Source: Vulcanimicrobiota bacterium | GTDB taxonomy: Bacteria; Vulcanimicrobiota; Vulcanimicrobiia; Eremiobacterales; Eremiobacteraceae | Assembly: GCA_963806005.1 (NCBI GenBank) | Contig: CAWDWJ010000008.1 | Span: forward strand, 276,531 to 340,530 | Reading direction: 5' to 3' | DNA length: 64,000 nt | Part shown: positions 1 to 64,000 of the stretch, one piece after another | How the letters are laid out: each line of letters begins with the position of its first letter | Position numbering within the stretch: the stretch's first letter is position 1 | The notes under the pieces: generated by a model | Told to the model about the DNA's origin: nothing | Database searches by the model: none | Seen by the model: the letters and a program-made list of their open reading frames with translations, nothing else | Program-made: the position numbers and the translations under genes

Positions 1-2
1 AC

Positions 3-467
3 TTGGAGATCGAAGGCCGCGGTTCGACGACGGCCATCATCCAGGACCGTCAGCTCGACGTGATCACAAAACGCCTCATCCACGTCGACCTGCATGCCAT
101 CAGCCTCGACGAGATGGTCGAGGCCCACGTGCCGGTCGTGCTCGTCGGGGCGAGCCCCGGCGTGAAGGAAGGCGGCATCCTGGACTTCGTCGTGCGCGAG
201 CTGACCGTCGAGTGTCTGCCGACCGACATCCCGGATTCGATCCAGATCGACATCAGCGAGCTCAACATGTTCGACAACGTCCACGCTCGCGACATCAAGG
301 CGCCAGATGGCGTCAAGATCATCGAAGACGAGGGCGAGATCATCGTGTCCATCCTGCCGCCGTCCAAGGCCGAGGAAGCCCCGGTGGCCGCAGTAGCGGA
401 AGTCCCGCTCGAGCCGGAGCTCATCGGCGAGAAGAAGCCGGCCGCCGAAGAAGCCGAAGCGGAGTAA
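3..467 (+). CDS. rplY: 50S ribosomal protein L25 / general stress protein Ctc, C-terminal part (5' end lies outside the window)
   Basis: ORF reaches the window edge. The translation (HVDLHAISLDEMVEAHVPVVLVG...GGILDFVVRELTVECLPTDIP) fits the L25/Ctc fold, with an Ala/Glu-rich tail. It sits directly upstream of pth, a common arrangement. Confidence 0.85.
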   Translation: MEIEGRGSTTAIIQDRQLDVITKRLIHVDLHAISLDEMVEAHVPVVLVGASPGVKEGGILDFVVRELTVECLPTDIPDSIQIDISELNMFDNVHARDIKAPDGVKIIEDEGEIIVSILPPSKAEEAPVAAVAEVPLEPELIGEKKPAAEEAEAE

Positions 468-491
468 CCCGCGCAGCCGGCGCCTGGGCCT

Positions 492-1085
492 TTGGGGAGA
501 TCGCTCGTCGTCGGTCTGGGCAATCCAGGCAGGCAGTACGAGCGCACCCGGCACAACGTCGGCTTTCGCGTGATCGAGCTCGTCGCGCAGCGCCATGGGG
601 CGAGCGCGTGGCGCTCGAAATTCGAGGGCAGGTTCGCAGAGGCAGCGTCGCTCGGCGCTGCTTTGCTCTTGCCGCAGACCTACATGAACGACAGTGGCGA
701 GAGCGTCGCGCAGGCTGCGTCCTTCTACAAGATCCCGCCCGAGCGGGTGCTCGTCGTCTGCGACGACATCAACCTGCCGTTCGGCCGCTTGCGCTTTCGG
801 CGCAGCGGGAGCGACGGCGGGCATAACGGCCTCAAGTCGATCATCCTCGCGCTTGACAGTCTGGACTTCCCACGGCTGCGCGTCGGCATCGGACGCAGCG
901 GACCCGATGCGATCGACCACGTGCTCGGCATGTTCACCAAGGACGAAGAACGAGAACTTCCCGACATCGTCGCACGTGCGGCCGACGGCGTCGAGACCTT
1001 CGTGCGTGACGGTTCCGACGCGGCGATCTCGGCGGTCAATGCGTTCGGCGGTGGCGTGCCGGAGACGGACGTCGAGCAACCGTGA
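492..1085 (+). CDS. pth: peptidyl-tRNA hydrolase
   Basis: TTG start. Contains the signature GLGNPGRQYERTRHNVGF and the later DDINLPFGRLRFRRSGSDGGHNGLKS. Confidence 0.95.
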   Translation: MGRSLVVGLGNPGRQYERTRHNVGFRVIELVAQRHGASAWRSKFEGRFAEAASLGAALLLPQTYMNDSGESVAQAASFYKIPPERVLVVCDDINLPFGRLRFRRSGSDGGHNGLKSIILALDSLDFPRLRVGIGRSGPDAIDHVLGMFTKDEERELPDIVARAADGVETFVRDGSDAAISAVNAFGGGVPETDVEQP

Positions 1086-1315
1086 ACGTCCAGCCGTCGC
1101 CCGAGAGCCTCGGACGGCTTCTCATCATCGCCGGTCTCGCGCTCGCGCTCGTCGGCGTCATCGTCAGCTTCGCTCGCGCGTTGCGTCTGGGGTCTCTGCC
1201 CGGCGACCTGCACCTCTCGGGTCGCGGCTGGCAGCTCTGGCTGCCGCTCGGCACCTCGCTTGTGCTCTCGCTTGTGCTGACGCTGCTCTTGAATCTCTTC
1301 CTTCGGCGACGATAA
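1082..1315 (+). CDS. small membrane protein, DUF2905-like
   Basis: 77 aa with two hydrophobic helices flanking a GDLHLSGRGW loop. Overlaps the pth stop by 4 nt (translational coupling). Confidence 0.6.
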   Translation: MNVQPSPESLGRLLIIAGLALALVGVIVSFARALRLGSLPGDLHLSGRGWQLWLPLGTSLVLSLVLTLLLNLFLRRR

Positions 1316-1346
1316 CATAAGAAACGGAGGCAACGTTATATAGAGC

Positions 1347-2069
1347 ATGGACGCCTTCATCGACCCGGACCCCGAATCGCTTCCCACCGCCAAACCATTC
1401 GTCGGCCGCGTCGTCGTCGTACGGCTCGATCCGTCCGGAGGCGAAGACTCTACCTTCGTCGAGGACCTTGTGTTCATGCGCCGCCTTGGCGTCCAACCCG
1501 TCGTCGTGCATGACGTCGAGCAGCGCGCGTCGGGTTCGCGCCTCGTGGGGCTCATCAACCGGATCGGTGGGGAAGCCGTCGCGATCGACGGCACCTCGGC
1601 AAGCACGCTCGTACTGGCAGCAGACGAGGACGGCCGCAGCGTCGTGCGCAGCGTGAACGCGCAGCTGCTCTCGCTCTTACTCGGACAAGGCTATATCCCG
1701 GTCTTCAGCTCGCAGGGTGCGCTTTTCTCTGGCGCTGCCGCACCGCTCGACGCCGCCGAAGCCGCTCGGGTGCTTGCCGCGTCGGTCCACGCGATCCGCC
1801 TGCTCTACCCGAGCGGCACGGGCGGCATCCCAGCCGGCGGCGACGGCATCATCACAGAGCTCACCTCGTCAGAGGCACTCGCCCTTGCGCAGGCAGGCAC
1901 GCTCTCACCCGACCAGGCCCAGCAGCTCGCCGCGGCGGCGATGGGCGTGCGCGGCGGCGTGGACGCAGCGCAGCTGCTCGATCTCCGAGTCGCTCACGCC
2001 GCGCTCGTCGAGCTTTTGACGGCACAGCATCTCGGAACGCAGATCGTCTCGCACGTGGTGCTCGCCTAG
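1347..2069 (+). CDS. amino-acid-kinase (acetylglutamate kinase)-like protein with degenerate catalytic motifs
   Basis: 240 aa with overall ArgB-like layout (GRVVVVRLDPSGG ... QPVVVHD ... GYIPVFSS). The K-x-GG and HGGG glycine motifs are replaced. Confidence 0.5.
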   Translation: MDAFIDPDPESLPTAKPFVGRVVVVRLDPSGGEDSTFVEDLVFMRRLGVQPVVVHDVEQRASGSRLVGLINRIGGEAVAIDGTSASTLVLAADEDGRSVVRSVNAQLLSLLLGQGYIPVFSSQGALFSGAAAPLDAAEAARVLAASVHAIRLLYPSGTGGIPAGGDGIITELTSSEALALAQAGTLSPDQAQQLAAAAMGVRGGVDAAQLLDLRVAHAALVELLTAQHLGTQIVSHVVLA

Positions 2070-2635
2070 CCGCTGCGGCGGCTCCCTGGATCTTCAAGCG
2101 GCGCCCCTGCACGACAGCGCGGACACTCCTCGGGCGGATAGTCGGCGAGCGGCAGTTCGAGCAACGCGCTGACGGGATAGGGCAACTCCGCGTTCCCGCG
2201 TTTGACGACCGCGCCGATGGCGACGACCTGCGCACCGTGCGCTTTCACTACCTCGATGACTTCGGCGGTGGATTTGCCCGTGGTCATGACGTCTTCGACG
2301 ATCGCCACACGCTCGCCGGGCGAGAGCGCGAAACCGCGGCGCAGGGTGGGCACGCCGCCTTCTTTCTCGGTGAAGATCGTGCGCACGCCGAGGTGGCGCG
2401 CGACGATGTAGCCGGGCAGGATGCCCCCGACCGCTGCGGAGACGACCACCTGCGGATCGTAGGGGCGCAGGCGCTCGGCGAGCGCCGCACCGACCGCCTC
2501 GGCGGTGGGCGGGTCTTCGAAGATCCTGAACTTCTGGATGAAGCGATCGCTATGCAGGCCGCTCGAGAGACGGAAGTGCCCGGAGAGCAGCGCACCGCGC
2601 GTTGCCAAGAGCTCGAGCAGCTCCGCCGGCGTCAT
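2066..2635 (-). CDS. pyrE: orotate phosphoribosyltransferase
   Basis: Starts at internal Met MTPAELLELL (CAT at 2633-2635). PRPP motif VAIVEDVMTTGKS. Start overlaps the pyrF stop by 4 nt. Confidence 0.9.
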   Translation of the reverse strand: MTPAELLELLATRGALLSGHFRLSSGLHSDRFIQKFRIFEDPPTAEAVGAALAERLRPYDPQVVVSAAVGGILPGYIVARHLGVRTIFTEKEGGVPTLRRGFALSPGERVAIVEDVMTTGKSTAEVIEVVKAHGAQVVAIGAVVKRGNAELPYPVSALLELPLADYPPEECPRCRAGAPLEDPGSRRSG

Positions 2636-3354
2636 GTCGCCTTGGGCGTGACGGGCTTGAGCGCTTCGGCTTGGGCGAGCTCCGCGCAGATCTTCTGCAC
2701 GGCGAGGCGCGGGTCGGCGGCTTTGGTGATCGGCCTGCCCACGACGATGAAGTCGGCTCCCGCCAGCACGGCTTCCGATGGTGTCGCGGTCCGTTTTTGG
2801 TCGCCGCCGGCGTCGCCCGTCGGCCGGATGCCCGGACAGATGACGGTGAATGCTTCCGAAGTGCGCGCGCGGACGATGGGCACGTCCTCCACCGGACACA
2901 CGACGCCGTCGAGTCCGCACTCCTGGGCCAGCGCCGCCCGGATGCTCACCACCTCATGTATCGTACGATCGATGCCGATCTCACGCAGGTCCTCGTCGGA
3001 GAGGCTGGTCAGCATGGTCACCGCCACGATCTTCATCGACCGGCCGTTGGCGTTAATCTCATCGCGCGCTTTCGCCGCCGCCGTCATCATGGCGCGGCCT
3101 CCGGCCGCATGCACGGTCACAAAGGTTGCGCCGCTGCGGGCGACGCTGCGGATGGCGCCGGCGACGGTGTTGGGGATGTCGTGCAGCTTGAGGTCGAGGA
3201 AGATGTTGCGTCGTGCTTCGCGCAGCTCGGCGACGATCTCGCTACCGAACGAGTAGTAGGCCTGATAGCCGACCTTATACCACTGCACGTCGGCCGCCGT
3301 GTGCCGGAAGACGTCTTGCGCCTCTTCGAGCTTGGCCTCGTCGAGAGCGATCAT
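2632..3354 (-). CDS. pyrF: orotidine 5'-phosphate decarboxylase
   Basis: Starts at MIALDEAKLEEA (CAT at 3352-3354). Motifs FLDLKLHDIPNTV and VVGRPIT. Confidence 0.9.
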   Translation of the reverse strand: MIALDEAKLEEAQDVFRHTAADVQWYKVGYQAYYSFGSEIVAELREARRNIFLDLKLHDIPNTVAGAIRSVARSGATFVTVHAAGGRAMMTAAAKARDEINANGRSMKIVAVTMLTSLSDEDLREIGIDRTIHEVVSIRAALAQECGLDGVVCPVEDVPIVRARTSEAFTVICPGIRPTGDAGGDQKRTATPSEAVLAGADFIVVGRPITKAADPRLAVQKICAELAQAEALKPVTPKAT

Positions 3355-3362
3355 GAGCTGCG

Positions 3363-4358
3363 TCAAACGTGACCATCCTTTGTCGAAAGCGGTGTGCCGG
3401 CCGGCGAGCGCTGGCCGGCGAAGCCTGGATTGGCGAGCCCGGTCAGCTGGCGCACGGTCGCGAAACGCCGGCGCGCCATCTCCGCCTCGATCGACTCGAG
3501 CACGCGGACGTGCACGAGCGGATCGCGGAAGTTCGCGGTGCCGATGCCGACGGCGCTCGCGCCTGCGAGCAAGAACTCGAGCGCATCGCGGCCTGTTTCG
3601 ATGCCGCCCATGCCGACGATCGGGATCGTCACAGCCGTCGCCACCTCCCAGACCGCGTGCACCGCGATGGGGCGGATGGCCGGGCCGCTCAGACCGCCCG
3701 AGCGGTTGGCGAGCATGGGTCGCGCGCGGGCGACGTCGATCGCCATGCCGCGCACCGCGTTGATGACGGAGAGCGCGTCGGCCCCCGCATCTTGTGCTGC
3801 GCGCGCGATCGGCTTGAGGTCGGACACGTTCGGCATGAGCTTGGCGATCACCGGCAGCTTGACGCGCGCTTTCACCGCCTTCACGACCGCCGCGATCGAT
3901 CGCGGATCGGCGGCGAAGCACTCGCCCTCGCGATCGACGTTGGGACACGAGACGTCGAGCTCGATCGCGACGACGTTGGGCAGCCCGTCCATGGCAGATG
4001 CGACCTCGGCGAACTCGCCGACCGTGAACCCTGCGACGCTCGCGATGACCGCCGTGGGCACGTCGGCAAGCTTGAGCGCGTCATGGGCCAAGAAGTGCGC
4101 GATGCCGGGGCCCTGCAAGCCGATGGCGTTGAGCATGCCGCCGGGTGTGGTGGCGATGCGCGGCATGTCGTTGCCCAGGCGCGGCGCCTTCGTGACGCTC
4201 TTGAGCGTGATGGCGCCGTAGCGGCTGACGTCGGCGATCTTCCCGTATTCCGCCCCGCGGTTGTAGCAGCCGCTGGCGGCGATGGTTGGGTTGCGCAGGA
4301 TCGCGGAACCGATCGCGACCCGGGTGTCGATTGCGCCTGCATCGTCTAGTCGCGCCAT
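3363..4358 (-). CDS. pyrD: dihydroorotate dehydrogenase, class 1B catalytic subunit
   Basis: Starts at MARLDDAGAIDT (CAT at 4356-4358). Motifs NPTIAASGC, LNAIGLQGPG, GGLSGPAIRPIA. Sits next to pyrK. Confidence 0.9.
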   Translation of the reverse strand: MARLDDAGAIDTRVAIGSAILRNPTIAASGCYNRGAEYGKIADVSRYGAITLKSVTKAPRLGNDMPRIATTPGGMLNAIGLQGPGIAHFLAHDALKLADVPTAVIASVAGFTVGEFAEVASAMDGLPNVVAIELDVSCPNVDREGECFAADPRSIAAVVKAVKARVKLPVIAKLMPNVSDLKPIARAAQDAGADALSVINAVRGMAIDVARARPMLANRSGGLSGPAIRPIAVHAVWEVATAVTIPIVGMGGIETGRDALEFLLAGASAVGIGTANFRDPLVHVRVLESIEAEMARRRFATVRQLTGLANPGFAGQRSPAGTPLSTKDGHV

Positions 4359-5200
4359 AGAACGTCCGCCGCGTCGAAGACGGTGCCGTCCGTGCAGATG
4401 CGGGCCAGATCGAAATCTCGTTGCTCGCCCGGCGCTTTCGGGTAACCCGTGCCTTGTGGGCAGCCACGGCGGACGGGCACGACGCAACCCCAGCACGTGC
4501 CCAGCGAGCAGGCGAACGTCTCTTCCATGGATGTCTGACAACGCACGCGCTCGCTCGTCGCGAGCGTGCACAGGGCGCGTAGCATCCCTGGCGGCCCGCA
4601 GGCGTAGATGATGTCAGGACGAGGCATCGAGCGCACGCGATCCACGACCGAGCCGTGGAACCCGGCGCTGCCGTCATCCGTGCAGATCTCGATGGGGAAG
4701 CCGTGCGCCGCCAGATCGCGAGCGCCGACGACGTGCTCCGCGGAACGCGCGCCGAGCACTATCGTCGTGTCTGCCTGTGCGCCACGGAGCTCGCGCGCTA
4801 GCAGCCAAAACGGCGAGACGCCGAGGCCCCCCGCCACGATGAGGGCCTTTTCGCCCGCTTTGGGCAGCGCGAATTGGTTGCCAAGCGGCCCGATGCAACT
4901 GATCGTCTCTCCTAAGGGGCTGTGGGCAAGACGCCGGGTTCTTTCGCCCCACTCTTGGAACAGCACGGTGAAGTCATCGCCGCTCGTCGTGAAGACGCCG
5001 AGCGGCAGGCGCACGACGAAGCCGCCGGGCACGTCGACGGCGACGTACTGCGCGGGGCGGGCGCCGCTCGCTATTTCCGGACAATGGATGCCCACACACC
5101 AAAAACCGGGAGGTCTATACTCCCGGCTCACGATGGTCGCAGTCTGCAACCGCGGCGCTGCTATCGGCATCTCTACCCTAGTTTTGCGCCGTTTAGACAT
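4346..5200 (-). CDS. pyrK: dihydroorotate dehydrogenase electron-transfer (FAD/2Fe-2S) subunit
   Basis: Ferredoxin-reductase-like body plus a C-terminal Cys cluster (CQTSMEETFACSLGTCWGC). An alternative start at 5170 (MPIAAPRL) is possible. Confidence 0.85.
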   Translation of the reverse strand: MSKRRKTRVEMPIAAPRLQTATIVSREYRPPGFWCVGIHCPEIASGARPAQYVAVDVPGGFVVRLPLGVFTTSGDDFTVLFQEWGERTRRLAHSPLGETISCIGPLGNQFALPKAGEKALIVAGGLGVSPFWLLARELRGAQADTTIVLGARSAEHVVGARDLAAHGFPIEICTDDGSAGFHGSVVDRVRSMPRPDIIYACGPPGMLRALCTLATSERVRCQTSMEETFACSLGTCWGCVVPVRRGCPQGTGYPKAPGEQRDFDLARICTDGTVFDAADVLWRD

Positions 5201-5313
5201 ACCCTCTGGCCGTGCGCCCCGTCATAGTGAGGAGTCGCAAGCCGGTCATCGGGACGGGTCAGGTAATGTTTCGGCGCGGTTGGGTGTTATATAGGTGAAA
5301 GGTCACGTGGATC

Positions 5314-5454
5314 ATGCAAGGTGTGCTCGTTCTCAAGACCATGGCCGATGCGATGGAGCAAGGCTTCCTCTTCTTCGACCGCTCCAAAGAGGGCTACTAT
5401 ATCGTCCGCAAGATGACACCGCGCGGTTGGGCTCTCGCCATCGTCGAGAAATAG
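5314..5454 (+). CDS. small hypothetical protein (46 aa)
   Basis: ATG ORF MQGVLVLKTMADAMEQGFLFFDRSKEGYYIVRKMTPRGWALAIVEK, too short for the ORF track. Followed by a plus-strand hairpin with a T-run at 5502-5530. RBS is weak. Confidence 0.3.
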   Translation: MQGVLVLKTMADAMEQGFLFFDRSKEGYYIVRKMTPRGWALAIVEK

Positions 5455-5501
5455 CCTCAGTAATGTAGGGTGCCAATTCATTGGCACCCAGCTCTCCCCG
5501 T

Positions 5502-5530
5502 AAAGGCGCGACTCCGGTCGCGCCTTTTCT
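5502..5530 (+). terminator. rho-independent terminator (plus-strand sense)
   Basis: 11-bp stem AAAGGCGCGAC / GTCGCGCCTTT with loop TCCG, followed by a T-rich run (TCTATTT). A second perfect 7-bp hairpin lies at 5470-5487. Confidence 0.6.
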
Positions 5531-6287
5531 ATTTCACCTGATAGACGACGGACACGGTCGCAGTCACCGCGTCGGTACCCGGCAAGAGCGATGCCGAGCT
5601 GCGAAAGGCGGCTTGCATCGGCGCGATGCCGCCCTGCGCCTCTGAGGCGTTCGTGATCGACTGGATACCGGTGATCGTCAGGTGCGCGGCAGCGGCGATG
5701 GCGTCGGCGGACTGACGCGCCGATTGCACGGCGTTCGCCAGCGCCTTGCGGTAGAGACTGTCAGCGTTGCTAGATTGGTAGTTGAGGCCGAACGACTCGT
5801 TGGCACCCGCACCGATCGCGGCGTCCAGCACTTTCCCGGCAAGGCTCACCGGGCTTGTCACTTCGAGCATCTCCGACGCGACGTATTGACCAGCCGTGGC
5901 CGCACTGGCGCTGACCGCGGTTTGGGCGACCGGCGGCGCCGGCTCGCGATAGGAGAGGTTATACCCGACGGTCTTGATCGAACCCGCGTTGATGCCCAGC
6001 GCTTTGACGGCCGAGATCACCTGCGCCGAGTTCTTGTTGATCGTGTCGATCGCGCTCGCCGCGCTCGGCGACTCGGCTCTGATCCCGACGTTGACGCGCA
6101 CGATGTCCGGAACGTATGTGACCGTGCCCGTGGCGACGACGGTGATCTGCTGCGGCATGTGCATGGACATCATATGCATCATGTTCGTGGACATCGGCAT
6201 CGGCGCGGTTGTCTGCGCGGCAGCCGCCTCGACGAATGCCACAAGCGCACAAGCGGCGATGGTGGCGGATAGGAGCGATCGGGACAT
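5529..6287 (-). CDS. SIMPL / DUF541 periplasmic protein
   Basis: Start at MSRSLLSATIAACALVAFVEAAAA (signal peptide) with RBS AAGGAG upstream. Body matches the SIMPL family pattern (TVTYVPDIVRVNVGIRAE...). Confidence 0.8.
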   Translation of the reverse strand: MSRSLLSATIAACALVAFVEAAAAQTTAPMPMSTNMMHMMSMHMPQQITVVATGTVTYVPDIVRVNVGIRAESPSAASAIDTINKNSAQVISAVKALGINAGSIKTVGYNLSYREPAPPVAQTAVSASAATAGQYVASEMLEVTSPVSLAGKVLDAAIGAGANESFGLNYQSSNADSLYRKALANAVQSARQSADAIAAAAHLTITGIQSITNASEAQGGIAPMQAAFRSSASLLPGTDAVTATVSVVYQVK

Positions 6288-6327
6288 CTGTATCTCCTTG
6301 TCGATCGCCGCGACCGCGCGTGCGGCG

Positions 6328-6870
6328 CTAGTCCGGAAATCGAGTGCGTTCGAGTGCTTCATACCGGGTCGTGTGACCTGCCGGCATCGATCGGAAGAGC
6401 GTCAAACCGCTGACCGTCAGGGCCGCTCGGTCGGGCAGCGCTGGGAGTGCGCCATTTGCGGTCTGGGTCGGGCGGCAGATCGTGACGTGTGGAGCGGCGT
6501 CGTGTTCGAAGGTGAAGCCGAGGCGCTCGTATGCCGCGCGCACGCGACCCGCGCAGGCGGCGAATGCCGCGCTCTCCTGTGCTGGACCGATCCACAGCAC
6601 GCGCGGGCGCCGCTCGTTTGGAAATGCACCGGCACGGGAGAACTCAAGCTCGAAGGGCCGGCACGCCGCACTCGCCTCGCGCAGCGCCTGCGCCACCGCG
6701 GGGAGGACGTCGGCCGGCGTGCTGCCCAGGAAGGCGACCGTGACGTGCAGCTTCTCGGGCGCTTCGAACCTGCCCGCGACCCCTGCGGCGGCGAACGCGG
6801 CCGCCGCGCTTGACGCAAGCGCGCGCACGGCGTCGTCGATCTCGACCGCCACGAACAGGCGTAGCTTCAT
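6328..6870 (-). CDS. thpR: RNA 2',3'-cyclic phosphodiesterase / 2'-5' RNA ligase family
   Basis: Start MKLRLFVAVEI (CAT at 6868-6870, RBS TAGGAG). Two H-x-T motifs (LHVTVAF and PHVTICR). Confidence 0.8.
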   Translation of the reverse strand: MKLRLFVAVEIDDAVRALASSAAAAFAAAGVAGRFEAPEKLHVTVAFLGSTPADVLPAVAQALREASAACRPFELEFSRAGAFPNERRPRVLWIGPAQESAAFAACAGRVRAAYERLGFTFEHDAAPHVTICRPTQTANGALPALPDRAALTVSGLTLFRSMPAGHTTRYEALERTRFPD

Positions 6871-6990
6871 CGGGCTCCTATGATTCGCAGCACACAAGGG
6901 CTTGTCCCGCGCGACGGTCTCATGACGGGTTAATGATGGCCCAATCGCCATCCGAGTAAATTAGATGTAGCGTCATTATCAAGAGCACCG

Positions 6991-7016
6991 TGAAGCAACG
7001 GACCTTCAGGTCCGTT
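6991..7016 (+). promoter_or_regulatory. palindromic hairpin/operator-like element, copy 1
   Basis: TGAAGCAACGGACCTTCAGGTCCGTT; perfect 8-bp arms AACGGACC / GGTCCGTT. Abuts the TTG start of the response regulator. Near-identical copy at 13278-13303. Confidence 0.4.
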
Positions 7017-7741
7017 TGGCCGCACGGACGAGAGGGAGCCCGATCCTGGAAGCAGCGCCATCTGCCTCGCCAAAGTCGAAACAGCGCATCCTCGTCGTCG
7101 AGGACGATTCGAACATCGCCCGCGTGCTGCAGCTCGAGCTCGAACACGAGGGCTTTGAAGTCGAGGTCTGCGGCGATGGAGCATCGGCCATCGAGCGCGC
7201 TCTCAAGGCCCCCGACCTCATCATCCTCGACGTGCTGCTGCCGCGCATCGACGGGCTCGAGGTCTGCCGCCGCGTCCGCAAGCACTCATCCGTGCCCATC
7301 ATCATGCTCACCGCCAAGGATGCGGTGCCGGATCGCATCACCGGGCTCGACACGGGCGCTAACGACTATCTCACCAAGCCCTTCTCGATCGAAGAGCTGC
7401 TGGCGCGTATCCGCGTGCAGCTGCGCGAGCGCGAGCCCGGTCCACGACTGCTCGCGGCGAAAGACCTGACGCTTGACCGCGATACGCGTGACGTCACGCG
7501 TGGCGGGCGGCACATCTCATTGACCGCCAAGGAATTCTCGCTGCTCGAGTTCCTCCTCATGTACCCGAACAAGGTCCACTCCCGCGATGAGATCTTCAAC
7601 AGCGTGTGGGGATCCGACTTTCTGGGCGAATCCAACCTCATCGACGTCTACATCCGCTATCTGCGGAACAAGGTCGACGTCGGGAGCGAGGAAAAGCTGA
7701 TCCAGACGGTTCGGGGAGTCGGTTATTCGCTCCGCATCTAG
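7016..7741 (+). CDS. OmpR-family response regulator
   Basis: Receiver domain (RILVVEDD ... LIILDVLLPRIDG) plus winged-helix output (TVRGVGYSLR). TTG at 7016 is the only start codon in frame. Confidence 0.9.
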   Translation: MAARTRGSPILEAAPSASPKSKQRILVVEDDSNIARVLQLELEHEGFEVEVCGDGASAIERALKAPDLIILDVLLPRIDGLEVCRRVRKHSSVPIIMLTAKDAVPDRITGLDTGANDYLTKPFSIEELLARIRVQLREREPGPRLLAAKDLTLDRDTRDVTRGGRHISLTAKEFSLLEFLLMYPNKVHSRDEIFNSVWGSDFLGESNLIDVYIRYLRNKVDVGSEEKLIQTVRGVGYSLRI

Positions 7742-7799
7742 ACGCCAGATCCCGTTCTTCGCCAGCCTCCGTTCGCGCATCACCTTCGCCTACGCGGGG

Positions 7800-9206
7800 G
7801 TGCTGGCACTGTTCGTCATCCTCTTCGTCGTGGTGGTCTATGCGGGTGCACGTGCCGTGCTGCTCACCGCCGCCGCCGACCGCATCACGACCGTCGCCGT
7901 CCAGGTGGAGCGCGAGCTGCAGACCCTTTCGGCGAACCCCTTCGGCGCCGTCTCGACCCGCACTGCCCTCGCCGATCAGAGCTTCCTTGACGGCTTTTCA
8001 GGCGGCGGTCTCTTCATCGAAGCCTTCAATCAGTACCGCCGCCCTATCGGCAAGAGCACAAACCTCGGCACAAGCGATCTCCCCGCGACGCTCGAGCAAC
8101 CATGGAAGCCCCACTCAGCGGTGGACCACCCCGGGGCCTGGGGGTTCTCAAACATCCCAGGCGGTCGCATGCTCGTCAACGTGCAGAGCCTGCGCAGTGC
8201 CGGACGTGTCGAAGCCACCGTCTCCATCGCCGAGTCGCTCGGCACCATGGACGCCATCCTCAAGGGGTTTCGCAACTTCCTCATCCTCGGTCTGCTCGTC
8301 GCGCTTGGTTTCATCGTCATCGCGAGCGTGTCGTTGGCGCGCGCCGCGCTGGGCCCGATCGGTCACATCACTCGTGCTGCGCAGGAGATCGGTGGCGACG
8401 ATCTCGCCAAGCGTTTGAACTGGACGGGGCGAGGCGACGAGCTGGGCGCGCTCGCCCAAACTTTCGACGAGATGCTTGCGCGGCTTGAAGCCGCGTTCGC
8501 CCGCGAACGGCGCTTCATCGCCGATGCGTCGCACGAGCTCAAGACGCCGTTGACCGTCATCAACGCCAACGCGCAGATGCTTGCACGGTGGGGCGCGCAC
8601 GATCCGACGATCATGGGAGAAGCGCTGTCCACGATCGAGACGGAGAGCGCGACGATGGCCCGGGTCATCAACGCCATGTTGACGCTCGCCAAGACCGACA
8701 ACCCGGAGGCGCTGACCTTCGAGACGGTGGATCTGAGCCGCGTGGTGCGCGAGGTCGGGACCGCGCTTGCGCCCACGGCCCAGGCCAAAGGCGTGGCGCT
8801 CGACGTTGCCGTCGACCCGAGCAGCGAGGTGTGCGTCCGCGGCGAGCCGGGTCTGTTGCGCCAGCTCGTCACAAACCTCACCGAGAACGCGATCAAGTTC
8901 ACCGACAAAGGCTCAGTGCAGCTCGCCGCCGGACTCCACGATGGCCACGCACGCCTCACCGTGCGTGATTCTGGGCGGGGCATTTCGCCGGACGCACAAG
9001 CGCACGTCTTCGAGCGCTTCTACCGCGCGGATCCGGCCCGATCGCGCGACATCGAGGGCACGGGCCTCGGACTTGCGGTGGTCAGCAATATCGTGCGGGT
9101 GCATGGCGGCAGCGTGAACGTCGACAGCCGGATCGGTGAAGGGACCACATTCACCGTCGACCTGCCGCTTGCGGGGCCCTCCGAGACGTCCCCGCCTGCG
9201 AGTTGA
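7800..9206 (+). CDS. sensor histidine kinase (TM-sensor-TM-HAMP-HisKA-HATPase)
   Basis: H-box FIADASHELKTPL, N-box TNLTENAIKF, G-box GTGLGLAVV. GTG at 7800 is the first canonical start, but a kinase-like N-terminus continues in frame upstream (see findings). Confidence 0.9.
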   Translation: MLALFVILFVVVVYAGARAVLLTAAADRITTVAVQVERELQTLSANPFGAVSTRTALADQSFLDGFSGGGLFIEAFNQYRRPIGKSTNLGTSDLPATLEQPWKPHSAVDHPGAWGFSNIPGGRMLVNVQSLRSAGRVEATVSIAESLGTMDAILKGFRNFLILGLLVALGFIVIASVSLARAALGPIGHITRAAQEIGGDDLAKRLNWTGRGDELGALAQTFDEMLARLEAAFARERRFIADASHELKTPLTVINANAQMLARWGAHDPTIMGEALSTIETESATMARVINAMLTLAKTDNPEALTFETVDLSRVVREVGTALAPTAQAKGVALDVAVDPSSEVCVRGEPGLLRQLVTNLTENAIKFTDKGSVQLAAGLHDGHARLTVRDSGRGISPDAQAHVFERFYRADPARSRDIEGTGLGLAVVSNIVRVHGGSVNVDSRIGEGTTFTVDLPLAGPSETSPPAS

Positions 9207-9313
9207 GCGGCGCGTTTCTCATACACCCCTCATCTGAGCCTTACGGGGTGCTCATGCGCTTGAGCCGATGGTCCGGGTAGTATGAGGAAGAGCGCTCCCC
9301 AAAGCCCGCCAGG

Positions 9314-10300
9314 GTGACTCGCCCCGTCATGCACAAAACGCTGTCCGCCGCCGTCCTGCTCGCCGCCATGCTCGCGCCGCTGTCGGGAGCGCTGCCGCGT
9401 GCCGCGCTCGCCGATGACGTCGTGGCCACGCAGACGCCACCCGTCCTCACCGTGCACTCGACCGGCGGCACGATCACCATCACGTCGAGCGACGATGCGG
9501 CCGTTCGCGTCACCTCAGGGCCAGCTGCTCAGCAGATACGCGTCAACCGGTTCGACCCGAGCCAGATGGGAACCGCACGCATCATGCTGCCCGAGCGATT
9601 CGTGCGCCGGCCGTACGGCCACGGTTATCGCGTGTATCGCCTGCCGGCCCGTCAGTTCAACGTGCCTATGGGGCGCTTCGGCAGCGAGGGCGTCAACGTC
9701 GAGAACCCCGGAGGAGATATGTCGATCGCGATACCCAAGCACGTCGGCGCGGTGTTCATCAACGCCGACGCGGGCAACGTGGCGATCGAGAAGATGCGCG
9801 GACCGTTCATCATCTCGGCCACCGGCGGCGAGGTGCGGATGACCGATGTCGTCGGCCGGGGCCTCGTGCGCACGACGACCGGTGACGTCACGCTCGGTGG
9901 GGTCGGCGGCGACATGCACGTGCAGACAGCGAGCGGCACCGTCACGGTCTACGGCAGCTCGGCGAACAGCGTCGACGTGCAGACCGACAACGGCCCAATC
10001 ACCTGGCGATTCGCTCGTTGCGGCACGGGCGTCTATCGTTTCCATTCCAATGGAGGATCGATCCGTTTGGGCTTTCGAGCCGGCGCGGCTGCGCAGGTGG
10101 ACGCACAGAGCGATACCGGAACGGTGCAGACCCTCTTCCCCGGCTCCCCCGGGACGGGGACGGCCGTCGTGAACCAATCGTCGCAGCATGCGCTCTCCAT
10201 GGCCGTGAATGGCGGTGGCCCTGAGATCACCGTCACGACGACGAGCGGCGACATCACGCTCGAGCCGGTCAGCGAACCATTACCGACACGCTCGCCCTAG
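9314..10300 (+). CDS. DUF4097-type beta-strand repeat protein, secreted
   Basis: Signal peptide followed by repeated G-D/E-V-x-h units (GGEVRMTDV, TGDVTLGGV, SGTVTVYG, SGDITLEP). Confidence 0.7.
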   Translation: MTRPVMHKTLSAAVLLAAMLAPLSGALPRAALADDVVATQTPPVLTVHSTGGTITITSSDDAAVRVTSGPAAQQIRVNRFDPSQMGTARIMLPERFVRRPYGHGYRVYRLPARQFNVPMGRFGSEGVNVENPGGDMSIAIPKHVGAVFINADAGNVAIEKMRGPFIISATGGEVRMTDVVGRGLVRTTTGDVTLGGVGGDMHVQTASGTVTVYGSSANSVDVQTDNGPITWRFARCGTGVYRFHSNGGSIRLGFRAGAAAQVDAQSDTGTVQTLFPGSPGTGTAVVNQSSQHALSMAVNGGGPEITVTTTSGDITLEPVSEPLPTRSP

Positions 10301-10355
10301 CGGGCGACGACCGTCATCGAGGTCGCCATGCGACCGCTCGCGTAGTGGGAGTCAG

Positions 10356-11189
10356 ATGGCTCACGTGACGCCCATTCGCCGGAACGTCGTGATCGGCGGC
10401 GATGAGATCTCCTACCTCGAAGCAGGGCGAGGATCGCCGCTTGTGCTGCTGCATGGCGTCGGCCACTCGTCGACGGCGTGGCTGCGCTGCTTCCCGGCGC
10501 TCGCGCGCCACCACCGGGTCCTCGCGCCGGACCTCCCAGGTCACGGCCATAGCGCGGCTCCGCAAGCCCACTTCGACCCCCCGTTCTTCGCCCGTTTCAC
10601 GCAAGCGTTCATCTCAACGCTCGGGCTTGAGCGCGTCGACGCCGCCGGCAACTCGCTTGGCGGCTTGACCGCGCTGCTCGCCGCCCTCGATCAGCCTGCT
10701 GTGTTCCGCAGGCTCGTGCTTGCCGATCCGCTCGGTTTCACGAAGCCGCCCGTGCCGCCGCTTGACGACGCGGTGCTCCACATCATCGGGCTGTGGCTGT
10801 CGTTCCCGCGCACGCGCGCGCTCGTCCGCGCCGGCTATGCCGCAAGCTTTTTCGACGCCAAAAAACTCGATGAGGCTTCGGTCGATGAGATCGCCGCGCG
10901 ATCGATGGACGCCTCGCGGATGGACGCTGCTCGACGCACGCTTCGCGAGGCCTTCCATTACTCCAAGCATCTCGTGCCCCTGCACGAGCGGCTATCGCAT
11001 CTCGAGCAGCCCACGCTTGTCATCTGGGGCAAGAACGACCCTGTCCTTCCATCCAAGGACGCCGAGACCGCGCGGCGGGTATTGCCCGCCCCGCGCATCG
11101 AAGTGCTCGAGCGTTGCGGGCACTGTCCGCACGTCGAACAGTTCGAGGCCTTTTGCGCACTGGTGCTGGATTTTTTGGACGCGCCGTGA
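10356..11189 (+). CDS. alpha/beta hydrolase
   Basis: Start MAHVTPIRR (ATG 10356, RBS GTGGGAG). LVLLHGVGHS oxyanion region, nucleophile elbow GNSLGG, C-terminal CGHCPHVE. Confidence 0.8.
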   Translation: MAHVTPIRRNVVIGGDEISYLEAGRGSPLVLLHGVGHSSTAWLRCFPALARHHRVLAPDLPGHGHSAAPQAHFDPPFFARFTQAFISTLGLERVDAAGNSLGGLTALLAALDQPAVFRRLVLADPLGFTKPPVPPLDDAVLHIIGLWLSFPRTRALVRAGYAASFFDAKKLDEASVDEIAARSMDASRMDAARRTLREAFHYSKHLVPLHERLSHLEQPTLVIWGKNDPVLPSKDAETARRVLPAPRIEVLERCGHCPHVEQFEAFCALVLDFLDAP

Positions 11190-12502
11190 GATCGATCGTC
11201 GCCGGACTGCTCTTCGCCGTGTCGTTCACGGCGGCCGCGCACGCGCAAACCCCTTCCAGCCCGACCCCGGTGCCATCGGCCTCTGCGAGCCCCAATCCGA
11301 CATCAAGCGGTCCGACGGCAACGCCGATTGCTACGGTCTCTCCCACACAGCGACCAATCGTGCCGCCCCGCGATGCGCCCCCCGTTCGGTCCACCACGCC
11401 GCCGATCGCGCCCGCCACCTCGCCGCCACCGCCGCCTCCACCCGACAACATGTGGCTCGGCAGCAGCGCCGCGATCAGCGTCCCCTTGACGATGCACGCC
11501 GAGCGCCCGTTCGTCCAAGTCTTGATCGACGGGCACCCGGCCACGTTCGTCGTCGATACGGGTGCGGTCTCATCCATGATCGAGAGCACCGAGGTGGACG
11601 GTGATCCGCACCCACCCGTGATCTCGTTGCAGATCGGTGAACTGCGCTTCCCTCGGCTTGCGGTGATCCGCGCCAACGTGCGATCGTATGCCGAGACGTA
11701 TCTCGGCGCCCCAGCGGACGGGATCATCGGCCGCGACCTGCTTGCGCGATATCCGGTCATGCTGGATTTTCCCGGTCATTCGCTGACCGTCTTCCGTGAC
11801 AGCCAAAGCGCAGCGGCCGCGCAGGCTCCCGGCGCCGTTTCGATCCCGCTGCACGTCATCGGTGGGTTGCCGGCGGTGGAGGGCTCGCTCGATGCTCAGC
11901 CGCCGTTGTGGTTCGCGCTGGCCACGGGAGCGAGTTACCAGATGCAACTCGCGCCGTCGGCCGACCATGCGAGCCGCTATGACAGCGAGCGCTCGCTGCC
12001 GTTTCTGGAAGCGACGCCCACAGACGAGGTCTCCGGTGTGCTCGTTCGAGCGCACGCCCTGACCGTCGGATCGTTGACTTTCAACCAGCCGCTGCTCGTG
12101 CTTCTCGACGTGCACCGCGCCGCCCCGGCGGCGGAACTGGCCGGGGCGCTGGGCGCGATGCTGCTCTCACGTGTCGGCGTGTTCATCGATGAGTTGGCGG
12201 GAAATGCCGCGATCGTCGCCCCGGCGGGCGCCACCGCAGCGCGCTTGTACGATCCAAGCGGCATCACGCTGCTCATGCGCCGTGGCACGATCGTCGTGCG
12301 CGGGGTCGCGCCGGGAACGCCCGCAGATCTCGCGCACATCCGCCCGGGCGATGAGCTCGTCTCTATCAATGGTCTTGTGCCCGCCACGCTTGAGTTCGCC
12401 CGCGAGCTGCTTGACGGCAGCCCAGGGACAAAGGTCGTCGTCGCCTTCCGGCGCTGGCACATCACGCACTCGGCGACTTTGACTTTGCACGTGATCATCT
12501 GA
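11186..12502 (+). CDS. secreted retropepsin-like aspartyl protease with C-terminal PDZ domain
   Basis: GTG at 11186 overlaps the preceding stop. Signal peptide, Pro-rich linker, D-T-G motif (FVVDTGAVSS), a second lobe with A-T-G (FALATGASY), and a PDZ-like tail (GVAPGTPADLAHIRPGDELVSING). Confidence 0.7.
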   Translation: MRSIVAGLLFAVSFTAAAHAQTPSSPTPVPSASASPNPTSSGPTATPIATVSPTQRPIVPPRDAPPVRSTTPPIAPATSPPPPPPPDNMWLGSSAAISVPLTMHAERPFVQVLIDGHPATFVVDTGAVSSMIESTEVDGDPHPPVISLQIGELRFPRLAVIRANVRSYAETYLGAPADGIIGRDLLARYPVMLDFPGHSLTVFRDSQSAAAAQAPGAVSIPLHVIGGLPAVEGSLDAQPPLWFALATGASYQMQLAPSADHASRYDSERSLPFLEATPTDEVSGVLVRAHALTVGSLTFNQPLLVLLDVHRAAPAAELAGALGAMLLSRVGVFIDELAGNAAIVAPAGATAARLYDPSGITLLMRRGTIVVRGVAPGTPADLAHIRPGDELVSINGLVPATLEFARELLDGSPGTKVVVAFRRWHITHSATLTLHVII

Positions 12503-13260
12503 TGATCCGGGTCCGCGATTTGGGCCACGTACGCATCGAGAGGGTGGAGTTCCCAAGCGCAGAGGGCACGGTGCGCGGCCTCGTGTATTCGGGCGGGCCT
12601 TCGGCGACCTGCGTCGTCTTGGCCCATGGCTACTCCTCGAGCAAGCACAATGTGGACGCGCTTGCTTTTTACCTCGCGACGGAGGGCGTCACCTCGCTGG
12701 CTTTCGACTTCTTGGGGCACAAGCTGGGCTCGAGTTCGCTTCCCCTCCGCTCTCCGCAGGATCTGCGCGCAAACGTGCTCGACGCAGTCGCCCACGCGCG
12801 CACGCTCCCAGGCGTGCGCCAGATCGTCGCCTGTGGCCACAGCATGGGAGCGGCCGCTTCGATCGGCGCCGCCGTGGAATCGAGCAGTATCGACGGCGTC
12901 ATCGCGATGTGCACGGCGTTCGGACGTAACTCGGCGCTCAACCGCTCGTCCATGGTGGGAGGCCTGCGCAATCGCGCGGCCTACGTCGATGGTCCGTCGC
13001 CCGACGAGCTCACCCAGACCATGGACACCTATACGCACCGGGTGGCTGAGATTGCACCACGGCCGCTGCTGGTCATCGCTGGAAGCAAGGACTCGATCGT
13101 CGCGCCATCGGCCGTCCGGGAGCTTTTCGACGCGGCGAAGGAGCCCAAGACCTTCGAGCTCATCGAAGCGACGCACACCGACTGCGCCGAGCGGGCGAAA
13201 TTTGTGGTACTGCGCTGGCTGCGGGCGCGAGGCTTCTCGCCGCCGCGGTCGAACGCCTGA
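12502..13260 (+). CDS. alpha/beta hydrolase (dienelactone-hydrolase-like)
   Basis: VVLAHGYSSS and nucleophile elbow GHSMGAA. Start is adjacent to the preceding stop. Confidence 0.75.
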   Translation: MIRVRDLGHVRIERVEFPSAEGTVRGLVYSGGPSATCVVLAHGYSSSKHNVDALAFYLATEGVTSLAFDFLGHKLGSSSLPLRSPQDLRANVLDAVAHARTLPGVRQIVACGHSMGAAASIGAAVESSSIDGVIAMCTAFGRNSALNRSSMVGGLRNRAAYVDGPSPDELTQTMDTYTHRVAEIAPRPLLVIAGSKDSIVAPSAVRELFDAAKEPKTFELIEATHTDCAERAKFVVLRWLRARGFSPPRSNA

Positions 13261-13277
13261 CCGCGACGCACTTCAAA

Positions 13278-13303
13278 TGAAGCAACGGACCTTGAGGTCC
13301 GTT
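13278..13303 (+). promoter_or_regulatory. palindromic hairpin/operator-like element, copy 2
   Basis: TGAAGCAACGGACCTTGAGGTCCGTT, 15 nt upstream of the 13318 start. Differs from copy 1 only in the loop. Confidence 0.4.
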
Positions 13304-13317
13304 CCGGGAGGCAAGGC

Positions 13318-14010
13318 GTGTCGATGATGAAGACGGTTTTTGCGTTCGTGTCGATCGCGGTGGTCGCTCTCGCGGTCACTGGATTCTCGCATGCCGGCGC
13401 AGACCGCGCGACGATGGCTATCGCGGCGGCACAGGCGCCGACGCCGACGGTTTCCGTCACCACCTTGCCAGCGATGCCGGGCACGCCGACCAAGTCGCCG
13501 GCAACGCCGGCCCCGACGCAGGAGCCGGTCATGCCTCTTATCACCCCAGTGCCGACCGTTGCGCCGACACCCGGTGGCGTGCCGACGCCCCCACCGGTCG
13601 GCGTGGCCTACATTCAGGTCATGGGTCAGGTCTCAAATCCGGTCAACCTGACGCTCGGCCAGCTGCAGCACATGAAGGCGCTGTCGCTGACGCTGCACTT
13701 CCATACGTATACCGGCGTGCCGCTGAACGAGATCCTCGCGCTTGCGCAGCCGACGTTTTCAGACGATCCCGAGACACTCATGCGCAAGTACGTCTACTTC
13801 CAGGGCTTTGACGGCAAGAGCGCGATCTTGAGCTTCCCGGAGTTTTCCAAGCAGTTCAACGGCCAGCTTGTCCTACTCGCCTATCTGGTCGACCTCAAAG
13901 ACGTCAAGCAGCCTGGTTTCGCACAGCTCGTCGTGCAGGGTGACAAGTCGCAAGCCCGCTTCATCAAGGTGGCGCGTATCATCATCGGCGAGCCCGCCAC
14001 GCCGCACTAG
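13318..14010 (+). CDS. secreted protein with Pro/Thr linker and a molybdopterin-oxidoreductase-like (Oxidored_molyb-type) domain
   Basis: Signal peptide, PT-rich linker, then a pattern recalled from YedY/MsrP-like domains (NLTLGQL ... GVPLNEIL ... LLAY ... QLVVQGD). The domain assignment is from memory only. Confidence 0.55.
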   Translation: MSMMKTVFAFVSIAVVALAVTGFSHAGADRATMAIAAAQAPTPTVSVTTLPAMPGTPTKSPATPAPTQEPVMPLITPVPTVAPTPGGVPTPPPVGVAYIQVMGQVSNPVNLTLGQLQHMKALSLTLHFHTYTGVPLNEILALAQPTFSDDPETLMRKYVYFQGFDGKSAILSFPEFSKQFNGQLVLLAYLVDLKDVKQPGFAQLVVQGDKSQARFIKVARIIIGEPATPH

Positions 14011-14046
14011 TCGCAGGCATCCCGTCTTCAGCACCGGGAAACGAGC

Positions 14047-14080
14047 GGGCGTCTGGAGTAACCAGACGCCCGACCTTCTT
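14047..14080 (+). terminator. terminator hairpin after 13318-14010
   Basis: 10-bp perfect stem GGGCGTCTGG / CCAGACGCCC with loop AGTAA, followed by a T-rich tract. Confidence 0.6.
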
Positions 14081-14081
14081 T

Positions 14082-14157
14082 GGGGATGTAGCTCAGCTGG
14101 TAGAGCGCTTGCTTCGCATGTAAGAGGCCAGGGGTTCGAGTCCCCTCATCTCCACCA
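14082..14157 (+). tRNA. tRNA-Ala (anticodon CGC), CCA encoded
   Basis: Folded by hand into a 76-nt cloverleaf: acceptor GGGGATG/CATCTCC with the G3:U70 alanine identity pair, D arm GCTC/GAGC, anticodon stem CTTGC/GTAAG, loop TTCGCAT, T arm AGGGG-TTCGAGT-CCCCT. Confidence 0.95.
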
Positions 14158-14195
14158 CAGTCGCGCCTACGGCTAACAATCCTTGGCAGCACGCA

Positions 14196-14852
14196 TTACA
14201 GGATCGTCTCCGTGAGTGGCCCCCAGTTCCCCATGTTCTTTGAGGAACCGATAAGCATCTCAACTGGCCATTTCGATCCGGAAAGTACAAATCCGGTCGC
14301 ACGAGTATAACCCTCCATCAGTACGATGTCCCCGCCGACTCGGACTGCCACTGGCATTGCGTACTTTTTCCCTTGCTGGTAGTCGCGTGCAACGCTGCGA
14401 ACGTTTGCGACCAATTCATGTAACCTTTTAGTCTCTGACTGGGAGAGGCCGTAATTGGACGAGATCGATCCGATATCGTTACGGGCAATGGCGTCAACGG
14501 CCACCGATATCAACTGCGTGTATCGACTTACTTGGATCCATTCGATGATTTTTGCGTAACGCAAGTTCTTGAGCGGCTCGGGCGACAATGAGTACCGCAC
14601 CCACAGTGTGTCATACGGGAATCCCTTGAAGAACCTTGTATTCGGATAACCGCGATAATGTCCAAGCACTGCTGCACGGACGGCATTTTGTTTGACATCG
14701 TTCGGATCACCGTTGTCGATGAGGTCCTCGCGCGTGGAATTTTTTGAAGCGAGGGCGCCAGCAACATGAGATCCAAAACGCGGCGAGTCGACCTCCGCTC
14801 GCAGGAACTCCAGCACCATTTCGTCGGCCGTGGCGGGAGCAATCAATTGCAT
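14196..14852 (-). CDS. hypothetical protein (module 1 cargo)
   Basis: 218-aa ORF in a visibly lower-G+C stretch right next to the tRNA. No family recognised, and no tyrosine- or serine-recombinase motifs. Confidence 0.6.
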   Translation of the reverse strand: MQLIAPATADEMVLEFLRAEVDSPRFGSHVAGALASKNSTREDLIDNGDPNDVKQNAVRAAVLGHYRGYPNTRFFKGFPYDTLWVRYSLSPEPLKNLRYAKIIEWIQVSRYTQLISVAVDAIARNDIGSISSNYGLSQSETKRLHELVANVRSVARDYQQGKKYAMPVAVRVGGDIVLMEGYTRATGFVLSGSKWPVEMLIGSSKNMGNWGPLTETIL

Positions 14853-14975
14853 ACTTTAGGACCATCTATTTCTTGTCCAACATACTTCAGGACCGCGTTT
14901 TGCGTTGACCTGCCGATCAGTATTAGCAAACCGGACCAACATGAACGTCGCGCCCATTCTCCTAGCGCGAGTCAA

Positions 14976-15986
14976 CTAGTATGTCACCTGAACCAAGAAC
15001 TCTCCGCTCCACTTGGTTTCAAGGTTAGCGTTACCCCAGGCGCTCTGTCCGACATACATGTCTGTGATTTGCCAGTCTGCAGGGTCTGTATCCATCATCC
15101 CACCGGGAGAGCCCCCACTGATGAGAGCTCTTAAGCGCGGGGCGATGTTAATGCCATCCATCGTAATTGAGTCCCCTGGATTGAGGAGACTATGTCCATA
15201 GCTGGTGATGGGGTCACCAATACAGTACGGATTTGTGAGTTGGCAAAAGAATTCACCACGAGAGCCAGTGTAACAGCCTGCCCCCGTGTCGGTGCCTGGA
15301 TAGCATTCTGAACCGAGTTCCAGTTGGTAAAAAAGGGTTTGGCCTCTTGCGGAGCTGAGAATGAGAGACGCTATGACCTGACTTTGATTGACCCCGCATT
15401 CAACGCTCGATGCGGATTGGGATGCTGCTACCAATGTCACGGTTCCTTGGAAGTTAATGGCTGTAATCTCTTTTAAAGTAGGGTCGACTCCCGGATAAAT
15501 AGCACTCGGGTTTGTCCGGACGAAAGTTGGGTCGTTTGGCTGAAGAAAGAAATCAAACTCTTGGAAGTGGCCGCAGTCAGTTGTTGCGGTTTGACCCAAG
15601 GTAGTTGAAATCCATGCTCCTGTAGTGGGATTACGTTCAAAAGACACTGACATTGGATCATAGGCCATTGCCAAAGTGGATGAGGTGTATAGTTCCTCAG
15701 TCGTCGAAGGATTTGTAATGCTAAAGGGCTTCCAAATTACTCCGTCCTGCTGGCCCCACGATAGGACATTCCAATTAGCTCCACCGCCCGTTGAATATGC
15801 GACTTGAAAAGGGGGCTGGGTTTCAAGGAGAGCAAAGTTGTTTGTGGCCAAGAATGGTTCTACAGTGCAGTTTGTGCAATCCGTTACCAGAGGCGGTGCT
15901 GGAGTCTGCGGCGGACCTGGGATGACGCCGTGGCCACAGGCGACCAGAACCGTCCCTGCTACTAACGCGATGATAAACCGGTACAT
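14976..15986 (-). CDS. hypothetical Cys-rich lipoprotein (module 1 cargo)
   Basis: Start MYRFIIALVAGTVLVAC (lipobox; CAT at 15984-15986; RBS GGGAGGG 4-5 nt upstream). About 10 Cys in the mature part. No family recognised. Confidence 0.65.
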   Translation of the reverse strand: MYRFIIALVAGTVLVACGHGVIPGPPQTPAPPLVTDCTNCTVEPFLATNNFALLETQPPFQVAYSTGGGANWNVLSWGQQDGVIWKPFSITNPSTTEELYTSSTLAMAYDPMSVSFERNPTTGAWISTTLGQTATTDCGHFQEFDFFLQPNDPTFVRTNPSAIYPGVDPTLKEITAINFQGTVTLVAASQSASSVECGVNQSQVIASLILSSARGQTLFYQLELGSECYPGTDTGAGCYTGSRGEFFCQLTNPYCIGDPITSYGHSLLNPGDSITMDGINIAPRLRALISGGSPGGMMDTDPADWQITDMYVGQSAWGNANLETKWSGEFLVQVTY

Positions 15987-16156
15987 ATGCCCTCCCTTGA
16001 GCCCAGCGGCGTACCGCGCCAAGCGCTACCCGCCATCGGATCAGCCCAATCGTAACCACCAGCGGTAAACGCATCGTAAAATTCAAATCTTTGTACCGCC
16101 TGGCGTGACACGGACATCAACTCTCAAAGCGAAGCCTTGTGGGAGCACCCCATACC

Positions 16157-16221
16157 TGCATCAGGTTCTTGAAGTTAATTCGCATGTAAGAGGCCAGGGG
16201 TTCGAGTCCCCTCATCTCCAC
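16157..16221 (+). repeat. att-like repeat A: tRNA-Ala 3' half (16179-16221) with only about 22 bp of the conserved arm
   Basis: 43/43 identity to tRNA positions 14113-14155. The arm is limited to the CATCAGG..TTAA-proximal part; no heptamer block. Confidence 0.85.
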
Positions 16222-16242
16222 TCTTGGGTTGCGCTTTCGAGT

Positions 16243-19037
16243 CTAGACCTTGAGTGCTTCTTCGACCGCCTGATCTTCCGACCACGCCGCACCTTCGGCC
16301 GCGAGCTTTTCTATCTCCGCTTCGCTCAGCTGATCGCGCAGTGCGGCCATGAGCTTCTCGTGGCCCCACTTCTCCGTGGGCTCACGCTCATACCCACTTC
16401 TTTGTAGTTGCACATCGACGTAGCCGATGAGGCGCGCCGCATCGTGCATGATCTCCGCGCAGCGCCAAGAGCAGCGCAAAATGCTGCAACGCGATCGCGA
16501 TGCCGAGTGCATTTTGCGCTTGCCGCGCCCAGCGCAGACCCTCGCGATGCGGCCTCACGCGCTCCATCGACGTCTCCCAGCGCAATGCGATAGGCAGCGA
16601 TGTTGTATGTAGCTCACCGCCAAGATCGACGCGTTCTTACCACGCGCGTCAGATCTCTAGGGCCTCGCCTGCCAAGCGTAGTGCCTGCTCAACCTGCCCA
16701 TCGGCGAACTCCAACTCCGCGAGATTTCCCAGCACCACAGCTGTGCCCTGCCTCGTTTCCCAGCGCCTTGTACGCTGCAAGCGCCTGCGCATACAACTCG
16801 CGCCCGCGACGACATCGCCGCGAGCCCGCTGGATGCCCGCTCTGCGGATCAGGCAGTCAGCCACTCCCGGTTTATCTCCGTAACTCGCGCATCGCCGCAA
16901 GCGCGCGTGCGTTCACTCACTGGCCTCTTCAAACGGCCCATTTGAAAAAGACCGAAGCGCAAGAATGCAGCGCCCAGGCCTGCCCCATGCTCGTCGCCCA
17001 CCGACTGGTAGAGCGCGAGGGCGCGTTGCAGCGCAGTCGTGCTTGCGCTTGCCGGAGGAAATCTGGCTAAGCGCACGCCACAGCCGGGCCGCCACGTGCG
17101 GGTGGCATCGATTCATCAAGGCTCGCTTGTGCGCAGGCTCGATCCAATAGCGCCCCTCCACCGTGAGTCCGCCACGCAGCCATAGCATCTGCCAGCGCTC
17201 CGGCCACGGCACCACCCAGCGCCACATCGTGTCCGTCTTTGAGCGACCACTCCAACACGGCGCGGTAGTTGTCCAGTTCCCGTTCCACGCTCGCCAGCCA
17301 CGCCGCGGTCGAGCCTGTGCCGAAGCGTCTTATCGGCCTCTTGCGCCTGATCGCGAAAGTACTCGGCGTGACGGCGAGCCAGCTGTTCGCGCTGCGCCAG
17401 CTGCTGTCAGCTTCTCCAGCGCATAGGCGCGCGTGGATTCGAGCAAATGGTAGCGTTCTTGCTCGCCTGCGGTGTCGGCCACGACCAACGACTTGTCGGT
17501 CAGCGATGAGAGCAGGTCTAAGATGTCGATCTCATCGAGGTCCTCGCCGCTGCACACCGCCGTGGCCGCATCCAGACTGAAGCCTCCGGCGAAGATACCC
17601 ACCCGATTGAACAGCATCTGCTCCTGCGGGGTGAGCAGGTCGTAGCTCCAGTCGATGAGCGCGCCGAGCGTCTTCTGCCGCGGGAGTGCCGTGCGGCTCC
17701 CGCCGGTGAGAATCTTGAAGCGTTCGTTGAGCCGTTGGGCGAGGTTCGGGATGCTAAAGACCTTCACCCGAGCGCGGCAAGTTCGATGGCCAGCGGAATA
17801 CCATCCAGACGGCGGCATATGTCGGCGACAATCGGTGCGTTGTCGTCGGTCGAGCGCAAAGGACTTGTCAACCGACCGCGCCCGATCGACAAACAGCGCC
17901 ACCGCGCCAAATTCCATGATCGCTGCCGGCGTGAGATCGGCAATCTTATGCGGCACGTCGAGTGAGGGAAGCCGCAAGTACCTCTTCGCCACTCACCCCA
18001 GCGCCTGGCGTGACGTGGCAAGCAGGCTGCACATCAGGGCAACTGCGGATGATCTGCGTTGGCGATCGCGGCGACAGCTTCCAAGACATGCTCGCAGTTA
18101 TCCAAGATCAGCAGCAGCTTCTTGCGGCTCAGCCACTGCGGAATGGACTCGTCAATTCTGCGGCCCTCGACTTGGGGCATGCCCAATCTCTTTGGCGATA
18201 ACGCTTGAGACGAGTTCGGGGTCGGTGATCGGGCGCAAAGTCGACAAGCCACACGCCATCGGGATTGTGGTCGAGGACTTCGGCTCCCACTTGCAGCGCT
18301 AGCCGCGTCTTGCCGACGCCGCCGGAACCAAAGAGCGTCAGCAGCTTATGCTGACTCAGCAGAGACTTCACTTCTTCAAGGTCGTGCTCGCGACCGCGAA
18401 AGCTCGTCGGCTGAATGGGAAGGTTGTTCGGAATCGTATCGAGTGACTTGAGCGGCGGAAACTCTGCTGGCAGACCTTCGATGGTCAGCTGCCAGACTTG
18501 TTCGGGTTCGGTGAGGTCCTTGAGCCGGTGCGAGCCGAGATCAACCAGCGATGCGCCGGCGGGAAGATCGCTATGGGCTAGTTCGCGGGTGGAACCCGAC
18601 AAGAGAATCTGGCCGCCGTGGCCGATGGACATGAGTCGTGCCACTCGGTTGACGGCCGGTCCGAAGTAGTCGCCGTTACGCTCCGAAGCCTCGCCGGCAT
18701 GCAGCCCGATGCGTACTCGCAAGCCGCCAACTGCAGAAAAATCTTCTTCGCTCAAGGCCCGTTGCGCTTCGAACGCAGCCGCGACAGCATCCGAGACGCG
18801 GGCGAAAGCGACGCAAAACGCGTCGCCAATGGTCTTGAACACGTACCCGTCGTGTTGATCGATCGCATCGCGCTCAAAAGCGCATCATGGCGCTTCACCG
18901 CGTCATCCATCGCCTCGCGCTGCGATCTCCCAACGCTGCGTGGAGCCCTCAATGTCGGTAAAGAGAAACGTGACCGTGCCAGTAGGCAAAGAGACGGGGG
19001 CATTTGCCGCTGGGACTGCCCCCTGGGGGTTGGACAT
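16243..19037 (-). pseudogene. cyclase-STAND(NB-ARC-like)-TPR gene, decayed copy 1
   Basis: Homologous pieces lie in at least five different frame segments: N-terminus MSNPQGAVPAANAPVSLPTGTVTFLFTDIEGSTQRWE from 19037; FKTIGDAFCVAF...GSGGVGKTR in 18129-18842; LLLILDNCEH in 18034-18252; DICRRLDGIPLAIELAA in 17764-18021; C-terminus ...AAWSEDQAVEEALKV ending at 16243. Confidence 0.85.
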
Positions 19038-19192
19038 AGGCGTTGTATTCTGCTGGGGTGCTATTTGCGCCTACCCAACCATGCCGGGCATTGGGGCCAC
19101 ATCGGGCTGGCTCCGACTCATCACGTGAGGCCGTAAAGCTGGCTGAATCTGCGTGCCCGCAAGTTGCGTCCGCGTCACTCCAGTGAGTCTAA

Positions 19193-19365
19193 GCGCACGG
19201 CATATCGTACGGCAATCCCGCCATACCACCAGCAACATTCTGCAACTCCCTGCAACATTCTGCAACATGCGAACGCGCGTGTCATCTGGCGGAGCCTTAT
19301 TTCATCATGGTCCTGCAATTAGTTCGCATGTAAGAGGCCAGGGGTTCGAGTCCCCTCATCTCCAC
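19193..19365 (+). repeat. att-like repeat B: conserved arm (19193-19322) + tRNA-Ala 3' half (19323-19365)
   Basis: Core 43/43 identical to the tRNA. The arm carries GTACGGCAAT and four heptamers at 10-bp spacing (19230-19266). Confidence 0.9.
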
Positions 19366-19544
19366 AAACCTTCGCTACGCGAATTCACATGCTCGTTTGG
19401 ACTTCCCAACATCAGAGCGAGACTCATGCCAAATCGTTGTTGATTGCCGGCGACCCAACTTGTGGTCGAAATTCAGCCCCCGAAAGCGATGCAACGTGCG
19501 TCACGCCTAAGAAACGCCGGACGCTTGCGCTGGCCGCGTTACTT

Positions 19545-20015
19545 CTATTGCTTGATGAAGTTTACCGTGAACGGTGCAACGCCGCTTACCTGAAAGATCG
19601 TACCGCCCTTGGCCGTGACCCAGTGACGGACAAGGGCCGGAATAACAACGTAAGAACCTGGTCCGAGAGCGGTTGTCTTGGACCGATCCATCTTGTCGCC
19701 AACGCCGAACATTACCGTGCCGCTTAGAATGGTAAGGCGCTCGGTATCTGGATGCCAGTGCAATGGTATTGTATACCCATCGGGTAGCTTCAGCCGCATC
19801 GTGTACGGTGATCCGGTCTTTTTAGGATCACCATCCATTATCGCAACCTGTACGCTGGGCAGTATCTTAGATGGCATCCATTTTATGTCAACCGGTGTCA
19901 CCATCTTTGCGGCATTGGCGACACCCGACATCCCCGTTGTATTTGCCAAGGCAATCATACCCAAGCTCATGGCAATTACCGTGGACAGAAACGCTGCAAA
20001 AACCAACTTCTGCAT
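19545..20015 (-). CDS. secreted cupin-domain protein (module 3 cargo)
   Basis: Signal peptide MQKLVFAAFLSTVIAMSLG; cupin motif PLHWHPDTERLTILSGTV. Close paralog at 34712-35182. Confidence 0.8.
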   Translation of the reverse strand: MQKLVFAAFLSTVIAMSLGMIALANTTGMSGVANAAKMVTPVDIKWMPSKILPSVQVAIMDGDPKKTGSPYTMRLKLPDGYTIPLHWHPDTERLTILSGTVMFGVGDKMDRSKTTALGPGSYVVIPALVRHWVTAKGGTIFQVSGVAPFTVNFIKQ

Positions 20016-20080
20016 GATACCCTTCCCGTCGCGGTTGGCAGTTTAATCTATGCCGTTCAAACTCACAATACCGATGAACC

Positions 20081-20254
20081 GTACGGCACTCGTACGGCAA
20101 TCCCGCCTTAACACCAGCAACTTTCTGCACATCACAGCAACTTTCTGCAACGGACTAACGTAGAAGCTGCCCGGCGAACCACGATTTCATCAGAGTCTTG
20201 TGTTTAATTCGCATGTGAGAGGCCAGGGGTTCGAGTCCCCCTCATCTCCACCAC
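20081..20254 (+). repeat. att-like repeat C: arm (20081-20207) + tRNA-Ala 3' half (20208-20254)
   Basis: Core differs from the tRNA by one substitution (GTAAGA to GTGAGA) and one extra C in the T stem; identity runs through CCACCAC. The arm has a duplicated CGTACGGCA and the heptamer block. Confidence 0.85.
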
Positions 20255-20317
20255 GGCTCGTCTATCAATGTGCGCCACTATGCAACATGTGAGCGCGGCC
20301 TTGCCTCCACGTTCGCC

Positions 20318-23111
20318 TTAGACCTTGAGCGCTTCTTCGACCGCCTGATCTTCCGACCACGCCGCACCTTCGGCCGCGAGCTTTTCTATCTCGGCGTCCC
20401 TCAGATGCTCGCGCAGTGCGGTCATAAGTTTCTCGTAGCCCCACTTCTCGGTGGCCTCACGTTCCTACCCGAGTTCTTTGTATTGCATATTGACGTAGCC
20501 GATGAGCCGCGCCGCATTGTGCAGTTCGCCGCGCAGCGCCTAGAGCAGCGCGAAATGTTGCAACGCGATCGCGATGCAATATGCAGTTTGTGCTTGTCGC
20601 GCCAAGCGCAGCCCCTCGCGGGCAGCTTCACGCGCTCCATCGCACATCTCCCAGCGCAATGCGATAGGCAGCGATGTTGAGGTAACCAATCGCCAAGTTC
20701 GTCGCGTTCTTCCCACGCGCCAAGATCTCCAGGGCCTCGCCTGTCAGGCGCAGCGCCTGCTCGACCTGACCATCTCGCGAACTCCAGCTCCGCAAGATTT
20801 GCCAGCACCATAGCTGTTCCGGCCTCATTTCCCAGGGCCTTGAATGCGCCGCGAGCGCCTGCGCATACAACTCGCGCGCCGCGACAACATCGCCGCGATC
20901 CCACTGGATGAGCGCCTGCTGACTCAGGCAGTCGGCCACTCCCGGCTTATTCCCCAACGTGCGCATCGCCGCAAGCGCCCGTGTGTTCGCTTCGCTGGCC
21001 TCTTCAAGGTGGCCCATTTGAAAGAGACCAACGCCAGATAGTGTAAAGCGCCCAAGCCGCCCCATCTTGTCGCCTACCGATTCGTATAGCGCGAGGGCGC
21101 GTTGCGCATAGTCGTGCTTGCTCTTGCCCATGGAAAGCGTGGCTGATGCCCGCCACAGCCGGGCCGCTACCTGCGGGTGCACCGATTCGTCAAGGCCAAC
21201 TTGCGCAAGGTCGATCCAATAGCGTCCTTCGGCCGTGAGTCCGCCATCTCGCCAGAGCCGCTCCAGCGCTCCAGCCAGGGCACCACCCAACGCCATATCG
21301 TGTCCATCTTTAAGTGTCCATTCCAGTACGGCGCGGTAGTTGTCCAGTTCCACTTCCGAGTCGCCAGCCACGCCGCCAGTCGATCCCGCTGCCGAAGCGC
21401 TGGTCCGCCCCCTGCGCCTGATCGCGAAAATACTCTCGCGTGGCGGCGAGCCAGCGGTTCTCGTTCGCATGCCGCCATAAGCTTATCCAAAGCATATGCT
21501 CGAGTGCATTCCAGCAAACGGTAGCGTTCCTGCTCGCCTGTCGTGTCGGCCACAACCAGCGACTTGTCGGTCAGTGATGAGAGCAAGTCTAAAATGTCGA
21601 TGTCATCGATGCCCGTCGCCAGCTGCACACCGCCGTGGCCGCATCCAGGCCGAAGCCCCCGGCAAAGATGCCCAAACGGTTGAAGAGCATCTGCTCTTGC
21701 GCGGTGAGCAGGTCGTAACTCCAGTCGATGAGCGCACTCAGCGTCTTCTGACGCGGCAGCGCAGCACGGCTACCGCCGGTGAGGATCTTGAAGCGTTCGT
21801 TGAGCCGCTGGGCGAGCTTCGGGATGCTCAGAATCTTCACCCGAGCGGCTGCCAGTTCGATCGCTAGCGGAATACCATCCAGACGGCGGACAGATTTCAG
21901 CGACGATCGGGTGCATTGTCGTCGGTTAGAACGAAGCGGGTGTCGGATGCGATCGCTCGATCGACAAAGAGTGCGATCGCGCCATAGGCGGATGCTGTTT
22001 CTGCGGAAAGTCCCGCCAGTTGGTTCGGGCAGCGAAAGCGATGGCAAACGGTAGGTAAACACTCGCCACCGATGCCTAGCGCCTGACGTGACGTGGCGAG
22101 GATGCGCACCTTGGCCGCGGTGCTAAGAATCGCTGTGGCAAGTCCGGCCACAGCATCGATCAAGTGCTCGCAGTTGTCGAGAATCAGCAATAGGTGCTTG
22201 CGTTTCAGCCACTGCGGGATAGCCTCCGCAATTTTGCGTCCCCGCTGTTTGGGTGATGCCCACCACTTTGGCGATCAAGCTTGCGACAAGCTCGGGATCG
22301 GTGATTGGAGCCAGATCGACGAACCACGCGCCATCTGGGATACTCGTCTAGCGAGGTCGGCGGCGACTTGCACGGCAACCGCGTCTTGCCAATACCGCCT
22401 GCGCCGGATAGCGTCAGCAGACGGTGTTCACCGATCAATGACTTGACCTCCTCAAGGTCGCGCTCGCGACCGCGGAAGGTCGTGAGGTGTATCGGCAGGT
22501 TATTCGGCGACGCATCGAGTGATCGCAGCGCCGGAAATTCTTGCTGCAGGCCAGCGCCGCTCAGCTGCCATACATGCTCGGGCTCGGCGAGGTCTTTGAG
22601 GCGATGCAAGCCGAGATCGGTGAGCGCGACATCCGCCGGCGAGTCGCTGCGCACTAACTCGCGGCTCGCTCCAGAGACTAAGATCTGCCCTCCATTGCCT
22701 ATGGACAGCAAGCGCGCAACGCGGTTAACGGCTGGGCCGAAGTAATCGCCATCGCGCTCGTCGGCCGTTCCGGTGTGGATCGCCATCCGCACGCTGATGC
22801 CATTGACGCTTGAGAAATCCTCGGCTTTCAAGCGCTCGCTGTGCATCGAGTGCAGCCGCAATAGTATCTTCGGGCCGTCGGAACGCAACACAAAAAGCGT
22901 CGCCGACCGTTTTGAAAACAAACCCATGATGATGTTCGGTTGCCGTTCGCATAAGCGCATCATGGCGCGCGACTGCAACCTTCATCGCCTCGCGCTGGGT
23001 CTCCCAACGTTGCGTCGAGCCCGTGATATCCGTAAACAGAAACGTGACCGTGCCAGTAGGTAAAGTTACGAACTTCTTGGATTTCTCTTTCGCCCCACTC
23101 GCGCGTGGCAT
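20318..23111 (-). pseudogene. cyclase-STAND(NB-ARC-like)-TPR gene, decayed copy 2
   Basis: N-terminus MPRASGAKEKSKKFVTLPTGTVTFLFTDITGSTQRWE at 23111. Homologous pieces are spread over ORFs 22725-23111, 22205-22978, 21897-22190, 21589-22062, 21167-21628, 20628-21470 and 20422-20904. There is also an in-frame TAG at 20465-20467 where copy 1 has TAT. Confidence 0.85.
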
Positions 23112-23336
23112 GAGGGTCAGGGTTCGGCTGTGTGGAGGTCGAGCCCTAGTCTATGGAGCCGGCGCCGGGCTAGGCGGAGCGACTAAGACCCTGTTCTGCT
23201 TACCAAAAACGCGGAGGCACCGCGTGAGGGTCTCGGCTCGACATGAACATCATTATCCATATTTGAATCTTCGAGACGCCAGGGCCCAATTGGGAGAGCA
23301 GGGCGGATGATTTCTGTACCAGCAGTACTAACTCGG

Positions 23337-23509
23337 GCGCACGGCATATCGTACGGCAATCCTACCTAAACACCAGCAACTTTCTGCACATTACTGCAAC
23401 ACTCTGCAACATGCGAACGCCCGTGCTAGGTGAAAAAGCTCGGTTTCATCAGGGCCGCGTAATTAATTCGCATGTAAGAGGCCAGGGGTTCGAGTCCCCT
23501 CATCTCCAC
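23337..23509 (+). repeat. att-like repeat D: arm (23337-23466) + tRNA-Ala 3' half (23467-23509)
   Basis: Core 43/43 identical to the tRNA; arm collinear with B, E, F and G. Confidence 0.9.
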
Positions 23510-23567
23510 ACTCAAGATTTTGCAGCTGTGTCGATTCTGTTGGCGCTAGTAGACCTCAAAATTCTTC

Positions 23568-23687
23568 TCAGACCTTCAGCGCTTCTTCGACCGCCTGATC
23601 TTCCGACCACGCCGCAACTTCTCTCGCAAGCTTTGCGAATTCAGCGTCTCTGAGCTTCTCCCGCAGCTGGGCCATCAACTTGACCGC
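23568..23687 (-). pseudogene. orphan 3' tail (last ~39 codons) of a former cyclase-STAND gene
   Basis: Encodes AVKLMAQLREKLRDAEFAKLAREVAAWSEDQAVEEALKV-stop, collinear with the C-termini of copies 1 and 2. Lies out of frame behind and under the end of the intact gene 23641-26460. Confidence 0.75.
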
Positions 23688-26460
23688 AGACAGCGAGGGC
23701 TTCTTCAAGGGCCTGCTCTTGCGACCAAACTGCGCCCTCGGTCATGAGGGCTGCAAAACGCACTTCTCCAAGTTGATCGCGCAGCGATCCTATTAAAGCA
23801 TCAATATCCATAGGAACGCGTCTTGTCTCGCGCACCCAGCCCTTGCTGTCCGCTTTCCTGTAACCCAGGAGCTTCGCCGCCCGATCAAGGTCACGGTCGT
23901 GTGCTGCGAGGGCTATGCACGGCTGCAGCGTTACTTCACGCGCGTCGAGCACCTCATCGCGAAGGATTCGCAGGGCGCTGCGCATGGCCGACCGAGCCTC
24001 ATCAAAGCGTTCCGTCAAAGTGAGGTACGCGGCCTTGGCACTGAATATGAGCGCTTCCATGTCGTTTTCGTGGAGCGTCTGCACTATGGCTAGCGCTTCT
24101 TCCGTCAGCTCGAGCGCCCGGGGCACATCATTCGTCGCTTTCTCCAACGCCGCTTCATCCAAGAGCATGATCGCCAGGTTGCGGTCAACCCCCCGCTTCT
24201 TGTAGTAGCGTAATGCGGCGGCGAAGTGGTGCCTCGCGAGTTCGAACTGTTTTGTGTGCGTGTACAGTTTGGCCAACTGCTGCAGCGAGGCTGTTTCACG
24301 ATAAATGTCATGAGCGCGCCGAGCAGCGTCGAGCGCCTCGGTCAATGCTGATTTCGCTTCGTCAAGCCGGTCATATGTTGTGTTCATTTCACCAAGATAA
24401 AAGAGGGCTCGGGCCAATATACGGTCATCCCCAAGCTTACGCGCTGCAGCTACAGCACGTTCGATGGTGGTTTCGTAGACCTCGTCTTCCGAGAGAGCTA
24501 TATGCGTGCGCGTCAGCGCTAAATCGATGGCAACGCTCAAACCAGGGTTACTGTCTGGCGCGATGCTCGCGCGTGCCGCTTCCAGCCAGTGCCGGCCTTC
24601 CAGTTTGTGACCAATCCAGTAAGCCCAGAGGTGTTCGGCAATTTCCGCTCCCAGGGCGCGATCGTTGCCTTGATCTAAGCACCATTGCAAGGCGGCGCGG
24701 ATATTGTCCAGCTCGGCTTCAATGAAGGCCAACCAGGCGGGCGCTGGGAGCACTTGCCACCGCTCGGCGATCTGAAGCGCGTATCTCGCGAAAAAGCGTG
24801 CGTGCCGCTGGGACGTTGCGTCGAATTCTGCTTGCCTTCGCACGAGCTCCAACCCGTATTGACGCAAAGACTCCAGCAACCGGTAGCGCTGCGTCTCGGC
24901 GCCAGCATCAACCGTGACGAGTGATTTATTAACGAGCGATGATAGAATGTCGAGGATCTTAAACTCGTCAATTGTCTCGTCCGAACAGACGTCACTCGCC
25001 GCTTCGAGCGTCCAGCCGCCTTGGAAGATGGAGAGACGGCGGAAGATCGTTCGTTCAGCCTCGTTGAGCAGCTCGTAGCTCCAGTCGATTGCTGCGCGCA
25101 TGGTCTGCTGGCGCGGGAGAGCCGTGCGATCGCCCCCGGTCAGCAACCGGAAACGCTCATCCAAACGTTGTGACAGTTGCTTGAGATTGAGAATGGTCAC
25201 ACGGGCAGCCGCCAGTTCTATTGCCAAAGCGATGCCGTCCAGACGGCGGCAAATGTCGGCGACGATCGGCGCCGCATCGTCGGTGAGCATGAACCGCGCG
25301 TCAATCGCTGCAGCTCGCGCCACAAAAAGGGCCACAGCCTCATGTTTGAGGGCCTCTTCTGCCGACAACGCGACATTACGGGAAGGCACGGATAACGAAG
25401 GCATACGGTAGACCTGCTCGCCCCGCACGTTGAGAACTTCGCGGCTCGTTGCGAGCACCGCCACCCTCGGACAATTCTTGACCATAGCTGCCACCACGCG
25501 CGCCGTCTCGCCGACGATATGTTCGCAGTTGTCGAGGATAAGCAAGAGGCTCTTGTTCTTGAGGTACAAGCAGAGGTCGTCCAGAGGCTTGCGCACCGGT
25601 TGCAGTTGCAGGTCGAAGACCTCAGCGATTGCGCTCACAATCCCGTCGTCGGTTCCCATTTGGGCGAGGTCGACGAACCAAACGCCATCACCGGATCCGT
25701 CAAGCACATCTGCTCCTACCTGCAGCGCCGTACGAGTCTTTCCTACTCCTGCAGTACCAACAAGCGTCAGCACTTGAGATTTGGCGAGCAGCGACTTGAT
25801 GTCGCTTAGCTCATGCTCGCGACCAACAAAAGGAGTCGCCTGGCGCGGAAGATTGTTCGGTAGCGTCTCAAGCGAGCGCAGCGATGGAAAAATTTCTTCA
25901 AGTCCGGGCGCGACCAACTGGTATACGTGCTCGGGGCGGACGAGATCGCGCAGCTGATGCTGGCCGAGGTCCCGAACGCCGGACTGTGCAGGCATCAATC
26001 CTTGTAGCAGATCGGTCGCGGCTTGGGAAATGAGCACCTGGCTGCCATGACCGATCGCCAAGAGTCGCGCGACCCGGTTGACCGGTGGCCCGAAATAATC
26101 TCCGTCACGTTCTTGCGCGGTCCCCGTGTGGATCGCCATGCGCACGCGTATACCCTCCACCGAAGCGAAATCTTCAACGCTGAGTTCGCGCTGTGCATCT
26201 ATGGCCGCCGCTATGGCGTCTTGTGGCCGCGCAAAGGCGACACAAAACGCGTCGCCCACCGTCTTGAACACCCAACCGCGATACTTTACCGCGGCTGCGC
26301 GCAGCAGCTCGTCGTGGCGCTTTACTGCCGCTTCCATAGCCTCGCGGTGCTGCTCCCAACGCTGCGTCGAGCCTTCGATGTCGGAAAATAGAAAGGTCAC
26401 GGTACCCGTCGGTAGAGTGACGGGGCCTTTGGGCTCGGCCCCACTCTCGGGTGGCATCAT
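23641..26460 (-). CDS. class III adenylate/guanylate cyclase - STAND (NB-ARC-like P-loop NTPase) - TPR protein, intact (module 5 cargo)
   Basis: Start taken at MMPPESGAEPKG (26460) by alignment with the paralogs. Cyclase motifs FSDIEGSTQRWE, FKTVGDAFCVAF, GDYFGPPVNRVARL. Walker A GTAGVGKTR, Walker B LLLILDNCEH. About 400 aa of TPR-like helical repeats. Confidence 0.85.
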   Translation of the reverse strand: MMPPESGAEPKGPVTLPTGTVTFLFSDIEGSTQRWEQHREAMEAAVKRHDELLRAAAVKYRGWVFKTVGDAFCVAFARPQDAIAAAIDAQRELSVEDFASVEGIRVRMAIHTGTAQERDGDYFGPPVNRVARLLAIGHGSQVLISQAATDLLQGLMPAQSGVRDLGQHQLRDLVRPEHVYQLVAPGLEEIFPSLRSLETLPNNLPRQATPFVGREHELSDIKSLLAKSQVLTLVGTAGVGKTRTALQVGADVLDGSGDGVWFVDLAQMGTDDGIVSAIAEVFDLQLQPVRKPLDDLCLYLKNKSLLLILDNCEHIVGETARVVAAMVKNCPRVAVLATSREVLNVRGEQVYRMPSLSVPSRNVALSAEEALKHEAVALFVARAAAIDARFMLTDDAAPIVADICRRLDGIALAIELAAARVTILNLKQLSQRLDERFRLLTGGDRTALPRQQTMRAAIDWSYELLNEAERTIFRRLSIFQGGWTLEAASDVCSDETIDEFKILDILSSLVNKSLVTVDAGAETQRYRLLESLRQYGLELVRRQAEFDATSQRHARFFARYALQIAERWQVLPAPAWLAFIEAELDNIRAALQWCLDQGNDRALGAEIAEHLWAYWIGHKLEGRHWLEAARASIAPDSNPGLSVAIDLALTRTHIALSEDEVYETTIERAVAAARKLGDDRILARALFYLGEMNTTYDRLDEAKSALTEALDAARRAHDIYRETASLQQLAKLYTHTKQFELARHHFAAALRYYKKRGVDRNLAIMLLDEAALEKATNDVPRALELTEEALAIVQTLHENDMEALIFSAKAAYLTLTERFDEARSAMRSALRILRDEVLDAREVTLQPCIALAAHDRDLDRAAKLLGYRKADSKGWVRETRRVPMDIDALIGSLRDQLGEVRFAALMTEGAVWSQEQALEEALAVCGQVDGPAAGEAQRR

Positions 26461-26630
26461 TGTTCGACTTCGCGTTTCTGCGGATGGAGGCCTAGTAGAC
26501 CCCACGCCTAGGCAGGGCGCACAACGCACAGGACACCCGTAAGGCCACGCAGGTAATCGTGTAATGCTCTTCTAGGCAGCTATTCAAATTGGGCTTGAGA
26601 GCTGGCGCGCTCGTGGCCGGAGCGTTCTAC

Positions 26631-26800
26631 GCGCACGGCATTTGTACGGCAATCCCGCCCCAACACCAGCAACTCTCTGCAACTTACTGCAACATTCTGC
26701 AACGTGCGAACACAGATGCTATCTGGCGGAGCTCGATTTCATCAGGGTCCGGGAATTGATTCGCATGTAAGAGGCCAGGAGTTCGAGTCCCCTCATCCCC
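26631..26800 (+). repeat. att-like repeat E: arm (26631-26759) + degenerate tRNA-Ala 3' half (26760-26800)
   Basis: Core has CAGGGG to CAGGAG and CATCTCC to CATCCCC changes, then diverges. Arm is intact with four heptamers. Confidence 0.85.
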
Positions 26801-26902
26801 GTCATCCCAAGCCTTTGTGACGATAAGTTCTCGCGCTGCGCTCAATGCGAACTTGTTTTGCTATAGTGAGCTTAGTGTAGGTGGAGTTGGTATCCACTAC
26901 CA

Positions 26903-27376
26903 CTAGCGCGTCCACGAGCTCTCCCAGACGCGGGAGAGCAGTCGTTTGAGCTGGGAGAAATCCTTGGGCCCAAGCTCAGCGCTCCATTCGTGCTCTATGT
27001 CGCCGAGGATATCGTGGACCCTTGAGTATGCGGCGCGTCCACGCTTGGTAAAGCGGACAATTCGCGCGCGGCCTTCGTTCGGCGCGTTGGACCGGGTAAT
27101 ATATCCGAGATCTTCGAGGCTCCGAAGTAGTTGGTTCATGGCTTGTTTGCTCATACCGGCCCGCTCGGCGAGCGTGCCCGGACGAACTCCATCCGGACCA
27201 GGAAATTGCAGCACCGCCATATGCGGCACACGCAGCTCTGCGAATCCTGCGGCGTTGAGCTCGCTGATAATGCGGCGGTGTATCGCCTGGGCGGGCACGC
27301 GCAGCAAAGCCCCGATAAGCATATCCTTTGCATTGAGCGATGGACTCAATGCTGCTGGATCCTTGATGGAACCCAT
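26903..27376 (-). CDS. MarR-family transcriptional regulator (module 6 cargo)
   Basis: Winged-helix pattern GVRPGTLAERAGMSKQAMNQLLRSLEDLGYITR. Confidence 0.85.
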   Translation of the reverse strand: MGSIKDPAALSPSLNAKDMLIGALLRVPAQAIHRRIISELNAAGFAELRVPHMAVLQFPGPDGVRPGTLAERAGMSKQAMNQLLRSLEDLGYITRSNAPNEGRARIVRFTKRGRAAYSRVHDILGDIEHEWSAELGPKDFSQLKRLLSRVWESSWTR

Positions 27377-27382
27377 TCGGGG

Positions 27383-27865
27383 CTATGCTTGAGGATGTGG
27401 CGGAGCCGGCGTGAGGCCGTGGCGGAGCATGATCTCGGTCATCTTCGCTCGGTCTGGCGGCCCCCCGGCCGCTGCCTTAATCACGTCGGCGCTTTCGCGG
27501 AAATACTGCGGGCCCAGTACGGCCGGCGTGATAACGCAGAGAGCCTTTACGTCCTGACTGCCATTGTTGTCGAACCGGTGAATGGCGCCGCGCGGAATGC
27601 AGAGCGCCTGGCCCGGCCCGACGTCGATCTGCTCTCCGTCAACGGTCCAGGTCAGCACCCCACTAATACCATAGATCGTTTCCTCGTAGTGGTCGTGGCT
27701 ATGCGCGGGGGCCTCCAGACGTTGCGATCCCGGGACAAAGAGCTCGAAGGCTGCGACGCTGCCATTCGAGTTGTCCCTGGTGAGCAAGAAGCGCACCGTG
27801 AGCGGTCCGAGGCTAATGGTTTCGTCGGAAGGATTGATCTGGAGGTCGATGGTCTGCTGCGTCAT
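27383..27865 (-). CDS. cupin-domain protein (module 6 cargo)
   Basis: AHSHDHYEETIYGISGVL and IPRGAIHRF cupin motifs. 6-nt gap to marR, so a probable operon. Confidence 0.8.
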   Translation of the reverse strand: MTQQTIDLQINPSDETISLGPLTVRFLLTRDNSNGSVAAFELFVPGSQRLEAPAHSHDHYEETIYGISGVLTWTVDGEQIDVGPGQALCIPRGAIHRFDNNGSQDVKALCVITPAVLGPQYFRESADVIKAAAGGPPDRAKMTEIMLRHGLTPAPPHPQA

Positions 27866-28012
27866 GGGCGTTTCTCCTTCTGGTAAATTTACTTTACTTG
27901 ATTATTGTAAACGCCATTTACTAAAATGTCAAGACTCAAGGGTGGACCCGACTATCCCAGGGCTTCCGCGAAGTGAAAGCTTGCCTCGAACTTGGGAGCT
28001 GCGGACGGCTAG

Positions 28013-28184
28013 CCGTACTGCAATTGTACGGCAATTGCTCCGTAACACCAGCAACGTTCTGCAACTTACTGCAACATTCTGCAACGAGCGCACGCCCGTG
28101 CTATCTGAAAAAGCTCGATTTCATCAAGGTCGCGTAATTGATTCGCATGTAAGAGGCCAGGGGTTCGAGTCCCCTCATCTCCAC
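28013..28184 (+). repeat. att-like repeat F: arm (28013-28141) + tRNA-Ala 3' half (28142-28184)
   Basis: Core 43/43 identical to the tRNA; arm contains GCAATTGTACGGCAATTGC and the heptamer block. Confidence 0.9.
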
Positions 28185-28610
28185 AAATTGAACTTGTATC
28201 ACCGGCGCAGATTGGTCAGCAAACGGTCAGCAACCTAGGCTCGAGCGAGCACGTTGGTTTTCGGAGCCCTTGGCTTATTGGGTTCGTTGCCCTGTGGAAA
28301 ATGCTGACTTCTACATGGTCCATGTTAGTGCAAGTCGATGACCATGCTGAGTTCTCGCTTAGGCTCTCGCGGCGATCTGGCTGCGCAAATGAGAACTATT
28401 GCAGAACTGGCAGGCCAACTTCCCGCTTCCAACCCCGCCGCTGACCTCTACAGCCTCCATTAGCGCAGACATCCACGTCTCAATTATAGCCCTAGAGTGT
28501 TCAGCGCCTCATCGAATCGGACACCGCCCTGGCGCCAATTCACAATCAAGCCCTTGATGATTGCATCGGGTAAACGTCCAATGCCGATTGCCCTCATCGA
28601 CTCGGTGTGC

Positions 28611-29261
28611 TCAGAACCCGTCGCCCGGCATTTGTTGCCAGCACCATTGCGCGTAAATGGCCTTTGGAGCGACAACCGGTCCGCGCACTTCGTCCGAAAT
28701 GGTGTCGACATACTCAATCGGGGTATGGTTTATCATGGCAAAATGGCTTGGGTCGCATACGGTACGCCGATATCTGATAAATGAGACGGCGCTTTCCACG
28801 TGGACGATCGTCGGAATATCGTTGAGCTGCGCGGTCATCGTCAAATCTCGTCTGTCCATGATGGACAGTATCACAGATCCTTGGCGTTGCGATAGAGCGA
28901 TCCCGGCTAACGATCCGATCGGCGCGACGATCCTGAGTGCAAACCTCGGATTCAGCCAATGATACTCGACACTGGTCACCTCGCCCTGGCAGGTCGGTTC
29001 GTTGAAGTTGATGTTAATCAGACCTGCCCGAGTTTCACCTAGATAGCTGCCACTGACCCCCTCCTTCCAAATTTTCACGGGCGCTTCACCGGCGATGGCA
29101 GCGATGGTCGACTGAACCGCTTGTTCGCACTCAACGCTCACCGGCTCAGCGTCACGCATCGTTGTGTTCGGAGAGATGGATGGCCCATACGGCCCAGAGC
29201 CGGCCGTCAGGGCAAGCGACACGAGAACGACGAGGATTAACAATGGGAGCGCATGCTTCAC
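28611..29261 (-). CDS. hypothetical secreted protein (module 7 cargo)
   Basis: Signal peptide MKHALPLLILVVLVSLALTAG. No family recognised. Lower-G+C stretch. Confidence 0.6.
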   Translation of the reverse strand: MKHALPLLILVVLVSLALTAGSGPYGPSISPNTTMRDAEPVSVECEQAVQSTIAAIAGEAPVKIWKEGVSGSYLGETRAGLININFNEPTCQGEVTSVEYHWLNPRFALRIVAPIGSLAGIALSQRQGSVILSIMDRRDLTMTAQLNDIPTIVHVESAVSFIRYRRTVCDPSHFAMINHTPIEYVDTISDEVRGPVVAPKAIYAQWCWQQMPGDGF

Positions 29262-29314
29262 GGGTCGCCATTTCGTTTCCGACCACGTGGTTTGCCTCCC
29301 GCGGCTGAGCTAAC

Positions 29315-31600
29315 CTACGCGACTCCGTCGCTGCGCTTTTCAATAAACAACTGCCGGAAGACAGTGACCTTCAAGAAATCTAGTGGCACCAACAACACAG
29401 CGACCCCCACGAAAAGCGCGAGCACAATAGACAACGGCAGCGGCGCCATGGCAACGCCATAGACCGCCAAGACAGAGACAGCCACAATGTCGGCAAGTGT
29501 GGTAAACAGCACCCATCGGCTGGGGCGCGATGCGTAAAGATGATCGCGCTCTCTAACCAAATAGATCGTGGCCTGTCCCGTGTATATCATCGCCAGAAAC
29601 GTTAGTGTTTGCAGCCGTGGCAGGTCGAGCGCCCATTCGCGCTTGCCAACGAAGTACGCCACAAGGGTGAAAGCCGTCCACGCGAGCGCAAGAGGCAGAG
29701 CGCCTGCAAGCAGAGTTGGTATGTTCCAACGGTTGGGGGTACGGGAAATGCGCACGCGATCCTTGGCTAATGACAACGTGACGAAGTCGTTGGCGAAGAG
29801 CATGAATATCATGAGTCGCGGAGTCAAGAGCATAACACCGCCGAGAAAGAAGAACCCAGATGACAACAGCAAGGCCGCGTGGAGCGCCTTCACCATTTTG
29901 TTCAGTGTCCACGTCAACAGGCGTTGAAAGACGGCCCGCCCGGTATCAACAGCGCTGACAGTACCAGCAAGCCCGGGCTCAGTCAGCACCAGACCTGCGG
30001 CGGACTTGGCAATGTCCGTTGCCGAAGCAACTGCCACGCCCACATCTGCTTGGCGTAAGGATGGGGCGTCGTTGACACCGTCGCCGGTCATGCCAACGAC
30101 ATGTGCGTCGCGCTGCAGCGCTTTGATAATCCGCAGTTTGTCTTCCGGATAGATGCCTGCATCAAACTCGTGAATATCGAGCTGGGCCGCGACTGTTCGT
30201 GCGGTCGCTTCCGTATCCCCCGTCAACATGCGCACGTCGATGCCGCGCTCTCGAAGGTTGCGAACAACTGAGTTTGCATCAGCGCGTACAGTGTCGGAAA
30301 AAGCGACCAGTCCGGCCAGCTGCAATTTTTCGCCCGATCCAGCCGCAACCGCCAGGATCCGCGCTCCGGACGAAGCGAGGCGTGTAACATCAGCCTCGAT
30401 GTCGCGTTCAGGGGCAGCCAACTGAGCAACTATCGTTGGAGCGCCTTTGACGATTGTGAGGACGCCCTGAGTAGTCCGGACTTGAGCCTGCGATCGCTTC
30501 GTTAGAGGGTCGAATGGCTGAAAGTCCACCCGTGTGCCGAGCGAACGGCCCGTGCCTGCAACGTCGAGAATGGCGATGTCAAATGGGTCCCGCGTGCCTG
30601 GGTCACATGCGCAGGCAGCAAGCGCAGAAACGTCCTCCGCAGCGTACGGCGGATATGCCACGATTTCGCACACGCGAAGGCGGTTCTCTGTGATGGTCCC
30701 CGTTTTGTCAGTGCACAATTCATCCATTGTCGCAGCCTGGTCGACCGCCGATAGCCGTGTGACAAGCACGCCTTTGTTGGCAAGGTCGAGGGCCGCGAGC
30801 GCAGTCGTTAACGTAAAGACGGCAGGAAGCGCGACCGGCACGGCTGTGACAAGTAAGATGAGCACAAAAGGGAACATCGCAGCCAACGGCAACCCTTTTG
30901 CCGCGGCGTATGCGAATAGCGCTCCGACCAGCACGGCATCGAAGAGCACCAAATACCGGACGACCGCGGAGACAACCGCATCCATTTGTCGTGGTTCCGT
31001 GGCTTCATGAACCAGCTCTGCGGTTTTCCCAAAGCGCGTCGACATGCCCGTTGCGACAACCGTGCCCGCCGCCTCGCCGCGGGTCACTATCGATCCCGAG
31101 TACACGGGGTCCCCAGCGGCGCGCTCGAGCGGAATCGATTCACCCGTCAGCGCCGACTGGTCGACGGTCATGTTGCCGCTGAAGATTTCCGCGTCTGCGG
31201 GAACAAAGTCACCCATTCGCAGGTACACGGCGTCGCCCGGCACAATCGCCTCGGCTCCAATCGATTGCCATTGACCATCGCGCAGAACGCGCGCGGTGAC
31301 CTGCAACCGCCGGCGGAGCAGCTCGAGTGCTCGCTGCGCCCGATCTTCCTGCGAAAAGCTCAAAAAGGCGTTGAATACCAGAAGTGCGGCTATGATCGCG
31401 CTTTCCAGCGGCCTGCGGCGCAAGACCTCAAGGATGATGCTCGCCTCAAGCATCCACGGTACCGGACCCCAAAGCTTAAGCGCGAACCTAATAAGAGGCG
31501 TGGAAGGGGGTCGCGGTATTTCGTTTGAGCCAAACCTATTGAGGCGATCAAGCGCTTCACTTTTGGTCAAACCTTGGTTCTGCTGCGGCGCAAGGTGCAT
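29315..31600 (-). CDS. cation-translocating P-type ATPase, type IIIA (H+-ATPase)-like (module 7 cargo)
   Basis: Phosphorylation motif CTDKTGTITENRL, hinge GMTGDGVNDAPSLRQADVGVAV, N-terminal GLTKSEALDRLNRFGSNEI. The subtype is judged only from motif resemblance. Confidence 0.8.
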   Translation of the reverse strand: MHLAPQQNQGLTKSEALDRLNRFGSNEIPRPPSTPLIRFALKLWGPVPWMLEASIILEVLRRRPLESAIIAALLVFNAFLSFSQEDRAQRALELLRRRLQVTARVLRDGQWQSIGAEAIVPGDAVYLRMGDFVPADAEIFSGNMTVDQSALTGESIPLERAAGDPVYSGSIVTRGEAAGTVVATGMSTRFGKTAELVHEATEPRQMDAVVSAVVRYLVLFDAVLVGALFAYAAAKGLPLAAMFPFVLILLVTAVPVALPAVFTLTTALAALDLANKGVLVTRLSAVDQAATMDELCTDKTGTITENRLRVCEIVAYPPYAAEDVSALAACACDPGTRDPFDIAILDVAGTGRSLGTRVDFQPFDPLTKRSQAQVRTTQGVLTIVKGAPTIVAQLAAPERDIEADVTRLASSGARILAVAAGSGEKLQLAGLVAFSDTVRADANSVVRNLRERGIDVRMLTGDTEATARTVAAQLDIHEFDAGIYPEDKLRIIKALQRDAHVVGMTGDGVNDAPSLRQADVGVAVASATDIAKSAAGLVLTEPGLAGTVSAVDTGRAVFQRLLTWTLNKMVKALHAALLLSSGFFFLGGVMLLTPRLMIFMLFANDFVTLSLAKDRVRISRTPNRWNIPTLLAGALPLALAWTAFTLVAYFVGKREWALDLPRLQTLTFLAMIYTGQATIYLVRERDHLYASRPSRWVLFTTLADIVAVSVLAVYGVAMAPLPLSIVLALFVGVAVLLVPLDFLKVTVFRQLFIEKRSDGVA

Positions 31601-31919
31601 GAGCGTTATCTGGCCCGCGAAGTCAGATCCGTCGTGGAATTCTCCTCGCTAAGCCTGCCGGACGTCCTCGAGATGTTCGCGTTCAAGCGCTTACGTGTGC
31701 GCGGGGCGTAGAGACAAGCACGTTAGCAACTCCCGGTATAGATTACGCTCATACACGGCACTGTCGCGATCACTAGCGATCAGGTGTGCGCGGATAAGGA
31801 ATTTTCGCGGCATGTCATCCAACGGGTCACCTTCAATCATTTCTCTCGCAAGAGCGCCAGCGACCGGAGCATCACCTCTTTTTAGCGCATCGTCAGCCAA
31901 TCAACGCTCAGCGTCCCTT

Positions 31920-32810
31920 CTAGTGCCTCCCAGCCGCGCGAGCTGGCACTGATCGCAGGTATCTGATCAGTGCGGCAATCTCGATATCCGTCATCTGCGC
32001 GGTGTACGGCCACGGCATGAAAGTACTTATGGTCGTGGCGTCTGGCCGCTTACCCACCCGCAACGCACGTACGATCTCCGCATCGCTCCATCGGCCGATG
32101 CCGGTCGGCGTGATATTCTGAGCCTTTGGATAATCAGGCGGCACGCCTGGAATCGGTCCACCCGAGAGGCCCGCACCGTGGCAGCCAATGCAGCCGCCGA
32201 CCTGCGCCATGTAATGGCCATACTCAACGGTGACTGCCGGCGGCATTGTGGCAACGTGCGCCATCGAATGATCAATCACGGAAGCAGCCGGCGGTGGCAA
32301 TAAGCCAGCTCCCAACAAGATGCGGCCGAGGGGACGGACGTCGGACGCAGGTAGCTGACTATTTTCCGGCGGTACGCTTTTCACATAGGCGATGATGTCC
32401 GCGAGATCAGCATCTGAAAGGTGGGAGAAGGCGTCCGACGGCATCACCAGCAGCGCACGACCGTCCGGCGCGACACCATCGCGAATCGCGCGCGCGAGGT
32501 CCGCATCGCTCAAGCTCGAGCCGATTCCTCCCGCGCCACGCGTCAGGTTCGGCGCCACAATCCGAAATGGCGGCACATCGAGAAAGACCTTGCCGCTTAA
32601 ACCTGCGCTATGACAGTCGGAGCATTTCGCAATAGCGAATGCAAGATGCCGGCCGCGCGCAATACTTGCCGCGTCGGTCGGAACGGTGAGCGTCTCCGCG
32701 GCGACGGAATAGGTCCTATTAAGCTTCGCGCTGCCTACAAGGTACAACGCGCCGACGACGACGATGACAAGAACAACGAGGGCGAGAATTATCCGCAATA
32801 CCCACCGCAT
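31920..32810 (-). CDS. membrane-anchored dihaem cytochrome c (module 7 cargo)
   Basis: N-terminal TM helix and two CxxCH motifs (CSDCH, CIGCH). Confidence 0.8.
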   Translation of the reverse strand: MRWVLRIILALVVLVIVVVGALYLVGSAKLNRTYSVAAETLTVPTDAASIARGRHLAFAIAKCSDCHSAGLSGKVFLDVPPFRIVAPNLTRGAGGIGSSLSDADLARAIRDGVAPDGRALLVMPSDAFSHLSDADLADIIAYVKSVPPENSQLPASDVRPLGRILLGAGLLPPPAASVIDHSMAHVATMPPAVTVEYGHYMAQVGGCIGCHGAGLSGGPIPGVPPDYPKAQNITPTGIGRWSDAEIVRALRVGKRPDATTISTFMPWPYTAQMTDIEIAALIRYLRSVPARAAGRH

Positions 32811-32989
32811 CGAGAGCCCTCCGGTCGTCAGGGACGTTAGACGGTGTTCAGCGCCTTCCTGGCCGTTTGCGCGCTAATCCAAGTCAGGCTCTAACCAGAG
32901 GCGGTTTATTACGCTGGGCTTAGGATCGCAGGCGCGTCAGCTCGCGACCCGAACTGCTGGCAAGACATAGCCGGGCAGTAGTGCCTCGC

Positions 32990-33163
32990 GCACTGCAAAT
33001 TGTACGGCAATTGCTCCATCATACCAGCAACTTTCTGCAACTTACTGCAACACTCTGCAACAGGCAAACACCCGTGCTATCTAGCAAAGCTCGATTTCAT
33101 CAGGGTCCTGGAATTAGTTCGCATGTAAGAGGCCAGGGGTTCGAGTCCCCTCATCTCCACCAC
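32990..33163 (+). repeat. att-like repeat G: arm (32990-33117) + tRNA-Ala 3' half (33118-33163)
   Basis: Core identical to the tRNA through CCACCAC (46 bp). Heptamer block at 33025-33061. Confidence 0.9.
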
Positions 33164-33199
33164 GCGTATTGCATGACAGGCATGTAGCGATCAGACCAT

Positions 33200-34633
33200 T
33201 CACTCGGTGATTCCCTTGATCCAGTCAATGATGAGGTCCGGATAACCGGGAACCATGTACCACCAAAAGAATGGGTCGTGTTCCCCAGGCGCGATGTGGA
33301 GTATGTGCGGGGCATTCGGCAGAATGATTGCCTCCACGCTTGCATTGCCGTTCCCATGTGTAAGGCTCTCGATCGCACGAATGCTAGGTTCGATCGCTGA
33401 AAGTTCGTCGCGCTGGCCGTAGACCAAAAGGACCGGAACGCTGACGTTTTTCCAGTACGTCCGTGAGTCGTAGTTGGCCACTAGGGGATACCAGGACCAC
33501 AGCCAGCTCGAGCGCGGGGGAATACCGAGCCATGAAAACCATGGCTCATGCTCATCACGCCGCATAGCCGCTTGGAGCTCGGGATATCCTTGTCTGGTTC
33601 GCGCAACGGTAATGAACTGTGAGTAGAGTGTGAACGCCGCCTCACCAGTTTTCCCCGTCCAGCCGCTGTCGCGCAACTCATTGTGAACACGGAATAGATC
33701 CTGTTCGTATGTGTGACTGGCATTGCTGTCGGCGGCGACGATAAAAGCAACGTCACGAGTTTGCGAGGCGATCAAGGGTGAAATGAAGCCGCCTTGACTG
33801 TGGCCCCAAATCCCAATCTTTGACGGGTCAATGTCAGCTCGCGCCTTTAAGAGGTGGATCGCGGCTATCGCATCGTCAGCCAGCACCGGATAACCGACCG
33901 TGCGCCAATCGCCGCCCGATTCCCCCGACCCCCGCTGATCGTAAATAAGCGCCGCAACGCTGCGGCGTGCTAGCCGATCGGCAATGAAGCGATTGGTGCC
34001 CCACCGTGTCTCGAACCCGGAACCTTGGAGGAGCACAACCGCCGGATGCCGGCCTGGCGTGTTCGGAACGTATAGAGATCCGGCCAAAGTCACGACGCCG
34101 CTCTTAAAGCGAATATCCTCCGAAGTGTAGGGGAAGTCAGGAGCGTTGGATCGCTTGACTGTAAACGTCCCCGATCCCATATCTCCGGTGAACTCTCCCG
34201 TGATGGTATCAGCAGCAAGGGTCCCAGAGAAAGTGGTTCCGCCTGAGTCGCCCGCGAGGTCGAATTTGATTGTGTGATTGCTAAGAGTGACTGAGTTGAG
34301 CGGATACTCAAGTACTGCTTGGGATGCAGATGAGAATCGGCCCGAATAGCCGCCTGTGCGATTTCGCTCAAACGAAAAGCTCACGGGAAGCATGGCCCCA
34401 CGTTCGGTGAGCCAGGTGCTCCAATATCCTACCAGGCCACTATCAGAGCTTCCGATGGAAACGCGCTCGCCGGGCCGCGAATAGATCGTGTCGCCGGCGG
34501 ACGTGGTGGCCAAGGGAGTCGTCGCCGTCGGTTGGGATCCGGATTTGGCGCTGGGTGTTGATCTGACGCCACACCCGAGTGAGCATGCAATCAGGATCGA
34601 GAGCATCCACGGTCTGAATCGAACGATCTTCAT
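33200..34633 (-). CDS. alpha/beta hydrolase lipoprotein (S9/dienelactone-hydrolase-like)
   Basis: Lipobox LIACSLGC; HPAVVLLQGSG; nucleophile elbow GHSQGG. Confidence 0.75.
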   Translation of the reverse strand: MKIVRFRPWMLSILIACSLGCGVRSTPSAKSGSQPTATTPLATTSAGDTIYSRPGERVSIGSSDSGLVGYWSTWLTERGAMLPVSFSFERNRTGGYSGRFSSASQAVLEYPLNSVTLSNHTIKFDLAGDSGGTTFSGTLAADTITGEFTGDMGSGTFTVKRSNAPDFPYTSEDIRFKSGVVTLAGSLYVPNTPGRHPAVVLLQGSGFETRWGTNRFIADRLARRSVAALIYDQRGSGESGGDWRTVGYPVLADDAIAAIHLLKARADIDPSKIGIWGHSQGGFISPLIASQTRDVAFIVAADSNASHTYEQDLFRVHNELRDSGWTGKTGEAAFTLYSQFITVARTRQGYPELQAAMRRDEHEPWFSWLGIPPRSSWLWSWYPLVANYDSRTYWKNVSVPVLLVYGQRDELSAIEPSIRAIESLTHGNGNASVEAIILPNAPHILHIAPGEHDPFFWWYMVPGYPDLIIDWIKGITE

Positions 34634-34711
34634 GACGGTGCGCTCTTTTTGGGTTTCAAATATCGTCGGTCCGCACTCTCACCGTACATGTTGCGCCCGC
34701 CGTGTCACTTC

Positions 34712-35182
34712 TCATTGCTTGATGAAGTTTACTGTGAACGGTGCAACGCCGCTTACCTGAAAGATCGTACCGCCCTTGGCCGTTACCCAGTGACGTACAT
34801 AGGCCGGAATGACGACGTAAGAACCTGGTCCGAGTGCGGTTGTCTTGGACCGATCCATCGTGTCGCCAACGCCGAACATAACTGTGCCGCTCAAAATGGT
34901 AAGGCGCTCAGTATCTGGATGCCAGTGCAATGGTATTGTATACCCATCGGGTAACTTCAGGCGCATCGTGTACGGTGATCCGGCCTTCTTAGGATCGCCA
35001 TCCATTATCGCAACCTGTACGTTCGGCAGCTGCTTAGATGGCATCCATTTTATGTCATTTGGTGTCACCATCTTTGCGGCATTGGCCTGACCTGAGATCT
35101 CCGTCGTACTTGCCAAAGCAATCGTAAACAGGCTCATCGTAATTACCGCGGCCAGAAACACCGCAAACACTAACTTCTGCAT
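34712..35182 (-). CDS. secreted cupin-domain protein, paralog of 19545-20015
   Basis: Start MQKLVFAVFLAAVITMSLF (CAT at 35180-35182). Near-collinear with the module 3 cupin, including its 5' leader. Confidence 0.8.
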   Translation of the reverse strand: MQKLVFAVFLAAVITMSLFTIALASTTEISGQANAAKMVTPNDIKWMPSKQLPNVQVAIMDGDPKKAGSPYTMRLKLPDGYTIPLHWHPDTERLTILSGTVMFGVGDTMDRSKTTALGPGSYVVIPAYVRHWVTAKGGTIFQVSGVAPFTVNFIKQ

Positions 35183-35243
35183 GATACCCTCCCTGTCGCG
35201 GTTGGCGGTGGGGTCTAGGTTCACACGCACAATACCGATGAAC

Positions 35244-35282
35244 CGTGCGGCAATCCCGCCATAACACCAGCAACTTCTGCAG
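35244..35282 (+). repeat. truncated arm remnant H (no tRNA core)
   Basis: CGTGCGGCAATCCCGCCATAACACCAGCAACTTCTGCAG matches the gene-proximal start of arms B-G, then breaks off inside the heptamer block. Confidence 0.6.
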
Positions 35283-35503
35283 ATTTATACGGGCGTGATA
35301 CATCCGTACGGGGAAACCCTGTAACAAAACACAAGATAGCTGAGTGGAACTCGCACCGCCTGTCGATACGGTCGCTCGCAAGCCAGATCTTGTGTTATTT
35401 TCGGAGCTGGCGCCGCCGGCGTCGGCAATCTTCCGGTTACACTGGCCACTCCAGATCCGACTGGTAAAGACCACCTTAAGGCGTACCCTAGAAAGGCAAT
35501 GAC

Positions 35504-36187
35504 ATGGCGGATTCAAGCATCCTGATGCCCGGCGCCAGCGAGGCGTATCGTCAGTCGCGCGATCGACTGCGCAGCGCGGAGATCGAATTGCGCGACCGGA
35601 TCGAAGAGGTCGCTACGATGCGGCGCAGCCTGCCGCCGGGTCCGGTCGTCCCCGACTACGAGTTCATCGAAGGCGGCAAGCGCGTTCGTTTGTCCGAGCT
35701 GTTCGCAGACGGCAAGCCCTACTTGATCCTCTATCACCTGATGTACTGGGCGAACGACGATAGCTTCTGTCCGATGTGCTCGCTCTGGATCGACGGGTTT
35801 AACGGTATCGCGCCGCACGTAACGCAGCGGGCAAACTTCGTCATCGCGTCGCGCGCGCCGGTCGATAAATTGCAAGCTTGGGGCGCCCACCGCGAGTGGC
35901 ATCGCCTGCGCCTGCTTTCGGACGATGGTCCGGCGTTCGCGCGTGCCATCGATGCCGAAGATGCCGACGGCAACCCGGATTCGACGATCGTCGTCTTCGC
36001 AAAGGACGGCGACAAGGTGCGCCATGTCTACACGGCCCATCCTATGCTCGAAGACCGCGAGCGCGGGATCGACTTGCTCTGTCCCGTCTGGCATCTTTTC
36101 GACCTCATGCCGTCCGGCCGCGGCGACTGGTATGGTTCCAATGATGGTTTCGACGCCTCGTTGCGGGCGCTGGCAGCCAAAGCATGA
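35504..36187 (+). CDS. DUF899 thioredoxin-fold protein
   Basis: Family pattern: AEIELRDRIEEVATMRRSLPPG ... YHLMY ... CPMCSLWIDGFNG. Confidence 0.75.
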   Translation: MADSSILMPGASEAYRQSRDRLRSAEIELRDRIEEVATMRRSLPPGPVVPDYEFIEGGKRVRLSELFADGKPYLILYHLMYWANDDSFCPMCSLWIDGFNGIAPHVTQRANFVIASRAPVDKLQAWGAHREWHRLRLLSDDGPAFARAIDAEDADGNPDSTIVVFAKDGDKVRHVYTAHPMLEDRERGIDLLCPVWHLFDLMPSGRGDWYGSNDGFDASLRALAAKA

Positions 36188-36303
36188 AGGCGATACACAT
36201 CCCGGGTCCCGTACCGGACGTGGAAAGGCCATTCTAGGCGTTCGCTGCTCTCTAAAAGAAGCCGTTCTTGTTAGCATCTTTCGCAAACCTGAGAGGACTC
36301 ACG

Positions 36304-37227
36304 ATGCGGGCAAGTACGACTCTTATCTGCTTCACCGTCGTCGCCATTTTGGCTGCGCCGGCAGCGCACGCCGCTGAAACCATAGTCGTCAGCAATGTCC
36401 TAGGCCCCGAAGGTCCGTTGTATGTTGACGGCAACCTCTACTACGTCGGCTGGGTCTCAGACACGTTATCAAGGTGGGACGGTAAGACGACCACCGTGCT
36501 GAACCACACTCCGGGGTGCGGCAATAATGGGCTTGCGCTCACGAAGAGGAAGACTTTCTTGCTCGCGTGCACCGACGATCCCGGCGCGATCCTCGAATTG
36601 GATATGACGGGGAAGCAGCTGCGCCGATGGGATGTGGACAGCAACGGCAGGAAGTTTGTCGGCGGCATCAATGACGTTATGGTGGCCCCCAATGGCGGCG
36701 CGTATGCCACGGTCTTTGGCCCATACAATGGCCAACCGACATCGGTGATAGGGAAGATTCTCTATCTCCCGCCCGGCGGTCAGAAATGGATTGATGTTGC
36801 GGACGACCTCGATTACGCTAACGGAATAGGCGTCTCTCCCGACCAGAAGACCCTCTACGTAAGCGAAACCGTCGGGAACTGCATGTTGAAGTTCACAATT
36901 AATAGTGACGGCTCGTTGAGCAATAGATCGAATTTCGCTCTGCTAAACCTTCTCACGAGAAATAAGGTAGACTCTTGGTGGCTTGGGCCTGATAGCATGA
37001 AGATCGACCACAAGGGCGACATCTATGTCGCTCAATGGTTTGGTGGAAAGGTGCTGAAGATATCCCCCAGCGGCAAGGTCTTGCACGTATTCGAGATCGC
37101 CGCGGGTGATGGCACGACAAATGTTGCATTCGGCGCAGGCGAGAAAGTTCTATACGTTACTGTCGTGAAAAATCCAACGGATCCGCAGGCTAGGGGGAGT
37201 GTGGTGAAGATCTCAAATGTTGAGTAG
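36304..37227 (+). CDS. SMP-30/gluconolactonase/LRE-like beta-propeller protein, secreted
   Basis: Start at MRASTTLICFTVVAILAAPAAHA. Motifs EGPLYVDGNLYYV, NDVMVAPNGGAY, ANGIGVSPDQKTLYVSET. Confidence 0.75.
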   Translation: MRASTTLICFTVVAILAAPAAHAAETIVVSNVLGPEGPLYVDGNLYYVGWVSDTLSRWDGKTTTVLNHTPGCGNNGLALTKRKTFLLACTDDPGAILELDMTGKQLRRWDVDSNGRKFVGGINDVMVAPNGGAYATVFGPYNGQPTSVIGKILYLPPGGQKWIDVADDLDYANGIGVSPDQKTLYVSETVGNCMLKFTINSDGSLSNRSNFALLNLLTRNKVDSWWLGPDSMKIDHKGDIYVAQWFGGKVLKISPSGKVLHVFEIAAGDGTTNVAFGAGEKVLYVTVVKNPTDPQARGSVVKISNVE

Positions 37228-37322
37228 GCTCTCCTAAGAGCTCACCTCCCCCTACGCCCCTAGTCCTGCGTCCTGAGAAGTTGGGGTTCGATTCCCTCTC
37301 CACTCGAAAAATAAGTCTGATA

Positions 37323-38513
37323 CTATGGAGCCTTCGAATGAACGGGGTGAGAGAGAGTCGGCCTCGACCCGTTCAACGTATCGTACTCCTCGACGAGGAA
37401 GACTTCGCCGCCCTGATCGACCACTTCGCCGTCCTGACCTTCGTACACGATGAACACCGGATGCGGCCATGGTGGCTTCACCAACACAAGTTTCGACGCC
37501 GGGAGCGTGACCGTGGTTTTCCCGCGGACTTCTCTCATCGGAATCGATCGGATATCCGAGGTCACTCGCACGCGATACCGTTTGCCGTTTCCGACGTCAT
37601 CGATCAACAACGGGTATTTCCCGGGCTGGAACCCGCTGATCGCGACTTTATGGTGCGAATCGTAGCTCAGCGTGAGCTCGATGTTGCCTGCCCTGTCCGG
37701 GGCGCTCGCGTGAACGGCGTAACGCGAATAGGGAACGAGAAAGTATGAGCCACTCTTCATCTTGTCCACGATCCCGTGAGCGTTGATCGTCGTCGGGTCG
37801 AGCACGGGCGCCTGCGCTCCTGTCACATCGCCCGCGAACTCCGTGAATTCCAGGAAATCGGGGCTCGATGGCTGTGATGGATCCTTCTTGTTCGGTTGCA
37901 GCTTGTCTGCCCAGCGCCGATACTGCCACTGGAGCTGATTGATCGGCTTCTTGCCTTTCAAGAATTGACCCGCACGGACGTCGTTGAAGGTCGCGGCGCG
38001 GCCGCGCGCCACGACGCCGGGAGGAAGGTTGGCCAATGCAGCGCTCTCGATCGTGGTCAGCGATGTGATGTAGCATCCGTTGCCGGCGAGGTTCTGCGCG
38101 AAATCGGTCGGCGCGTAGGGCGTCGGTCCGATCGGCGGCGAGAACTGTGGTTCCGACCAGATGATCCTGCCCTTGTTCGGCCCCTGCTTGAGTTCGTATT
38201 TGGCAGCATACGAGATGAGCGGCGCTTGCAACGCCGGGTTCAGCTGCCACAAGAGCGGCATGTGGTCGACGAGGCAATCGTCAAGCGCCGTGCTCCTGCA
38301 GATGAGATCGCCTGACTTCACCGGCCACGACCCCGTCTGCACATGCGGCATCGCGAAGTTGGCCTTGGTGGGCATGTAGCGGATGGTCACCGTGACTTGG
38401 TTGACGTGGAACTGAACGGCAGGCGCAGGTTGCGCCGCAAAGGCTGCCGGCCCCGCGGACAAGACCAGGCCGGCGAGCGGCACAAGAAGCGCCCTCGCCG
38501 ACCACGACATCAT
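37323..38513 (-). CDS. hypothetical secreted protein
   Basis: Start MMSWSARALLVPLAGLVLSAGPAAFA (CATCAT at 38508-38513), which avoids overlap with the permease. No family recognised. Confidence 0.55.
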   Translation of the reverse strand: MMSWSARALLVPLAGLVLSAGPAAFAAQPAPAVQFHVNQVTVTIRYMPTKANFAMPHVQTGSWPVKSGDLICRSTALDDCLVDHMPLLWQLNPALQAPLISYAAKYELKQGPNKGRIIWSEPQFSPPIGPTPYAPTDFAQNLAGNGCYITSLTTIESAALANLPPGVVARGRAATFNDVRAGQFLKGKKPINQLQWQYRRWADKLQPNKKDPSQPSSPDFLEFTEFAGDVTGAQAPVLDPTTINAHGIVDKMKSGSYFLVPYSRYAVHASAPDRAGNIELTLSYDSHHKVAISGFQPGKYPLLIDDVGNGKRYRVRVTSDIRSIPMREVRGKTTVTLPASKLVLVKPPWPHPVFIVYEGQDGEVVDQGGEVFLVEEYDTLNGSRPTLSHPVHSKAP

Positions 38514-38607
38514 TTGGTGCCGAGAGGGTAGCGTGCAGCGCGGCTCGCCGGAACGGTCGTCAGGATTCAACGTCATGCCTTTCTGAAGTCGATACCCATA
38601 TTCCTGA

Positions 38608-40167
38608 CTAATGTTCAATGCGGTGTTGCGCCACGCTGCGGTCGGGTCGTGCAATCGCCTCGTAGACCGCTCCCGTCGTCACAATGATCGCCATGACGAG
38701 CAGCGTCACCCAGCCGTAATTGAAAACCGCACGCCCGCTCGTGAGCGGGCTCGGCCAGACGATATTCAGCAGCATCAGCAACAAGTAGACCGCGCCGCCG
38801 ATCGTGATCGGCATTCCCCACTTCCCGAGGGTGAAGACGCCGCTTGGCTTCCAGCCGCGGCGCCGGGCGAGCAACGCTCCGAAGACCGTAAGGAAGAAGG
38901 CGAGGTAGATGCCCGAGGTGGCGAACGACACGAGAGCATATAGTGCGGTGACGTTTGCCGGGTAATCGAACCAGAGGATATGCACGGGCTTGCTCGGATT
39001 GACGAGCACCAGCAGCAAGAAAAGGAACGGCACGATCGTTCCGACCAGTATCGCGTTGGCCGGCGTGTGGTGGCGCGGCGAGATCTGTTTGATCGTGTTG
39101 CTGAACGGCAGCGCTCCGTCGCGAGCGAGCGCAAACGCTACGCGGGCGCCGGCGCCTTGAACCGCGGTGCCGCAGCTGAAGAACGCGACGATGACCATCA
39201 CGAGGAAGAAGTCCTGCAGCCAGGCGGGCAGCGCGGCGAGAATCGTGTTGATGCCGCCGGAAACGACGCCGCCGATCCCTGACGCCGGCGTCGCGAGCAG
39301 CAAGCCGAGCACCAAGACGAACGAGGCGATGCCGCCGTAGAGCAGCGCGTTGCGCATCGCGTTCGGGACTTGGCGCTGGGCGTCGACCGTCTCTTCGGAG
39401 ATGGCGCCTGCCGATTCGAATCCGTAGAAGATGTAGACGTTGGCGAGCACGGCGACGAGCGCAGCACCGGTCCACCAGTCGCCGCCGAAGTTCACGCCCA
39501 GCGGATTGCTCTTCAGATGCTCGACTTGCTGCGAGGAGAAAATGAATCCGATGCCCTGATGGAAGCCGTGGATCGCCAGCGCGATGAAGACGCCGAAGGT
39601 GCCGATCGTCTCCACGTAGACGCCGAAGCGCGCCACGTGCCCCATGATCTTGGCGCCGACCGAGTTCAGGATCGCCGAGAGCACGATGATGCCGCCGGCG
39701 ATCGCGAAGATCGTCATGTGGTTAGACGGGTCGAGATGCGTCTTGAACCAGATGTTCGAGAGCGAGGTGACGTAGCCGACCGCGCCCGAATCGACCGACG
39801 CCACGGTCGCAAGCAGCGCGAAGCCATAGATCCAGCCGATGAACCAGCCGTAGCGCGGGCCGACATTGTACTTCCCGTATTGGTAGAGCGCGCCGGAGAG
39901 CGGATACTCGCTGGAAAGCTCTCCGAAGACCAGCGCGACGAGCATCATGAGGCCGACGACGAGGGGAATCGTCCAGATATAGCGTGGGCCGCCGGTGCCC
40001 AGACCCAGCGTGTAGAGCGAATAGATCCCGACCATCGGGCTCAGGTAGCTGAAGGCGACGGAGAAGTTGTCGAAGAGCGAAAGTACTCTCGAGAGTTCTT
40101 GCCGGTAACCGAGTGCGGCGAGACGATCGCCGTCGGGCTGGGGCTTTTCGCTTAGTGCTGTGCCCAC
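38608..40167 (-). CDS. APC-family amino acid permease
   Basis: About 12 hydrophobic segments and family-like LFDNFSVAFSYLSPMVGIY. Start taken as the in-frame GTG at 40167 (VGTALSEKPQ...), overlapping the upstream stop. The long Arg-rich extension up to 40320 is implausible. Confidence 0.75.
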   Translation of the reverse strand: MGTALSEKPQPDGDRLAALGYRQELSRVLSLFDNFSVAFSYLSPMVGIYSLYTLGLGTGGPRYIWTIPLVVGLMMLVALVFGELSSEYPLSGALYQYGKYNVGPRYGWFIGWIYGFALLATVASVDSGAVGYVTSLSNIWFKTHLDPSNHMTIFAIAGGIIVLSAILNSVGAKIMGHVARFGVYVETIGTFGVFIALAIHGFHQGIGFIFSSQQVEHLKSNPLGVNFGGDWWTGAALVAVLANVYIFYGFESAGAISEETVDAQRQVPNAMRNALLYGGIASFVLVLGLLLATPASGIGGVVSGGINTILAALPAWLQDFFLVMVIVAFFSCGTAVQGAGARVAFALARDGALPFSNTIKQISPRHHTPANAILVGTIVPFLFLLLVLVNPSKPVHILWFDYPANVTALYALVSFATSGIYLAFFLTVFGALLARRRGWKPSGVFTLGKWGMPITIGGAVYLLLMLLNIVWPSPLTSGRAVFNYGWVTLLVMAIIVTTGAVYEAIARPDRSVAQHRIEH

Positions 40168-40625
40168 GCCCAGCCCGTTATGCGCCAGCCGGCCGCGATC
40201 TTTTTCAGCGCCACCGTGAGGACCGAGCCAGACTCCGTCACCGGTTTCCCGTGTTGTTTGTACGTATAGGTGACGGGAACGACGACGTAGGCTCGAGCAC
40301 CGGTGACAGCGACGTGCCACGGAGTACCCAGAGTCACGATCCCGTCGGTGATCCCATTTTTCTTGGCGTCCGCGTCATAGGCGTTCGACCAATCGACGCA
40401 CGCCGTCGGGCCCTGCCACTCGTGCGGCGGCACGTCGTCGATGATGGACGCCGGCGAGGCGCATGCCGCCAGCGCTGATTTGGCGTCGCCCTTATTGAAT
40501 CCGTCGATGAATTGATGGACCGTCGCCATCACGGCGGTCTGTTCGGACGCGACGGCCGATCCCGCCCCGAAGGCGAGGATGAGGCCGGCGGTCACAGTCA
40601 AGATGACGAATCGTCTGAACTCCAT
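40152..40625 (-). CDS. SnoaL/NTF2-like (DUF4440-type) secreted protein
   Basis: Start MEFRRFVILTV (RBS GGAGGA). VHQFIDGFNKGD near the N-terminus and WRITGWAW at the C-terminus. Confidence 0.6.
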   Translation of the reverse strand: MEFRRFVILTVTAGLILAFGAGSAVASEQTAVMATVHQFIDGFNKGDAKSALAACASPASIIDDVPPHEWQGPTACVDWSNAYDADAKKNGITDGIVTLGTPWHVAVTGARAYVVVPVTYTYKQHGKPVTESGSVLTVALKKIAAGWRITGWAWAQH

Positions 40626-40706
40626 GCTTCCTCCGACGTAGCACAATGCGACCTGCTCGATGAGTGAGTCAGGCGTCTCGGCGTGGACGTTGAAGAACGC
40701 GGGGCC

Positions 40707-41183
40707 CTACCCCTGCGAAAGGCGATCGGCCGGCGGCTCCCACACGAGTTCGGCGACATCGAACACCAACTGCACGTCTTTTTGCTCCAACGGTTCCGGC
40801 GGCGGATCAGGCACTCTCACCTCACCGCACAGCACGCAGATGGAATCGTTGAGGAAGCGGTATTTCTCCTGATCGGTCACGTGCCACGCCGCGCCGACCA
40901 CTTGCCGCCGGCCCGGCGGATACGCTCGACCATAGCCCTGGTAATCCACCATGACGAGGCCACCGCCGTCGAGCTCGATGAAGCCTTGCATGTTCATCGC
41001 AAACGCGCGGTCGGTTCTGCGCCGGGGATGGTTGCCGGCACGGAACTTTCCGGTGAGCCGTCCTTCGCATCGCCCCTCCGCGAAATAGTAATGGTGCTCT
41101 TCGGTTCCATTCGGACCCGTCAAGTCGATCTGCCAGCCATCGGGGTAGAAGAATTTCACGGTGTACAGAGGTCGAAGTTGCAT
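40707..41183 (-). CDS. DUF3237-family protein
   Basis: 158 aa; the pattern LYTVKF ... EGRCEGRLTGKF resembles DUF3237/UPF0311 from memory. Confidence 0.55.
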   Translation of the reverse strand: MQLRPLYTVKFFYPDGWQIDLTGPNGTEEHHYYFAEGRCEGRLTGKFRAGNHPRRRTDRAFAMNMQGFIELDGGGLVMVDYQGYGRAYPPGRRQVVGAAWHVTDQEKYRFLNDSICVLCGEVRVPDPPPEPLEQKDVQLVFDVAELVWEPPADRLSQG

Positions 41184-41369
41184 GGCTCTTCCTTCTAGAC
41201 ACGAGGGCAGTAGACGAGACGTCGATTCATGTTCTTTCTCCTCGCCTGCGCGCGGGAGAGATGCGCCGGAGGACCGTGGAAGATTGCGCTGCGAACGCGG
41301 CCCTGGTCATCCATGGGGGTGGCCCGCCGGGTCGTGGTCCGAGCCCGGGAGAGGAAGGAGCTCTGAGTC

Positions 41370-43046
41370 GTGGTCGTCCCCTGGTACCGATCGAAGTGGG
41401 CCCTCGCCGGCGGCGTCATCCTCGTGCTGGGGCTGGTCGGCGCCGTCGCCCTTTCCTTCTTCTTCCAGGTCGACCGCTTCCGCCCGCTGCTCATACAACT
41501 CATCGAGATCAATACCGGACACAAAGTCCAGATCGATTCGCTGGAACTCCACTTCGTGCCGACCGTGCACCTCCAAGCCGTGAATGTCCGTGTGAGGAAC
41601 TCGCAGGGCTTCCCGCAGGGTGACGCCATCATCGTGAAGTCGGTCGATCTCGACGTCGGGCTGGCCGCGGTGCTGTCGCGTAAGCTCGATGTGACGGCTA
41701 TCGTACTCAGCGGCATCCAGGTGAATCTCCTCCGCAACCCCTCCGGCCGTACCAACCTCGAGCTTCCGGTTGCAATCGGTCCACCGCGGGAGACCGCGGT
41801 CGCCCCTGGGGGTGGCGCCTTGCTGACGCTCAATCACGTCGGTGCGGTGGCCGTGACGGACGTAGCGATCACCGTGGCCGGCTACGACGGACGCACCAGC
41901 AAGGTGACCCCGTCGCTCACGTTGAGCGGTGTGAATGCCACCATGCGTTCGATCAACCTGAGCGCACCCGACGCGCTGAAGCGACTCGAAGTGAGCTCGG
42001 TCCTGCGAGGCGTGAGGATCACGACTCCTGCGCTTGCCAAGCCGGTGCAGTTCGACGCGGGCGACCTTCTCATCAAGAAGAGCGCCGCGCGGGGAACGTT
42101 TTCAGCAACGCTCGACACCATTCGTGTCACGGGGAGCGTCGCGGTCGCCAGTATCCACCCGTTCTCCACGATCGCCTTCGAGGTCGTCATCCCCGACCTC
42201 GACATCAAAAAGATGGAGGGCCTCGTGCTCCGCAATGCAAGCGCCCGTTCTGCGCCCTCGACGCCGCGGCGCTTACTTGCGCGCGGAGCGGTCAGAGTCG
42301 CGCGGCTCGTGCTTGGCCCGTTCGAGGCGACGCAAGTGCGTGGGCGGCTGAGCGTCTATAGCACCACGATCCAAGCGGACTCCTATGCGCTTTCAACCTA
42401 TGGCGGCACTGTCCAGGGCGCGGCGACGCTCGTTCACTCCGCCGCTGGTCTCCCCACAACCGTCACCGCGACGGTGCGCGGCGTCAGCGTCGAGCGGCTG
42501 GCGACCCTGCTCTCTCCCGGGTCACAAAGGAAGATCACGGGGACGCTTGAGGCAGATCTTAGACTGGCAACCGTGATGGGGCACGATTTCGAGCAAGCTC
42601 TCACGGGGAACGGAACCTTTGCGGTGCGCAACGGATCTTTTCCGAGATTGGACCTCAAGACCACCTTGGAGAAGCTGGCTATGGCGGTGCATCTCATCAC
42701 CGTGCCCGCAGGACCCACGCGGTTCAGCTACCTTGGCGGAGATATTCGCATCGCGCAGCAGCGCGTGTACAGCAACGCACTTCGGCTCGAGGCACAAGGT
42801 CTGGAGGGGACGGCGCGGGGGAGCTTCGGCTTCGATAAGACCCTTGACTATACGGCGACGGGCGCGATCAAGGCCCCACCATCAGCCGCATCGGGGGGCG
42901 TCATGTCACTTCTGGGGCGGATGATCAGGACGCTCATGCCGGGGACGTCGGGCGCAGCCGGTATCCAGGTGCCGTTCACCGTGCGAGGGACCTTCCACGA
43001 TCCCAAGTTCGCGCCGGCGGGCAACCCGGAGCCGATTCGGGGCTGA
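41370..43046 (+). CDS. AsmA-family protein
   Basis: N-terminal TM anchor, then the AsmA-like repeat-poor beta-rich body (IDSLELHFVPTVHLQAVNVRVRN ... C-terminal VPFTVRGTFHDPKF). Confidence 0.75.
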   Translation: MVVPWYRSKWALAGGVILVLGLVGAVALSFFFQVDRFRPLLIQLIEINTGHKVQIDSLELHFVPTVHLQAVNVRVRNSQGFPQGDAIIVKSVDLDVGLAAVLSRKLDVTAIVLSGIQVNLLRNPSGRTNLELPVAIGPPRETAVAPGGGALLTLNHVGAVAVTDVAITVAGYDGRTSKVTPSLTLSGVNATMRSINLSAPDALKRLEVSSVLRGVRITTPALAKPVQFDAGDLLIKKSAARGTFSATLDTIRVTGSVAVASIHPFSTIAFEVVIPDLDIKKMEGLVLRNASARSAPSTPRRLLARGAVRVARLVLGPFEATQVRGRLSVYSTTIQADSYALSTYGGTVQGAATLVHSAAGLPTTVTATVRGVSVERLATLLSPGSQRKITGTLEADLRLATVMGHDFEQALTGNGTFAVRNGSFPRLDLKTTLEKLAMAVHLITVPAGPTRFSYLGGDIRIAQQRVYSNALRLEAQGLEGTARGSFGFDKTLDYTATGAIKAPPSAASGGVMSLLGRMIRTLMPGTSGAAGIQVPFTVRGTFHDPKFAPAGNPEPIRG

Positions 43047-43056
43047 GCAGAGAGTG

Positions 43057-43998
43057 TCAGCGATCGAACCACCGGTATTGCAGCGTCAGTCCGATGGTGG
43101 CGAATTTCGAGCCGAGCTGGCCGCTGAGCCAATTCGAATACGCAAGCTTCGTCGAGAATCCGCTCGAGAGCGGGGTCGAAAGCGTCAGGCCATAGCGCGA
43201 ATTCGCCAGGATATCGTGCGTCGCCACACCGTTCACGCTCACCATGCCGCCGGTATAGTACGTCCCGTCGGCAGCGAGCCATAGGCCCGGGCGGAAGTTG
43301 TAGCCGGCGTGGACCTGAAAATCCGACACCGGCTCTTGGGCACGCTTCTGTCCCCCGAAGAAGTCGTTGTTATTGGTGAAGAGCCAGACACCCGCCGATC
43401 CGTCTGCGAACCACTTCCCCATCGGGTGTTCAACACCGATCTCCGGTTTGAAGGCCCAGCGGTTCGAACCGACGTTGATGAGGTACGCAGGATTGTAGGC
43501 ACCGGTCGGTGCGACGACAGCGACGCTCACCCCGACCGTCGTCGTCGGCTTGCGTCGCGCGAACTGTTCCGGGGTGAGCGCCGGGTCGCCGATGAAATTC
43601 CACGCGAAACGCATGGTGATGTCGTTAAACCCAGACCGCGAAATCGCCCTGCTCTGGTCGCCGACTTGCCCGGTGAGATTTCCGTGGAGATACGGAAGGA
43701 GGACGGCGAGGCTCGCGGTCTCCCCCCAGAGCCCGAAGGTGTGTTCGTACCCAAACTTGCCCGCGTTGATCGAAGCGTGCACGTCCGTGACTGGAAGTGA
43801 TGGATCGAGCGACACGGCTCCGCCTGAGTACGAGTAACCCAAGATCAAGAAGTTGGTGCCGATCGGAGCGGCAGAGTAGGCACGAGCCTCCAGATCCTCA
43901 GCCTGTGCTGCGATGCCGCTCATCATGACGGCGAGCATCATGATGATGACGATCGCCAGTGCGGTGCTGTGATGCACGCTTCTTCTCACGCGCCACAC
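43057..43998 (-). CDS. outer-membrane beta-barrel channel (MetA-pathway/phenol-degradation-type transporter family)
   Basis: Signal peptide, alternating beta-strand pattern, C-terminal aromatic residue (..LQYRWFDR). Confidence 0.65.
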   Translation of the reverse strand: MWRVRRSVHHSTALAIVIIMMLAVMMSGIAAQAEDLEARAYSAAPIGTNFLILGYSYSGGAVSLDPSLPVTDVHASINAGKFGYEHTFGLWGETASLAVLLPYLHGNLTGQVGDQSRAISRSGFNDITMRFAWNFIGDPALTPEQFARRKPTTTVGVSVAVVAPTGAYNPAYLINVGSNRWAFKPEIGVEHPMGKWFADGSAGVWLFTNNNDFFGGQKRAQEPVSDFQVHAGYNFRPGLWLAADGTYYTGGMVSVNGVATHDILANSRYGLTLSTPLSSGFSTKLAYSNWLSGQLGSKFATIGLTLQYRWFDR

Positions 43999-44224
43999 TA
44001 CCGTGTCAGTGCGGTGGATACCTCGGAGCGATTCTCGTCGTGAAGGCCGCGCGCGTCGTCGAGGAGACCGAGCTCTCGAACGACATCGCGGTGCACAAGC
44101 GCCGCCCGAGCCTCGCGCTTCCCAAAGCCCAACGGGTTAGAACTCCGCACAGCCCGCAACGTGCCTGCGTTTGGCGCGAGCCAGGCCGAGGGTCCTGCGG
44201 GTGGGCGGTTGAAGCCCTGAAGCG

Positions 44225-47005
44225 ATGCCACGTGCCAGCGGAGCCAAGCCCAAACCGAAGAAAACCGTGCCGTTGCCAAGCGGCACGGTCAGCTTTCTGT
44301 TCACCGATATCGAAGGCAGCACGCGACGCTGGGAGTCCCACCGCGACCAGATGCAGCACGCCGTCGCCCGGCACGACAAGCTGCTGCGAGCGGCAAGCGC
44401 AAAGCACGGCGGCGTGGTGTTCAAGACCGTCGGCGACGCGTTCTGCGTGGCGTTTCGGCGGCCGGAGGACGCGCTCGGCGCCGCGCTCGACGCGCAGCGG
44501 GCTCTCGGGGAAGAAGATTTCACAGGCGTCGACGGCTTGCGCGCTCGCATGGCGATCCACACCGGAACGGCGGACGAACGCGACGGCGACTACTTCGGCC
44601 CGACGGTGAATCGCGTCGCGCGGCTCCTCGCTGTCGGCCACGGCGGACAGGTGCTCGTCTCAGGGACGTCGGCGGATCTGCTGCAGGGATCGATGCCGGC
44701 GCGCACGAGCCTGCGCGATCTCGGCGAGCATCTGCTGCGCGATCTCACCCGCCCCGAGCAGGTCTATCAACTCGTCTCTCCCGGACTGCCCGAGATATTT
44801 CCCGCGCTACGCTCGCTCGGCGCGCTGCCCAACAATCTGCCGCGCCAAGCGACGAGTTTCATCGGACGCGACGAGGAGCTTGCCGAGATCAAGACGCTCG
44901 TCGCCAAGTCGCAGCTCGTGACGCTTGTAGGGACGGGCGGCGTCGGCAAGACTCGTGCGGCCTTGCAAGTGGGCGCGGATCTGCTCGACGGCTCGGGTGA
45001 CGGCGTGTGGTTCGTCGACCTCGCGCAGGTCGCCGGCACGTCGTACGTCATTCCAGAGATCGCACGCGTCTTCAGCATCCAGCCGCAGGCGGACCACGAC
45101 TTTCTCGATGACTTGCGCTTCTATCTAAAGGGCAAGCATCTGCTCCTCATCATCGATAACTGCGAGCACGTGGTCGCTGAAGCCTCGCGGGTGATCTCCG
45201 AGCTGATCAAGACGTGCCCTCGCGTCTACGTGCTCGCTACCAGCCGTGAAGGCCTCAACGTGCACGGCGAACATGTCTACCGCATGCCGTCACTGTCCGT
45301 GCCCTCGCCCCTTGAAAAGCCGGACGCGGAGGCGGCATTACGCTATGGCGCCGTCGCGCTCTTCGTCGCGCGCGCCTCTGCGCTGGATTCCCAGTTCTCG
45401 TTCACCGATGAGAAAGTACCGATCGTGGCTGACATCTGCCGCCGGCTCGACGGCATCGCGCTCGCGATCGAGCTTGCGGCCGCGCGAGTGACGATCCTCA
45501 GCCTCAAGCAACTGTCGCAGCGGCTTGACGAGCGTTTCCGCCTGCTCACAGGCGGCGATCGCACGGCGCTCCCGCGGCAACAGACGATGCGCGCCGCCAT
45601 CGATTGGAGCTACGAGCTACTCTCGGAAACCGAACAGACGGTCTTCCGCCGGCTCTCCATCTTCCAGGGCGGGTGGACACTTGAGGCAGCCTCCACGGTC
45701 TGTTCGGACGATTCACTCGATGAGTTCGCGATCTTCGACACCATGTCGCTCTTGGTGAACAAATCCTTGGTGGTAGTGGAGTTCAGCGCTGAGACCCAGC
45801 GCTATCGCCTGCTCGAGTCCTTGCGGCAATACGGCCTGGAGCGGCTGAATCAGCGCACCGAAGTCGACGTCATCGGCCGCCGCCACGCACAGTACTTCGC
45901 GGAGTTCGGCCGGCGGATCGGTGAGAAGTGGCAGACGATGCCGGATGTCGTCTGGCTGGCCGCCATCGACGAGGAGATCGACAACATCCGCGCGGCGCTC
46001 AGCTGGAGCCTGGAAAAGGGAAACGATCCCACGCTCGGCGCCAGGCTCGCCGAACAGTTATGGGTGTTCTGGTTTGGCCGCAGCCCTCACGAGGGCAAGC
46101 GCTGGATGGAAGCAGCCCGGGCCGCGGTGGATGCCGAGCCCGATCCTGTCTTGAGTCTCGACATCGATCTAGCCCTGACGCGCTTGCGTGTCGGACGTTC
46201 GCGGGAAGAGACGCTCGCGCTGTGCGAGCGAGCACTCACTGAGGCACGAGCACTCGGGGATGAGCGCAGGCTCGCCCGAGCGGTCTTCTACTGGGGCGAG
46301 GTGCTGGTCTTCGAAAATCGATGCGGCGAGGCGGAGGTGGCCTTGACCGAAGCGCTCGAGCACTCGCGAAATGTCGGCGATCAATACCGCGCGACGTCCG
46401 CTCTGCAGATACTCGGCAAGGCATATGTGCGGCTCGGACGTGTCGATGAGGCGCGCAAGGCCTTCAACGAGGCCATGCGGTACTACGGGGTACATTCGGC
46501 CGAACGGAATCACGCGCTGGCGCTCATCGATAATGCGAACTTGGAAAGGGTGAGCGGCGACCCGGAACGCGCCATCGCCTTGACGCTCGAGGCGCGGAAG
46601 ATCGCGCAGATCCTGCGCGATCGCAATCTCGAGATCATCGCGGAAGCCGCTTCTGGTTGGCACTCGTTGCTCACTGGGCAGTTCGACACCGCGCGGGCGG
46701 CGGCCCACAGATATCTGACGATCAGCATCGAGGAGCGTTTCGAATATGGGGTCGCGACCGCCGTTCAGTCGCTTGGCGGCATCGCCGTTCACGATGAGGA
46801 CTTCGAGCGAGCTGCCCTGCTGCTCGGGTACTCTGAAGCAAACGTACAGAAATTCTTCGCAAGAAACCCGTGGGTCGACTTCGACGTGGAGTCGTTTCTG
46901 GGGCCCTTGCGCGAGCGGCTCGGCGAGGAGGCGCTCGCTGCGCTTATGGCCGAGGGGGCCGCTTGGCCTCAAGAGCGGGCCGTCGAAGAGGCCTTCAAGG
47001 TCTGA
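44225..47005 (+). CDS. class III adenylate/guanylate cyclase - STAND (NB-ARC-like) - TPR protein, intact, outside the array
   Basis: MPRASGAKPKPKKTVPLPSGTVSFLFTDIEGSTRRWE; FKTVGDAFCVAF; Walker A GTGGVGKTR; Walker B LLLIIDNCEH; canonical tail AAWPQERAVEEAFKV-stop. No att-like repeat on either flank. Confidence 0.9.
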   Translation: MPRASGAKPKPKKTVPLPSGTVSFLFTDIEGSTRRWESHRDQMQHAVARHDKLLRAASAKHGGVVFKTVGDAFCVAFRRPEDALGAALDAQRALGEEDFTGVDGLRARMAIHTGTADERDGDYFGPTVNRVARLLAVGHGGQVLVSGTSADLLQGSMPARTSLRDLGEHLLRDLTRPEQVYQLVSPGLPEIFPALRSLGALPNNLPRQATSFIGRDEELAEIKTLVAKSQLVTLVGTGGVGKTRAALQVGADLLDGSGDGVWFVDLAQVAGTSYVIPEIARVFSIQPQADHDFLDDLRFYLKGKHLLLIIDNCEHVVAEASRVISELIKTCPRVYVLATSREGLNVHGEHVYRMPSLSVPSPLEKPDAEAALRYGAVALFVARASALDSQFSFTDEKVPIVADICRRLDGIALAIELAAARVTILSLKQLSQRLDERFRLLTGGDRTALPRQQTMRAAIDWSYELLSETEQTVFRRLSIFQGGWTLEAASTVCSDDSLDEFAIFDTMSLLVNKSLVVVEFSAETQRYRLLESLRQYGLERLNQRTEVDVIGRRHAQYFAEFGRRIGEKWQTMPDVVWLAAIDEEIDNIRAALSWSLEKGNDPTLGARLAEQLWVFWFGRSPHEGKRWMEAARAAVDAEPDPVLSLDIDLALTRLRVGRSREETLALCERALTEARALGDERRLARAVFYWGEVLVFENRCGEAEVALTEALEHSRNVGDQYRATSALQILGKAYVRLGRVDEARKAFNEAMRYYGVHSAERNHALALIDNANLERVSGDPERAIALTLEARKIAQILRDRNLEIIAEAASGWHSLLTGQFDTARAAAHRYLTISIEERFEYGVATAVQSLGGIAVHDEDFERAALLLGYSEANVQKFFARNPWVDFDVESFLGPLRERLGEEALAALMAEGAAWPQERAVEEAFKV

Positions 47006-47029
47006 AGATATTCCGCGCGCTGCGGTGAA

Positions 47030-47944
47030 GTGAACACCATGCAGACTCAAGCGCCCTCTATCTCTGAGATCTTCGGGCCCGCCGGGTGGCGAGACGGCCG
47101 GCGCGACGTCGCCCTCCACCTTGCGGACCAGATGCTGACCCACCACTGGCACGTCGATCAGCTGTCGTGGAGCACGCTGCCGCCGCTGCCTATCCCCAGC
47201 GACCGCAGCGACACGCGCAAGCTCGTGCGCTTCTACAAATCGGTGGTCGCCGTGCAGACGAGAGCGGAGGAGATCGCCGTCTCCATCGCGCGGCGCCTGC
47301 TCGTGTATGCCAACGAGGAGCGGCTCGAGGTTTCGTTCCGACGAGCGCTTGGCGCACTGCTCAACGACGAGGCGTCGCACGTCGCCACCATGCTCAAGCT
47401 CGAGATGCTCGCCGATGTGACGTATCCCGGCGTGTCGGCTCGACCGGATGAGAGCCCGTTGTTCGAAGCGCTCATGCCCGCCATCGAGACGCTCGAACCG
47501 GCCGTGCTCGCCGTCTTCATGGCCTCCTATGAGGCCTCGGTCGCGATCCGTTCCTACCAGGAGCAGCAGACCTACCGGATGCCCTCCATACTCTCGGAGA
47601 TGGGCGCACATGCCGCTGAGGACGACGGCCGACATGCGAAGACTTTGCGCGTCGTCGCCCACGAGTTCTTGCAGCTCTTCCGCTCGCGCTATGGCGACGA
47701 CGAGCGGGGCACGTCGCCGGAGTGGCGCGCGCGCATACTGGAACCGTTCAGCCGTTTTTGGACATTGATGCCCGCCCATGAGTTCTACCTCGCAGGCAGC
47801 GATCGCCGTCAGCTCCGCCACGTGCGCGAGCTCGTGGCGCACGATATCGCGATCATGACGAGGATCCTCGACTTCCTGGGCGTGTCGGCCGAGGCGCAGG
47901 ATTATGGCCAGGTCAAGGCCATCGCGGATCTCTTGCCGGCGTAG
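47030..47944 (+). CDS. ferritin-like (putative di-iron carboxylate) protein
   Basis: Helical protein with two E-x-x-H-type motifs (NDEASH, AEDDGRH). 24 nt downstream of the cyclase-STAND gene on the same strand. Confidence 0.5.
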   Translation: MNTMQTQAPSISEIFGPAGWRDGRRDVALHLADQMLTHHWHVDQLSWSTLPPLPIPSDRSDTRKLVRFYKSVVAVQTRAEEIAVSIARRLLVYANEERLEVSFRRALGALLNDEASHVATMLKLEMLADVTYPGVSARPDESPLFEALMPAIETLEPAVLAVFMASYEASVAIRSYQEQQTYRMPSILSEMGAHAAEDDGRHAKTLRVVAHEFLQLFRSRYGDDERGTSPEWRARILEPFSRFWTLMPAHEFYLAGSDRRQLRHVRELVAHDIAIMTRILDFLGVSAEAQDYGQVKAIADLLPA

Positions 47945-47956
47945 CGGGCGCGCCGC

Positions 47957-49956
47957 TTAATCGTCTCGTATGCTTTGCGCGAGGTGGCCGCTCCAGCGGT
48001 AGAGGCCGAAGATGACCAGCGCGAACGAAATCCCGCCCAGCCACACCGCCGTGGGGCCGAAGGCATCGCCGACGACGGCGAACGGATTGGCGTTGCTGCT
48101 GGCGACGATGACGCCGGCGAGCAGGACGCCGAAGAGGCTTTCGCCGACGATGGAACCCGACGCGACGAGCACGCCCATGCGCCGGGCCACGTCCGGGTTG
48201 GGCCGTTTCGCGGCTCCAGCGATTGTAGATCCAGCCGACGACGGCGCCGAGCACCGCCGCCGAGGTCGTCGCCGCCGGCAGATAGATGCCCAGACCCACG
48301 GCGAGCGGCGGGAGCTGGAAGCGCGTCCGGGCACGAAGCACCTCATCGACCGCGATGACGCCCAGGCCGATCAACGCACCGGTGCCGATCAAATCCCAGC
48401 GGATCTGTCCTTCGATCACTCCCTTGGCTAGCGCCGAGATGAGCGTCGCTTGCGGCGCCGGCAGCGCGCAGTGCGGGCCGCCGCTGAAGCCGTATGCTTT
48501 GTTGAGCAGATCGAGGATCGGCGGGATCACGATCGAGCCAAAGATCACGCCGGCGATGAGCGACACCTGCTGCCGCCACGGCGTCGCGTCGACGAGCTGA
48601 CCGGTCTTGAGGTCTTGCAGGTTGTCGTTCGAGATCGTCGCGACGTTGAGCAAGACGGCGGTGATGAAGAGCGCATACGCGACGAGCGCCGGTGCTCCGC
48701 TCACTCCGGCGCTCTTGGCGACGGCGAGCACGAGCAGCGCCGCCCCGATGACGCTGAGGATGCCCAGGCCGGAGACCGGGCTGTTCGACGCACCGATCAA
48801 GCCGGCCATGTATCCGCATGCCGCCGCGACCAAGAACCCGGCGAACACCACGTAGATCACACCGGCGGCGACGAGCGGCACGCCGAGCGACATGACGGGC
48901 GTGCCGTGCAGGAAGATCGTGAACAAGAACGCGAGCGGAACGAAGCACGCCAGGCTGATGAGCGCGACGGTCGTGATGGGCAGATCCCGTTCCGTGCGTG
49001 GCAGAGCGCTGCGATCGCCGTGCAGGGCGGAATGGCGCGATGCAGCGATCGACGACATGATCCCCGTGTAGACCGGTCGCACGAGCCGGCCGAGCGTCCA
49101 GATCGCGGCAGATGCCGATCGTGCCGGCGCCGATGAAGCGGACCTGATGGGCCCAGACGGCGATCGCCACGTCGGCCGGCGCTCCAGCGATCGGATGCAG
49201 CGCGGTGAGCAACGGCGTCACAGACGCCCCAGGCGATCACAAGACCGGCGAGGATCGCAAGACCCGACCGAGAGACCGATCAGGTGGCCGGCGCCGACCA
49301 GCGCGAGCGACAAGCCGACGCCAAACCCGGTCGCCCCGGCCCCGACGCGGAAATAGCGCGGCCACTGTGTCGGTGAAGAGACGCGCGTGCGACGACGGAG
49401 CGCAAAGCCCGCTGACGCGAGCGAGCCGATCGACGAGAGCGAGCAGACCACGCGCGGTTCTGCTCGACCGAGCCGCCGTCTCGCCGCGCGACCCGACGCC
49501 GACCTTCAGCACTTCGGCGGCGGCGACGCCTTCGGGATACGGCAGATCGGATTTCGTGACGAGCGCGCGCCGCAGCGGCACGCTGTACATCACGCCCAGG
49601 ATGCCGCCGATCGCACAAACCGCGAACGACTGCCAGATACGGGAAGCCCGTCCACCAGCCGACCATGACGAGACCGGGCAGCACGAAGATGATCGCCGAC
49701 AGCGTGCCTGCCGCCGAGGCGACCGTCTGCACGATGTTGTTCTCGAAGATCGTCGCGTTCTTGAAGGCTCGAGCACCGCCATCGAAATGACGGCGGCGGG
49801 AATCGATGAGGCGAACGTCAGGCCGACCTTGAGCCCGAGATAGACGTTAGCGGCCGTGAACACGAGCGTGATCGCGGCGCCGAGCAGTATCCCACGCCAG
49901 GTGAGCTCGAGGCGGAAATCATCGGTCGTGTTGGGCGGCCCGGTCGTCGCGGCCAC
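47957..49956 (-). pseudogene. OPT-family oligopeptide transporter, multiply frameshifted
   Basis: N-terminus at 49956 (LTWRGILLGAAITLVFTAANVYLGLKVGLTFASSIPAAVISMAVL). Continuation is found in ORFs 49280-49732, 49237-49956, 47913-49082 and 47957-48346, in different frames. At least four frame changes. Confidence 0.8.
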
Positions 49957-50016
49957 GTGCAGACTCCCCCGGCAAGAACAACCCGACGGTCCGAGTAAGA
50001 CCGTGCGGCAGGTGCG

Positions 50017-51947
50017 TCATTTGCGCGGCCGCCGTGTGATGCCTCCTCGGTCGCACGCCACTGCCCGAGCGGATGCACCCGTCAATAATCGGTCAGCTCC
50101 CCGAAGCGGGAACGCCACGCGCAGCGCGTTCAGCACCGCCATCACGTCAATGACCTCTTGCGTGATAGCCCCGGCGATGGGCGGCAGGTACCCCGCGACG
50201 GCGACGATCATACCGATCATGCTGAGCGCCATCCCACCCATCGCGCTCTGCAGGGCGATGACGCGCATGCGCCGCCCGATGTGGATGAGCTCGTCGACTT
50301 TGCCCAGCACGGGCTCCAGGATGACCGCATCTGCCGCTTCTGAGGTGATCTCGCTCGCCTGACCGAAGGCGAGGCCGACCGTGGCAGCCTGCATGGCCGG
50401 CGCATCGTTGATCCCGTCGCCGACGAAGAGCGTCGGCGCGAGCTTCGTCTGCGCTTCGACGATCACCACTTTCTCTTCGGGCGTCTTACCGGCTTGCACG
50501 TCGGCGATGCCGACACGCTCGCGCGAGATAGCTCACTTCGACCTCGCGATCGCCCGACAGTATCATCACCCGGTTGACGCCATGCCGCGGCGTCAGGTGG
50601 CGGACGAACGTGTGGCTGTCGGCACGCGGCTCGTCGTGGAAGCGAAGCAGCGCGGCGAAGCGGTCGTCGATGAAGACGAGCGATTCGAGCCCGGTCGTGG
50701 CCGGGGCCAGGTCTGCGGGAAGGGTCCGGTCGGCTCTTACCACCGCGTCGCGGCCGGTGATCTCAGACGGTCCGACCGTCGATCGCGCCGCGCAGGCCCT
50801 GACCCGGACTCTCACCGATCTGCGCGACCGCCGCGAGGGTCAGCCCTCGAGCGCGCGCCGCGGCGAGCACCGCTGTGGCCAGCGGATGTTTTGAGTACTG
50901 CTCGAGGCACGCCGCCGCCCGCAAGACCTCGTCGTCGGCGAAGCCCGCAGCACAGGCAACGTCTGTGAGCGTCGGCTGGCCGTACGTCAGCGTGCCGGTC
51001 TTGTCGAAGATCACGGTGCGGCACGTATCGATGCGCTCGAGCATCGCCGGGTTCTTGATGATGACGCCACGGCGAGCTGCAAGCGAGATCGCGCCGATCA
51101 CCGCGACTGGGATTGCAAGCAGCAGCGGGCACGGGGTCGCGATGACCACGACCGCCAAAAAGCGCTCGGCATGCCCGCTCACAAGCCACCCCACCGCAGC
51201 GACCCCGAGCGCGAGAGGCGTATACCACGCGCCGAGCATGTCGCCAAGACGGCGTAGTTGGGGACGCTTGGCTTGCGCCTCTTCCATCACCCGCATGATC
51301 CGTGCATAGCGCGAATCGATGGGCAGCCTGGTCGCTTGGATGGTGAGCGCGGCGTCTCCGTTGATCGCGCCGGAGAGCACCTGCGCGCCACGCACCTTGG
51401 GCATCTTGTAGGGCTCGCCCGAGAGATACGACTCGTCCATCCAGCCGTGGCCTTCCGTCACGACGCCGTCGACCGGCACGAGCTCATGGGGAAGGACGAC
51501 AAGCGTTTCTCCGACCGTGATATCGTCGAGCGAGATGTCGGCGATGCCGGATCCGTGCTTGCGGTGGGCGATGTGCGGCATGCGCCGCGACAACGCTTCG
51601 AGGATCGACGACGCCCGTCGCGTGGCGAACTGCTCGAGCGCTTCGCCCCCGGACAGCATGAGAATGACGATGCAGGCGACGATGTATTCGCCCAAGAGCG
51701 CCGCGGTCGCGATCGACACGCCGGCCAGCAGGTCGGATCCGAACTCGCGCGCGAGCAGCTTGCGAGAGAGGTCGATGAGCAACGGCACGCCGCCAATGAC
51801 GACGACGGCATACAAGGGCAGCATGTACGCCGAGGCCGGTTGCGCCGCGGCGTAGCGCAAGGCGAGATAGAGCAGGATGCCTGCGAGGCTGCAGATCGCG
51901 ATGAACGCCTGGGGCGGCTGCTTCACATGAACAACCCTACGTGCCAC
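50017..51947 (-). pseudogene. P1B-type heavy-metal ATPase (TM4 motif T-P-C-P), two frameshifts
   Basis: 50763-51947 carries TGEPYK-like SGEPYKMPK, ATPCPLL and DKTGTLT. 50486-50815 and 50017-50499 carry the rest ([21 protein letters not shown]) in two other frames. No N-terminal metal-binding domain. Confidence 0.8.
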
Positions 51948-52085
51948 ATCTGGAGAAGAAACGAACGATTCGTGAAGGCTTCGGCAATCGTCGCTCGGCC
52001 GGTCGGCTCGGCCCGGAACCTAGGCCCGTGTTTGAGCGCTCGAAACGGAGTGCCCGCCGATGCCCGTCGTGCGTATGATGGGACT

Positions 52086-52565
52086 ATGAGCACGCCTATC
52101 GCCACGCTTCGCTATTCCATCAGGCCAATCCCGACGAGCCTCGCCACGCGCGTCCGCGAGACGCTGACGGACGATTTCGGTAACGCACTCACCGTCTGGG
52201 AATCCGACTCACCGGCCCCGTGCAGGCATTGCCTGCGTGTGGCAGCTGCGGGAGAGCGGCTCATCGTCTTCGCGTATCGGCCATTCGACGGAGGCGGTCC
52301 GTACGCCGAGGTCGGCCCGGTCTTCATCCACGCGGACGCCTGCGCAGCGTATGGCGACCACCAGCTGTTCCCGCAGGATTTCGTGCAGCGCCTCCTGACC
52401 ATGCGCGGGTATAACGAGCGCGGCACGATCGAGACCGCTGAGCTGTCGCAACCGGGCGATCCCGAAGCGTCGCTCGAGCGGCTTTTCTCCCACGAGCGCG
52501 TGCGCTTCGTCCACGTCAGAAATCCCGCCTGGGGTTGTTTCGACTTCCGCGTCGATCGGGCCTGA
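52086..52565 (+). CDS. DUF1203-family protein
   Basis: 159 aa starting MSTPIATLRYSIRPIP; CRHCL and GPYAEVGPVFIH patterns typical of DUF1203 (from memory). Confidence 0.65.
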   Translation: MSTPIATLRYSIRPIPTSLATRVRETLTDDFGNALTVWESDSPAPCRHCLRVAAAGERLIVFAYRPFDGGGPYAEVGPVFIHADACAAYGDHQLFPQDFVQRLLTMRGYNERGTIETAELSQPGDPEASLERLFSHERVRFVHVRNPAWGCFDFRVDRA

Positions 52566-52592
52566 CGAAGAGCAGAGAGCCGGGGGCTTGAG

Positions 52593-53186
52593 TCAGCTTC
52601 CCAGGATGGCGAGCTCGCGGGCGGCTGTGGCGTTGCCCGGGTCGATTCTGAGCACTTGATGCCAGTACTTGCGCGCCTGTTCCACATCTCCACTATGCAG
52701 GCTTGACCAGGCCGCGAAATCCCAGCTGAACATGTCGTTGGGAGCGTAGCGCGCGCTCTGCAGAAAGGCGTCGCGAGCCTTGAGGTATTGCTTGTCCATG
52801 AAGTACGTGCGGCCTAGATCGAAGGCGAGCGGCGCGTAGGTCGGGCTGTACGAGAGCCCTGTGCTGGCGATATCGATCGCCGCTTGACGGACCGCGCGGT
52901 CGGCGCCGGCCTTCGCATATTCGAGCTCCCACCACGCGTGCCAGCTCTGGGGCACTTTAGGATCGACCCGCGTCGCCTTCTTATAGTAGTACTCCGCATC
53001 GGTCAGGCGGAAGACGCGCTCGAAGTTGACCCCGCGATAGTAGACCGTGAAGGCGATGAGCGGCCGGAAAAGCAGCCAGCCGCCGACGAGCACGACGACG
53101 AGGATGATCCAGCGGTCGTAGGTGCGGACGATGTACGGGCGCTCGTCGGAGGGTGGTGGCGCTGCGCTCACGGGCGCGGCGTTCAC
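52593..53186 (-). CDS. TPR-repeat membrane-anchored protein
   Basis: One TM helix (WIILVVVLVGGWLLF) followed by TPR-like repeats. Start overlaps the ccdA-like stop by 4 nt. Confidence 0.7.
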   Translation of the reverse strand: MNAAPVSAAPPPSDERPYIVRTYDRWIILVVVLVGGWLLFRPLIAFTVYYRGVNFERVFRLTDAEYYYKKATRVDPKVPQSWHAWWELEYAKAGADRAVRQAAIDIASTGLSYSPTYAPLAFDLGRTYFMDKQYLKARDAFLQSARYAPNDMFSWDFAAWSSLHSGDVEQARKYWHQVLRIDPGNATAARELAILGS

Positions 53187-53866
53187 GCGATCACCGTGAA
53201 GAAGAGCGCGAGGAAGACGAGGATGTAGCCCGCCGCCATCTCAGCGGCGATATGCCATTTCTTCACCGCCGGGTGATGCGTGTACCACGGGGCGAGCGAG
53301 CCCACGAACAACACGGGCACGCCGTGGCCCACCCCGAAGGCGAACATGAGCAGGGAACCGAGGGCCAGCTGGCCTTGGAAGGTCGTGACGGCAAGCGCCC
53401 CGATCATGAATGGGGTCGCGTCTGGAGCGATGAGGAACGCGAAGCCGGCACCAAGGAGGTAGGCGCCGATAGCTCCGTGGCCCGCGACGGACATCCATGG
53501 CAGCTCCCAACGGATGTCCACGAGCCGGATCATGGAAAGGCCTATGAGCAGGCACAGCGCAGCCGTGAAATAGTAGAGGAAGCCCGTCATGGTGAGCAGC
53601 GCGCCGAACGACCCCGCGACCGCGCCCAACAGGGAGTAGATGGTGCAGATGCCCGCGACGAAGGAAAGCGAGAGCCCAACTCCCTCCCAGAACGACTTCG
53701 CTTCCTTGCCCGCATAATTGACGATTGCCACCATGCGAGGGACGCTGGACGGGCTCAGGCTCGAGACGACTCCGCCGAAGAGCATGATGGCGAGCGCTAA
53801 CCATAGATGATGGTAGACGACGTCGCGCATGTTCTCGGTGAGTTCCCAGATGTTGCCCCAATCCAT
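53183..53866 (-). CDS. ccdA: cytochrome c biogenesis / thiol-disulfide transporter CcdA (DsbD family)
   Basis: Six hydrophobic helices with family-like layout (SLSPSSVPRMVAIVNYAG ...). Confidence 0.7.
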   Translation of the reverse strand: MDWGNIWELTENMRDVVYHHLWLALAIMLFGGVVSSLSPSSVPRMVAIVNYAGKEAKSFWEGVGLSLSFVAGICTIYSLLGAVAGSFGALLTMTGFLYYFTAALCLLIGLSMIRLVDIRWELPWMSVAGHGAIGAYLLGAGFAFLIAPDATPFMIGALAVTTFQGQLALGSLLMFAFGVGHGVPVLFVGSLAPWYTHHPAVKKWHIAAEMAAGYILVFLALFFTVIA

Positions 53867-53953
53867 ACATTACCCTTATCGGCGGCAGGCGCTGGAGCGT
53901 CCAGGGCCAAGGGGTGCGGGACACAACACATGCCCGATCGGAAGGTACGCGAC

Positions 53954-54187
53954 ATGATCACGCACGCGGACTTGGAGCGGCTCATCCGCCAGGCGATCCC
54001 TGATGCTCGCGTGGAGACGCGCGACAGGACCGGGACCCTCGACCATTACAACATCTCGGTGACGTCGACCGTCTTTTCGGGCAAGCCCTTGCTCGACCAG
54101 CATCGAATGGTCTATGACGCCCTCTCAGAGGCGCTCAAGGATGGACGGCTCCACGCCGTCGAGCTGAAAACGGAAGTGACACGATGA
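53954..54187 (+). CDS. BolA-family protein
   Basis: MITHADLERLIRQAIPDARVE...HRMVYDAL..LHAVELKT. RBS GGAAGG 8-9 nt upstream. An alternative ATG at 53930 is possible. Confidence 0.8.
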   Translation: MITHADLERLIRQAIPDARVETRDRTGTLDHYNISVTSTVFSGKPLLDQHRMVYDALSEALKDGRLHAVELKTEVTR

Positions 54188-54516
54188 CGAGCGATGTGAA
54201 ACAGCAGATCGACGCGGAGATCGCGACGCACAAGATCCTTGTCTATGGCAAGGGCACGAAGCAGGCGCCGCGCTGCGGTTTCACGCTCGAAACCATCGAT
54301 TTCTTCACCCAGATCGGCTTCCCGTTCGAGGTGCTCGACGTGCTGGGCGACGATGCCAAGCGTCAAGCGCTGACCGAGATGACCGACTGGCCGACCCTTC
54401 CCAAGGTCTTCATCAACGGCAAGTTCTACGGCGACACGGACATACTTGGTCCGATGCTCGAGAACGGAGAGCTCGAGCGCGTGATCGCTGACGCCTTTGC
54501 CGACGCGCGCACCTAG
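54184..54516 (+). CDS. monothiol glutaredoxin (Grx4 family)
   Basis: Active site PRCGFT and WPTLPKVFINGKFYGD. 4-nt overlap with bolA, the classic BolA-Grx pair. Confidence 0.9.
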   Translation: MTSDVKQQIDAEIATHKILVYGKGTKQAPRCGFTLETIDFFTQIGFPFEVLDVLGDDAKRQALTEMTDWPTLPKVFINGKFYGDTDILGPMLENGELERVIADAFADART

Positions 54517-54640
54517 GCGCTCCGCGCGAAACGCGATTCGCCGGAACGGGACGCCGGGAACGCCCGCGCAGCGGCGAGGTGGAGGGCGTTTGTCACCCCT
54601 CCGACGAAACCGCATGTCCCGGGCTTGGCAGACTCTTTAG

Positions 54641-56149
54641 GTGCCACGCTCTCACGTATTTACAAAGGGCATGCGAATACTTTTCGGACGCGGCGCAGAC
54701 GAGCCGGGCTCAGCCGCACCACCCCCAACCGGCGGTCTCGAGCGAACGGCGTACACCGCTGCCGCCGTATTGCTCGTCGCCCTCTTGGTCTCGATCGTGG
54801 GATCCGTCGTCACCTACGTCCGCGTCAACGCGGCCTACGTTCGCCAGAACTCCATCGCTCTCGCAGAAGAGCAGCTCGAGGATTGCATGCGCAACCAGCT
54901 CGACGAAGAGGCCGCGCTGCGCGGGTTCTTGGCGTCCGGGCAGCGGGTGTTCCTCGAGCCCTACTACCGGGCGCATCCCGACTTCGCCACGCACGTCGAC
55001 GAGCTGCAGCGCCAGCTCGAACGCGCGTCGTTGCAGGAGGGCTACGAGATCGCGTTCGACATGCGACGCTCGCACGCCATCTGGGAGAAGGAGATCGCAC
55101 AGCCGCTCATCGCCCAACCGTCGGCCGGGGGCGAGCTCATGCGCATCAAGAGCGGAAAGATCCTCTCCGATGAGATACGACGCGACCACGACCAGCTGAC
55201 ACTCATCCTCGAAGACCAGTCGACGGCCGCCCAAGACGCCGTCAAGACGTTGCTCCTGCGTGCGGCCTTGCTGACCGCCGCCCTCATGTTGCTCTTCGGC
55301 CTGTCGGCCATCATCGCCGACATCGTGCGATCCCGGACCCAGGTGGCCCTCGAGCGCGAGCGCATGGTGGGCGACACGCTGCAGCGCGCGTTCCTCAGCG
55401 GCTGGGACGTCATCTCCTATCTCCGCGTGGGGACGGCGTATCTGTCGGCCGCCCGCAACGTCGCCGTCGGCGGCGACCTCTTCGACGTCCACCGTATCGA
55501 CGAGAACCGCTGCCTGCTCGTGGTCGCCGACGTGTCCGGCAAGGGCCTCGACGCCGCGGTGGACACCGCGTTTGTCAAGTATTCGCTGCGTGCGCTCGTC
55601 GAGGACCACCACGACCCGACGACCCTGCTGCGCAAGTTCAACACGTCCTTCATCAAATCGATCCGCGACGAGACGTCGTTCGTCAGCCTGTTCGCGGGAG
55701 TGCTCGACGCCAGGTCGCAGACCCTGCGCTACGCGAGCGCCGGCCACTCGCCCGTCTACCTGCGGCGCGGCGACCAGGTGAGCCAGCTGCCGGTGACCGG
55801 GCCGCTCATCGGCTTGCGCAGCGAAGACGAGTTCCCGTCGGTCGACGAGGTGCTGTTCCCGCACGACATCCTCGTGCTGGCCACCGACGGGTTCACCGAA
55901 GCACGCGACACCGCGGGGGTGATGATCGATGACGCCGGCGCCATGCGCATCATCCGCGAGGCGCCCAAGCAGCCGCAGAAGCTGGCCGACTACATCGTCG
56001 CCGCGGTGACCCGCGCTTCGGGCGGCCGCATCGCCGACGACCTGGCGCTGCTCATCATCGAGCTTGCTCCCCCGGAGGGGGCAGATGCCAAGGCCGCCCG
56101 CGCGGGCCAAACCCAGGCCGCATCAGCGTTTGCGGCGTCTCGGGCGTAA
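54641..56149 (+). CDS. CHASE3-sensor PP2C/SpoIIE-family serine phosphatase
   Basis: TM - CHASE3-like (EEAALRGFLASGQRVFLEPYY) - TM - PP2C (GGDLFDV, VADVSGKGLDAA, LATDGFTEA). The exact start is uncertain. Confidence 0.8.
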   Translation: MPRSHVFTKGMRILFGRGADEPGSAAPPPTGGLERTAYTAAAVLLVALLVSIVGSVVTYVRVNAAYVRQNSIALAEEQLEDCMRNQLDEEAALRGFLASGQRVFLEPYYRAHPDFATHVDELQRQLERASLQEGYEIAFDMRRSHAIWEKEIAQPLIAQPSAGGELMRIKSGKILSDEIRRDHDQLTLILEDQSTAAQDAVKTLLLRAALLTAALMLLFGLSAIIADIVRSRTQVALERERMVGDTLQRAFLSGWDVISYLRVGTAYLSAARNVAVGGDLFDVHRIDENRCLLVVADVSGKGLDAAVDTAFVKYSLRALVEDHHDPTTLLRKFNTSFIKSIRDETSFVSLFAGVLDARSQTLRYASAGHSPVYLRRGDQVSQLPVTGPLIGLRSEDEFPSVDEVLFPHDILVLATDGFTEARDTAGVMIDDAGAMRIIREAPKQPQKLADYIVAAVTRASGGRIADDLALLIIELAPPEGADAKAARAGQTQAASAFAASRA

Positions 56150-56365
56150 GTGGCGTCCGGACGCTGCGGGCTTGCCTGTGAGGACTGCGGAGAGGTGCTG
56201 TGGATCAGCCAGGGCATGCTGCACGTGCGCTGGCTGCGCGATCGCGAGCATATCGTCCGCGAGGTGGCGCTGCATTCATCCGCGGGCCTGGAGACGTGGA
56301 TGAACGACGGCCTCGCCTTTCTCGACGAGCACCGGGGTCACGGCGTCGTGGTCGTCAGCGAGTAA
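56150..56365 (+). CDS. hypothetical small protein (71 aa)
   Basis: GTG start abutting the phosphatase stop codon; high third-position G+C. No family recognised. Confidence 0.4.
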   Translation: MASGRCGLACEDCGEVLWISQGMLHVRWLRDREHIVREVALHSSAGLETWMNDGLAFLDEHRGHGVVVVSE

Positions 56366-56371
56366 GCGGCG

Positions 56372-56403
56372 AATAAAAAAGAGCGAAGGGCAACTTCGCT
56401 CTT
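56372..56403 (-). terminator. rho-independent terminator of the 13-aa peptide gene
   Basis: Stem AAGAGCGAAG / CTTCGCTCTT with loop GGCAA and a run of T on the minus strand. Confidence 0.7.
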
Positions 56404-56434
56404 CCTCTATGTAACGCTCGACGTTACCTTGTGG

Positions 56435-56476
56435 TTATTTCTTCTTCTTGGCCTTAGCCTTTTTCTTCTTTGCCAT
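56435..56476 (-). CDS. tiny Lys-rich peptide MAKKKKAKAKKKK (13 aa)
   Basis: ATG preceded by GGAGGTG (7-nt spacer) and followed by its own terminator. Leader is homologous to that of 56697-56852. Confidence 0.45.
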   Translation of the reverse strand: MAKKKKAKAKKKK

Positions 56477-56649
56477 TTTCGAACACCTCCATCCTGCGGA
56501 GTAAATGGGGTGACTCGCTCACTACTTGAGCTTGGATGACGTAGTTGCCCTTGGCGCAGGTTTTTTCCTTCTGCCCGACCCACCGATCCGTTGCGCTCAG
56601 ATCGCGGATGATTTTTTCTCGCGCGCCTCACCGCGCGCTTCGTCACAAG

Positions 56650-56678
56650 AAAAAAGAGCGAAGGTTCTCTTCGCTCTT
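56650..56678 (-). terminator. rho-independent terminator of the 51-aa basic protein gene
   Basis: Same stem sequence AAGAGCGAAG / CTTCGCTCTT as at 56379-56403, with a 5-nt loop and a T-run on the minus strand. Confidence 0.7.
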
Positions 56679-56696
56679 GTCAATCTTCGGGTTGGT

Positions 56697-56852
56697 TCAG
56701 CTTCCGAGCGCGCGTCGTACCTTTGCTCTACGCACCGCCTTCTTGACGGCTCGTTTGACTCTGCGCCGGCGTACTGCCTTGCGGACCTTCGCTCTGCGGA
56801 CGGCCTTTCTGACCTTCCGTTTCGCGACGGCCTTTCTGATTCTCTTCGCCAT
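56697..56852 (-). CDS. small Arg/Lys-rich repeat protein (51 aa)
   Basis: MAKRIRKAVAKRKVRKAVRRAKVRKAVRRRRVKRAVKKAVRRAKVRRALGS. GGAGGTG 5 nt upstream of the ATG; own terminator; internal 27-nt repeats. Confidence 0.55.
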   Translation of the reverse strand: MAKRIRKAVAKRKVRKAVRRAKVRKAVRRRRVKRAVKKAVRRAKVRRALGS

Positions 56853-56939
56853 AGTGACACCTCCATTCTGCGGAGTGAATGGGAATGGCTCACACGGGAG
56901 CTCGGATATTGTACTTGCTTCTCGTAGAGAGGTATTCCT

Positions 56940-57989
56940 TTACGCGTGAATGCGCGGATCGACCCGGTCGCGCAGCGGCATTCCCATGCGATGATACTTC
57001 GCAGCGATCATCTCAGCGAGAATCGCGACCGCGATCTCTTCCGGGGATTGCGCACCGATGTCAAGACCGATCGGGCCATGCAGGCGCTCGACGACGTCTG
57101 CGGCGATGCCGGCGTCGAGCAGGCGCGCGCGCCGCTGCGCTTGCGTCTTCTTCGAGCCGATCGCGCCAACGTAGCGCGCACGACCGGGCAGCACCCGCAC
57201 CAAGGTGGGGTCGTCGAACTTCTCGTCGTGCGTCAGCACGGCGATATAGGTGTTCTCGTCGATCGTCAGACCGGGCAGGGCGTCATCTGGCCATTCGACG
57301 ATGAGCGAGGCCGCGTCCGGAAAGCGCTCGCGGTTGCACAGGGTCGGACGCGGGTCGATCACCGTCACCGCAAAGCCGGCCCGGGCCGCCATCGAACACA
57401 GCGCCATGGCGATATGGACCGCCCCCACGAGGATCGCCTGGGGACGGGGTATGCTGACGTCCACGAACATCTGATACTCGCCGACCGCGACGGTGGTCGA
57501 GCGTCCGGCGGCGATGAGGTCGCGCGCGAGCTCCGCGGCCTGGGCCTGCGCCTCGTCGTCGCCGAGGTCGCCCGTCACCCTACCCTCGGCCGCCACCACG
57601 ACCTTGCGTCCGACATTGCGCGGCCCGCGCACGATCGTGCAGACGGCGAACGCGCCGCCGGCGCTCGTGTCGGGAAGCGATACGAGCGGCTCGATGAAGA
57701 CGTCGATCGCACCGCCGCACGAGAGCCCGACATCCCACATCATGTCGCGATTGATGCCGTAGCGGACGATGGCCGGCGCGCCGCTTTCGATGACCGCTTT
57801 GGCCTCCTCGGCAACCGCGGATTCCACGCAGCCGCCGCTCACCGATCCCGCGACGAGTCCCGAGGCCGAGATCGCCATCTTCGCGCCTTCAGAGCGCGGC
57901 GCGGAGCCGTCGACCTTGATGACCGTGGCGAGCGCCAGACGTTCGCCCCGCTTTTGCCATTGCGCGATGCTGTCGATGATGTCTTCCAT
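56940..57989 (-). CDS. XdhC/CoxI-family molybdoenzyme maturation protein
   Basis: Start MEDIIDSIAQWQKRGERLALATVI (CAT at 57987-57989). Motifs SVSGGCVE, and a Rossmann-like AILVGAVHIAMAL. Confidence 0.8.
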   Translation of the reverse strand: MEDIIDSIAQWQKRGERLALATVIKVDGSAPRSEGAKMAISASGLVAGSVSGGCVESAVAEEAKAVIESGAPAIVRYGINRDMMWDVGLSCGGAIDVFIEPLVSLPDTSAGGAFAVCTIVRGPRNVGRKVVVAAEGRVTGDLGDDEAQAQAAELARDLIAAGRSTTVAVGEYQMFVDVSIPRPQAILVGAVHIAMALCSMAARAGFAVTVIDPRPTLCNRERFPDAASLIVEWPDDALPGLTIDENTYIAVLTHDEKFDDPTLVRVLPGRARYVGAIGSKKTQAQRRARLLDAGIAADVVERLHGPIGLDIGAQSPEEIAVAILAEMIAAKYHRMGMPLRDRVDPRIHA

Positions 57990-58009
57990 GGTTGGATCCG
58001 CTCCCCGCG

Positions 58010-59254
58010 TCAGCTTGCGTCCTCGAGCGTTCGGGATTGCGCGCGCGCGGGCCGCCGCCGGTCGACCGCGCGTAACGCCAGGACGAGCTGGACAAGGCTC
58101 TTGAGATTGTGCGCCGGCAGAAAGTCGTCGATGAACGGCAGCGCCGCGCGCATGCCGATGGTCTGAGGCCGGTAGTTGCGCCCACCAAGCAGCGGGTTGA
58201 GCCAGATCAAGCGATAGCTCATGCGCTGCAAGCGCTGCATCTCCCGCGCGAGCAGGCCGATGTCGCCACGGTCCCAACCGTCGCTGATGATGATGACGAT
58301 CGCGCCGCGCGCGAGCACCCTGCGCGCCCAGTTGATGTTGAACTCGTGCAGGCTCTCGCCGATGCGCGTCCCGCCGCCCCAGTCTGCCACGCTCGCCGCG
58401 ACTTCATCGAGCGCTTCGTTGACGTCGCGCCGCCGGATCTGCCTCGTGATGCGTGTGAGGCGCGTGCCGAAGACGAACGCCTCGACGCGGCCTATGGCGC
58501 GGCGCATGGCGTGGACGAATTGCAGCAGGAGGCGCGCATAACGGTCCATGGAGCCCGAGATGTCGCAGAGCAGCACGACATCGCGCTGCTTGAGGCGCGG
58601 CGCCCGCGTGCGCAGGTCGAGCGGTTCGCCGAACTGACGGAGGCTCGCGCGTAGCGTCCGGCGCGCATCGAAAACGCCGCCGCCCGCGCCCGGCGCGGTG
58701 CGCCGTGATACGCGCTTGCCAAGCTCGAGCTGTTTGTGGCGGCTCAACTCGTGCGCCAGCTGCACCTCGGCCGCGGTCAGACGCGAGAAGTCTTTTTCGC
58801 CGAGCGCTTCGGCGAAGCTATAGGTGAAGCTGCGGTCGCCCTGGGGGACCACCTTCGCATCGGCGGGCGCTACGTGAGCGTCGCTCTGCGCGGCCGGTTC
58901 GGCGTGTGGTCGGCCCTGCTCGGCGGCTGCCTGTTGGGCCGGGAGCGCGGGCCGACCGTCGGCGTCGGCGCCCGGCACGTTCTCGTTGTGCTCGTCTCGC
59001 TCGTCAGGTCCGCGCGACATCCCTGCGCTCGACCAGAACGCGTCGAAGGCGGCGTCGAAACGGCGCCGCTCGTCCGCGCTGCGCACGAAGACGCAGCGTC
59101 CTGCCGCTTTGACGTCTTCGCGTGAGGAGAACCCGATCTGCGTGAGCGCTCGGGCGAAGAGCACGATGCGATCGGGCTGGGCGCCGAGGCCGAACCTGCG
59201 CAGCACGCGGCCGAAGATGATGAGGTTGAGCGCGATCGTTGGGGCGCCCGTCAT
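58010..59254 (-). CDS. coxE: VWA-domain protein, CoxE family
   Basis: CoxE-like N-terminus (FGRVLRRFGL) and VWA MIDAS (VLLCDISGSM). 4-nt overlap with coxD. Confidence 0.75.
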   Translation of the reverse strand: MTGAPTIALNLIIFGRVLRRFGLGAQPDRIVLFARALTQIGFSSREDVKAAGRCVFVRSADERRRFDAAFDAFWSSAGMSRGPDERDEHNENVPGADADGRPALPAQQAAAEQGRPHAEPAAQSDAHVAPADAKVVPQGDRSFTYSFAEALGEKDFSRLTAAEVQLAHELSRHKQLELGKRVSRRTAPGAGGGVFDARRTLRASLRQFGEPLDLRTRAPRLKQRDVVLLCDISGSMDRYARLLLQFVHAMRRAIGRVEAFVFGTRLTRITRQIRRRDVNEALDEVAASVADWGGGTRIGESLHEFNINWARRVLARGAIVIIISDGWDRGDIGLLAREMQRLQRMSYRLIWLNPLLGGRNYRPQTIGMRAALPFIDDFLPAHNLKSLVQLVLALRAVDRRRPARAQSRTLEDAS

Positions 59255-60165
59255 GCGGGGACGGCGGCCTTCTTCGCCTCGTGCACGCGTGCCGCCAGGC
59301 CTGCGTGACGGATCTTCTTGACGTCTTCTTGATACTTGAGGAGCGCGCCGATGGTCTGGGCTGTGACCGTCTCGTCGAGCGTCGTCGTGCCGAGCGCGAC
59401 GAGCGCGGCTGCCCAGTCGATCGTCTCCGCCACGCCGGGCTGCTTGTAGAGCGCTTCCGAGCGCAGGGAAGCGACGAACGCCGCGGCCTCTCGGGCGAGC
59501 GTCCGGCTGATGCCGGGGACCTTGGCTTCGGTGATCTGGGCTTCGCGGGCCAGGTCCGGGTAATCGATCCAGTGGTACAGACAGCGGCGTTTGAGCGCGT
59601 CGTGGACCTCGCGCGTGCGGTTGCTCGTGAGGACGACGATAGGTGGATGCTTGGTCGAGAACGTGCCGATCTCGGGCACAGTCACGGTGAAATCCGACAA
59701 GAGCTCGAGCAGAAAGGCTTCGAATTCCTCATCGGCACGATCGATCTCGTCGATGAGCAGCACGGCGGGGGCATCGCCGCTGTCCTCGATGGCCTGCAAT
59801 AGCGGGCGCTTGATGAGGAACTCAGGACCGAAGATCTCGCGCTCGGTCGCCTCCGAGGATGCAAGACCGCCGCGCGCCTCTGCAAGTCGTATGTGGAGGA
59901 TCTGCCGCGCGTAGTTCCATTCATACACCGCGTGGTTGACGTCGAGGCCTTCGTAGCATTGCAGGCGGATGAGCCGGCGCTGCAGACCGTTCGCCAGCAC
60001 TTTGGCGACCTCGGTCTTGCCCACGCCCGCTTCACCTTCCAGGAAGAGCGGTTTGCCCAGACGCAGGCCTAGGAAGATGGAGACCGCCAGACTGCGGTCC
60101 GCGATGTAGCGGTGCTCTTCGAGCAGACGGCTCACGTCCTCGATGGACTGCGGCATGTGCTCCAT
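59251..60165 (-). CDS. coxD: MoxR-type AAA+ ATPase, CoxD family
   Basis: Start MEHMPQSIEDV. Walker A GEAGVGKT, Walker B LLIDEIDRA. Confidence 0.8.
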   Translation of the reverse strand: MEHMPQSIEDVSRLLEEHRYIADRSLAVSIFLGLRLGKPLFLEGEAGVGKTEVAKVLANGLQRRLIRLQCYEGLDVNHAVYEWNYARQILHIRLAEARGGLASSEATEREIFGPEFLIKRPLLQAIEDSGDAPAVLLIDEIDRADEEFEAFLLELLSDFTVTVPEIGTFSTKHPPIVVLTSNRTREVHDALKRRCLYHWIDYPDLAREAQITEAKVPGISRTLAREAAAFVASLRSEALYKQPGVAETIDWAAALVALGTTTLDETVTAQTIGALLKYQEDVKKIRHAGLAARVHEAKKAAVPA

Positions 60166-60232
60166 GGGCTTACCTGGGTTCACGATGAGAAAGCGGGCCG
60201 CCTGCGCGCGACAAAAGTCGTGCCACGTATGA

Positions 60233-60796
60233 GTGTGGCAGGGCGATTCCGGCCCCGTCGCAAAACGGTGGACAGTGATCCGTTGGCTTGTCGGCGGCCT
60301 CGTGGTGGTCGCCGTTGTCGTCCTCATCGCAGCCCTGTATCCGAATGCGAACGCTCCCGACCGTGGGCCGGCTCAAGTGATCGGCGGTCAGATGCCAGCG
60401 CTGACCCTGCCCGCGCTGCGCGGCCCCGATGTGAGTCTCACAGCCTTGCGCGGCAAAGACGTGCTCGTGAACGTGTGGGCGACCTGGTGCGGACCGTGCC
60501 GGCGGGAGATGCCGGCGCTCGGCAAGCTGACACGGGCGATGGGACCGCGGCTCACCGTCGTGGCCATCGATCAGGGGGAAGATGCGCAGGTCGTGAACGC
60601 CTATGTCAGACAGTTCGGAGTGGATTTCCCGGTCTATCTCGATCGCCAGCAGCGCGTCGGCACGATGATGCACTTGGTCGGCCTGCCGAGCTCGTTCTTC
60701 GTCGATCGCTCGGGAGTCGTCCGCGACGCGGTTGATGGCGAGATGACCTATCAGATGATGATGGAGAAAGCGCAGCGGCTCGTCGCCGGCGGTTGA
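60233..60796 (+). CDS. TlpA/ResA-like thiol-disulfide oxidoreductase
   Basis: TM anchor and WATWCGPCRREMP active site. An alternative GTG start at 60275 is possible. Confidence 0.85.
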   Translation: MWQGDSGPVAKRWTVIRWLVGGLVVVAVVVLIAALYPNANAPDRGPAQVIGGQMPALTLPALRGPDVSLTALRGKDVLVNVWATWCGPCRREMPALGKLTRAMGPRLTVVAIDQGEDAQVVNAYVRQFGVDFPVYLDRQQRVGTMMHLVGLPSSFFVDRSGVVRDAVDGEMTYQMMMEKAQRLVAGG

Positions 60797-60803
60797 TACA
60801 CTG

Positions 60804-61487
60804 ATGAAACAGCGATTCCGTAGAGCCGCGATCCTTCCCACCCTCAAGGCGATGGCGCTCGTCGCGCTCGCCGTCTTCTTGTTCGCCGTGGTGGCGACGG
60901 GCGGCTGCAGCTCGAGCTCGACGCCGAACGTCATCAACAACTCTCCGACGCCGACGGTGACGCCGACGCCGTCCGGGTCTCCGACGCCGACGCCGTCCCC
61001 GACGCCGACGCCCACGCCTACCCCGACCGCGGTCGATTTCGTCGTCCTGGCGTATTCAAGCGTCGCACCGACCACCGATCCTACCTATGGGCAGATCGAC
61101 GGATTCGGCGTCGCGACCGCCAAGCCGACCTCGACGCCGCTCCCCGCCGTCGTCTCGCAAGTCGTCACCGTGCACTGCAACCAGACGATCCAGTTCTTCA
61201 ACCTCGATCGTCTGCAGCCGCACACGGCCTCGCTCTTAGGTCCCGCGACGCCGCCGACGTGGCCCGCATGGAACAACGTCAACGGTGCGATCGTGGGCAG
61301 CTCGCTGCTCACCGCGATCACCTACCCGCAGTTCTCGACGGGAACGCTCTTCGCATACCCATCGACCTCCTCGAGCTCGCTTGTGTACTCCACCGGCACG
61401 GCTGCGGGTGTGTTCTACTTCGGCGACTACTATCAATACCAAGCAAATCCGGCGATGAGGACCGCGATCGACATCCTCTGTCCTTAG
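60804..61487 (+). CDS. lipoprotein with PT linker and a cupredoxin-like domain lacking the copper ligands
   Basis: Lipobox ATGGC and a (PT)n linker. C-terminal domain is collinear with 61631-62251, but the C-x2-H-x5-M position reads FGDYYQYQANPAM. Confidence 0.6.
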   Translation: MKQRFRRAAILPTLKAMALVALAVFLFAVVATGGCSSSSTPNVINNSPTPTVTPTPSGSPTPTPSPTPTPTPTPTAVDFVVLAYSSVAPTTDPTYGQIDGFGVATAKPTSTPLPAVVSQVVTVHCNQTIQFFNLDRLQPHTASLLGPATPPTWPAWNNVNGAIVGSSLLTAITYPQFSTGTLFAYPSTSSSSLVYSTGTAAGVFYFGDYYQYQANPAMRTAIDILCP

Positions 61488-61630
61488 TCCCGGTTTTTTC
61501 AGCATAGCATTCAGCACCGTTTCATCCCCTCGCAGTACGCTCATGTAGGCGGGTGGGATGTTGCGCCCTGTCGTTCCACCCGCCACAATCGCGGATCGCG
61601 ATATGATCGGGGCGGGAGGAACGGGATATC

Positions 61631-62251
61631 GTGAATCTTCAAGCGATTTTCAGATTACCGGCGACTTTGGGGGCGATCGCCGTCGCGAGCGCACTGGCCG
61701 TGGCGGCGTGCGGCGGCGGTGGCGGCAGCAGCCTCAACGGCCAAGGCTGTATGTCCTACGGCGGCGGCGGCGGTAATGGATCCGGAAACTGTGCGGGCCA
61801 TCCAGCGCCGAGTCCGACGCCGGCGCCATCTGTGGCAGCGGTCGGGATTTTGCTCAGTGGGGAATCGATGGTCGCGGCCGTCACCTACGGCAACGTGCTG
61901 GGCTTCTTCAACGGTGTGAGCGGCAACCCGCCGAGCGGTTCGGGCGTCGTGAATCTCACCGCCGCAACCAACGTCCAGTTCTTGAACTTCGAACCCAGTG
62001 CCGGCGGCTTTGGTCAGCACACGGCAAGTTTCATCCAGGCGTGGAGTGGATCGTTTCCGGCAACACCGACGATCCCGTCGACCGCCGCTGCCGCGGGCAC
62101 GTCCATCAGCAGCACCGGTTTTAGCACGGGACCCATCAACCCGGCCAGCGCGTCGGCCATCTACAATTCAGGCGGTCCGGGGATCTTCATCTTCGGCTGC
62201 GCCTTCCATTATGTGTCAAATGGCATGCGCACGGTCATCATCGTGACCTGA
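61631..62251 (+). CDS. cupredoxin-like (type 1 copper) lipoprotein
   Basis: Lipobox VAAC and a Gly-rich linker. Candidate ligands are His in QHTASF and C-x2-H-x5-M in FGCAFHYVSNGM. Confidence 0.6.
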   Translation: MNLQAIFRLPATLGAIAVASALAVAACGGGGGSSLNGQGCMSYGGGGGNGSGNCAGHPAPSPTPAPSVAAVGILLSGESMVAAVTYGNVLGFFNGVSGNPPSGSGVVNLTAATNVQFLNFEPSAGGFGQHTASFIQAWSGSFPATPTIPSTAAAAGTSISSTGFSTGPINPASASAIYNSGGPGIFIFGCAFHYVSNGMRTVIIVT

Positions 62252-62325
62252 CGTCAAGCGCGCTCCGCTCGGCGCAGTGAGGGGCTGGACGAACGTCTAG
62301 CCCCTTCGCATTGCCTGATCTAGGC

Positions 62326-63363
62326 TTAGCTCGCCTTGCTCCGCGCGCTGAGGGAGGGGAGTATTTTGATGAAGTTCTGCGCGAGCGTGTCGTAGTCGGG
62401 TGACTCGTACTCTTCGACGCGACCCGCATCGCACAGCTGCGTGAGCGCGGGGTCGATGGGCAGCTGGGCGAGCAGCGGCGCACCGCTCTCCACCACGAGC
62501 TGCACGCCCTTTGACGCACCGAAGAGCTCGAAGCGAGTGCCCGTCTGGGCGTCCTGGAAGTACGACATGTTCTCGACCAGGCCGACGATCGGCACCTTGA
62601 GCTGCTGCGCGAGCTTGACCGCCTTGCTGACGATCATGGTGGTCAGGCCTTGCGGCGTCGTCACGAGCACGACGCCCGAGACCGGCAGCGCTTGCAACAC
62701 GGTGAGCGGAGCATCCGACGTGCCCGGCGGCAGGTCGATGAAGAGATAATCGATCGCGCCCCATTCCAGGTCCGTGTAGAACTGTTGGATGGCGCGCGAG
62801 ACCATGGGGCCGCGCCAGATCACCGCGTCACCTTCGTTGTCGAGGATGAGGTTCATGGACATGATGGGGATGCCACCGCGCGTGGCGGGCGGGTGCGGCT
62901 TCTTGTCGGCGCCTTCGTAGGGCCGCTCGCTGACGCCGAACAGACGCGCCATGCTCGGGCCTGTGATGTCCGCGTCGAGGATGCCGACCTTGTATCCGCG
63001 CTTGTGCAACGCGACGGCGAGCAATGCGGTGACAAGCGACTTGCCGACGCCGCCTTTGCCGGACATGATGGCCACGACGTGCTCGATGCCGGGCTTGCGC
63101 GTGCGCTCGGGTGGTGGCGTCTTGGCGGCCATCGCCGGCCGCTCGCGCGGAGGCGGCACCGTGCCGTCGGCGATGAAGCGGTTGAGATCGGCGACGAGCG
63201 CATCGAGGTCGAGACGGTGCGCGCCCGCCCCCTGACGGATAGTCTCGTGCGTCGAGACGTGACAACCTGCGCAGGGCAATCCGTGCGCGCCGAAGACGCG
63301 GTCGGCGCCGGGATGCTTCTCGACGACTTCCTTGATCGTGATGTCGGGTGAGATGGAGCTCAT
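62326..63363 (-). CDS. Mrp/NBP35 (ApbC) Fe-S cluster carrier ATPase with N-terminal DUF1858-like domain
   Basis: Deviant Walker A SGKGGVGKS. N-terminal ITIKEVVEKHPGADRVFGAHGLPCAGCHVS. Confidence 0.85.
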   Translation of the reverse strand: MSSISPDITIKEVVEKHPGADRVFGAHGLPCAGCHVSTHETIRQGAGAHRLDLDALVADLNRFIADGTVPPPRERPAMAAKTPPPERTRKPGIEHVVAIMSGKGGVGKSLVTALLAVALHKRGYKVGILDADITGPSMARLFGVSERPYEGADKKPHPPATRGGIPIMSMNLILDNEGDAVIWRGPMVSRAIQQFYTDLEWGAIDYLFIDLPPGTSDAPLTVLQALPVSGVVLVTTPQGLTTMIVSKAVKLAQQLKVPIVGLVENMSYFQDAQTGTRFELFGASKGVQLVVESGAPLLAQLPIDPALTQLCDAGRVEEYESPDYDTLAQNFIKILPSLSARSKAS

Positions 63364-63435
63364 GCTTCCCTAGCGTTCGCCACAAAGGACCGCAAATACC
63401 GCTCACGAACCCCGTCGCACGGAGATTTGATACAG

Positions 63436-64000
63436 ATGCGATGTTCCATCGTTGCTCGCTGCGCGTCGCTTGCCGCCATCGTCGCAGTCGCGAGCGTCAC
63501 CCTCGCCGGGTGTTCGGGTAACGCGCCGAGCGGCCAGAGCGCCGGTACCTCCGGATCCGTCGTCAAGATCGGCGCCGACCTTCCCGTCTCAGGCGGCGAT
63601 GCGTCCGACGGCGTGCCGACCGCGAACGGCGTCAAGCTCGCGGTCATCGATGCGAACAAGCGCAAACTCATCCCCGGCTACACGATCGAGGCGTCGGTCG
63701 TCGACGACGCGGTCAACGGCGTCCACAATCCGAGCCAAGGCGCCAAGAACATCCAGGCGTTTGCAAGCGACCCGGCCGTGCTCGGCGTCGTCGGCCCGTT
63801 CAATAGCAACGTGGCCAAGGCGGAGATCCCTCTTTCCAATAGCCTGGGCATCGCGCTCGTCAGCCCGGCGAACACCAATCCGGATCTGACGAAGGGTCCC
63901 CTCGCGCTCGAGCTGCGCACGACCAATCCGAGCGCCATCACCTATTTCCGCGTCTGCACGACCGACGACATCCAGGGCCCGGCTGGCGCCGACTACGCGG
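63436..64000 (+). CDS. branched-chain amino acid ABC transporter substrate-binding lipoprotein (LivJ-like), 3' end outside the window
   Basis: Hand-translated, because it is open-ended and so absent from the ORF track: MRCSIVARCASLAAIVAVASVTLAGCSG...VKIGADLPVSGGDASDG...VLGVVGPFNSNVAKAE. Confidence 0.75.
   Translation, partial: MRCSIVARCASLAAIVAVASVTLAGCSGNAPSGQSAGTSGSVVKIGADLPVSGGDASDGVPTANGVKLAVIDANKRKLIPGYTIEASVVDDAVNGVHNPSQGAKNIQAFASDPAVLGVVGPFNSNVAKAEIPLSNSLGIALVSPANTNPDLTKGPLALELRTTNPSAITYFRVCTTDDIQGPAGADYA

What the first reader, a model, noticed from the sequence alone, without database searches (positions are those of the whole stretch)
56435..56920. Paired tiny, hyper-basic peptide genes with a shared structured leader and twin terminators
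Two minus-strand mini-genes encode MAKKKKAKAKKKK (13 aa, 56435-56476) and a 51-aa protein that is about 60 percent Arg+Lys (56697-56852). Each has a strong GGAGGTG Shine-Dalgarno sequence. Their leaders are conserved over about 65 nt (..TAC..ATCC.AGCTC..GT.GTGAGC...CCCATT.ACTCCGCAG.ATGGAGGTGT). A hairpin CCATT-N10-AATGG pairs with the first bases of the SD (56863-82; weaker at 56489-508). The two terminators use the identical stem AAGAGCGAAG/CTTCGCTCTT. Such duplicated, autonomously expressed basic peptides recall small ribosome-associated proteins (Thx, bS22 class) or nucleic-acid-coating peptides. I cannot match them to a named family. The SD-sequestering hairpin suggests translational control.
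Basis: partly seen in the sequence, partly recalled or inferred. Interest (0 to 1): 0.6.

Follow-up and report, generated by a model that had tools for sequence, protein, structure and literature searches.

The report
Gated polylysine and polyarginine micro-genes
Two unannotated mini-genes in an uncultured soil bacterium (family Eremiobacteraceae) encode a 13-residue polylysine peptide and a 51-residue arginine/lysine helix. The lysine gene, an RNA hairpin that masks its ribosome-binding site and an oddly invariant terminator are kept in almost every genome of the family, so this is a real gene unit whose function is untested but is probably coating of nucleic acids.

Summary
Window 56375-56940 (minus strand) carries two stand-alone units, each made of a leader, a tiny basic ORF and a terminator. 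The organism is an Eremiobacterota MAG.

**Distribution.** The lysine unit is a vertically inherited, syntenic micro-gene (xdhC, then the unit, facing a SpoIIE/CHASE3 gene). A covariance model finds it in 30 of 31 Eremiobacteraceae genomes (10 genera) and in soil metagenomes. It finds no true match in about 190 genomes of 20 other families of the phylum.

**Coding.** The ORFs look translated. The start codon sits 5-8 nt after GGAGGUG. ORF lengths (13-30 codons) differ by whole codons. Substitutions fall mainly at third codon positions.

**Conserved non-coding islands.** Between genera, two islands stand out against a roughly 50% background:
- the hairpin that sequesters the Shine-Dalgarno sequence (86% identity);
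- the terminator stem core GAGCGAA/UUCGCUC (92-96% identity), which is found only at these units in the six genomes checked.

**Paralogue.** The 51-aa Arg/Lys gene is a genus-level duplicate that kept the leader and terminator. Its ORF grew by 27-nt tandem repeats and is predicted to be one long helix.

**Known families.** Nothing matches in Pfam, NCBIfam, PDB or Rfam. This is not Thx, bS22 or bL37, and not an attenuator, because no gene lies downstream.

**Best reading.** A translationally gated, nucleic-acid-binding polycation; the function is inferred, not shown.

Earlier notes of this scan describe similar polylysine micro-genes in other phyla. I did not test those notes here.

The parts
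56934..56940 (-). Unit A upstream box AAGGAAT. It starts on the last base of the xdhC stop codon. GCAAGT/TACAAT follows at 56918-56908. Possible promoter.
   Evidence: The boxes AAAGGrrt, 16-17 nt, GCAAnT, about 10 nt, then hairpin P1 recur in 56 distinct units. There is no sigma-70 consensus hit, so the promoter role is inferred only.
56888..56901 (-). Unit A hairpin P1 (GCUC, 6-nt loop, GAGC).
   Evidence: The GCUC/GAGC stem is kept in 34 of 34 distinct leaders that have letters at those pairs, while loop length varies from 4 to 9 nt.
56858..56887 (-). Unit A hairpin P2 with the SD GGAGGUG (56864-56858) as its 3' arm. The loop is ACUCCGCA.
   Evidence: Minimum-energy fold, -9.8 kcal/mol at 37 C. 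Covariance model R1 scores 52 bits, E = 8e-14.
56697..56852 (-). ORF A: 51 aa, 53% Arg+Lys. Residues 2-50 are predicted to form one alpha-helix. The ORF is built from 9-aa (27-nt) repeats.
   Evidence: Tandem repeat of 2.7 copies at 80% identity. Compared with the G003 orthologue, 15 of 22 differences are at third codon positions, including AGA/CGC Arg synonyms. AlphaFold2 gives a helix over residues 2-50 with pLDDT 86.7.
56648..56678 (-). Unit A intrinsic terminator: stem AAGAGCGAAG/CUUCGCUCUU plus a U-run.
56543..56570 (-). Unit B upstream boxes: AAGGAA (56570-56565) and GCAACT (56548-56543). Possible promoter.
   Evidence: Inferred.
56517..56531 (-). Unit B hairpin P1 (GCUCA, 5-nt loop, UGAGC).
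56484..56512 (-). Unit B hairpin P2: CACCCCAUUU / loop ACUCCGCA / GGAUGG-A-GGUG. The SD is at 56490-56484.
   Evidence: Minimum-energy and centroid fold, -11.1 kcal/mol for the hairpin alone. R1 scores 81 bits, E = 7e-24. Mean identity between genera is 86%.
56435..56476 (-). ORF B: 13 codons (Met, Ala, then 9 Lys and 2 Ala) plus TAA. This is the family-wide polylysine micro-gene.
   Evidence: Orthologues of 13-30 codons are found in 10 genera. The start lies 7-8 nt after GGAGGUG, and differences are biased to third codon positions.
56411..56428 (-). Small hairpin in the 3' UTR of unit B (GUAACG..CGUUAC). It is not conserved outside the genus.
   Evidence: The 3' UTR spacer is 49% identical between genera.
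56375..56403 (-). Unit B intrinsic terminator: stem AAGAGCGAAG/CUUCGCUCUU plus U6.
   Evidence: The stem arms are 92-96% identical between genera while the loop is 32%. In the six genomes checked the motif occurs only at these units.

Best explanation
Each unit is an independent short transcript of about 150 nt (unit B) or about 260 nt (unit A). Each is translated into a tiny, free, highly cationic peptide.

The ancestral gene, present across Eremiobacteraceae, makes an oligolysine/alanine peptide of 13-30 residues. In the window's genus a duplicate kept the leader and terminator but expanded its ORF by 27-nt repeats into a 51-residue Arg/Lys helix.

Translation is gated in cis. The strong SD (GGAGGUG) is the 3' arm of a hairpin. 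The 5' arm of that hairpin (GUCACCCCAUUU) resembles the 3' tail of the organism's own 16S rRNA. A second CUCC in the loop can also pair with the SD. A 30S subunit must therefore displace an internal SD:anti-SD duplex of about -10 to -11 kcal/mol.

I infer that this keeps output of a potentially toxic polycation low or conditional, and that the peptides act by charge, coating or condensing RNA or DNA like a protamine or a histone-H1 tail. They may feed back on their own structured mRNA.

Shown here: conservation, coding signature, the fold, and restriction of these elements to this gene. Inferred: transcription start, gating, the peptides' targets and any feedback.
For: **Conservation and distribution**
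- Covariance model R1 hits 30 of 31 family genomes at E <= 5e-10, with one or two hits per genome.
- In the class and phylum samples (about 190 genomes, 20 other families) there are only five weak hits, at 19-24 bits. None has a basic ORF behind it.
- The pattern scans of public genomes and of metagenomes together added 63 distinct units, almost all labelled Eremiobacterota or from soil.
- Synteny (xdhC, unit, facing SpoIIE/CHASE3) holds in the five genera whose flanking genes were scanned against Pfam.

**Coding signature**
- In 20 same-length pairs, differences by codon position are 26/16/83. There are 68 synonymous and 31 non-synonymous codon changes (the pairs are not independent).
- ORF length varies only by whole codons.

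**Selection on the RNA**
- Identity between genera is 86% for P2 and 92% and 96% for the two terminator arms. It is 49-54% for flanks and the 3' UTR spacer, and 32% for the terminator loop.
- 98% of pair cells in P1 and P2 form standard pairs, against 38-53% when partners are slid.
- The terminator shows compensatory double changes: GCGGAGG/CCUCCGC, GCGAGG/CCUCGC and GGGCG/CGCCC.

**Fold**
- P2 is the minimum-energy structure. The whole unit B transcript folds at -51.9 kcal/mol, z = -4.1.
- The duplex of the SD with the 16S tail is -15 to -16 kcal/mol, so the hairpin is a real competitor.

**Cis elements travel with basic ORFs**
- The Arg-rich paralogues in genera g1 and g4 keep the leader and terminator.
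- A second Lys gene in G008 has a different leader, which again has a CACCU segment complementary to the AGGUG of its own SD, and the same terminator.
- In G005 two ORFs, each with its own P2 hairpin, share one terminator.

**Peptide shape**
- The 51-aa product is predicted to be a single helix.
Against: - There are no expression data of any kind, so transcription, translation and peptide stability are unproven.
- P1 and P2 are too conserved to show covariation: only 1 pair has a change on both sides. The helices therefore rest on conserved complementarity. The 3' arm of P2 is constrained anyway because it is the SD.
- Sequence-specific conservation of the P2 loop and of the terminator core is not what a non-specific polycation would select. 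It points to a base-pairing partner or a sequence-specific protein that I could not identify.
- A hairpin of -10 to -11 kcal/mol does not prove regulation. It could simply tune a constitutive level.
- Spermidine synthase is present in this family as in its sister family, so there is no sign that the peptide replaces polyamines.
Confidence: 0.5

Rival explanations
1. Ribosome-associated micro-protein. The peptides are lineage-specific small ribosomal or ribosome-hibernation components, like Thx, bS22, bL37 or eL41. The leader is a ribosomal-protein-type autoregulatory site.
For: - Size, charge, a strong SD and a near-universal single copy in the family fit this class.
- A leader found only at this gene is the logic of ribosomal-protein leaders.
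- Lineage-specific tiny ribosomal proteins are precedented: bS22 lies near the decoding centre and bL37 near the peptidyl transferase centre in mycobacteria (PMC6133939).
Against: - No match to any ribosomal family in Pfam or NCBIfam, or to any PDB chain.
- Length varies from 13 to 30 aa with low-complexity drift, unlike fitted ribosomal proteins.
- The loop motif and its complement are absent from the organism's rRNA operon, so no rRNA mimicry was found.
- The gene is not near translation genes.
Confidence: 0.15
2. Regulatory or dual-function small RNA. The roughly 150-nt transcript acts mainly as an RNA. The exposed C-rich loop (ACUCCGCAG) would pair with the SD regions of other mRNAs. The AAR-rich tract and U-tailed terminator would serve as Hfq-binding modules. 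The peptide would be secondary.
For: - The most conserved parts are non-coding (P2 and the terminator stem), while the ORF is only 65% identical.
- The AAR codon run is an (ARN)n tract, and the transcript ends in a hairpin plus U-tail.
- Hfq is present in all five family genomes tested.
- C-rich loops that target SDs are a known small-RNA design (my own knowledge).
Against: - In-frame start and stop are kept in more than 50 variants, indels are whole codons, and changes are biased to third positions.
- Ala and Thr codons vary synonymously.
- The Arg-rich paralogues have no ARN tract but keep the leader and terminator.
- No target was sought or found.
Confidence: 0.13
3. No regulation. P1, P2 and the terminator are stability and expression elements of a very short, constitutively expressed mRNA. 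They would provide a 5' hairpin against 5'-end-dependent decay, a strong 3' hairpin, and a damped SD.
For: - P1 lies where the 5' end is expected.
- Nothing resembling a ligand pocket exists.
- Rfam has no match.
- There is no covariation-supported complex fold.
Against: This does not explain why the terminator core and the P2 loop are invariant in sequence rather than only in pairing. It also does not explain why the stem is found only at these units in the genomes checked.
Confidence: 0.12
4. Lysine-sensing leader peptide or transcription attenuator, like hisL, pheL or thrL.
For: A run of one codon type in a tiny ORF, followed by a terminator.
Against: - Nothing lies downstream. Unit B is followed by a convergent ORF and then the SpoIIE/CHASE3 gene, and the same layout holds in five genera.
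- The stop codon is 18-35 nt from the terminator stem, so a terminating ribosome would hardly touch it.
- No alternative anti-terminator pairing was found.
Confidence: 0.03
5. Type I toxin-antitoxin-like pair. The antisense of the Lys codons (CTT/TTT) would encode a hydrophobic Leu/Phe peptide (plus-strand ORF 56429-56539), and the minus-strand RNA would be its antisense regulator.
For: A 36-codon plus-strand ORF with a hydrophobic N-terminus exists.
Against: - It has a TTG start and no SD, and no U-run follows the hairpin on that strand.
- Synonymous Ala changes on the sense strand would become Cys, Arg, Gly or Ser swaps inside the hydrophobic stretch.
- The sense strand has a perfect SD and fixed spacing in every unit.
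Confidence: 0.02

Closest known systems
Very small basic ribosomal proteins (Thx, bS22, bL37, eL41)
   Same: Tens of residues or fewer, extreme positive charge, often lineage-specific, often missed by annotation. bS22 and bL37 were found only by cryo-EM of mycobacterial ribosomes (PMC6133939).
   Different: No sequence relation was detected. The Eremiobacteraceae peptides vary in length from 13 to 30 aa and are low-complexity. Ribosome binding was not tested.
Autogenous translational control through ribosomal-protein leaders and other SD-sequestering 5' UTR hairpins
   Same: The leader is specific to one gene, the SD is locked in a helix, and the product is a basic nucleic-acid binder that could stabilise the closed form.
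   Different: No rRNA mimic was found. The helix is simply an internal anti-SD. Feedback is inferred. Rfam 15 has no matching family.
Small basic DNA-binding or nucleoid-condensing proteins: Coxiella ScvA and Hq1, chlamydial Hc1/Hc2, protamines, Lys/Ala-rich histone-H1-like tails
   Same: Lys/Ala/Thr or Arg-rich low-complexity polycations that act by charge. ScvA and Hq1 are 'small basic DNA binding proteins' enriched in the dormant small cell variant (PMC4766238). The nearest Atlas cluster with any Pfam family carries HC2, weakly (score 0.78).
   Different: No homology. The peptides here are much shorter (13-30 aa). No developmental cycle is known for this family. DNA binding was not tested.
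Arginine-rich-motif peptides that bind RNA hairpins (lambda N with boxB, Tat with TAR, Rev with RRE)
   Same: The 51-aa product is a continuous Arg/Lys helix, and its own mRNA carries two or three conserved hairpins.
   Different: This is an analogy from my own knowledge only. No binding specificity is shown. The Lys peptides are unlikely to read sequence.
Leader-peptide attenuators (hisL, pheL, thrL, trpL)
   Same: A tiny ORF with a run of one amino acid, followed by an intrinsic terminator.
   Different: There is no downstream gene to regulate, and no alternative anti-terminator.

Membership tests
Thx / bS22 / bL37 small ribosomal proteins | Sequence match to the family profile or to a ribosomal chain in a solved structure | tested here: not met
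   hmmscan of six peptides (23-62 aa) against NCBIfam and Pfam at E <= 10 gave only noise. phmmer of the 51-aa and a 30-aa peptide against PDB sequences gave no ribosomal chain. The 13-aa product is too short for these tools.
Thx / bS22 / bL37 small ribosomal proteins | Physical presence in purified ribosomes | not testable with these tools
   Needs ribosome preparations or cryo-EM from a member of the family. I know of no cultured member.
Ribosomal-protein autoregulatory leader | The leader mimics the protein's rRNA binding site | tested here: not met
   The loop motif CTCCGCAG and its complement are absent from the 7.2 kb spanning the 16S gene and the sequence downstream of it. There is a single 8-mer match of the terminator arm, about 660 nt past the end of the 16S gene, probably the start of the 23S rRNA. 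That is chance level (about 0.1 expected).
Riboswitch | Conserved multi-helix ligand pocket with covariation, and a match to a known class | tested here: not met
   No Rfam 15 hit at E <= 10 in 55500-58000. There are only two simple hairpins. RNAalifold finds 5 pairs and no compensatory change.
RNA thermometer | SD occluded by a weak, mismatch-rich helix that melts in the physiological range | tested here: inconclusive
   The SD is occluded. However, the helix is G-C rich: -11 kcal/mol at 37 C, -16 at 20 C and -21 at 5 C. It would stay closed in cold soils. Melting was not measured.
Leader-peptide transcription attenuator | A co-oriented regulated gene downstream of the terminator | tested here: not met
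   The downstream neighbour is convergent in the window and in five other genera.
Leader-peptide transcription attenuator | Mutually exclusive terminator and anti-terminator helices coupled to ribosome position | tested here: not met
   The whole-transcript fold shows an independent terminator. The spacer from stop codon to stem is 18-35 nt.
Type I toxin-antitoxin | A translatable small hydrophobic ORF on one strand | tested here: not met
   The plus-strand ORF 56429-56539 has a TTG start and no SD. Its residues are not conserved under the sense strand's synonymous changes.
Hfq-dependent small RNA | Intrinsic terminator with U-tail, an (ARN)n or U-rich Hfq site, and Hfq in the genome | tested here: met
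   U-tailed terminator. AAR-rich tract, which is the ORF. Hfq found in 5 of 5 genomes. These features are permissive only: binding and targets were not tested, and the tract is explained by coding.
CsrA-controlled leader | CsrA present wherever the leader is present | tested here: not met
   CsrA was found in G000 only and not in four other family genomes of 95-98% completeness that carry the leader.

The most novel reading that the evidence does not exclude
The unit is one lineage's version of a widespread but undescribed class of genes: genetically encoded free oligolysine (or oligo-arginine) polycations. Their synthesis would be gated by an RNA device that reads the cell's cation or free-ribosome status. 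Their invariant terminator hairpin would be part of the mechanism, as a partner for the leader loop or a docking site for a dedicated factor. The peptide would work as a tunable counter-ion for RNA or DNA, for example during starvation, cold or desiccation in oligotrophic soils.
Probability: 0.2. Interest if true: 0.8.

Novelty: new variant of a known kind. Interest (0 to 1): 0.6.

Why it matters
Genes this short (13-30 codons) are invisible to annotation pipelines. The searches run here found no family, structure or Rfam model for these peptides or their leader. The large protein-cluster search, run for the 51-aa product only, returned nothing for it, not even the query itself.

Even so, the lysine gene is as well conserved across the family as many housekeeping genes. 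It also carries two non-coding islands under strong sequence selection.

If the peptide is a free cellular polycation, it adds a ribosomally made counterpart to polyamines and nucleoid proteins in a phylum known almost only from metagenomes.

The leader and terminator give a compact, testable case of translation gating. The question of why the terminator sequence itself is invariant can be addressed with simple reporter and binding assays.

Earlier notes of this scan describe comparable polylysine micro-genes in several unrelated phyla. That would make this a general, overlooked gene class rather than a curiosity of one family.

Tried and rejected
- **Rfam.** The scan of 55500-58000 at E <= 10 gave only noise.
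- **Protein families.** Pfam, NCBIfam, PDB sequence search, the ESM Atlas and the 5.8-billion-cluster protein search on the 51-aa product found no relatives. The cluster search refuses queries under 40 aa.
- **Extra hairpin (P0).** A hairpin between the AAGGA and GCAA boxes is not supported. Mean z is -0.5 over 56 sequences, with no common register.
- **Small upstream ORF.** An ORF reading through the leader (the ...LLRRMEV frame) was considered and dropped. Indels in the P1 loop are not multiples of three.
- **Units in the sister families.**
  - The terminator pattern hits there are ordinary terminators after normal genes.
  - No basic tiny ORF follows xdhC there.
  - Five weak covariance-model hits outside the family are spurious.
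  - My ORF-based DNA pattern was too narrow to be informative: it hit only 6 of 31 true carriers.
- **Polyamine replacement.** Spermidine synthase is found in 19 of 24 family genomes and 15 of 15 sister-family genomes, so there is no support.
- **CsrA as the trans factor.** It was not found in four of five genomes tested that carry the leader.
- **rRNA mimicry.** Not found for the loop or the terminator.
- **Pairing between P1 and the terminator.** One lineage changed the terminator core (GGGCG/CGCCC) without any change in P1, which argues against a required P1-terminator duplex.
- **Literature.** Searches for polylysine small ORFs and small ribosomal proteins found nothing describing such a gene.
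Full report
**1. What is in the window**

On the minus strand, two units fill the 574-nt gap between the stop of an xdhC/coxI-type gene (56940) and the end of a convergent small ORF (56365).

- Unit A: hairpin P1 at 56901-56888, hairpin P2 with the SD at 56887-56858, a 51-codon ORF at 56852-56697, and a terminator at 56678-56648.
- Unit B: P1 at 56531-56517, P2 with the SD at 56512-56484, a 13-codon ORF at 56476-56435, and a terminator at 56403-56375.

The two leaders are 80% identical over the alignment. Their 26-nt core occurs twice in the window, against 0.00 expected by chance. Both terminators use the same 10-bp stem.

The 51-aa product is 53% Arg+Lys, not about 60%. The hairpin is longer than described and covers the whole SD.

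**2. Whose genome, and how far the unit reaches**

The window lies in a 2.76-Mb, 70%-complete MAG. An exact-pattern scan of 185,579 species genomes returned 26 loci. Most are labelled Eremiobacterota, Vulcanimicrobiota or Eremiobacteraceae.

I built a covariance model of the leader (R1).
- It finds the leader in 30 of 31 genomes of the window's family, covering 10 genera, at E <= 5e-10, with one copy per genome as a rule.
- It finds only weak hits (19-24 bits) in 3 of 116 genomes of the sister family and none in 3 genomes of a third family.
- A phylum-wide sample gave 6 of 6 in the family, and weak hits in 2 of 114 genomes from 20 other families.
- I inspected all five weak hits. None is followed by a basic ORF.

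A metagenome scan added 41 more loci, and most of the new units are again followed by a Lys-rich ORF.

The locus is syntenic. The xdhC gene lies upstream on the same strand and a SpoIIE/CHASE3 phosphatase gene converges from downstream in genera g2, g3, g4, g7 and g8 as in the window. Sister-family genomes have other genes after xdhC and no tiny basic ORF there.

The unit is thus a vertically inherited innovation of one family.

Genomes G002, G010 and G013 are flagged as unpublished. They are included in the counts. Loci L013, L020 and L026 come from them. The one claim that rests on them alone is the GGGCG/CGCCC terminator variant (L026).

**3. Are the ORFs genes?**

In every unit an ATG or GTG lies 5-8 nt after GGAGGUG.

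The product always begins Met-Ala and is then Lys with scattered Ala, Thr, Ser or Gly. It ends in a Lys run, often followed by His or Arg. Length is 13-30 codons and changes only by whole codons.

In 20 same-length pairs, differences fall 26/16/83 on codon positions 1/2/3. There are 68 synonymous and 31 non-synonymous codon changes. The pairs are phylogenetically dependent, so this is a tendency rather than a formal test.

ORF A and its G003 orthologue differ at 22 sites, 15 of them at third positions. These include multi-base Arg synonyms (AGA/CGC), which only coding selection explains.

The antisense frame would give a Leu/Phe-rich peptide. It has no SD, and it would suffer radical replacements where the sense strand changes synonymously.

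I conclude that the ORFs are very probably translated. No direct expression evidence exists.

**4. The paralogue**

Arg-rich versions are as follows:
- 51 aa in G000 and G003;
- 62 aa in G005;
- 49 aa in G009, and a close relative of it in G018.

They occur only in genera g1 and g4. They carry the family leader and terminator.

AlphaFold2 (single sequence) predicts one helix over residues 2-50 with pLDDT 86.7.

In G005 the Arg ORF and the Lys ORF are bicistronic. A second P2 hairpin starts about 20 nt after the first stop, and the two ORFs share one terminator.

G008 has an extra 20-codon Lys gene. Its leader is different, but a CACCU segment upstream is again complementary to the AGGUG of its SD, and it has the family terminator.

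So the cis elements travel with basic ORFs, whatever the exact peptide.

**5. The RNA**

Using one unit per genus (10 genera), mean pairwise identity is:

| Segment | Identity |
|---|---|
| P2 plus SD | 86% |
| Terminator 5' arm | 92% |
| Terminator 3' arm | 96% |
| ORF | 65% |
| P1 window | 59% |
| Flanks and 3' UTR spacer | 49-54% |
| Terminator loop | 32% |

*P2.* CACCCCAU pairs with AUGG-A-GGUG. In lineages with CACAUCCAU, the extra U pairs with the A or G of the SD. The 5' arm matches the organism's 16S 3' tail (GGAUCACCUCCUUU) at 10 of 14 positions, by my own hand alignment of the two strings. It is therefore an internal anti-SD. The loop holds a second CUCC, and RNAalifold prefers the local CUCCG/UGGAG hairpin, which is -5.2 kcal/mol against -11.1 for P2. 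Either way the SD is paired.

*Pairing statistics.* Across 36 distinct leaders, 98% of pair cells are standard pairs, against 38-53% with slid partners. Only one pair shows a double change. The structure therefore rests on conserved complementarity and thermodynamics, not on covariation.

*Terminator.* The hairpin does show compensatory double changes. Its core GAGCGAA/UUCGCUC is nearly invariant in 56 distinct units. In the six genomes checked it occurs only at these units. The stem matches found in the sister family are unrelated terminators.

*Upstream boxes.* The boxes AAAGGrrt, 16-17 nt, then GCAAnT precede P1 by about 10 nt in all units. They may be a promoter of unknown type. There is no sigma-70 match.

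*Unexplained.* The sequence constraint on the terminator and on the loop has no explanation yet.
- The loop ACUCCGC is complementary to the terminator 5' arm GCGAAGU with one C.A mismatch.
- The complement is perfect in L004.
- In L011 and L096 a C-to-U change in the loop goes with an A-to-G change in the arm.
- The pairing fails in genus g2.

I estimate a chance match at about 3%, so I leave this as a lead only.

**6. What it is not**

- It has no Rfam family.
- It has no protein family, solved structure or Atlas relative.
- It is not an attenuator, because the next gene is convergent in six genera.
- It is not CsrA-controlled: CsrA was not found in four of five carrier genomes tested.
- It shows no rRNA mimicry.
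- There is no link to loss of polyamine synthesis.

Hfq is present in 5 of 5 genomes tested. The transcript formally has an (ARN)n tract and a U-tailed terminator, so an RNA-level role cannot be excluded.

**7. Most likely mechanism**

The following is shown:
- a conserved, autonomous, coding micro-gene;
- an SD locked in an internal SD:anti-SD helix;
- selection on that helix and on the terminator sequence;
- restriction of these elements to this gene.

The following is inferred. The peptides are free polycations that bind nucleic acids by charge. Known analogues are protamine, H1-tail, ScvA and Hq1-like proteins; ScvA and Hq1 are small basic DNA-binding proteins of the Coxiella small cell variant (PMC4766238). 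The hairpin would keep their synthesis low or conditional, because the 30S subunit must out-compete a helix of about -10 to -11 kcal/mol with a duplex of about -15 kcal/mol. The product or another factor may stabilise the closed state.

I put 0.5 on this package. Most of the doubt concerns the target and the feedback, not the reality of the gene. The rivals are:

| Rival | Confidence |
|---|---|
| Ribosome-bound micro-protein | 0.15 |
| Regulatory or dual-function small RNA | 0.13 |
| Purely constitutive stability elements | 0.12 |
| Attenuator | 0.03 |
| Type I toxin-antitoxin | 0.02 |

**8. Novelty**

I found no description of such a gene in the literature searched. Pipelines do not seem to call the 51-aa gene: the protein-cluster search did not return even the query itself.

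Earlier notes of this scan report polylysine micro-genes with gated leaders and near-invariant hairpins in several other groups:
- Bipolaricaulota
- Methylomirabilota
- Chloroflexota (class Limnocylindria)
- Pirellulales
- an alphaproteobacterial clade
- another candidate phylum
- a DPANN archaeon

I did not test those notes. A sequence look-up with unit B found no look-alike among them. If there is a link, it is one of design rather than detectable homology.

I class the finding as a new variant of a known kind: tiny basic nucleic-acid-binding peptides with translational gating. There is a real chance that it belongs to a broader, undescribed class.

Noticed in passing
G000 contig C4:265060-265179 (L134:501-620) and contig C2:234770-234883 (L135:501-614); outside the window: Two more stand-alone Arg/Lys-rich mini-ORFs (39 and 37 aa). 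Each has its own SD and terminator, but the leaders and terminators are unrelated to those in the window. Homologues were found only in G009 and G018 (genus g4), not in the six other genomes of the window's genus that were searched.
   Followed up: partly
L097 (G008 contig C14, about 59190-59260, minus strand): A second polylysine gene (20 codons) in genus g3. Its leader is different, but a CACCU segment upstream is complementary to the AGGUG of its own SD. It has the family's GAGCGAAG/CUUCGCUC terminator.
   Followed up: partly
L016 / L030 (G005; public record JBPYDX010000192.1), positions about 1500-1890 of L016: The Arg-rich 62-codon ORF and the polylysine ORF are bicistronic. There is no terminator between them. 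A second P2 hairpin starts about 20 nt after the first stop codon.
   Followed up: partly
L163 (metagenome contig Ga0116216_10016086): A variant in which the polylysine ORF has lost its stop codon, 3' UTR and terminator. It runs on into an Asp-rich stretch that resembles the antisense of the convergent gene's end. This may be a natural deletion or an assembly artefact.
   Followed up: no
window 56150-56365 (+): A 71-codon ORF directly after the SpoIIE/CHASE3 phosphatase gene, converging on unit B. It has no Pfam match. The DNA of its C-terminal end recurs downstream of the unit in many genera.
   Followed up: partly
window 56495-56502 with 56394-56400, and the same elements in unit A: The P2 loop (ACUCCGC) is complementary to the terminator 5' arm (GCGAAGU) apart from one C.A mismatch. 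The match is perfect or compensated in three lineages and broken in one genus. This may be chance, which I estimate at about 3%.
   Followed up: partly
window 56565-56570 with 56543-56548, and 56934-56940 with 56913-56918: Conserved boxes AAGGAA(T) and GCAAnT, 16-17 nt apart, lie about 10 nt before P1 in all 56 units. They do not fit the sigma-70 consensus. They may be a promoter type of this lineage.
   Followed up: partly
G000 contig C2:132198-132353: A CsrA gene is present in the window's genome. It was not found in four other, more complete genomes of the family.
   Followed up: no
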